Source: a virus | Taxonomy: Duplodnaviria; Heunggongvirae; Uroviricota; Caudoviricetes | Reading direction: 5' to 3' (one strand) | Length of the DNA: 34,304 nucleotides | Virus record (IMG/VR): IMGVR_UViG_2703718827_000010 | Coordinates: 1 to 34,304 of that record | Shown: one piece after another, positions 1 through 34,304 of the stretch | How the letters are laid out: each line of letters opens with the position of its first letter | How positions within the stretch are numbered: position 1 is the stretch's first letter | Translations under genes and position numbers: made by a program | The notes under the pieces: model-generated | Seen by the model: the letters and a program-made list of their open reading frames with translations, nothing else | Told to the model about the DNA's origin: nothing | The model's database searches: none

Positions 1-7694: not shown

Positions 7695-7749
7695 AAATGT
7701 ACCTTTAGTTACCATGCCGGTCAAGTAAGTTAATGTACTTTTTGTTACC
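7695..7749. promoter_or_regulatory. Two copies of an 18/19-nt operator-like motif (AATGTACCTTTAGTTACC at 7695-7712; AATGTACTTTTTTGTTACC at 7731-7749); candidate OL/pL region
   Basis: Same motif recurs at 8507-8524 on the other side of cI; TTGACC lies between the two copies on the minus strand. Confidence 0.45.
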
Positions 7750-7757
7750 TTGGAGGT

Positions 7758-7787
7758 GAATAAAAATGCCAGAATGACATCTGGCAT
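7758..7787 (-). terminator. Terminator hairpin immediately downstream of cI stop
   Basis: 8-bp inverted repeat ATGCCAGA / TCTGGCAT (7766-7773, 7780-7787) with 6-nt loop, followed on minus strand by TTTTATT. Confidence 0.5.
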
Positions 7788-7801
7788 TAGAAATGAGTTA
7801 C

Positions 7802-8461
7802 TTAGATGTTCTGCGTTATCTGAACTACTTTGCCTACAATGCGGCAATTTCCATCAATTGGGATCGGCTTAAAGGCGGGATTAAGCGGCATTAAATATGA
7901 GTAAGGGCTATCCCAAACAAGTTTCTTCACAGTCGCTTCTGCTGAACCATCGAGTATTGCTACGACAATTTTCCCATACAGGTCATCAAGTTGTCCGTAG
8001 TGTGGTTCAACGATAACGATTGACCCCTCCGGAATTGATGGAAGTCCGTGTGGGTTAGTCATTGACTCACCACGAACTACCAAACCGAAAACTTCATCAG
8101 AAACGTTTGCTGTGGTTTGAGTCCATGAAATCACATCAGTAAGCCTTGAGCATGCATAGGTATCAGTCCATACCCCGGCCTGAACAGCAGAGATAATAGG
8201 AACGGCCGTAGGTGGCTTCAGGTATGGGATAACTTTGGTGTCATCTTGAGTCTCATCACCCTTGCCGTAAAGAATCCATTCAGGAGTAGTCTGTAAAGCC
8301 ATCGCTAGTTGGTGAAGGTTTTCTCCGTCAGGCTTAGTTGTACCGTTCTCCCATTTGGTAACGGACACTCTACTCACCCCAAGGCGTTTAGCCAGGGTCT
8401 GCTGAGTTATATCGAGCTGGACTCGCCGGGATCTTATTCGGTCTTTCATCTCTGTTTTCAT
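7802..8461 (-). CDS. cI: CI-like prophage repressor (HTH XRE domain plus S24 LexA-like autopeptidase domain)
   Basis: N-terminal HTH (QQTLAKRLGVSRVSVTKWENG); C-terminal S24 peptidase region (VVRGESM...KIVVAIL); divergent from cro. Confidence 0.85.
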   Translation of the reverse strand: MKTEMKDRIRSRRVQLDITQQTLAKRLGVSRVSVTKWENGTTKPDGENLHQLAMALQTTPEWILYGKGDETQDDTKVIPYLKPPTAVPIISAVQAGVWTDTYACSRLTDVISWTQTTANVSDEVFGLVVRGESMTNPHGLPSIPEGSIVIVEPHYGQLDDLYGKIVVAILDGSAEATVKKLVWDSPYSYLMPLNPAFKPIPIDGNCRIVGKVVQITQNI

Positions 8462-8524
8462 GTAACCAATGTTACATTGATTCCTTGTAACTGTTGTTTG
8501 CTATTTAATGTACCTTTTGTTACC
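8461..8524. promoter_or_regulatory. cI-cro intergenic operator/promoter region: palindrome TGTAACCAATGTTACA (8461-8476) plus 18-nt motif copy AATGTACCTTTTGTTACC (8507-8524)
   Basis: Palindrome abuts the cI start codon; motif shared with the two copies left of cI; half-site resembles TGTAAC/GTTACA. Confidence 0.45.
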
Positions 8525-8553
8525 TTTAAGGCGTGAGTTAACCAGGAGGAACC

Positions 8554-8751
8554 ATGCTTAAAACTGACGTCATAGAACACTTCGGAGGGGTATCAAAAAC
8601 CGCGAGTGTTTTGGGAATTTCTCATCCTGCAGTGTGCCGATGGGGTGATGTGATCCCTCAGAAGCAAGCTTTTGTTATCGAACGTATCACTAAAGGCAAG
8701 CTTAAATACGATGCCAGCCTTTACCAAAAGTCTACAGACACAGCAGCTTAA
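8554..8751 (+). CDS. cro: Cro-like small HTH regulator
   Basis: 65-aa protein divergent from cI, AGGAGG RBS, HTH segment GGVSKTASVLGISHPAVCRW. Confidence 0.7.
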   Translation: MLKTDVIEHFGGVSKTASVLGISHPAVCRWGDVIPQKQAFVIERITKGKLKYDASLYQKSTDTAA

Positions 8752-8776
8752 ACATAACTACCAAAGGAAAAACAAG

Positions 8777-9241
8777 ATGGTAGAGCAGACCCTGAAAGAA
8801 GTAGTGAAAGCGATGTGCAAGGCGTACCCCGGAGGCCGTCAGGCTATGGCTGGCGCGTTAGGCATGTCAGAAACCCAGTTCAACAACAACCTGTACGAGA
8901 AAAACGGATGCCGGTTCTTTGAAGTAACTGAGCTGGAAGCGATGGAAGACATTTCCAATACGTCATTTGTTGCTGACTACTTTGCTAAGCGTCGTGGCGC
9001 ACTGCTGGTGGACGTGCCAAGCCTGGAAGATCTGGACCGTGTTGACTTGTTCAGTCGTGCAATGCGTACAGCAGCTGCAAGGGGGCAGGTTGATCAGATT
9101 ATCCAGAAGGCGCTTGAGGATGGAGTGATTGAAAAGCATGAAGCTGAAGAGATTCAGGAACATCACCGCCGTCATCTGGCAGCGCGTGAAGAAGAAATCC
9201 GCGCGATTGTGGCCTTATTCAGCCGCCGTCAAAAGAAGTGA
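8777..9241 (+). CDS. CII-like early regulatory protein (start at internal ATG 8777)
   Basis: Position directly after cro; 154-aa protein MVEQTLKEVVKAMCKAYPGG...; assignment by position and general resemblance to phage CII/CP76-type regulators, not verified. Confidence 0.5.
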   Translation: MVEQTLKEVVKAMCKAYPGGRQAMAGALGMSETQFNNNLYEKNGCRFFEVTELEAMEDISNTSFVADYFAKRRGALLVDVPSLEDLDRVDLFSRAMRTAAARGQVDQIIQKALEDGVIEKHEAEEIQEHHRRHLAAREEEIRAIVALFSRRQKK

Positions 9242-9302
9242 CGCCAGCGAGTGTGCAGCTCCTGGCGTCGTGGCGTGTCGTATTCAGTGGAGAAACTAAC
9301 GC

Positions 9303-9641
9303 ATGAACAGTGTAACAACACAGTACCGCAGGTCGCAACTTATTGCTCGACCTATGCCGGGTGGAAAAGGTCCGGCGCAGTTCGTGTATGGGGTAATGGT
9401 ATCCGGATGCTTTGAGCCTGTCTGCTACCAGTTTGCCGATTGGGTTGTAGGTGATTTCAACGGCCAGGCGGAGAAGGTCGAATGCGAGCACTCAACAGAC
9501 GGTTTAAAGACAGCTACGGCGTCCCAGTCAGGGTTATCCGGTGGGAACCAGAAACTCAACGGGTTATATACCTGCGCGATGGATACGAGCATGAGTGCTT
9601 CAGTCCTCTCGAACAGTTTCAGCGTAAATTCAGGGAAATAG
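9303..9641 (+). CDS. Hypothetical protein; C-terminal half may be read-through in the wrong frame (see overlapping ORF 9482-9694)
   Basis: GGAGA RBS 9 nt before ATG; ends 10 nt before the O-like start; C-terminal half is low-complexity S/T/G-rich. Confidence 0.35.
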   Translation: MNSVTTQYRRSQLIARPMPGGKGPAQFVYGVMVSGCFEPVCYQFADWVVGDFNGQAEKVECEHSTDGLKTATASQSGLSGGNQKLNGLYTCAMDTSMSASVLSNSFSVNSGK

Positions 9642-9694
9642 AGGATCAGAATGAGCCTGTTAATGACATCACGGCCAATAGTGATAAATCCTGA
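9482..9694 (+). CDS. Hypothetical small protein overlapping both 9303-9641 and the O-like gene start
   Basis: 70-aa ORF with globular-looking composition (RVIRWEPETQRVIYLRDGYEHECFSPLEQF); AAGG RBS; frame closed upstream by TGA at 9452. Confidence 0.4.
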   Translation: MRALNRRFKDSYGVPVRVIRWEPETQRVIYLRDGYEHECFSPLEQFQRKFREIEDQNEPVNDITANSDKS

Positions 9695-10559
9695 CCTTGC
9701 ATACAGCATTGGCCTGAATGAGGCGATTGCATTGCAGCAGATTAATTACTGGCTGCAAGAAACTAAGTCAGGCATGGAGCGTGACGGTGTTCGCTGGATT
9801 TACAACACGACAGAACAGTGGCTGGAGCAGTTCCCGTTCTGGTCTGAGTCGACCCTGAAGCGTACCTTCACCCGCCTGAAGACACTCGGCGTGCTCAAAA
9901 TTGAGCAGTTGAACAAGTCTCAACGCGACATGACCAACTTCTACACGATCAACTATGAAAGCGAGCTTTTAGATGAAGTCAAAGTGACCGAATCGAAGAG
10001 GTCAAAATGCGCTGTTCCATCAGGTCAAAATGACACGATGGAAGAGGCCAAAGTGACACACTCCATCAGGTCAAAACGAACCGCTGTCATCAGGTCAAAA
10101 TGCACTGATGATCCTACAGAGAATACAACAGAGAGTACTACAGAGATTACAGGTAAAGACTCTTGTCCGGTTGCAGGGCAACCAGACCCTGAAGTTGTGA
10201 TTACTGATCAGGCGATTTTGGTGTTGTCCCATTTGAACCAAATCAGCGGATCCCGGTATCAGAAGTCAAAAACATCCCTGGAGAACATCCGTGCCCGACT
10301 GCGTGATGGTTACAGCGTTGCTGACCTGCAACTTGTTATCGACCTCAAACATGAGCATTGGCACGAGAACGACGAGCAGTACCAGTACATGCGACCTGAA
10401 ACGCTGTTCGGACCGAGGAAATTTGAGAGCTATCTGCAAAGCGCCACCCGCTGGAACCAGAAGGGACGACCCAAGCGTGCTGACTGGGGCGCTAAAAGGC
10501 GCGATGTGATGGATTTTGGTCCTGTTGATACAACGATTCCTGCGGGCTTCAGGGGGTAA
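9651..10559 (+). CDS. Replication initiation protein (lambda O-like replisome organiser) with in-gene origin iterons
   Basis: Position after cII; AGAGGA RBS; central repetitive RSK-rich linker encoded by direct DNA repeats; conserved-looking C-terminal domain. Confidence 0.65.
   Translation: MSLLMTSRPIVINPDLAYSIGLNEAIALQQINYWLQETKSGMERDGVRWIYNTTEQWLEQFPFWSESTLKRTFTRLKTLGVLKIEQLNKSQRDMTNFYTINYESELLDEVKVTESKRSKCAVPSGQNDTMEEAKVTHSIRSKRTAVIRSKCTDDPTENTTESTTEITGKDSCPVAGQPDPEVVITDQAILVLSHLNQISGSRYQKSKTSLENIRARLRDGYSVADLQLVIDLKHEHWHENDEQYQYMRPETLFGPRKFESYLQSATRWNQKGRPKRADWGAKRRDVMDFGPVDTTIPAGFRG
9975..10102. repeat. Iteron array (candidate ori) inside the O-like gene
   Basis: CATCAGGTCAAAA(T/C)G at 10018-10032, 10064-10078, 10088-10102; partial AGGTCAAAATG at 9999-10009; CAAAGTGAC variants nearby; A-rich stretch downstream. 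Confidence 0.6.
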
Positions 10560-10561
10560 CG

Positions 10562-11005
10562 ATGAGCTTACTGAAAACTATCCAGATGTTTGTAGCTCAG
10601 AACCCTGGGCTAACCAACAAGCAGATAGCTGCAGCACTGACAGAATACGATATTCAGTCGGTTCAGCGTGCCGTATGCCGACTAGTTGATACAAAGCGTG
10701 CAACACGTAAACACGCGGGAAAGTGTTATCGCTATTACGCAGAACCGCCAGCAGATTGCCACTTCGAGGTTTTTGAACCAACCCCTGAAGTCAGCGCACT
10801 GATGGAGACGGCGAAATGTCTGGAGTCGAAAGGCCTCTTTCACCGTGCCGCGACGATATACATGCAAGCGTTCAGCGTGTCAGCCATTGAATCAGAGCGA
10901 GCAGCAATTCTGGCAGAACGTCAGCGCTGTCTTGGCCTGGCTAAGCCAGCAGTTATTACCGAAGACGGATGCTATCTGTCTGGTCGATTTTCGGGAGGCC
11001 GTTAA
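10562..11005 (+). CDS. Hypothetical protein, possible winged-helix regulator (PerC-like assignment uncertain)
   Basis: 147-aa ORF immediately after O-like gene; N-terminal HTH-like segment LTNKQIAAALTEYDIQSVQRAVCRLV. Confidence 0.45.
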   Translation: MSLLKTIQMFVAQNPGLTNKQIAAALTEYDIQSVQRAVCRLVDTKRATRKHAGKCYRYYAEPPADCHFEVFEPTPEVSALMETAKCLESKGLFHRAATIYMQAFSVSAIESERAAILAERQRCLGLAKPAVITEDGCYLSGRFSGGR

Positions 11006-11673
11006 TGAACTACTCATTGATTTACGCAGATCCGCCGTGGGAATACGGAAACACCATCAGCAATGGTGCAGCGGAAAACCATTACGGCACGATGAAACTC
11101 ATCGACATAAAACGCCTGCCTGTCTGGGAGCTGGCTGCGGAAAATTCCGTTCTGGCCATGTGGTTCACCGGTACACACACCCGCGAAGCTATCGAACTGG
11201 CTGAGGCATGGGGTTTTAAGGTTCGGACCATGAAGGGATTCACCTGGGTGAAGCTTAACTCACTGGCAGAACAGCATATCAATAAAGCGCTTCAGGCTGG
11301 TGGTGTAGAGGACTTTTACGACTTCCTCGACCTGTTGAACGCTCAGACCCGAATGAACGGTGGTAACTATACCCGCGCCAATACCGAGGATCTGTTAATC
11401 GCTACCAGAGGGAAAGGTCTTGAGCGTCAGAATGCGAGCGTAAAACAGGTTATCTACAGCCCACTCAGCGAACACAGCCAGAAGCCAGCAGAAGCGCGTT
11501 ACCGTCTGGAGCAATTATACGGCGATGTATCACGCATTGAGTTGTTCAGCCGCTGTTCGGCTCCCGGCTGGCATCACTGGGGAAATCAGGCAGAAAATCC
11601 TGATGTAATCATGTCACCTGGTTACGTTGGTAAACCTGCTCCGCTGCTGGAGGTGGCTTATGCAGGACGTTGA
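11005..11673 (+). CDS. MT-A70 family DNA N6-adenine methyltransferase (orphan, no cognate nuclease seen)
   Basis: DPPW motif (LIYADPPWEY) near N-terminus; GGAGG RBS before ATG 11005; track ORF starts at 10969. Confidence 0.8.
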   Translation: MNYSLIYADPPWEYGNTISNGAAENHYGTMKLIDIKRLPVWELAAENSVLAMWFTGTHTREAIELAEAWGFKVRTMKGFTWVKLNSLAEQHINKALQAGGVEDFYDFLDLLNAQTRMNGGNYTRANTEDLLIATRGKGLERQNASVKQVIYSPLSEHSQKPAEARYRLEQLYGDVSRIELFSRCSAPGWHHWGNQAENPDVIMSPGYVGKPAPLLEVAYAGR

Positions 11674-11878
11674 AGCACGTAACGCGCTTCGTAACATCGC
11701 CAGAAGATGCAACGAGGAAATAACCGCTAAACGCAAGGCTAATCCTGGTATGAATTGTGACGAAATAGCCAGGCCAATTTTTAACGGTGCCATGGGGATG
11801 GTTAAGCAACTTGGCTTTACGCCATCTCATTTGTATCTCGAAGTCGGGATTCTGAACAAGCGGATTAAGGAGCGCTGA
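11660..11878 (+). CDS. Hypothetical small protein
   Basis: GGAGG RBS before ATG 11660; 72 aa; overlaps end of methyltransferase gene. Confidence 0.45.
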   Translation: MQDVEARNALRNIARRCNEEITAKRKANPGMNCDEIARPIFNGAMGMVKQLGFTPSHLYLEVGILNKRIKER

Positions 11879-11879
11879 A

Positions 11880-12200
11880 GTGAACAAACTTACCGTGAGA
11901 CAAAGTGAAGTACTTGGTTCGATCGTGAACTATCAGCGCCGGTTCGGATTCCCTCCAACGATATGTGAACTGGCTGGGCTGATTGGTTGCTCATCACCGA
12001 ACGCTGCAGCGGAGCATGTGAAGGCCATAGCGAAGAAGGGATATATCTCAGTTGCGCCTGGAGTTTCCAGAGGGATTACCGTTATTTCAGCAAACGATGA
12101 GGTAGACGCGATATCGATCATCAAGTCACTCATTAACGGTGATAGCGATTCAAGAGAACGCGCCTTGTCATGGCTGGAAGCGAGAGGTGTTCAGCAATGA
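11880..12200 (+). CDS. LexA N-terminal DNA-binding domain homologue lacking the S24 peptidase domain
   Basis: GTG start; residues about 5-70 align with the LexA wHTH domain (LTVRQSEVL...GFPPT..ELA...G..SPNAAAEHVKAIAKKGYI...GVSRGI); only 106 aa, no Ala-Gly cleavage/peptidase region. Confidence 0.65.
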   Translation: MNKLTVRQSEVLGSIVNYQRRFGFPPTICELAGLIGCSSPNAAAEHVKAIAKKGYISVAPGVSRGITVISANDEVDAISIIKSLINGDSDSRERALSWLEARGVQQ

Positions 12201-12586
12201 AACTAACGTTGCCATTCCCGCCAACTGTTAACACCTATTACCGGTCCCCTGACCGCGGCGCGTTAAAGGGTAAGCATCTGATAAGTGAGATGGGGAGGAA
12301 GTTCAAGAAGAATGTTTACGCCTCTGTTGTGCAGCAGTACGGCGGTATACCTAAACCAGTTAACGTCAACGTTGAGGTAAACATAGTTCTTTTCCCGCCA
12401 GATAACAGACGGCGGGATCTGGACAACTACAACAAAGCGCTGTTCGACGCACTGACGAATGCCAGAGTCTGGGAAGACGATAGTCAGGTTAAGCGGATGG
12501 CTATCGAGTGGGGGCCGGCAGTAAAGCCTGGAAGGGTAGAAATAACGATCAGCCGTTTTGAAACTGTGGCGGGTGCAGCCGCCTGA
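12197..12586 (+). CDS. rusA: RusA-family Holliday junction resolvase
   Basis: MKLTLPFPPTVNTYY N-terminus and conserved acidic residues (RRRDLDNYNKALFDAL...WEDDSQV); ATGA overlap with upstream gene. Confidence 0.8.
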   Translation: MKLTLPFPPTVNTYYRSPDRGALKGKHLISEMGRKFKKNVYASVVQQYGGIPKPVNVNVEVNIVLFPPDNRRRDLDNYNKALFDALTNARVWEDDSQVKRMAIEWGPAVKPGRVEITISRFETVAGAAA

Positions 12587-12602
12587 TAAGTGGAGACAGA
12601 GC

Positions 12603-13328
12603 ATGAATCAGATGAACATCACCGTAATGTGCCAGGCACACCATACAGCAGCTGTTGGGCAGCAGATAACCATGTCCAGCCGTGAGATTGCAAAACTGGT
12701 CGATTCCCGGCACAGCAATGTCTGCGTAACGATAGAGCGCCTCATGAATTCCGGTGTGATTGAAGGGTATGCTGCATTGCAGTACACCCATCCCCAGAAC
12801 GGACAGACCTATCATCACTACGAAGTGAATAAGCGTGATAGCTATGTGATCGTTGCCCAGTTGTCACCAGAGTTCACGGCCCGACTTGTTGACCGCTGGC
12901 AGGAACTGGAGAACAACGGTGGAATGATAGTTCCCCGGTCACTTCCTGAGGCGCTGCGGCTTGCTGCTGACCTGGCTGAGCAGAAACAACGGCTGAGTGA
13001 AGAACTGGCAGTAGCCGCGCCAAAGGCTGAGTTTGTTGACCGTTACGTTATGGCCACCGGTTCAATGACATTCCGGCAGGTTGCCAAGCTGCTTAACGCC
13101 AAAGAGACGGAGTTTGCGATGTTCCTGATTGAGAACGGCATCATGTACCGGCTTAACCGTGTTCTCACGCCAAAGAGCAAGCATATCGAAGCAGGGCGCT
13201 TCGAGGTGAAGACGGGCACGACAAACCAGACAAATTACGCGTTCAATCAGTCCCGCTTCACCGCCAAGGGTGTTCGCTGGATTGGTGGCCTGTGGGCAGA
13301 GCATATTGCTAAGGGGCAGATAGCGTGA
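12603..13328 (+). CDS. Antirepressor (Rha-type N-terminal domain plus KilA-C-type C-terminal domain)
   Basis: N-terminal ITMSSREIAKLVDSRHSNVCVTIERL resembles Rha family; C-terminal AEFVDRYV...TFRQVAKLL...FLIENGIMY resembles KilAC; GGAGA RBS. Confidence 0.7.
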   Translation: MNQMNITVMCQAHHTAAVGQQITMSSREIAKLVDSRHSNVCVTIERLMNSGVIEGYAALQYTHPQNGQTYHHYEVNKRDSYVIVAQLSPEFTARLVDRWQELENNGGMIVPRSLPEALRLAADLAEQKQRLSEELAVAAPKAEFVDRYVMATGSMTFRQVAKLLNAKETEFAMFLIENGIMYRLNRVLTPKSKHIEAGRFEVKTGTTNQTNYAFNQSRFTAKGVRWIGGLWAEHIAKGQIA

Positions 13329-14314
13329 GGGTACTACTGACACCTGAAGTGGCACCAATGACCGGAGTAGTGATATTTCGCCCAGGCAATGAACTGATGC
13401 ATCTGTTCAGACGCGGGCGGGTTCTTATCGAGCCACAGGCAGAGTCTATGTCTGAGTTGCCGTCAGGACTGTTGCCAGAGACGGAGCAGGAGCTTAAAAA
13501 CGATCCGTTAATGCGTGATGTCTTCGAAAACAAGAAGGTAATTAACCGAGCTGGTGGACTCAATTCACTGGATGCCTGGCTCGAAAGAAAACTGGAATGT
13601 CAGTACCCACACAGCGAGTGGCACGATCGCAACTACACCATCACTCGGCATGCACCTGGCTCAATCCGCACGTGCTGGGGCTGTGACTTAAAAATTCGTG
13701 ATCAGTTCACTGAAGGTCTGGCGGGTATAGCCCGTGAAAACCTGGTATCCTGGCTACTGAAGGTTGTAAACGGCCAATTAGGTTTCAGTGAGGACCACAT
13801 TCTTACACTGCCGGAGTTTTGCTGGTGGATGGTCAGGAGCGACCTGGCTGATGAGATACCTGAAGCCGTAGCACATAAAGCTCTTCGTCTGAAGAAAGAG
13901 TCCCACCAGTCGGTAACACGTGAAAGCGATATTGTTCCGGCATTACCCGCCAAACAACTGGTACAGGAGAAAGCGAAAAAGATAGTGGCAATGAAGGTTG
14001 ACCCAGAGACGCCGGAATCCTTCATGCTTAAACCCAAGCGTCGCCGCTGGGTGAATGAGAAATACACGAGATGGGTTAAGGCCCAGCCGTGCGTCTGCTG
14101 TAACAAGCAAGCTGACGACCCCCACCACCTGATTGGCCACGGGCAGGGTGGAATGGGTACAAAGGCACACGACCTGTTTGTGATTCCTCTGTGCAGAGAG
14201 CATCACGACGAGTTGCATGCTGATCCTGTGGCATTTGAAGCGAAATACGGTGACCAACTGGTCCTGGTGTTTCGGGTTATAGATCGTGCGCTGGCAATCG
14301 GCGTACTGGCGTAA
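13325..14314 (+). CDS. NinG/DUF968-like protein with C-terminal Cys/His cluster
   Basis: C-terminus PCVCCNKQADDPHHLIGHGQGG...CREHHDELH; typical position between rusA/ant and Q. Confidence 0.55.
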   Translation: MRVLLTPEVAPMTGVVIFRPGNELMHLFRRGRVLIEPQAESMSELPSGLLPETEQELKNDPLMRDVFENKKVINRAGGLNSLDAWLERKLECQYPHSEWHDRNYTITRHAPGSIRTCWGCDLKIRDQFTEGLAGIARENLVSWLLKVVNGQLGFSEDHILTLPEFCWWMVRSDLADEIPEAVAHKALRLKKESHQSVTRESDIVPALPAKQLVQEKAKKIVAMKVDPETPESFMLKPKRRRWVNEKYTRWVKAQPCVCCNKQADDPHHLIGHGQGGMGTKAHDLFVIPLCREHHDELHADPVAFEAKYGDQLVLVFRVIDRALAIGVLA

Positions 14315-14328
14315 GTGGAGAACGCTAA

Positions 14329-14907
14329 ATGATTAATCCTTCTGAAGTTGGTAAATCTGGTGAAATGGTTCGTCTTCGTACTCTGGAAAGCATCTGGATA
14401 CAGGGTAAGTTGCGCATGTGGGGCCGCTGGTCTTATATCGGCGGTGGTAGTGGTGGGAACATGTTTAACCAGCTTCTGGCATCCGGGAAAATCACCAAGA
14501 CAGCTATCAATGATGCTCTGCGCAGAATGAAGAAATCAGGAATCACCAAGCCTGAACTTGAAGCGTACCTGCGTGAAATTCTCAACAGCAAAAATAAAAG
14601 CGGTCTGGCGTTCTGTTCAGACGAAGAAGGGTTGTTAGTGGATGGTGTCATTGCTTCTGTACTGATGAATGATGACTACCGATCGCTCTATAGCGTGATT
14701 GTCGACCGCCATCGCCTACGCAAGAGCAAGCTGCAGATGGCCAATGAACTGCAGGCTAAACATCCTGACTGGCCGCTGATCACCTGTCGTCGACGCATTG
14801 ACACTTGGCTAAGTCTTGCAGAATCGATCCTGTACGCTCCAGTTTGTGACGCATTCGGCACAAATAGCGACAGATTTAAGTTGCAGAGTGAGCAAGAAAG
14901 TGCTTAA
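14329..14907 (+). CDS. Putative late-gene antiterminator (Q-like), assigned by position
   Basis: Last gene before a tR'-like terminator and the lysis cassette; sequence not matched to a specific Q family from memory. Confidence 0.45.
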   Translation: MINPSEVGKSGEMVRLRTLESIWIQGKLRMWGRWSYIGGGSGGNMFNQLLASGKITKTAINDALRRMKKSGITKPELEAYLREILNSKNKSGLAFCSDEEGLLVDGVIASVLMNDDYRSLYSVIVDRHRLRKSKLQMANELQAKHPDWPLITCRRRIDTWLSLAESILYAPVCDAFGTNSDRFKLQSEQESA

Positions 14908-14957
14908 ATTGTGGTAGGCTCGGGACGTTAAAGCGAACTGAGCAACAAACATCAAGA

Positions 14958-14981
14958 ACCCGCCATTGAGCGGGTTTTTTG
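14958..14981 (+). terminator. tR'-like intrinsic terminator downstream of Q
   Basis: Stem ACCCGC / GCGGGT with 6-nt loop followed by TTTTTTGTGT. Confidence 0.65.
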
Positions 14982-15044
14982 TGTCCTTTTTGGTTATCAT
15001 ATTAGATGAGAAATTGAGTTAAATGATGATAATCAGGAGGCGAA

Positions 15045-15794
15045 ATGGAAATTATGGAGTTAGTTAAACCTGGGAGTTGGATCGACAGTGATGATAGCCA
15101 ATGGTCTCGAAATGTTGAGCGTATTATCAGTCAGTTAGAGTCTTGTTTTAATGAAGCATTTGTGTCACTTTTATTTTTTGATAGAGAAATAGCGAATGTA
15201 CAAGGCGCTTTTGAATCTAGAAGAGAATGGTTGGAAGACAGAGAGGAAAGGATTCAAATTCAAAAATCTATAGAACATGAGTTTGACTTAAGTGTTTTTG
15301 AAAATCATGATAAGTTAAGTAAAAAAGTAGAATCAATCCTTAATCAAAAAAAATTAAATGAATGGAAACTACCAAGTTATTTGCAACATAGCTTGCCTTT
15401 TATATATGCGAAATCATTTTTATATTCATTGGATACAATCGAAAAAATAATTAATATTCTTCCTGAGGAACCAGAAGTCCAAAGTAGAATATCTAAAATT
15501 AAAATGATGATGGGTGAGGCTTTTCCAGATTTAATTCATGTCAGAGACTCATCACACCATATTGAAGATAGAGTATTAGGAAAGAAACGAGGTAAATTGA
15601 TTGAGTTACAACCCATTGATGATGGTGGAATAAAATCTGAGGGTGGTGTACTTGTTATTAGTCATTTGTCTGGCTCTAGTTTCGGTTGCACAATGGGTAA
15701 TGGTAGTTACGGCAAGGTTGATGTTACACGTGAAACATTAGAGGTTGTGCGTGATATAATTCAGAAAGTTATTGATTCATTTAAATGGAAATAA
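15045..15794 (+). CDS. Hypothetical moron protein (249 aa) in the Q-to-lysis slot
   Basis: AGGAGG RBS; strongly AT-rich with AGA Arg codons; bracketed by two terminators; contains RDSSHH (R-x4-H) segment. Confidence 0.7.
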   Translation: MEIMELVKPGSWIDSDDSQWSRNVERIISQLESCFNEAFVSLLFFDREIANVQGAFESRREWLEDREERIQIQKSIEHEFDLSVFENHDKLSKKVESILNQKKLNEWKLPSYLQHSLPFIYAKSFLYSLDTIEKIINILPEEPEVQSRISKIKMMMGEAFPDLIHVRDSSHHIEDRVLGKKRGKLIELQPIDDGGIKSEGGVLVISHLSGSSFGCTMGNGSYGKVDVTRETLEVVRDIIQKVIDSFKWK

Positions 15795-15878
15795 CTTGTT
15801 CTTTACACCTAGCCTCTATGAGGCTTAAATTAAATATGACCTCTTATCACCCTAATGTAAAAAATAGTACTCACCTCT

Positions 15879-34304: not shown

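Follow-up and report, generated by a model that had tools for sequence, protein, structure and literature searches.

The closest described model for the locus analysed here is the immunity region of phage P22. Its 18-bp operators consist of two 7-bp half-sites around a 4-bp centre (7-4-7); the right operator is annotated as OR3-OR2-OR1 (positions 2165-2230) with the spacing 18-7-18-5-18, and OR3 lies against the repressor ATG. On the left side of P22, OL1 overlaps the -10 element of PL, which has TTGACC as its -35 element. Phage lambda combines divergent cI and cro genes with a tripartite OR, operators over PR, PRM and PL, and an OL and OR that flank cI. In lambda, 434 and P22, repressor and Cro both bind every operator, with graded affinities.

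The DNA studied here, referred to as the window, is the whole of a virus stretch of 34,304 nucleotides. A repeated motif and a palindrome beside its cI gene are very probably the DNA sites at which the prophage repressor and Cro would bind. We put at roughly 0.85 the probability that this is a lambdoid prophage's immunity switch following the P22 plan. In this reading, binding and the order in which sites are occupied, the points at which transcription starts, the hexamers of PR and the role of a leader hairpin are inferred from the sequence. The preliminary description had seen the logic of lambda OL/OR in the distribution of the motif. As far as the sequence goes, every part of that description's interpretation held up, with some corrections: the logic is the same, but the closest model is P22, with its 18-bp 7-4-7 operators and identical spacing.

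The cI-cro region and the proposed right operator

The genes at the core of the locus are as follows:

7802-8461, minus strand: the 219-aa cI repressor, whose N-domain is HTH_3 and whose C-domain is an S24 autoprotease
8554-8751, plus strand: cro, 65 aa, P22_Cro family, with the ribosome-binding site AGGAGG at 8544-8549
8777-9241, plus strand: CII-like activator of the CP76/YmfL family (Pfam PF06892, phrog_101), next in the rightward operon

The first two genes are divergent and separated by an intergenic region of 92 bp. Both domains of cI are recognised by Pfam (HTH_3, 3e-16; Peptidase_S24, 1.6e-22) and by matches in the PDB, to the N-terminal domain of P22 C2 for the N-domain (3.8e-14) and to lambda cI for the C-domain (1.5e-22). 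Over its full length the protein shares 44% identity with P22 C2, and residues A95-G96, S133 and K179 are invariant in an alignment with P22 C2 and YmfK. Cro matches Pfam PF14549 (1.3e-22) and the structure of P22 Cro (PDB 1rzs, 4e-13). A Q-like antiterminator is encoded at 14329-14907.

Searching the window with AATGTACCTTTTGTTACC and allowing up to three mismatches returned only three matches, all on the plus strand: 7696-7713 and 7732-7749, with one mismatch each, and 8507-8524, which is exact. By chance 0.02 copies are expected, and three matches were reached in none of 100 shuffles. The preliminary description had placed the copy at 8507-8524 correctly and the other two at 7695-7712 and 7731-7749, in each case one base off or one base too long. 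The palindrome TGTAACCAATGTTACA lies at 8461-8476, as had been described, and is part of a longer 7-4-7 dyad, ATGTAAC-CAAT-GTTACAT, at 8460-8477. Its reported overlap with the cI start also holds, since dyad and start codon (CAT at 8459-8461 on the plus strand) have positions 8460-8461 in common. All sites have the 7-4-7 form with a core half-site GTA(A/C)C, which bears out the earlier proposal of half-sites resembling TGTAAC/GTTACA. Exact matches to the degenerate pattern TGTAM-N5-GTTAC are confined, in 34.3 kb, to the four strong sites, and GTAAC/GTTAC pentamers occur seven times in the two operator regions against 0.4 expected (Poisson P ~1e-7). The window has no full copy beyond these; two poorer sites are present, one at 8485-8502 and a candidate at 7665-7682. 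The right operator and its promoters are assigned as follows:

8460-8477: OR3, the perfect dyad given above, spanning the -10 and start of PRM and reaching 2 nt into the cI ATG
8485-8502: OR2, TTGTAAC-TGTT-GTTTGCT, with a weak right half, overlapping the PR -35 and the PRM -35
8508-8525: OR1, ATGTACC-TTTT-GTTACCT, the third motif copy of the preliminary description
8469-8497, minus strand: PRM candidate, -35 ACAACA (8497-8492), 17-nt spacer, -10 TAACAT (8474-8469)
8498-8526, plus strand: PR candidate, -35 TTGCTA (8498-8503), 17-nt spacer, extended -10 TGtTACCTT

The three sites are arranged as 18-7-18-5-18, identical to P22. OR3 is unchanged in 56 distinct intergenic sequences of relatives, and OR1 is nearly invariant, including its central TTTT, with four variants among the 56, each carrying one change. 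OR2, which was missing from the preliminary description, makes OR tripartite; its right half is a poor match to the half-site, and its GTAAC and GTTTGCT are both nearly invariant among relatives.

The PRM candidate maps base for base onto the annotated PRM of P22 (2174-2202) and the RM 5' end (2168). In P22 this annotated 5' end falls within OR3, 4 nt before the c2 ATG, and it corresponds to A8463 of the window. Here the -10-like TAACAT precedes A8463/A8461 by 5-7 nt, transcription is predicted to start between A8463 and A8461, giving a cI leader of 0-2 nt, and no Shine-Dalgarno sequence is found upstream of the ATG. That the cI message may be near-leaderless, with this predicted start, is supported by the exact positional homology with the annotated PRM start of P22. 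In-frame conservation covers the first cI ATG and codons 2-4, where changes are mostly synonymous, and this stretch aligns with the N-terminus of P22 C2. A start at the second ATG (8449), which would put OR2 at a lambda-like -41.5, is disfavoured, because the -10 would then be TACATG, with a G at -7, and because codons 2-4 behave as coding. With PRM starting at 8461-8463, the centre of OR2 falls at about -31, so that the site overlaps the PRM -35; in lambda the two abut, the centre lying at -42. Activation of PRM from OR2 cannot be assumed. The same OR2/PRM geometry is found in the P22 annotation.

The PR candidate is the top-scoring promoter candidate on the plus strand, and all its positions are invariant in relatives. 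Its hexamers are weak, TACCTT (8521-8526) having 3/6 matches and depending on the extended -10, with TG at 8518-8519; the predicted start is at ~G8533. It is the least secure of our assignments and lies off the PR position of P22, appearing ~11-16 bp nearer to cro. The P22-equivalent promoter (8482-8509, TCCTTG-16-TTTAAT) is disfavoured by an unconserved -35 and a T at -11.

The proposed left operator, PL and the hairpins around it

On the other side of cI, the following features are assigned:

7697-7714: OL1, ATGTACC-TTTA-GTTACCA, overlapping the PL -10
7733-7750: OL2, ATGTACT-TTTT-GTTACCT, upstream of the PL -35
7665-7682: candidate OL3, ATGTAAC-CATT-GGTTCGT, downstream of the PL start and inverted relative to OL1 and OL2
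7696-7724, minus strand: PL promoter candidate, -35 TTGACC (7724-7719), 17-nt spacer, -10 TACATT (7701-7696)
7755-7788, minus strand: cI intrinsic terminator (t-imm), a 9-bp stem at 7765-7788 followed by UUUUUAUU
7597-7636, minus strand: terminator-like hairpin of the PL leader, 11-bp stem (7603-7613 / 7626-7636), 12-nt loop, U5 tract (7597-7601)
7655-7688, minus strand: 5' hairpin of the predicted PL transcript (MFE fold), stem CACCAGA/TCTGGTG, enclosing candidate OL3

OL1 and OL2 flank the TTGACC of PL, as they do in P22, and lie 36 bp apart from centre to centre (35 bp in P22). The GTCAA of this -35 element is near-invariant, with GGTCAAG in most relatives, and the half-sites of OL1 are kept across relatives while its central 4 nt vary. 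The PL candidate, with a predicted start at ~A7689, matches at 9/12 in the promoter scan and maps exactly onto the annotated PL of P22 relative to OL1. The operator sites of both regions overlap the best candidates for the PL, PR and PRM promoters. A second PL-like promoter over OL2 (TTCACC-17-TACATT) is probably a chance match, as its -35 is not conserved in relatives.

The candidate third left site was likewise missing from the preliminary description. In the window one of its halves is degenerate and matches the half-site poorly; most relatives have a better site at this position, for example GGGTACT-GACA-GTTACCT on the minus strand, and the site is missing in relatives with the e14-type leader block considered below.

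Two terminators had been proposed to bracket the left operators. The one following cI is a solid assignment: its hairpin has a folding energy of -13.2 kcal/mol (z = -4.8), and its stems differ among relatives yet remain complementary, a compensatory change. The second is terminator-like, but it does not simply bracket the operators: it falls beyond the predicted start of PL, within the leader. Its perfect 11-bp G+C-rich stem, followed by CUUUUUC on the minus strand (-20.7 kcal/mol, z = -6.0), points to termination, as does the single G-C to G-U change in one arm in cI-identical relatives, which keeps the pairing. It is possible, if rather unlikely, that the stem-loop (7603-7636) instead serves RNA stability or processing, is a site at which a protein binds the PL leader, or just marks the boundary of a recombination module. 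The 12-nt loop is atypical for intrinsic terminators, and the scan, which allows loops of 3-8 nt, did not call one here. The hairpin is conserved only in the closest relatives, and homology with those that are cI-identical stops exactly at its edge, at 7591. A role of this kind would also be in keeping with the lack of anything evident that would overcome a terminator: the first PL ORF (7544-7302) belongs to phrog_1744, a family of no known function, and has no Pfam hit; no N-type (gene 24) protein is evident as the first PL gene, divergent N proteins being hard to detect; and inspection by eye showed no boxA/boxB-like nut sequence in either the PL leader (145 nt) or the gap between cro and cII (25 nt). 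We nevertheless favour a terminator-like function for this hairpin.

For the predicted 5' hairpin of the PL transcript, the case for conservation by covariation is weak: RNAalifold gave no consensus for 53 aligned PL-leader 5' regions, and single relatives fold into similar 5' hairpins with different stems. At gathering thresholds, Rfam returned only a tRNA-Arg in the whole window. At permissive E-values over 6300-8600 (2.3 kb), one further match scored below E = 0.1, to AgvB (RF02702) at 7761-7813 on the minus strand (27.1 bits against a gathering threshold of 56, E = 0.021); it covers the cI terminator hairpin and was treated as a chance resemblance to a terminator. The remaining four matches had E values of at least 0.16.

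If the locus is a switch on the P22 plan, dimers of the C2-like cI and dimers of Cro would recognise the same 18-bp operators, in which two 7-bp half-sites A(T/G)GTA(A/C)C would surround an uncontacted, A/T-rich 4-bp centre. In a lysogen, repressor on OR1 and the weaker OR2 would shut off the rightward cro promoter, and repressor on OL1 and OL2 would shut off PL, with its -10 in OL1 and its -35 between the two sites. As OR3 would cover the -10 and start of PRM, Cro or excess repressor would turn cI off there. The cI message would begin 0-2 nt before its AUG, without a Shine-Dalgarno sequence, and would be ended by the terminator at 7755-7788 before reaching OL; the leader hairpin at 7597-7636 would probably limit read-through into the early-left genes.

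Conservation in relatives and alternative readings of the sites

Relatives of the repressor are encoded by 215 IMG/VR contigs, the 80 best of them being 93-100% identical. The immunity group is also represented in 57 of 5426 complete E. coli genomes, in genomes of 14 species ranging from Escherichia-like genera to Yersinia and Edwardsiella, and in induced Klebsiella and E. coli phages. A set of 97 relatives from at least 15 enterobacterial genera, whose cI is 67-100% identical, shows little or no change in the half-sites, while the inter-operator spacers and OL centres vary. The recognition helix of cI, GVSRVSVTKWE, is invariant in relatives and that of Cro, ISHPAVCRW, nearly invariant. A 45%-identical repressor (L018) with the helix GVSPSAVTQWE is accompanied by sites of the same geometry that read AGTAAG-N4-CTTACT. 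A full-text literature search on the operator sequences and the recognition-helix peptides found no experiment or paper on this specificity. Relatives also have a conserved 70-nt block in the PL leader that is absent from the window. Whether this block could be a put RNA like that of HK022 was considered: it matched no Rfam family, and blastn showed no resemblance to the PL region of HK022.

The half-sites are not all alike. The left halves of OR1, OL1 and OL2 read GTACC or GTACT (GTTCC in a few relatives), whereas every relative has GTAAC in their right halves and in the two halves of OR3. This could reflect a division of labour, in which the hybrid GTACC-N4-GTTAC sites would be repressor sites and the OR3 dyad would serve chiefly Cro, or would act as an RNA hairpin that hides the AUG of long-leader (establishment) cI transcripts. 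As RNA, the dyad would form a 7-bp hairpin pairing the AU of the AUG (-6.6 kcal/mol), and a transcript starting at 8463 is unstructured; this hairpin is, however, no more stable than those of shuffled sequences (z = -1.55). The two kinds of site are also not fixed by position, because OR1 of phage ZF40 is itself a perfect GTAAC dyad, and the graded binding of all operators by both proteins in the phages named at the outset speaks for shared sites. We consider such a division improbable. Little credence is likewise given to a broader scheme, in which the module would separate repressor and Cro more sharply than P22 or lambda do and would gate the early-left operon without N. Hybrid sites would then be tuned to the repressor and the OR3 dyad to Cro, perhaps masking the AUG of establishment transcripts; PL would yield mainly a ~100-nt transcript, made of the operator-holding 5' hairpin and then the terminator, unless some factor allowed read-through, and the 70-nt block of relatives might be a cis-acting antiterminator RNA.

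That the conserved blocks are promoter elements of PL, PR and PRM (-10, -35, extended -10) rather than operators, repeated through the similarity of the promoters, is very improbable: every site does overlap a candidate hexamer, and the half-sites read TACATT and TACCTT at their outward ends, which are -10-like. However, the half-sites of OL2 are conserved although a core promoter element would not be expected there, on the upstream side of the PL -35, and conservation tracks the dyad symmetry GTAxC-N4-GTTAC and not the limits of hexamers. In addition, the 7-4-7 palindrome of OR3 is perfect, the experimentally defined operators of P22 have the same spacing, and the half-sites change with the recognition helix in L018.

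Comparison with known immunity regions

The locus shares with lambda the arrangement of genes, operators and promoters outlined at the outset, as well as an S24 autocleaving repressor; the leaderless cI mRNA of lambda has a predicted counterpart here. The operators of lambda are 17 bp long and unrelated in sequence, its OL1 and OR1 are mirror-oriented, unlike those of the window, and it has an N/nut system. OL and OR are 2.3 kb apart in lambda, with rexAB between them, and 0.8 kb apart here.

In the cryptic prophage e14 of E. coli K-12 (ymfK-ymfT-ymfL), the order is again a LexA-like repressor, a cro-like gene and a YmfL-type CII-like gene; the E. coli homologues carry the same NCBI names, and GTAC-containing dyads are present in the intergenic region. 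The N-domain of YmfK, however, cannot be aligned with that of cI, the 31% identity being confined to the C-domain. The e14 operators, TGTACC/GGTACA, differ in spacing from those of the window, and e14 has the 70-nt PL-leader block that the window lacks.

Pectobacterium phage ZF40 and Pantoea phage AH07 have the half-sites, the OR/OL layout and the SRV..TKW helix pattern of the window. The recognition helix is identical in AH07 and has two conservative changes in ZF40, in which OL2 is degenerate; both phages carry an e14-type leader block in place of the hairpins of the window. Their immunity genes are annotated only as putative cI/cro, and no operator study was found for either in the literature. 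Very probably, ZF40 and AH07 belong to the same immunity group as the window, or to a close one.

Agreement with P22 extends to Cro proteins of one Pfam family and to OL1 and OR1 in the same orientation, not mirrored; for the almost leaderless repressor mRNA of P22, a counterpart is predicted here. P22 has an OL3 between OL2 and the repressor gene, where the window has an intrinsic terminator, its third candidate site lying downstream of the PL start. Unlike P22, the window has no evident gene 24 (N) or nut sites, and its PL leader carries the terminator-like hairpin. Where P22 has c1, the window has a cII-type gene belonging to the CP76/YmfL family.

The difference in recognition itself is small. 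Relative to P22, changes are limited to the half-site, from ATTTAAG to ATGTAAC (ATGTA(A/C)C across the sites of the window), and a few recognition-helix residues: the repressor helix is SNVAISQW in P22 and SRVSVTKW here (N to R, Q to K), and the Cro helix is SDAAVSQW in P22 and SHPAVCRW here (D to H, Q to R). Because the proteins are homologous, the geometry is identical and only these features differ, the two loci form a clean natural experiment, which can inform the specificity rules of helix-turn-helix proteins and the evolution of heteroimmunity, adding no new principle. The window offers a complete, testable map of operators and promoters for an immunity group commonly found among enterobacterial prophages. 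Compared with the known systems, the locus is very probably a lambdoid immunity switch on the P22 plan with a different predicted recognition sequence, an ordinary new immunity type.

The genes of the immunity region

Read from its sequence, the region around cI is a P22-type immunity switch of distinct specificity for which we found no published experimental characterisation, and in which operator binding and transcript starts are predicted. The proteins it encodes are of the corresponding types:

7802-8461, minus strand: cI repressor, 219 aa, with HTH_3 and Peptidase_S24 domains
8554-8751, plus strand: cro, P22_Cro family, matching the P22 Cro structure
directly after cro in gene order: CII-like gene (CP76/YmfL)
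12558-13328, plus strand: Ant-like anti-repressor gene (phrog_63), in the rightward operon
14329-14907, plus strand: Q-like antiterminator (phrog_753)

The N-domain of cI matches structures of P22 C2 and its C-domain matches lambda cI; full-length identity to P22 C2 is 44%, and Ala-Gly, Ser, and Lys are conserved. Lambdoid prophage sequence makes up the remainder of the window, which has further large ORFs toward the right. Because of the Ant-like gene, the prophage may have a second induction route, via the anti-repressor, in addition to RecA-mediated cleavage.

Putative operators on both sides of cI

With up to three mismatches tolerated (chance expectation 0.02), the 18-nt motif AATGTACCTTTTGTTACC has three matches in the 34.3-kb window, all on the plus strand, at 7696-7713, 7732-7749, and 8507-8524. 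These are the copies reported in the preliminary description, which placed the first two one base off, and the search for further copies that it proposed returned only the same three. The palindrome that it reported at 8461-8476 lies as claimed; in full, it spans 8460-8477 and has two bases in common with the cI start codon. Exact matches to the degenerate dyad TGTAM-N5-GTTAC occur at only four places, namely the three motif copies and the palindrome, and GTAAC/GTTAC pentamers are strongly enriched in both regions (P about 1e-7). All sites can be written as 18-mers with a 7-4-7 geometry:

8460-8477: putative OR3, ATGTAAC-CAAT-GTTACAT
8485-8502: putative OR2, TTGTAAC-TGTT-GTTTGCT
8508-8525: putative OR1, ATGTACC-TTTT-GTTACCT
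7697-7714: putative OL1, ATGTACC-TTTA-GTTACCA
7733-7750: putative OL2, ATGTACT-TTTT-GTTACCT
7665-7682: candidate OL3, ATGTAAC-CATT-GGTTCGT

The OR sites are laid out as 18-7-18-5-18, with centre-to-centre distances of 25 and 23 bp, and the three motif copies are directly oriented, not mirrored. Across relatives, OR3 always has GTAAC in each half, and so do OR1, OL1, and OL2 in the right half; in the left half, these three sites have GTACC or GTACT (GTTCC in a few relatives). OR1 of Pectobacterium phage ZF40, by contrast, forms a perfect GTAAC dyad. At 8536-8544, past OR1 and before the ribosome-binding site of cro, a half-site-like GT(T)AAC stands alone, with no obvious partner. Many relatives carry one at the same position (loci L003, L004, L016, and L017), reading GTAAC in several and GTTAAC in the window.

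Predicted promoters, cI start, and left leader

Three promoter candidates overlap these sites:

7724-7696, minus strand: PL candidate, TTGACC-17-TACATT, predicted start about A7689
8497-8469, minus strand: PRM candidate, ACAACA-17-TAACAT
8498-8526, plus strand: PR candidate, TTGCTA-17-TGtTACCTT, extended -10

The first two are the best leftward candidates in the window. The third is the best conserved candidate, and the -35 position equivalent to that of P22 PR is not conserved here; we give the predicted assignment of PR to these hexamers roughly even odds.

The annotated RM 5′ end of P22, 4 nt before the c2 ATG, maps to A8463, which predicts a cI leader of 2 nt, and no Shine-Dalgarno sequence is present upstream of the cI ATG. 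Use of this first ATG is supported by codons 2-4, which are conserved in frame among relatives with mostly synonymous changes, and by the alignment of the N-terminus with that of P22 C2. A PRM start at 8461-8463 would put the centre of OR2 near -31, overlapping the PRM -35, as the P22 annotation likewise implies. In lambda, OR2 lies at -42; hence, we do not assume lambda-style activation of PRM. By folding, a cI transcript starting at 8463 is unstructured. In long-leader cI transcripts, such as those from an establishment promoter, the OR3 dyad (8460-8482, minus strand) would fold into a 7-bp hairpin (-6.6 kcal/mol) in which the AU of the initiation codon is paired.

Both minus-strand hairpins of the preliminary description are present. 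In the terminator downstream of cI, pairing is kept in relatives despite differing stem sequences. The cI 3′ end and this terminator also match AgvB, a family of prophage sRNAs (7761-7813, minus strand; E = 0.021), but the 27 bits of the match fall below the Rfam gathering score of 56, and it probably reflects only terminator resemblance. The left leader and its flank contain the following features:

7655-7688, minus strand: 5′ stem-loop of the predicted PL transcript, starting at +2 and enclosing candidate OL3
7603-7636, minus strand: leader hairpin followed by CUUUUUC, -20.7 kcal/mol, z = -6
7544-7302, minus strand: first leftward ORF (phrog_1744, function unknown)
6932-7375, plus strand: convergent gene (phrog_5286, function unknown)

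The PL 5′ stems of relatives differ in sequence yet pair (for example, CACACC/GGTGTG and CCACG/CGTGG), and RNAalifold gave no consensus structure among them. The hairpin at 7603-7636 precedes the first leftward ORF, and homology with cI-identical relatives stops exactly at 7591, so this hairpin belongs to the immunity module. It is somewhat favoured as a predicted leader terminator or attenuator, with its 12-nt loop and narrow conservation leaving room for other roles; neither an N-like protein nor a nut site is evident. Beyond the edge, 6870-7590 is an insertion relative to the cI-identical relatives and holds the two convergent, overlapping genes; the plus-strand one is accompanied by a terminator-like hairpin of its own at about 7407-7437, within the minus-strand ORF. 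A tRNA-Arg(UCU) gene lies at 6573-6649 (minus strand) in the early-left region, and two short non-coding blocks beside it (6647-6726 and 6803-6874) recur in many relatives, with or without the tRNA.

At the position equivalent to the leader hairpins, directly downstream of the PL start, many relatives instead carry a highly conserved, unannotated block of about 70 nt, GCGAATCATCC...GGCTACTTCGTGGGCGTCCTGCCTGTTCGCTGTTGATG, which is absent from the window. Many prophages differing in immunity type have it: it is found in loci L004, L006-L008, L010-L012, L014-L017, L103:1960-2030, and L104:1960-2030, in E. coli K-12 e14 (L101:610-680), and in 44 records of phages, among them SfV, SfII, ST64B, ZF40, phiNP, and mEp237. 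The block matched no Rfam family, and blastn showed no similarity between it and the PL region of HK022, where putL is presumably located. It may act in cis as a leader RNA.

Conservation and comparison with P22

Repressors 67-92% identical to cI were found in 14 species genomes (Pseudescherichia, Kluyvera, Buttiauxella, Edwardsiella, Rahnella, Yersinia, and other genera), and a search of viral contigs gave 215 matches, of which the best 80 were retained. The region is also carried by 57 of the 5426 complete E. coli genomes and by four induced phages of Klebsiella or E. coli. Among 56 distinct intergenic sequences, there is little or no change in OR3, in the OR2 parts GTAAC and GTTTGCT, or in the block ATGTACCTTTTGTTACCTTT; variation falls in the 7-10 nt that separate OR3 from OR2, in the base preceding OR1, and in the leader of cro. 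On the left side, the OL1 and OL2 half-sites and GTCAA of the -35 are kept, with variation in the operator centres and the spacers. All of these relatives have the cI recognition helix GVSRVSVTKWE unchanged, and the Cro helix ISHPAVCRW is almost unchanged among them. In the literature searched, neither the operator sequences nor the helix peptides were found in any paper, nor was any treatment of cI operators in ZF40 or in the Klebsiella phages.

The SRV..TKW pattern, the half-sites, and the layout of the window are shared by Pantoea phage AH07 and by ZF40, whose repressor N-terminal domains are 79% and about 60% identical, respectively. A Xenorhabdus repressor of 45% identity has a different helix and AGTAAG-CATT-CTTACT-type sites in the same geometry, and P22 pairs the helix SNVAISQW with the half-site ATTTAAG. 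Of the indirect evidence that these proteins read the putative sites, this co-variation of helix and half-site is the strongest. The observation in the preliminary description is real, and on sequence evidence its interpretation is essentially right.

The C2 operators OR1-3 of P22, annotated at 2165-2230 of its record (L102), read from sequence as 18-7-18-5-18, as in the window, and P22 OR3 abuts the c2 ATG. The OL1-OL2 centre distance is 35 bp in P22 and 36 bp in the window, and both place TTGACC as the -35 between OL1 and OL2, with the -10 in the outer end of OL1. OL1 and OR1 of P22 are also directly oriented, so the direct orientation of the window copies looks ancestral rather than odd. 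Measured from the operators, the PL and PRM candidates fall at the exact positions of the annotated P22 promoters, with PR the exception.

Follow-up and report, generated by a model that had tools for sequence, protein, structure and literature searches.

The locus lies in a 34,304-nt stretch of viral DNA, analysed here at its full length (the window), in which two mutually overlapping open reading frames, ORF1 and ORF2, sit between a YmfL/cII-like regulator gene and an O-like replication initiation gene, all four on the plus strand. The regulator gene (8777..9241) matched NCBIfam NF041471 phage_reg_YmfL (E 3.8e-61) and Pfam Phage_CP76 (E 2.6e-14), and in E. coli prophages that are nearly identical here PGAP gives it the name 'YmfL family'. 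The O-like gene (9651..10559, 302 aa), which is in frame with ORF1, matched Pfam Phg_2220_C (E 2.4e-23) and the replication initiation protein family phrog_428 (E 7.6e-72).

ORF1 (9303-9641, 112 aa) has a Shine-Dalgarno motif, GGAG at 9289..9292, read from the sequence 10 nt 5' of its ATG. Its TAG (9639-9641) stands 9 nt short of the start codon of the O-like gene (ATG, 9651) and is fused to GAGG (9641-9644), the Shine-Dalgarno sequence of that gene, in an element spanning 9639..9645. Residues 1–60 (9303..9482) make up a small-protein module of the YmfM family; residues 61–112 together with the TAG (9483..9641), hereafter the tail, correspond to the DUF4222 gene read in its +1 frame. That gene is ORF2 (9482..9694, 70 aa), which lies in the −1 frame relative to ORF1, shares 160 nt with it, overlaps the start of the O-like gene by 44 nt at its 3' end, and is preceded by a Shine-Dalgarno sequence of its own (GGAGAAGG, 9470..9477, also read from the sequence). 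The predicted product of the ORF1 tail contains LNGLYTCAMDTSMSASVLSNSFSVNSGK, and that of DUF4222 (ORF2) contains DGYEHECFSPLEQFQR. The first-pass annotation had already described ORF1 as having a good ribosome-binding site, a stop just before the O-like start and a low-complexity, S/T/G-rich C-terminal half, and ORF2 as lying in another frame with its own ribosome-binding site. These descriptions held, and S, T, G, A and N account for 30/52 residues in the tail versus 18/60 in the first half.

ORF2 matched Pfam PF13973 (E 4.3e-18; 65 bits, gathering score 27), its residues 4–53 (9491-9640) aligning to profile positions 5–52 of 53, and it also matched phrog_1343 (E 1.8e-32). The residues invariant in a 34-sequence DUF4222 alignment reaching down to 33% identity are all present in ORF2 (R6, D10, G13, V18, R32, Y35, C39 and F46), and G13, V16 and Y35 were invariant in a second alignment of 22 sequences. 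AlphaFold2 modelled the protein as a small beta-barrel, with a pLDDT of about 92 for residues 11–50; residues after about position 57 vary with the downstream gene. In every lineage a G-rich, Shine-Dalgarno-like motif lies 4–10 nt 5' of the ORF2 start despite differing ORF1 residues at this point, and the start codon is ATG across lineages, with TTG in the e14 type. PGAP calls DUF4222 in all relatives inspected, without ymfM. On this evidence ORF2 is a predicted autonomous DUF4222 gene of the RgdR family, with its own Shine-Dalgarno sequence and start.

RgdR (ECs1581), from the EHEC O157:H7 island OI-51 / CP-933C, is the only characterised DUF4222 protein and carries the same PF13973 domain. 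It activates LEE1/ler and type III secretion and represses motility, and its DNA binding is weak and non-specific (PMC3378721, PMC10877973). Like ORF2, it is a small basic protein encoded directly 5' of a replication gene, in its case with an ATGA overlap with the primase gene. Unlike ORF2, it has 99 aa, with N- and C-terminal extensions (the C-terminal one basic) and an RGD motif at residues 20–22 that is absent from ORF2; its gene belongs to a phage-inducible chromosomal island, whereas ORF2 lies in a lambdoid immunity region; and it has no YmfM-like gene upstream, its +1 frame carrying 2–4 stops. ORF2 is thus a member of the RgdR domain family that shares only the core domain, and not an RgdR orthologue.

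ORF1 matched phrog_1170 over its full length (1–112 of 112, E 4.5e-36) and the 63-aa phrog_20047 over residues 1–62 only; the profile search found no Pfam family for ORF1 or its N-terminal part. Against K-12, tblastn with ORF1 gave identities of 59% in the N-terminal part and 50% in the tail, and the order of genes is the same there. The match, ymfM (b1148, sfiC) of the cryptic prophage e14, occupies the same slot (ymfK/cI - ymfT/cro - ymfL - ymfM - replication gene), likewise encodes 112 aa starting MNSLT..., contains the same nested DUF4222 ORF and also stops 9 nt short of the gene that follows. The two copies differ in that their DNA is about 74% identical, in that ymfL does not overlap ORF1 in the window, and in the DUF4222 gene, which has an ATG start and 70 aa in the window versus a TTG start and 59 aa in e14, the lengths differing because the replication gene differs. 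Matching from end to end and placed, as in K-12, between ymfL and the replication gene, ORF1 is the homologue of e14 ymfM (sfiC). This ymfM/DUF4222 identity of the locus was absent from the first-pass annotation.

The N-terminal part of ORF1 showed dN/dS of 0.14–0.49 between alignable relatives, and 19 lineages, some with as little as 16% identity, have kept M1, S3, Q12, R14, P17, G20, Y29 and V49. In distant phages the same YmfM-N module is encoded by a separate gene of 53–69 aa. A database of 5.8 billion proteins yielded five proteins matching this part; the family is probably so nearly absent from protein databases because gene callers avoid overlaps. AlphaFold2 run on ORF1 alone, in single-sequence mode, gave an uninformative model with a pLDDT of 44. 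The conservation argues that the first 60 aa of ORF1 are a real small-protein module.

Selection on each reading frame was compared across more than 300 related loci. Among distinct relatives, 102/104 have the same arrangement, with the ORF1-frame stop at +157 and the next ATG at +169 from the ORF2 start. Within the overlap, the ORF2 frame had dN/dS of 0.04–0.14 with synonymous sites saturated, and the ORF1 frame had a nominal 'dN/dS' of 1.5–6.5, resembling the untranslated third frame; identity between relatives was 40–58% for the ORF1 tail versus 75–83% for ORF2. The frame-by-frame result was the same in a second subfamily. A reduced synonymous rate in the overlap, the mark of amino-acid constraint on both overlapping products, was not found: among the more divergent pairs, ORF2 pS in the overlap was 0.66–0.89, not below that of ymfL or O. 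Amino-acid purifying selection in the overlap thus acts on the ORF2 frame only.

The ORF1 frame bears a different signature. When ORF2 was recoded synonymously at the codon usage of the window, the ORF1 frame stayed free of stops over the 52 shared codons with an exact probability of 7% (about 6% by simulation). The third frame, which does contain stops, was open in <1% of recodings. The ORF1/ORF2 overlap exceeds chance expectation. Among relatives, stop-creating choices between synonymous codons of ORF2 made up 1/366 and 0/80 uses in dangerous contexts, compared with 150/328 and 60/118 purine-ending codons in harmless ones (column-level Fisher test, p = 3e-4). ORF2 codons L/V4, V18, V28 and L43 occur only in C- or T-ending forms, whereas the harmless L31 is CTG in 54/81 sequences. 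At V16, GTG or GTA is used only if the next codon begins with C (8/36, versus 0/46 with A), and at I19, ATA appears only before C (11/65 versus 0/17). The avoidance was replicated in a subfamily about 50% diverged. The tail of ORF1 is, in other words, unconstrained in sequence yet kept free of stop codons by selection.

Each frame of the overlap thus carries a signature of translation-dependent selection, in the amino acids of ORF2 and in the stop avoidance of the ORF1 tail. Among the alternatives raised earlier, the evidence favours genuinely overlapping genes, qualified in that the ORF1 tail is not constrained in its amino acids and only stops are excluded from it. The alignment with relatives that had been suggested to find the conserved frame gave purifying selection on amino acids in ORF2 only, with the ORF1 frame also selected, but solely against stops. 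Purifying selection on just one frame, the outcome that the first-pass annotation had set against its own proposal, did occur at the amino-acid level, for ORF2.

Whether the +1 frame of DUF4222 is open goes with the gene upstream. It was open in 8/9 deep lineages with a YmfM-N gene and in 0/3 without one (Fisher p = 0.018). The lineages lacking an upstream YmfM-N-like gene (RgdR with 48 distinct RgdR-like genes, the Pantoea loci and the Brenneria loci) have 1–4 stops in this frame inside the domain. Calculated exactly under synonymous recoding, the chance that the +1 frame has no stop was 0.036–0.165 per lineage, values that are not strictly multipliable because the lineages are related by descent. 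In a split form of the arrangement, the TGA of a separate N-part overlaps an ATG (ATGA) that opens a +1 ORF of 55–62 aa across DUF4222. Two groups depart from the pattern and count against our preferred explanation: the L148 group has a YmfM-N gene but a +1 ORF of only 33 codons, owing to a Met-Ile in its DUF4222 sequence, and the N-part of the Yersinia loci stops at the junction, with the +1 frame beyond still open but without an obvious start. Across the sequences compared, the open +1 frame is nevertheless shown to be linked to an upstream YmfM-N gene.

The position at which the +1 frame ends is also conserved. In all lineages examined its stop falls between 9 nt upstream and 10 nt downstream of the replication-gene ATG: 9 nt before in family 1 (the relatives of the window copy) and e14, 4–5 nt before in L128 and L141, in an ATGA overlap in L169 and L249, and 8–10 nt after in L334. 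All family-1 relatives have a TAG or TAA here, followed by a Shine-Dalgarno sequence and an ATG 9 nt on, even where the replication genes differ. Translational coupling by termination–reinitiation uses stop and start codons that lie near each other or overlap, as at ATGA junctions, and a distance of a few nucleotides between the upstream stop and the downstream start is conserved here across lineages. Coupling-like ATGA junctions were found in several lineages between the N-part and the +1 ORF, between the +1 ORF and the replication gene, and between DUF4222 and the replication gene. Unlike in typical coupling, the upstream frame here spans ~52 codons of sequence that is read, in a different frame, as another gene.

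The reading we favour, and consider probable, is that both ORF1 and ORF2 are real genes, overlapping in different frames of one strand, and that the tail of ORF1 is a stop-free bridge toward O. We infer that both ORFs are translated and that the bridge has a purpose as follows. Ribosomes starting at ORF1 would always cross the DUF4222 gene and would terminate on the O Shine-Dalgarno sequence, 9 nt before the O ATG. The tail would bring ribosomes from the ymfL–ymfM frames to the O start, where they could serve termination–reinitiation coupling, or it could keep the stretch translated so that transcription does not stop before O.

Several observations count against such a bridge. The O Shine-Dalgarno sequence is respectable by itself, with no obvious need for coupling; the DUF4222 ORF likewise ends near the O start, with an ATGA overlap in some lineages, so DUF4222 alone could couple to O and a second bridge would be redundant; and one relative, L028, has a truncated ORF1 of 63 aa. 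No conserved RNA structure masking the O Shine-Dalgarno sequence was found either. The minimum free energy hairpin of the window, which pairs GUCCUCU (9604-9610) with AGAGGAU, was no better than shuffled sequence (z = +0.83); RNAalifold found no conserved pair across 25 lineages; and the candidate masking helix was paired in 68% of cells, under its shuffled controls, with no excess covariation. A readthrough fusion of ORF1 to O is not general, as the two are in frame here but not in the P0133-like subfamily.

Other explanations fit parts of this evidence. The tail might be a functional part of YmfM, for example a disordered S/T-rich segment with a role in division inhibition, stability or localisation, its length being needed for this and not for O. 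The 112-aa e14 YmfM, of the same architecture, does cause filamentation when expressed from pBAD24, the fused form (N-part plus tail, 108–138 aa) recurs in several lineages, and stop avoidance fits this reading as well as it fits a bridge. We nevertheless think it rather unlikely: the tail lacks amino-acid constraint, its pN/pS equalling that of the untranslated frame where ORF2 synonymous sites are saturated; its character shifts from S/T-rich and hydrophilic here to a hydrophobic N terminus in the P0133-like +1 ORFs; several lineages encode the N-part and the +1 ORF as two polypeptides; and a functional tail would leave unexplained why the frame always ends beside the replication-gene start. 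Translation of the +1 frame could instead serve something else, namely DUF4222 initiation through ribosome traffic, or cover of the RNA against Rho termination. This would produce the same stop avoidance without sequence constraint, and where DUF4222 has the weak TTG start of the e14 type the stretch might otherwise be poorly translated. However, modulating DUF4222 initiation needs translation across its start only, not to its end, and no rut-like or terminator-like feature was identified; we regard this reading as quite improbable.

The bridge reading also has to be set against accounts in which the overlap is not real. That DUF4222 is the sole gene, as PGAP has it, with ORF1/ymfM spurious and 9242-9481 non-coding, would agree with the scarcity of N-part matches and with the missing Pfam family. 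It is very unlikely given the dN/dS of the N-part, its conserved ATG and Shine-Dalgarno sequence and the residues it retains at 16–40% identity, the calling of the N-part as a separate ORF by gene callers in distant phages, and the tie between the open +1 frame and the YmfM-N gene. The earlier suggestion that one ORF is spurious finds no support for either: ORF2 is constrained in its amino acids and ORF1 is conserved in its N-terminal half and kept stop-free in its tail. The suggestion that a frameshift joins the ORFs, whether through an indel near 9450-9490 or through programmed −1 shifting into a YmfM-N–DUF4222 fusion, fared no better, and we give it only a very slight chance. A heptamer resembling a −1 slippery site of the X XXY YYZ type does occur in the ORF1 frame (U UUA AAG, 9503..9509), a −1 shift there would enter the ORF2 frame, and databases hold a few N-part–DUF4222 chimaeric proteins (P0064, P0065, P0085, P0160, P0189 and P0190). 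But sequencing error is excluded by the identical two-frame arrangement in more than 100 independent assemblies, and the heptamer GTTTAAAG, which needs TTT at ORF2 F8 and AAA at K9, is present in only 15/77 distinct relatives, the others carrying TTC AGA, TTC AAA and similar. The initiation signals of ORF2 itself, a Shine-Dalgarno sequence and a start codon, are conserved, in many relatives an ORF2-frame stop lies only 3–18 nt 5' of that start, and the chimaeras, mostly from raw-read (Logan) assemblies and with differing switch points, resemble indel errors. Chance or phylogenetic inertia without significance almost certainly does not account for the open ORF1 frame. A 52-codon open alternative frame at 4–17% per lineage is not negligible, and the relatives share ancestry. 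Yet other four-fold sites use all four bases, with 2–8 purine/pyrimidine changes per site versus 0–1 at dangerous sites, avoidance depends on the following base, and it is replicated in subfamilies 40–60% diverged and absent from the three lineages without a YmfM-N gene.

Other searches at the locus brought up little. An antisense ORF of 94 aa (9425..9709, minus strand), codon-aligned with ORF2, had no family hit, can be closed only where the sense strand carries a TTA, CTA or TCA codon, and is broken in 28/82 relatives (ORF2 codon 53 = TTA/CTA); we judged it a by-product rather than a gene, and of the genomes inspected just one has a PGAP call for a hypothetical protein on the minus strand at this place. 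A second antisense ORF (9219-9491) likewise had no family hit. An Rfam scan of 8500-10700 gave a chance snoRNA match only (E 0.4), the PADLOC defence-system models gave no match, and no promoter-like or terminator-like sites were found in 8700-10000, hence no sign of an oop-like antisense RNA. A literature search found no description of the ymfM/DUF4222 overlap.

The overlap bears on current annotation. Curated MG1655 lists only ymfM (112 aa, 'cell division inhibitor'), and PGAP run on the same K-12 sequence lists only the 59-aa DUF4222 gene inside it. This conflict between the MG1655 and the RefSeq/PGAP annotations touches enterobacterial genomes by the thousand, that of the reference strain among them; the comparisons above suggest that ymfM and DUF4222 should both be annotated. 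Prophage e14 is normally repressed. Expression of the ymfM ORF leads to filamentation and Z-ring loss, in work that did not consider the nested gene (bioRxiv 10.1101/2020.11.19.390815). The cloned ymfM ORF (K-12 1203822-1204160) carries 160/180 nt of the DUF4222 ORF (1204001-1204180), most of the nested gene, so the phenotype can be assigned to neither product. The assignment of filamentation to ymfM (sfiC) is ambiguous because each construct in that work carried the two genes together and each deletion took out both. More tentatively than the bridge itself, we put forward the joint reading that the second half of ymfM-type genes is a translational bridge with no protein domain of its own; if so, the SOS-inducible SfiC, assigned to the 112-aa YmfM, may be the 60-aa N-module or the nested DUF4222 protein.

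Out-of-frame nested genes are familiar in phages, with lambda Rz1 inside Rz and phiX174 E inside D. ORF1/ORF2 resembles them in its nesting on one strand, in different frames, in a compact phage genome. In Rz1/Rz and E/D, however, both protein sequences matter, whereas the overlapped part of ORF1 only excludes stops. Stop-only selection is what would be expected if translation itself, rather than its product, were the function, and the locus offers an unusually clean natural case of an alternative frame apparently selected solely for the absence of stops, with replicated lineages and internal negative controls.

The two overlapping open reading frames lie in a lambdoid immunity/replication region comprising a LexA-like cI repressor gene (7802–8461, minus strand), a cro-like gene (8554–8751), a YmfL/cII-like gene (8777–9241), the ORF pair and an O-like gene with a Phg_2220_C domain (9651–10559), beyond which lie a hypothetical gene and genes for an MT-A70 methyltransferase, a short LexA-like protein and RusA. 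ORF1 (9303–9641, 112 aa) has a GGAG 10 nt 5′ of its start, and 9 nt separate its TAG stop (9639–9641) from the O-like ATG at 9651. ORF2 (9482–9694, 70 aa; −1 frame relative to ORF1) has GGAGAAGG upstream (9470–9477) and shares 44 nt at its 3′ end with the O-like gene. S, T, G, A and N account for 30 of the 52 residues in ORF1 aa 61–112, the tail that is read across ORF2. Coordinates, ribosome-binding sites, the 44-nt overlap and the S/T/G-rich C-terminal half were exactly as the first-pass annotation had described them. The YmfL-like protein (ATG at 8777) has 154 aa, shorter than the 185 aa in K-12, and a 61-nt gap (9242–9302) separates its stop from the ORF1 start, versus a 4-nt overlap (ATGA) in e14.

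ORF2 matches DUF4222 (PF13973, E 4e-18). Pfam holds no family for ORF1; its full length matches phrog_1170, and its residues 1–62 alone match phrog_20047 (63 aa). The homologous region is ymfL-ymfM-ymfN of the K-12 cryptic prophage e14. Curated MG1655 lists ymfM there (112 aa, ‘cell division inhibitor YmfM’, 1203822–1204160) with no nested gene, whereas PGAP, on the same K-12 sequence, calls a DUF4222 gene (1204001–1204180) and no ymfM, as it does in every relative inspected. Because these annotations conflict, the suspected gene-call ambiguity is real and widespread. Hundreds of fetched loci and roughly half of complete E. coli genomes contain the YmfM N-terminal module (YmfM-N; window 9303–9482), but it has only 5 matches in a 5.8-billion-protein database, some of them frame-switching chimeras; it is nearly missing there because its overlap with DUF4222 makes gene callers drop it.

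The division inhibition gene sfiC has been identified as ymfM; the ORF cloned in pBAD24 caused filamentation with loss of Z rings, and ymfM deletion reduced SOS filamentation in a sulA background (bioRxiv 10.1101/2020.11.19.390815). Clones from earlier screens carried ymfL', ymfM and ymfN' together (PMC3614548, PMC6206680). These three papers do not mention the nested DUF4222 ORF, 160 of whose 180 nt are included in the published ymfM clone, and the e14 division inhibitor may be the product of either gene. The sole characterised DUF4222 protein is RgdR (ECs1581) from an EHEC chromosomal island, a small protein that activates LEE1/ler, represses motility and binds DNA weakly and non-specifically (PMC3378721, PMC10877973). 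Each of the two gene families already has an annotation somewhere, and phages are known to have overlapping genes and translational coupling; we found no description of the ymfM/DUF4222 overlap in the literature.

The comparison covered 124 related loci, taken from IMG/VR and from genomes of E. coli. Amino-acid identity was 75–83% for ORF2 and fell to 40–58% for the ORF1 tail; the ORF1 N-part (aa 1–60) ranged from 35% to 100% or was swapped for other variants. In the overlap, dN/dS (Nei–Gojobori) was 0.04–0.14 in the ORF2 frame, in which synonymous differences were saturated (pS 0.66–0.89 in the more divergent pairs) and not below those of ymfL or O. Read in the ORF1 frame, the overlap gave ratios of 1.5–6.5, indistinguishable from the untranslated third frame, so that no selection acts on the amino-acid sequence of the tail. 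The non-overlapping N-part had a dN/dS of 0.14–0.49, and M1, S3, Q12, R14, P17, G20, Y29 and V49 were kept among 19 aligned N-parts with identity down to 16%; it is a genuine small-protein module. A subfamily about 50% diverged (L128–L147 and L331) likewise had a constrained ORF2 frame and an unconstrained +1 frame (the ORF1-type frame relative to DUF4222).

Stops are nevertheless kept out of the ORF1 frame. Of 104 distinct relatives, 102 have its ATG at −167 to −179 relative to the start of ORF2 and its stop at exactly +157, followed by a Shine–Dalgarno sequence and the next gene’s ATG at +169; these start and stop positions persist despite barely alignable N-parts and different replication genes, and the third frame has stops from +5 onward. 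Only ORF2 codons with a middle T, given a synonymous A or G ending, can put a stop in the ORF1 frame. L/V4, V18, V28 and L43 have C or T endings only, with 0–1 purine/pyrimidine changes per site by parsimony; at the other four-fold sites of this alignment all four bases occur, with 2–8 such changes each. V16 is GTG or GTA in 8/36 sequences whose next codon begins with C and in 0/46 with A at that place; ATA is used for I19 in 11/65 before C versus 0/17 otherwise, and the harmless L31 is CTG in 54 of 81 sequences. Stop-making endings occur in 1/366 dangerous contexts versus purine endings in 150/328 safe ones (column-level test, p = 3e-4), the lone exception being L028, whose ORF1 is cut to 63 aa. 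The corresponding counts in the 50%-diverged subfamily were 0/80 and 60/118, and its Leu codons before Asn are CTC or CTT only, although these two account for 18% of Leu codons used locally. With synonymous recoding, the +1 frame would be free of stops with an exact probability of 0.036–0.165 per lineage. Purifying selection on one frame only, which the first-pass annotation had named as a refuting outcome, was found for the amino acids of the overlap, constrained in the ORF2 frame alone; the ORF1 frame is still kept stop-free there, and the ORF1 N-part is constrained. Natural one-frame knockouts occur in IMG/VR: ORF2 has a nonsense codon at position 2 in L088, is only 33 aa long in L020 and is interrupted at codon 29 by a recombination breakpoint in L121, and a GTA-A codon pair is what shortens ORF1 in L028.

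Sequencing error, and with it the sequencing frameshift considered earlier, is excluded by conservation of the two-ORF arrangement. A biological frameshift joining the ORFs would have a candidate site in U UUA AAG (window 9503–9509, ORF1 frame), which arises from ORF2 Phe8-Lys9 (TTT AAA G); slipping back by one nucleotide here would bring ribosomes into the DUF4222 frame, and some such −1 slippage could occur. However, the heptamer is confined to close relatives of the window (15/77 distinct sequences), and ORF2 carries start signals of its own. The few database proteins spanning both frames come mostly from raw-read assemblies and differ in their switch points. The overlap is neither a frameshift nor an artefact.

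The DUF4222 family is small, forming 45 clusters at 50% identity in a set of 1.84 billion proteins, and we fetched the loci of distant members for comparison. In the P0133-like subfamily, Providencia and Xenorhabdus, YmfM-N is a separate gene of 58–69 aa in another frame, the longer sizes reflecting an ORF that opens 5′ of the conserved M-N/S-S start. In these split loci the YmfM-N TGA overlaps an ATG as ATGA, formed from DUF4222 codons 3–4 (AAT GAR); this ATG opens a +1 ORF of 55–62 aa through DUF4222, which stops 4–5 nt before the replication gene’s ATG or overlaps it as ATGA. L169, Sodalis and Cronobacter share the window's arrangement, with YmfM-N fused to the +1 ORF. In the E. coli prophages L125/L126 (1001–1837) the ORF1 frame runs without a stop through DUF4222 into a downstream ash-family gene, a 279-aa open frame in which PGAP places the ‘ash family protein’ start at an internal codon. 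Across the distant relatives compared, the +1 frame ends between 9 nt before and 10 nt after the next gene’s start. In Yersinia L337/L338 (1343–1789) the YmfM-N gene occupies the +1 frame and its TGA overlaps the DUF4222 ATG (ATGA); past this single stop the next 95 codons of the frame are stop-free and the first ATG comes at 1631, a pattern that could reflect a recent stop, reinitiation or readthrough.

Openness of the +1 frame follows the presence of YmfM-N. It is open in 8 of 9 deep lineages with a YmfM-N-like gene upstream (the window/e14 family, L169, the P0133-like/Providencia group, Xenorhabdus L249, Sodalis L334, Cronobacter L336, Yersinia L337 and the E. coli ash-type L125); the ninth, the L148 group, has a Met-Ile in DUF4222 that forces a TGA. 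The three lineages that lack such a gene all have a closed +1 frame, with 2–4 stops inside the domain in RgdR and 48 distinct RgdR-like genes and 1–4 inside the gene in Pantoea L332/L333 and Brenneria L335 (Fisher p = 0.018 by lineage). By this and the column-level test, openness is neither inherent to the DUF4222 coding sequence nor due to chance.

On these comparative grounds, both ORFs bear signatures that require translation, and the tail is selected solely for stop-freeness, with its end tied to the replication gene start and its occurrence limited to loci with a YmfM-N gene. We therefore regard the pair as very probably two real overlapping genes, one of the options first raised, conserved together with the overlapped half of ORF1 kept merely as an unconstrained open frame. 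The main rival, that the tail is a functional though sequence-independent part of the YmfM protein, is compatible with stop avoidance but does not account for why the arrangement is split in some loci, why the peptide changes in character or why the stop lies where it does. The most economical mechanism, which we advance only tentatively, is a translational bridge, in which the stop-free tail would bring ribosomes from the ymfL–ymfM frames to O by termination–reinitiation or polarity protection. Against such a bridge, O has its own Shine–Dalgarno sequence, for which no conserved masking structure was found, DUF4222 likewise ends near the O start and could couple by itself, and the L148 lineage lacks the full bridge.

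In all loci examined, DUF4222 genes lie nearly always directly 5′ of a replication gene (O-like, primase or helicase-loader-like), often with an ATGA stop/start overlap, for example between RgdR (ECs_1581, E. coli O157 Sakai, L250:3720–4019) and the primase gene ECs_1582; Cronobacter L336, with no replication gene called 3′ of DUF4222, is an exception. This suggests a link between DUF4222 and replication-module expression, which has not been discussed for RgdR. ORF1 and the O-like gene share a reading frame in the window (9303 and 9651), separated by the TAG and three codons, so that readthrough of the ORF1 stop would yield a YmfM–O fusion; this relation breaks down in the P0133-like subfamily. 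A short second LexA-family gene (11880–12200, 106 aa, N-terminal domain only) lies between the methyltransferase gene and RusA and is named ‘LexA family protein’ by PGAP in near-identical prophages. Finally, a 94-aa antisense ORF (9425–9709, minus strand) is codon-aligned with DUF4222 and is apparently a by-product, TTA, CTA and TCA codons being rare; PGAP annotates a minus-strand hypothetical protein at the DUF4222 locus in one E. coli genome (L002, 1726–1893).

Follow-up and report, generated by a model that had tools for sequence, protein, structure and literature searches.

In phage lambda, the replication origin lies in the middle of gene O, in DNA that encodes a flexible linker. The lambda iterons are spaced by 20, 24, and 23 bp and have the core TCAAAACGA, and a palindrome, GTCAGAGAATTC-TGG-CGAATCCTCTGAC, is found to the right of the AT-rich region. 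The origins of Stx phages contain six iterons (PMC7466680). In-frame deletions of 12 and 15 bp in the lambda High-AT region destroy ori while O still complements (PMC6022878), which provides a precedent for a linker-coding region that is needed at the DNA level. Here, we analyzed a stretch of 34,304 nucleotides of viral DNA (IMG/VR record IMGVR_UViG_2703718827_000010), referred to below as the window, in which a repeat array likewise lies within an initiator gene. As in lambda and the Stx phages, where four to six dyad-symmetric A-tract iterons are spaced by about 20 to 24 bp, the units are centered on an A-tract (cccTCAAAACGAggg in lambda and ggTCAAAATGAcc here), and their spacing is 23, 23, 23, 23, and 24 bp. 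The order of the elements is also that of lambda, with iterons followed by a low-GC, purine-skewed tract and then by a palindrome of the form GTC...GAC, whose loop is 3 nt long. The lambda-like arrangement proposed in the initial annotation, with iterons inside the initiator gene, is thus supported. Based on the sequence comparisons described below, this array is probably the vegetative, theta-type origin of a lambdoid prophage, placed inside the gene for its own initiator and built like that of lambda.

The gene carrying the array (Table 1) is found in RefSeq and GenBank under the names "conserved phage C-terminal domain-containing protein" and "transcriptional regulator," or without a name. 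Its product matched PHROG 428, "replication initiation protein" (E = 7.6e-72), and residues 2 to 165 matched PHROG 6493, "DnaD-like helicase loader." The C terminus (aa 191 to 263) corresponded to Pfam Phg_2220_C (PF09524; E = 2.4e-23), with 82.4 bits against a curated cutoff of 27; the score against NCBIfam TIGR02220 was 65.2, slightly below the cutoff of 66.65. Homologues are numerous, with 3038 found at an E value of ≤1e-5 and at least 592 IMG/VR loci. In an AF2 model, aa 14 to 112 were folded, aa 109 to 177 had a pLDDT of about 30, and aa 178 to 282 were helical. The N-terminal domain is a predicted winged helix, with FPFWSESTLKR as the putative recognition helix. When this domain was compared with the PDB using Foldseek, the best matches were RepA_N initiators (4pql, 5kbj, and 4pt7), followed by generic wHTH proteins; these best matches were weak, with a probability of 0.94 to 1.0 but an E value of 0.02 to 0.1 and a TM score of 0.47 to 0.49 (target, about 0.49). 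A sequence search of the PDB with the initiator gave no match, and Pfam RepA_N was not matched in it either. The C-terminal domain presumably contacts the host replication machinery. Its fold showed no clear tie to any helicase-loading protein, and a literature search retrieved no functional study of Phg_2220_C and no match for "initiator-solo." Beyond this domain is a short tail, in which D293, P297, G299, and F300 were invariant among 29 homologues and the flanking residues varied. This tail, which is common to relatives whose C-terminal domain is of the lambda O type, is a candidate docking motif for a host factor.

Table 1. Positions of the features discussed in the text, numbered from the first nucleotide of the window
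Feature	Position	Strand	Remarks
ParB-like protein gene	4916..5746		
cI	7802..8461	-	
Replication initiator gene	9651..10559	+	302 aa ORF; winged helix / linker / Phg_2220_C
N-terminal winged-helix DNA-binding domain (predicted), aa 14-112	9690..9986	+	AF2 secondary structure
Iteron array, six 23-bp units	9972..10110	+	Starts 9972, 9995, 10018, 10041, 10064, 10088
Three tandem 12-mers, ACAGAGAnTACn	10116..10151	+	Copies ACAGAGAATACA, ACAGAGAGTACT, ACAGAGATTACA; encode TENTTESTTEIT
Palindrome, GTCCGGTTGC-AGG-GCAACCAGAC	10165..10187	+	10-bp arms, one mismatch, 3-nt loop
C-terminal helical domain, aa 178-282, Phg_2220_C	10182..10496	+	
C-terminal tail DVMDFGPVDTTIPAGFRG, motif D...P.GF(R)	10503..10556	+	Invariant columns in homologues
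wHTH + PerC-like protein gene	10562..11005	+	2 nt past initiator stop

Cores with no more than two mismatches from GGTCAAAATG were located at 9977, 10000, 10023, 10046, 10069, and 10093, with the consensus (A/G)G(T/C)CAAA(A/G)(T/C)G. The iterons display a hyphenated dyad symmetry, GTCA-AAA-TGAC, centered on the A-tract, and 5 to 8 of the 11 pairs are symmetric in each copy. The initial annotation had described a direct-repeat array within the coding sequence, made of three copies of CATCAGGTCAAAA(T/C)G, a partial copy, and interleaved variants, and translating to an RSK-rich linker. We recovered the three copies (at 10018, 10064, and 10088), the partial copy (with its core at 10000), and the interleaved variants (CAAAGTGAC at 9980 and 10049), and the array peptide is VKVTESKRSKCAVPSGQNDTMEEAKVTHSIRSKRTAVIRSKCTDD. 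The tandem-repeat analysis suggested there was also run, and TRF gave periods of 23 and 46 bp. However, the array was larger than described, with six copies instead of three or four. Similarly, the origin was correctly placed within the initiator gene, but its span, given as 9975 to 10102, extends to about 10187, and the "A-rich stretch" reported after the iterons is not merely A-rich but a specific, conserved 12-mer array. The clustering of the cores was far above chance expectation, with six matches in 140 nt, whereas 200 simulated windows (first-order Markov) had at most 1 to 3. Since the core 10-mer itself was not enriched windowwide (37 matches versus 38 expected), the signal lies in the clustering. 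DnaA boxes (TTATNCACA, with up to one mismatch) were not enriched, and none was found less than 500 bp from the array, so opening assisted by DnaA boxes is unsupported. A GATC at 10110 to 10113, in the gap between the last iteron and the 12-mers, was rejected as a Dam/SeqA site because about half of the close relatives show A/T variation there.

The 23-bp period is not divisible by 3, and the iteron copies therefore begin in different codon phases (2, 1, 0, 2, 1, and 1) and encode differing peptides. All three reading frames are represented among the copies, so the repeat belongs to the DNA and not to the peptide. To quantify conservation, the entropy at codon positions 1, 2, and 3 was calculated among 75 distinct relatives. 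It was 0.08, 0.04, and 0.67 in the N-terminal domain, 0.23, 0.21, and 0.28 in the iteron array, and 0.13, 0.45, and 0.17 in the 12-mers. The iteron array was therefore without the usual third-position variation in these close relatives, and its conservation tracked the position within the 23-mer: the TCAAA core positions had near-zero entropy, the spacers varied, and there were no indels in the array. In the 12-mers, variation occurred at position 2 and not at position 3, and synonymous sites were fixed in the nonforced copies; 12-mer arrays occurred also in alternative frames and in noncoding DNA. As judged from these comparisons, the 12-mer array is constrained at the DNA level. The palindrome gave a similar picture through covariation. 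Among 40 distinct sequences, 88% of the cells were paired, 18 cells were compensatory compared with 4.4 in shuffles (0/500), and pair 9-15 was GC in 29, CG in 8, and UA in 3 sequences, and never unpaired. An Rfam scan of 9500 to 10700 returned only a chance snoRNA match and no known RNA element. The alignments thus reveal selection at the DNA level on the iterons, the 12-mers, and the palindrome. The DNA from 9972 to 10187 corresponds to aa 108 to 179, and the disordered linker of the AF2 model spans aa 109 to 177 (nucleotides 9975 to 10181). According to the model, therefore, the iterons, the 12-mers, and the palindrome together encode exactly the linker between the two folded domains.

We then compared the iterons with the protein that contains them. 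Among 18 variants of the predicted recognition helix, the iteron half-site co-varied with one residue of the helix. The xD-T helices (7 variants at 18 loci) were always accompanied by an xxGCA half-site, such as GGGCA, and the xS/T/K-T helices by GGTCA or, rarely, GGACA; IP-T was paired with GATCA and VI-T with TATCA. No exception was found in the D/G class of pairing. The iterons and the N-terminal domain were also inherited together across mosaic exchanges. These results indirectly support the specificity of the iterons for the initiator encoded in cis. In homologous genes from phages of Klebsiella, Escherichia, Pantoea, Providencia, Erwinia, Hafnia, and Pseudomonas, a 23-bp array was present at the same place and was followed by the same 12-mers, with cores that differed (GGTCAAAATGACC, GGGCAAATTGCCC, and GGACAAATTGTCC); the 23-bp period was also retained in unrelated lineages with different cores. 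The C terminus behaved as a separate module. The same N terminus and iterons were joined to at least four C-terminal types, the exchange taking place at the 12-mer/palindrome junction. In mEp460_4F5, HannyBb, and PhiR42_1, the C terminus was homologous to that of lambda O (E = 5e-27), and in the alignment of such a relative with lambda O, TENTTEITTE was opposite DTKDTITKEKRKD, which is encoded by the lambda AT-rich region.

The GC minimum of the initiator gene (0.35, or 65% AT), with a strong purine skew, was found in the 12-mer region, at 10120 to 10159. The 12-mers occupy the position of the lambda AT-rich tract, as is also the case at locus L106, with a precise repeat where lambda has a 39-bp High-AT run. 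By analogy, we propose that the 12-mer array is a DNA-unwinding or loading element; the term "unwinding element" is an assignment by position, because the tract is only 65% AT and that of lambda is much richer. From this layout, we infer the following scheme for binding, unwinding, the helicase entry site, and the host partner. The N-terminal winged-helix domain would bind the six dyad-symmetric 23-bp iterons as dimers. The nucleoprotein complex would then stress the adjoining low-GC, purine-skewed 12-mer array, which would open, and the palindrome would form the boundary of the opened region. Because the phage encodes no loader, the Phg_2220_C domain and the conserved tail may directly recruit the host DnaB-DnaC or use another host primosome route.

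The genes around the initiator were examined for other functions that the array might serve. The gene order is cI, cro, a CII-like gene, and the initiator, which is the position of O after cro and cII in the lambda pR operon. The next gene encodes a PerC-like protein (Pfam PerC, E = 1.2e-4; PHROG 1324, "transcriptional activator," E = 2.5e-53), which had no helicase-loader match in any library searched and which forms a fusion with the initiator in Salmonella phage 118970_sal3; it is followed by an MT-A70 methylase gene. With a PerC-like activator as its neighbor, an N-terminal winged-helix fold resembling that of many repressors, and "transcriptional regulator" among its database names, the protein could be an autoregulator or early-gene regulator, and the repeats could be its operators, controlling the early-right operon and not replication. 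We consider this improbable. The sites are in the middle of a coding sequence, and no sigma-70-like site was found in a scan of 8400 to 11200, leaving an internal promoter or operator unsupported. The layout of iterons, low-GC repeats, and palindrome is that of the lambda and P22 origins, relatives fuse the N terminus and the repeats to a lambda O C-terminal domain, and the PHROGs matched are replication initiator families. Moreover, the prophage would then be without any initiator.

If the array is an origin, it may have lost its partner. The initial annotation had pointed out that no P or DnaC-like gene is apparent downstream, and the domain search of the next genes, those for the PerC-like protein and the methylase, was indeed negative. 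Searches for genes encoding a helicase, a loader, or a primase were negative, both in the window and in the early region of an E. coli prophage that is 97.6% identical, and no other replication genes were found in the window. In addition, pseudogenes occur close by in the E. coli prophage: its MT-A70 gene is interrupted by a stop, and its portal gene is partial. The array could thus be the remnant of an origin, or a dependent one, unable to fire alone after the loss of its partner, a loader or helicase; in that case, a helper phage would be needed or the prophage would be defective. The prophage could be defective, but loss of a partner is unlikely to explain the arrangement, since the loader-less layout is common to isolated plaque-forming or induced phages (Klebsiella ST147-VIM1phi7.2, the mEp460 derivatives, HannyBb, PhiR42_1, Pantoea AH07, and Hafnia yong2), and since strong purifying selection acts on both the protein domains and the DNA elements in at least 75 variants.

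Centromeres are phased repeat arrays too, and the window contains a ParB-like gene, so we also considered a centromere-like, partition, or packaging site for another prophage protein. This is very unlikely, given that changes in the repeats go together with changes in the helix of the very protein that contains them and that the repeats travel with the N-terminal domain through mosaic exchanges, including in relatives without a nearby ParB gene. Finally, the region encodes a low-confidence, low-complexity linker and the 46-bp higher-order period from TRF suggests past duplication, so the repeats might have no function as DNA and be either tandem duplications that arose neutrally or a basic peptide repeated within a disordered linker. 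This reading is hardly credible, because the codon phases and the covariation contradict it: the copies are in three frames, the 75 variants have no indels and have invariant cores between variable spacers, the 23-bp period is kept in unrelated lineages with different cores, and the repeats co-vary with the DNA-binding helix.

The 12-mer array extended well beyond the close relatives of this prophage. At least 239 contigs, viral as well as bacterial and representing many phyla, contained it, nearly always directly 3' of 22- to 23-bp repeats. It is a rare case of a short DNA motif retained almost without change across phyla within coding sequence, here that of phage initiator genes. Some of the relatives bearing it have a Pfam DnaB_2 (PF07261) C terminus (for example, locus L141). 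Five candidate loci (L111, L225, L238, L277, and L285) were discarded as chance or unrelated matches in Tyr/Asp/Arg- or Thr-rich repeat proteins. A literature search with three 11-mers of the motif returned unrelated primer matches only. We suggest, tentatively and as a rather doubtful possibility, that the 12-mer is an undescribed, sequence-specific origin element that is read across phyla by a universal component of the host replisome. On this reading, the element would accompany this broad class of winged-helix phage and prophage initiators with any iteron sequence, N-terminal type, C-terminal domain, and host GC content. It might, for example, mark the place where the helicase or primase enters the opened strand. 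If true, a host-read 12-mer would explain how initiation without a loader gene can take place in hosts that differ widely.

This initiator gene is present under uninformative names in thousands of enterobacterial prophages, to which an initiator and a precisely delimited probable origin can now be assigned. This assignment may be used in prophage annotation, in the construction of minireplicons, and in studies of origin-based incompatibility or exclusion. In this family, initiation of the lambda type would naturally do without a loader encoded by the phage, and the conserved C-terminal tail is a concrete handle on the host partner. The covariation of iteron and helix amounts to a small recognition code, from which origin specificity and prophage compatibility might be predicted.

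Compared with lambda, the term "O-like" used in the initial annotation is appropriate for the architecture but not for the protein. The initiator had no similarity to lambda O by BLASTP (E = 0.33), and Phage_rep_O (PF04492) was not found in it at an E value of 0.01, whereas lambda O scores 5.7e-36; by sequence, it is not a member of the lambda O family. The C terminus of lambda O is a P-binding domain, in place of which Phg_2220_C is found here, and the P gene of lambda has no counterpart. The same plan is seen in P22 gene 18, which is annotated with an internal origin: three or four iterons specific to the phage precede two copies of the conserved A-rich ACAAAAGACAATAT. However, P22 gp18 is a member of the lambda O N-terminal family, and its gene is followed by one for a DnaB-type helicase of the phage's own, gene 12; the window has neither. 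For the N-terminal domain, the best structural match, though a weak one, was to the RepA_N plasmid initiators of Firmicutes (RepA of pSK41 and pTZ2162). Genes of this family have their iterons in the middle of the rep coding region, and it is through a distinct C-terminal domain that the initiators contact primosome proteins of the host. These are plasmid and not phage proteins, and we know of no 12-mer array in them. The single replication protein of Lactococcus phage TP901-1, ORF13, annotated as "experimental," is of a different type from the initiator described here, but it also has the repeats of an experimentally determined origin within its own gene, and a loader gene does not adjoin it. 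The TP901-1 rep gene is without the ACAGAGAnTACn array; therefore, the motif is not universal among intragenic phage origins. Lastly, the DnaD-like replisome organizers (SPP1 G38P and the DnaD/DnaB_2 proteins) are two-domain, origin-binding proteins, and the initiator in the window is also built of two domains.

The window is a lambdoid prophage, and the positions of its features are collected in the table. An E. coli chromosome holds a stretch 97.6% identical to it, in which the ORF for the predicted 302-aa replication initiator is labeled "conserved phage C-terminal domain-containing protein." Among protein records, the initiator has an identical match in E. coli and nearly identical ones in Salmonella and Citrobacter, and some initiator records are named "transcriptional regulator." The early-left operon of this otherwise integrative-looking prophage includes a gene for a ParB-like protein (HTH_ParB; PHROG 1033; 4916-5746, minus strand), and the late region contains CAGAGC x 6.2, a hexamer repeated perfectly (TRF score, 74), at 25319-25355.

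Positions of the prophage genes and of the elements within the initiator ORF
Feature	Position	Remark
Integrase gene	1-1170	
Early-left genes		right of integrase
cI-like repressor gene	7802-8461	minus strand
cro-like gene	8554-8751	
CII-like gene	8777-9241	
Two small ORFs		between CII-like gene and initiator
Initiator ORF	9651-10559	
23-bp unit starts	9972, 9995, 10018, 10041, 10064, 10088	
Core starts	9977, 10000, 10023, 10046, 10069, 10093	
Three tandem 12-mers, ACAGAGAATACA, ACAGAGAGTACT, ACAGAGATTACA	10116-10151	just 3' of array
Palindrome, GTCCGGTTGC-AGG-GCAACCAGAC	10165-10187	
PerC-like gene, MT-A70 methylase, LexA-DNA-binding-domain protein, RusA, antirepressor, DUF968, Q-like antiterminator		right of initiator
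Putative terminase and portal ORFs		beyond Q-like gene; from size and position alone

The repeat elements listed in the initial annotation, three copies, a partial one, and interleaved variants, were all found in the sequence, but the array is larger than was stated there and consists of six 23-bp units. TRF gave periods of 23 and 46. Six core matches fell within 140 nt, versus a maximum of 1 to 3 in 200 Markov simulations. Because 23 is not divisible by three, the cores start in differing codon phases (2, 1, 0, 2, 1, and 1), and the peptides that they encode differ as well (EVKVT, KRSKCA, PSGQND, EEAKVT, IRSKRT, and IRSKCT). Therefore, the repeat is a property of the DNA and not of the peptide. 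All six units display hyphenated dyad symmetry around GTCA-AAA-TGAC. GC content within the gene is lowest (0.35) at the 12-mers, which are also strongly skewed toward purines.

A Pfam search of the initiator returned a single match, Phg_2220_C, at aa 191 to 263, and PHROGs placed the entire protein in family 428, "replication initiation protein." No homology to lambda O was detected by BLASTP or Pfam. The AlphaFold model comprises a winged-helix domain (aa 14 to 112), a linker with a pLDDT of 30 (aa 109 to 177), and a helical domain (aa 178 to 282). The DNA coding for this linker is exactly that of the iterons, the 12-mers, and the palindrome. In the structure comparison, the N-domain matched best, though weakly (E values of 0.02 to 0.1), to PDB entries for RepA_N plasmid initiator N-terminal domains, including one in complex with iteron DNA; no convincing structural relative of the C-domain was found. 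The C-terminal tail DVMDFGPVDTTIPAGFRG (10503-10556; aa 285 to 302) has invariant D, P, G, and F residues among homologues, with variable neighboring residues. Its motif is D..IPxGFRG, and an (I/V)PxGFRG ending is also present on relatives with a lambda-O-type C-domain. The tail loosely resembles the acidic IPF tail of SSB and is a candidate motif for docking to a protein of the host replication machinery.

Relatives found by blastn were phages of Klebsiella, Escherichia, Pantoea, Providencia, Erwinia, Hafnia, and Pseudomonas. Every named one carries a 23-bp array at the equivalent place followed by the same 12-mers, and the array cores differ among them (GGTCAAAATGACC, GGGCAAATTGCCC, and GGACAAATTGTCC). 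A peptide-based scan of IMG/VR gave 592 confirmed loci, and 80 with an N-domain identity above 91% were kept as close relatives. Of these, 75 were distinct, and their arrays aligned with zero indels. In this set, variation at the three codon positions was 0.08, 0.04, and 0.67 in the N-domain; it was 0.23, 0.21, and 0.28 in the array, where conservation is set by the position in the 23-mer and TCAAA is invariant. In the 12-mers it was 0.13, 0.45, and 0.17, the second codon position being the free site and synonymous sites being fixed. The palindrome was analyzed in 40 distinct sequences for which the sole selection criterion was the outer GTC...GAC; because this selection imposed the outer three pairs, evidence comes from the inner seven only. 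Pairing was found in 88% of cells versus 82% in shuffles, and compensatory double changes occupied 18 cells versus 4.4 expected (0/500 shuffles). For one pair, 29 sequences have GC, 8 have CG, 3 have UA, and 0/40 leave it unpaired; the 3-nt loop is free to vary. Compensatory variants in relatives include GGTTTC/GAAACC, GGTTCC/GGAACC, and GGCTCA/TGAGCC. These substitution patterns show, at the level of sequence comparison, that the iterons, the 12-mers, and the palindrome are under selection as DNA.

Covariation was examined in all loci with the N-terminal type of the window. The half-site tracked the residue preceding the conserved Thr in FPFWS-xx-T-x-K-R: S, T, or K went with GGTCA, P or I with GATCA or TATCA, and D with GGGCA (7 helix variants and 18 loci, with 0 exceptions). 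Such covariation would be expected if the N-domain reads the repeats.

The N-domain, iterons, and 12-mers form one module, with 77 to 89% DNA identity to Klebsiella and mEp460-type phages. Salmonella phage 118970_sal3 has the C-terminal half in common with the window, together with an unrelated N terminus and different iterons. The N-terminal type of the window was joined to at least four C-terminal types, and the mosaic joint is located at the 12-mer array. One of these types is homologous to the lambda O C terminus (E value, 5e-27); in the alignment, TENTTEITTE faces DTKDTITKEKRKD, the peptide of lambda's AT-rich tract. In locus L106, a viral contig, a lambda-like palindrome directly follows the 12-mers. 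Therefore, the 12-mers are the positional counterpart of the lambda unwinding region.

The earlier reading that no separate loader gene is apparent downstream was borne out. None of the sizeable ORFs from the integrase through the Q-like gene matched a helicase, loader, or primase family, and the same was true of the annotated E. coli prophage and of the initiator-gene neighbors in six named phages. In Erwinia phage PEp14 and Pseudomonas phage USP_18, the N-terminal type and 12-mers of the window are combined with other C termini. The gene after the initiator in both (L007 3342-4157 and L009 3483-4271, respectively; PHROG 6028) encodes a conserved product about 265 aa long, which had no Pfam match and is a candidate for the partner or loader of these C-terminal types.

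As for the flanking genes, a DUF4222 ORF (70 aa, 9482-9694) runs 44 nt into the initiator start, an overlap also annotated in Klebsiella phage ST147-VIM1phi7.2 and the E. coli prophage. Downstream, 2 nt separate the initiator stop from the PerC-like gene, which starts at 10562. The two are fused in one 437-aa ORF (GFRG-MSLLAK...) in 118970_sal3 (locus L010 1983-3296), and a PerC-like gene also comes next in Pantoea AH07, mEp460_4F5, and Hafnia yong2. The fusion and recurring adjacency suggest a functional link. The MT-A70 ORF as listed (10969-11673) shares 37 nt with the PerC-like gene; its true start is likely the ATG at about 11005 (MNYSLIYADPPW), overlapping the stop of the upstream gene. 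An internal stop makes the MT-A70 gene a pseudogene in the 97.6% identical E. coli prophage.

The distribution of the 12-mers was examined with the pattern ACAGAGANTACNACAGAGANTAC, which specifies 20 bases. It matched at least 119 IMG/VR contigs (L093-L211) and at least 120 bacterial genome contigs (L212-L331), at least 239 altogether. Among the matches listed, the array ACAGAGAnTACn was almost always in initiator-like ORFs, just 3' of 22- to 23-bp dyad repeats. The viral motif was in frame in a long or contig-end-cut ORF in 104 of 107 distinct loci, and 23 bp was the best upstream autocorrelation period in 83 of the 107; the N termini formed at least 39 clusters at 70% identity, and the C termini were of many types. 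The genome matches listed came from Gamma-, Beta-, Alpha-, and Deltaproteobacteria, Firmicutes, Cyanobacteria, Chloroflexi, Gracilibacteria, Bacteroidota, Fibrobacteres, and Nitrospirae, with a locus GC of 0.22 to 0.63; 105/120 had the motif in a long or contig-end-cut ORF, and 93/116 had an upstream period of 22 to 23 bp. In motif copies that the search pattern left free, again among the matches listed, the Thr codon ended in A in 102/108, and the Glu codon ended in G in 97 and in the synonymous A in just 1; the first, nonsynonymous position deviated in 23. Two genuine initiator ORFs among these matches read the motif in another frame, giving FLQRLLQRVP in L240 (Halomonas) and TENNYRDYHRDYP in L248 (a Lachnospiraceae genome), and about a dozen listed loci had the motif and iteron-like repeats without a long ORF. 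A few matches, in unrelated Tyr/Asp/Arg- or Thr-rich repeat proteins, were set aside. Our literature search found no mention of the motif in this context. Its conservation across phyla was the unexpected part and merits follow-up.

The architecture, the repeat/helix co-evolution, the coincidence with the linker, and the absence of a loader were established from the sequences. The lambda-type intragenic origin proposed initially is supported by the architecture, the DNA-level selection, and the repeat/helix covariation. N-domain dimers would occupy the six iterons to form an O-some-like complex, the 12-mer tract would then open, and the C-terminal domain, the invariant tail, or both, or else a palindrome hairpin, would recruit the host helicase.

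Such an origin is an expected feature of a lambdoid prophage. A plan of iterons, AT tract, and palindrome has been described for lambda and Stx phages, including Stx phages with six iterons (PMC7466680; PMC6022878). The annotated lambda origin has the same element order as the window: four iterons (cccTCAAAACGAggg) spaced by 20, 24, and 23 bp and likewise with hyphenated dyad symmetry, an AT tract rich in purines in place of the 12-mers, and a palindrome of the GTC...GAC type (GTCAGAGAATTC-TGG-CGAATCCTCTGAC) at the same relative position. The element ACAAAAGACA(A/C)TAT, conserved in lambda and P22, differs from the 12-mer but has a similar flavor; TP901-1 has no such element. What appears to be new, as judged by sequence, is an initiator outside the lambda O family (N terminus outside Pfam, C terminus Phg_2220_C), with no loader gene and with a precise 12-mer array where lambda has an AT-rich run. 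In-frame deletions in the lambda AT-rich tract killed the origin and spared the O protein (PMC6022878), and the same separation of DNA and protein functions is predicted for the 12-mers of the window.

Follow-up and report, generated by a model that had tools for sequence, protein, structure and literature searches.

A LexA-type DNA-binding protein lacking the autocleavage domain in the delayed-early region of a lambdoid prophage

Gene content and organisation of the locus

The stretch of DNA analysed here, 34,304 nucleotides long and referred to below as the window, is a lambdoid prophage, the features of which are listed in Table 1. The gene under study encodes a 106-aa protein and lies, on the + strand, exactly at the coordinates given in a preliminary description of this DNA. 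It starts with GTG, ends with TGA and is preceded, 7 nt 5' of the start codon as read directly from the sequence, by an AAGGAG ribosome-binding site. The preliminary description had also attributed an S24 domain to the resident cI repressor, and domain assignment bears this out.

Table 1 Coordinates of the 106-aa protein gene, its parts and the surrounding features of the window
Feature	Position	Strand	Remarks
Integrase	1-1170
cI repressor	7802..8461	-	HTH_3 + Peptidase_S24; SOS-sensitive switch of the prophage
CII/CP76-like	8672-9241
Replication protein	9651-10559
PerC-like protein	10562..11005	+	PHROG 1324 'transcriptional activator'; first gene of the conserved block
MT-A70 family DNA methyltransferase	10969..11673	+	In the conserved block
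72-aa ORF	11660..11878	+	PHROG 303; start lies within the 3' end of the methyltransferase gene; every close relative has it
Ribosome-binding site	11867..11872	+	AAGGAG
LexA DNA-binding domain (LexA-DBD) gene	11880..12200	+	106 aa
LexA-type winged helix-turn-helix, residues 1-70	11880..12089	+	Pfam, phmmer, model
Elements of the winged helix-turn-helix			Helices 6-22, 28-35 and 40-52, strands 56-58 and 66-68 (model)
Recognition helix SPNAAAEHVKAIAK, residues 39-52	11994..12035	+	S39, N41, A42 and E45 match LexA base contacts; A44 in place of E44
C-terminal extension, residues 71-106	12090..12197	+	Two predicted helices, 71-86 and 91-100
rusA	12197..12586	+	Holliday-junction resolvase
Rha + KilAC/ANT antirepressor-like gene	12603..13328	+
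DUF968 / HNH protein	13325..14314	+	In the conserved block
Q-like antiterminator	14329..14907	+	DUF1133 / Phage_antitermQ
Terminator	14954-14979		Delayed-early operon ends here

The LexA-DBD gene is tightly packed between its neighbours. On its 5' side, the TGA stop codon of the 72-aa ORF (11876-11878) is separated from the GTG by 1 nt, and on its 3' side the ATG of rusA and the LexA-DBD stop codon share bases in the sequence ATGA, an arrangement that suggests translational coupling between the two genes. The Rha/ANT gene probably starts at the ATG at 12603, 17 nt past the rusA stop. All genes from the replication gene through Q overlap or abut, a consensus scan of positions 9000-15000 revealed no sigma-70-like promoter, and lysis and morphogenesis genes follow 3' of the terminator. 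Given the lack of a promoter in the scanned interval, the abutting or overlapping genes and the terminator after Q, we infer that the LexA-DBD gene belongs to the delayed-early pR operon. None of the PADLOC defence models matched the LexA-DBD protein or its neighbours, except for generic methyltransferase models.

Among loci encoding the identical 106-aa protein, DNA conservation is confined to an interval corresponding to about positions 10700-14979 of the window. The protein itself occurs alongside no fewer than three cI/Cro types and two Q types.

A LexA winged helix joined to a two-helix tail

Residues 1-65 of the protein align with the Pfam family LexA_DNA_bind (PF01726) over the entire profile (positions 1-65 of 65; E=5.6e-18), at 64.9 bits against a gathering cutoff of 23.7 bits. 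A phmmer search of the PDB aligned residues 1-74 with residues 1-74 of E. coli LexA (E~1e-15), with the SPNAAAEH segment of the phage protein facing SPNAAEEH of LexA and the SRGI segment being the same in both. The AlphaFold2 model, for which 13 homologues served as input (mean pLDDT 86.9), consists of a three-helix winged HTH followed by two helices, and Foldseek superimposed its first 68 residues on DNA-bound LexA (3JSO; 68 aligned columns, 47% identity) with an rmsd of 0.7 A. These results, which go well past what chance would give, confirm the earlier proposal that the first ~70 residues, with their SPNAAEEH-like and SRGI segments, correspond to the LexA winged helix; the possibility that profile searches would point to an unrelated wHTH family is set aside by an unambiguous assignment to LexA.

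The remainder of LexA is missing. A Pfam search of the 106-aa protein returned no Peptidase_S24 match, even at E<=10, and the NCBIfam lexA equivalog TIGR00498 matched only over profile positions 1-90 of 203, scoring 61.1 bits, below its cutoff of 110.95. The Ala-Gly autocleavage site is absent as well, LexA Ala84-Gly85 being aligned with Asn86-Gly87 within a predicted helix. The protein is a member of PF01726, but with no cleavage site, no S24 domain and an equivalog score below the cutoff it is not a LexA orthologue. Since it has neither a cleavage site nor an S24 domain, RecA* would be unable to trigger its self-cleavage, in agreement with its previous description as uncleavable.

According to a review of the crystal structure of LexA bound to its operator, the CTGT motif is read mainly by S39, N41, A42 and E45 (PMC11442139), and an earlier summary names E44 as a further DNA-contacting residue (PMC3091678). 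All four of the main CTGT-reading residues are present in the phage protein. In the clade of 13 sequences to which it belongs, and in which whole-protein identity falls to 45%, S39, N41 and A42 never vary, and 12 of the sequences have E45; the entire S39-H46 stretch is identical in the same proportion, with E45G as the single substitution. Residues G61, R64, G65 and I66 of the wing and T5, R7 and Q8 near the N-terminus are likewise invariant in the clade and identical to those of LexA. Other positions have changed: LexA E44 is replaced by Ala, which is fixed in the clade, R28 by Ile (I/M/T in the clade) and R38 by Ser (S/K/A). Among all the tail-bearing relatives, the residue at position 44 can be A, V, T, F, S, L, Y or D, and some have a residue other than E at position 45, which suggests that specificity may have diverged in distant parts of that wider family. 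The likeness to residues 1-69 of E. coli LexA (47% identity, rmsd 0.7 A) thus comprises S39/N41/A42/E45, the wing motif GxSRGI and the N-terminal LTxRQ. Unlike LexA, the phage protein lacks the linker cleavage site and the S24 Ser/Lys protease and dimerisation domain; it differs further in E44A, R28I and R38S, in its new helical tail and in being encoded in a phage delayed-early operon.

The C-terminal tail, which the preliminary description passed over, is not a random sequence: it looks amphipathic and is conserved. Across the 13 clade sequences, L84, R92 and L99 are invariant and D76, I80, G87, A95 and W98 nearly so. An exhaustive profile search, with clustering at 50% identity, yielded ~20 clusters whose match extends as far as position 100-105, with a tail pattern in the wider family resembling xxIIRxLLxGxxxARxRAxxWLxxxG; both the tail and the 106-aa length are kept at identities as low as about 35-45%. 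When the PDB and Pfam were searched with a profile built from 15 tails, no match fell below E~0.1. We also considered the tail as a relic of the LexA cleavage region, as MAFFT places its 'ALLxG' on LexA 'RVAAG', but gave this candidate no weight, since G87 lacks conservation among the wider set of relatives. As LexA dimerises via the domain that is missing here, and isolated LexA N-terminal domains bind their operators only weakly, the two-helix tail probably stands in for the S24 domain and supplies dimerisation. The N-terminal cleavage fragment of E. coli LexA (residues 1-84) is another form in which the DNA-binding domain is parted from S24. In the cell, this fragment binds operators weakly and is quickly degraded by ClpXP via its newly exposed C-terminus; in contrast, the phage protein ends in …RGVQQ and carries a tail that is predicted to be structured.

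A catalogued family of enterobacterial phages

The window protein matches the PHROG 362 profile ('transcriptional repressor') over positions 1-105 of its 106, tail included (E=5.4e-44), and its exact sequence is indexed in 804 blocks of a public assembly collection. Using tblastn, we retrieved 63 phage records, 60 of which cover at least 80% of the query, with identities of 59% for mEp390 and ~44% for SfV orf42, mEp460, cdtI, SfII, SfIV and many Stx2a/Stx2c phages. Homologues span E. coli, Shigella, Citrobacter, Enterobacter, Kluyvera, Klebsiella and Salmonella, and many stand-alone viral LexA-DBD proteins are found in BFVD. The existing labels in phage records include 'LexA DNA binding domain protein' (mEp460), 'repressor, lexA family', 'LexA-like protein' and 'transcriptional repressor'. 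Two complete E. coli genomes (ET5 and FAM21845) share with the window, at 100% identity, a 941-nt block surrounding the gene, and their RefSeq annotation reads 'LexA family protein' or 'LexA family transcriptional regulator'; despite this block, the two genomes were rejected as a continuation of the window, as their tail regions differ. The LexA-DBD-only protein is a widespread phage family that has already been catalogued and annotated, and in view of PHROG 362, the RefSeq name 'LexA family protein', the mEp460 annotation and the precedent of gp6 from phage GIL01 (PMC6182141), the preliminary description overstated its novelty. The gene itself is an ordinary accessory gene, the existence of which would not surprise specialists. 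A literature search found no functional study of the enterobacterial LexA-DBD family.

The genomic setting of the family is recurrent. In SfV, mEp460 and Stx2a_1447 the gene order is replication, PerC-like, methyltransferase, LexA-DBD, rusA, KilA/Rha, DUF968 and Q, and mEp390 displays the same order minus the methyltransferase; the cdtI relative occupies this slot as well. More generally, the PHROG 362 slot lies in the delayed-early nin-type region 5' of DUF968 and Q, usually immediately before rusA, and the window protein fits this description. The members of the PHROG 362/SfV Orf42 family resemble the window protein in length (106-107 aa), in the succession of a wHTH and a two-helix tail and in the slot that they occupy. 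In contrast, the clade of SfV and the Stx phages, at ~44% identity, has the recognition helix RSVNAAVEH where the window protein has SSPNAAAEH, and its methyltransferase is of the Dam type, whereas that of the window is of the MT-A70 family.

The neighbourhood raises the possibility that the protein is no transcription factor and serves instead as a DNA-binding accessory of the recombination/replication block formed by rusA, DUF968-HNH and the methyltransferase. Indeed, the LexA-DBD gene is coupled to rusA in the window, in six sibling loci (L006-L011) and in SfV, mEp460, mEp390 and Stx2a_1447, and lies between the methyltransferase and the recombination nucleases. However, distant members in Klebsiella ST846-OXA48phi9.1 and Hafnia yong2 have no adjacent rusA, the methyltransferase slot is filled by unrelated families or by none across relatives, and the strong purifying selection on the recognition helix suits an operator-binding regulator better, all of which makes this explanation improbable.

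It is more doubtful still that the gene is a functionless remnant of a captured lexA gene. The gene is dispensable, being absent from prophages whose terminase is the same but whose early region is of the helicase-primase type, and in one assembly a deletion has taken it out together with rusA. Yet the occurrence of the exact sequence in 804 collection blocks, the conservation of both length and tail down to about 35-45% identity, a recognition helix that is invariant but for one E45G, the good ribosome-binding site and the close spacing or overlap with neighbouring genes all speak against decay.

Candidate operators and possible roles

The preliminary description had pointed to SOS boxes of the form CTGT-N8-ACAG, and in the window the search for them failed: no exact site is present (0.4 expected), the 16 sites with one mismatch are at chance level (12.4 expected), and the count of CTG-N10-CAG is that expected by chance. 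Using a position-weight matrix of 21 E. coli boxes, we obtained a best score in the window of 11.9 bits, close to the mean best score of 11.6 in shuffled sequences; the same matrix recovered the ruvAB box in the flanking host region, ruvAB being one of its own training sites. Pairs of CTGT..ACAG and ACAG..CTGT at spacings of 0-24 nt showed no consistent enrichment in the window, SfV or mEp390. When the conserved block was compared among the window, SfV, mEp390 and L006, no shared palindromic operator emerged, the four having in common only the Q-proximal terminator hairpin and a repeat in the replication gene. Neither the block nor the region 3' of Q yielded a conserved palindrome in a search that is blind to non-palindromic or weak sites.

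The closest characterised case is gp6 of the Bacillus tectivirus GIL01. This truncated homologue of LexA is an activator of the late promoter P3 (PMC6182141). It acts via its own palindrome, GaCACAnnTGTGaC, and its Lys38 is essential (PMC6182141). Like the window protein, gp6 is a phage LexA DNA-binding domain without an autocleavage domain, and it is expressed as an early gene (PMC6182141). Unlike the window protein, to which it is 27% identical, gp6 has only 66 aa and no tail, derives from a Bacillus-type LexA and has a rebuilt recognition helix, SHKTAHRYL with K38, where the window protein combines Ser38 with a LexA-like helix. The best PHROG match of gp6 is 3502 (E=1.8e-21), as opposed to 362 for the window protein, which, by these sequence comparisons, belongs outside the gp6 family.

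By analogy with gp6 at P3 (PMC6182141), the window protein could be a dedicated regulator with an operator of its own, activating or repressing a phage promoter. The fixation of E44A in the clade and the variation at positions 44/45 in the wider family look as if specificities diversify, the loss of R28 and R38 together with a new dimerisation element could alter the spacing of half-sites, and the PHROG 362 label, 'transcriptional repressor', is in line with such a function. Against it stand the distance to gp6, with its different helix, and the retention of LexA contacts by the window protein, the absence of CTGT-type enrichment at any spacing and of a shared palindrome in the block beyond the Q-proximal terminator and the replication-gene repeat, and the finding of the identical protein with several immunity regions and Q types. 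We consider a dedicated phage regulator of this kind rather unlikely, if deserving of attention. The association of one protein with several immunity and Q types and the lack of a block palindrome argue against an operator tied to the immunity or late region, and favour a target that is common to all hosts or is located elsewhere.

Phage-borne SOS boxes do occur outside the window. The contig CAJCMJ010000388.1, which is 99.9% identical to positions 22291-34304 of the window and encodes the identical LexA-DBD protein, contains a perfect-consensus SOS box, TACTGTATATAAAAACAGTA (26.7 bits), about 4.1 kb past the right end of the window. The box lies 15 nt 5' of an operon encoding a 79-aa protein (PHROG 3893) and a 106-aa UmuD-like/HumD-type protein (PHROG 3469). 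A further locus, L017, again has TACTGTATATAAAAACAGTA just 5' of a 79-aa ORF, and close variants are likewise placed in L015 and in the FAM21845 prophage. Of the six sibling loci inspected, two have an SOS-type box at the rusA stop: that of L006 (AACTGTTCAAACATACAGGT, 18.2 bits) is an exact CTGT-N8-ACAG, and that of L009 (15.3 bits) has one mismatch. Both are located in a ~110-nt gap before a KilA-N or Rha/ANT gene, a gap that the window does not have. A scan of genome contigs for the rusA-proximal SOS box gave nearly all chance matches, plus one Citrobacter freundii contig. Finally, SfV has a strong SOS box (22.4 bits) overlapping the start of the late-region methyltransferase gene orf48, and mEp390 has one in front of a dinI-like gene. 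SOS boxes before dinI/humD-type genes are common in lambdoid prophages generally, so that their co-occurrence with a LexA-DBD gene proves nothing. Their presence means that there are plausible targets within phages, and does not by itself imply that the LexA-DBD protein acts on them.

Our best guess, offered tentatively, is that the protein may act as a RecA-insensitive LexA mimic that would close SOS-type operators during lytic growth. We start here from what is observed in the protein and its gene, namely the fold, the retained contact residues, the missing cleavage machinery, the position in the operon and the conservation. The DNA specificity, the dimerisation, repression and its sign, and the identity of the targets are predicted. 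Co-transcribed with the delayed-early (pR / nin-type) operon, the LexA-DBD gene would deliver its product only after induction or infection, and following SOS induction the host LexA would already have been cleaved when the phage protein appears. The protein would dimerise through its two-helix tail and occupy CTGT-containing SOS-type operators in trans, thereby shutting them again. Candidate targets would be host SOS promoters, genes under LexA control in co-resident prophages, and phage cassettes governed by an SOS box, for example the humD-like operon that this prophage type has at its right end. The CTGT-N8-ACAG SOS box is common to enterobacteria. Its N8 spacing is dictated by the C-terminal dimer of LexA, and a different dimer would probably prefer another half-site spacing, which counts against the mimic. 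So do the window itself, which has no SOS box, the E44A, R28 and R38 changes, and the fact that gp6, the only characterised truncated phage LexA, is an activator.

The same contact residues would also allow the protein to compete with or modulate host LexA without repressing, by occupying SOS half-sites or contacting LexA on DNA, and in this way to tune or prolong SOS or alter LexA rebinding. Modulation of LexA by phages through other routes has precedents, GIL01 gp7 being an example. However, lacking the LexA C-terminal dimerisation domain, the window protein has no obvious route to a heterodimer, and a wHTH bound over a promoter normally represses, so that we regard a non-repressing competitor as a poor candidate.

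The LexA-mimic reading can be extended to the family as a whole, which might constitute a RecA-proof 'SOS super-repressor' that re-silences the host SOS regulon and all LexA-controlled elements in lytic growth, although we think this broad version unlikely to hold. Its targets would include error-prone polymerases, SOS toxins, colicins and the LexA-dependent antirepressors of rival prophages; the phage would thereby guard the fidelity of its genome and suppress competitors, and the tail could set an operator spacing of its own. If SOS boxes were indeed bound, temperate enterobacterial phages, Stx2-converting ones included, could turn host SOS off despite RecA, with possible effects, when antibiotics trigger induction, on mutagenesis, on toxin/colicin expression and on whether co-resident prophages are induced. 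The family would then also represent a natural experiment in the working of a LexA DNA-binding domain that is paired with another dimerisation module. A natural variant of 157 aa (P0011), in which residues 1-62 are identical to those of the window protein and are followed by an unrelated C-terminal region of ~85 aa, fits such a modular head-plus-tail design.

SOS-type boxes in sibling loci and at the right end of a prophage

An SOS-type box was found at the rusA stop in two of the six sibling loci examined, L006 and L009. L006 carries an exact CTGT-N8-ACAG, AACTGTTCAAACATACAGGT (positions 10685-10704), and L009 a variant with one mismatch at positions 10685-10704; in both loci, the box is placed in a gap of ~110 nt ahead of a KilA-N or Rha/ANT gene. 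The presence of the box at the rusA stop suggests that the antirepressor-like gene following rusA in these two loci is a putative LexA-controlled gene. In the window, the rusA-Rha/ANT junction consists of a 17-nt gap only, with no SOS box. The mechanically called ORF starts of these two genes (window 12170-12197 and 12558-12603, respectively) are probably placed too far upstream: the most likely start of rusA is ATG 12197 (MKLTLPFPP…), and that of the Rha/ANT gene is most likely ATG 12603, preceded by GGAG 9 nt upstream, both in line with how the sibling loci have been annotated.

On contig CAJCMJ010000388.1 (L016, 16105-16124), an SOS box that fits the consensus perfectly, TACTGTATATAAAAACAGTA, is located ~4.1 kb past the position corresponding to the right end of the window, and a two-gene operon including a HumD-type gene starts 15 nt downstream of it (see the table below). 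The prophage with this box at its right end also encodes a LexA DNA-binding domain (LexA-DBD) protein identical to that of the window. The identical box likewise lies 5' of a 79-aa ORF in locus L017, and near variants were found in locus L015 and in E. coli FAM21845 (L014, position 7400). Another strong match, TACTGTAAAAATAAACAGTG, is present in phage SfV (L004, 34170-34189), scoring 22.4 bits with a matrix built from 21 E. coli boxes and exceeding every shuffle; it overlaps the start of orf48, a late-region DNA methyltransferase gene with Q on one side and the lysis genes on the other. In the E. coli ET5 prophage (L013), SOS-like boxes occur as a tandem pair (positions 10973 and 10999) close to the prophage/host junction.

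Neighbouring genes of the conserved block

The PerC-like protein, which adjoins the methyltransferase, is a second putative regulator in the conserved block. The methyltransferase slot (window 10969-11673, set against loci L002/L004 and L001) lies just 5' of the LexA-DBD gene, with a 72-aa ORF intervening in the window, and is filled by unrelated families, MT-A70 in the window versus Dam-type enzymes in SfV, mEp460 and Stx2a phages; in mEp390, it is occupied by a 317-aa protein. One of the two families matched by the DUF968 protein, RecA_dep_nuc, comprises RecA-dependent nucleases like P1 Ref, and this sub-threshold match would be a further tie of the block to RecA/SOS biology. The 249-aa ORF, AT-rich at its 5' end, is also found in loci L051 and L053; it yielded no match in Pfam or PADLOC.

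Features of the window and of the L016 operon
Feature	Location	Strand	Length	Evidence or position
PerC-like protein, first gene of the conserved block	window 10562-11005	+		Pfam PerC at threshold; PHROG 1324 'transcriptional activator', E=2.5e-53
DUF968 protein	window 13325-14314	+		sub-threshold matches to HNHc_6 and RecA_dep_nuc
249-aa ORF	window 15045-15794	+	249 aa	between post-Q terminator and holin gene; moron-like position
Operon gene	L016		79 aa	PHROG 3893
Operon gene, UmuD-like/HumD-type	L016		106 aa	PHROG 3469

Distribution and architectures of the LexA-DBD family

The LexA-DBD gene is dispensable and mosaic. In L044, L046, L048, L052 and L053, prophages whose large terminase is identical but whose early region is of the helicase-primase/NinG type, the gene is absent; in L053, MT-A70 runs into a truncated Rha gene, and rusA is missing along with the LexA-DBD gene. 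The ET5 prophage shares with the window a 941-nt block around the gene and carries a diversity-generating retroelement (avd and reverse transcriptase; L013 8455-10119) adjoining its tail-fibre genes.

Among the relatives recovered by profile search, many proteins (for example, P0049, P0050, P0053, P0054, P0071 and P0121) carry a tandem pair of LexA DNA-binding domains on one chain as built-in pseudo-dimers; P0071 contains a PTPS domain besides, and P0121 displays a weak Peptidase_S24 match. In P0011 (157 aa; 24 member sequences), the tail has been swapped naturally: residues 1-62 are identical to the window protein, and an unrelated C-terminal region of ~85 aa replaces the two-helix tail.
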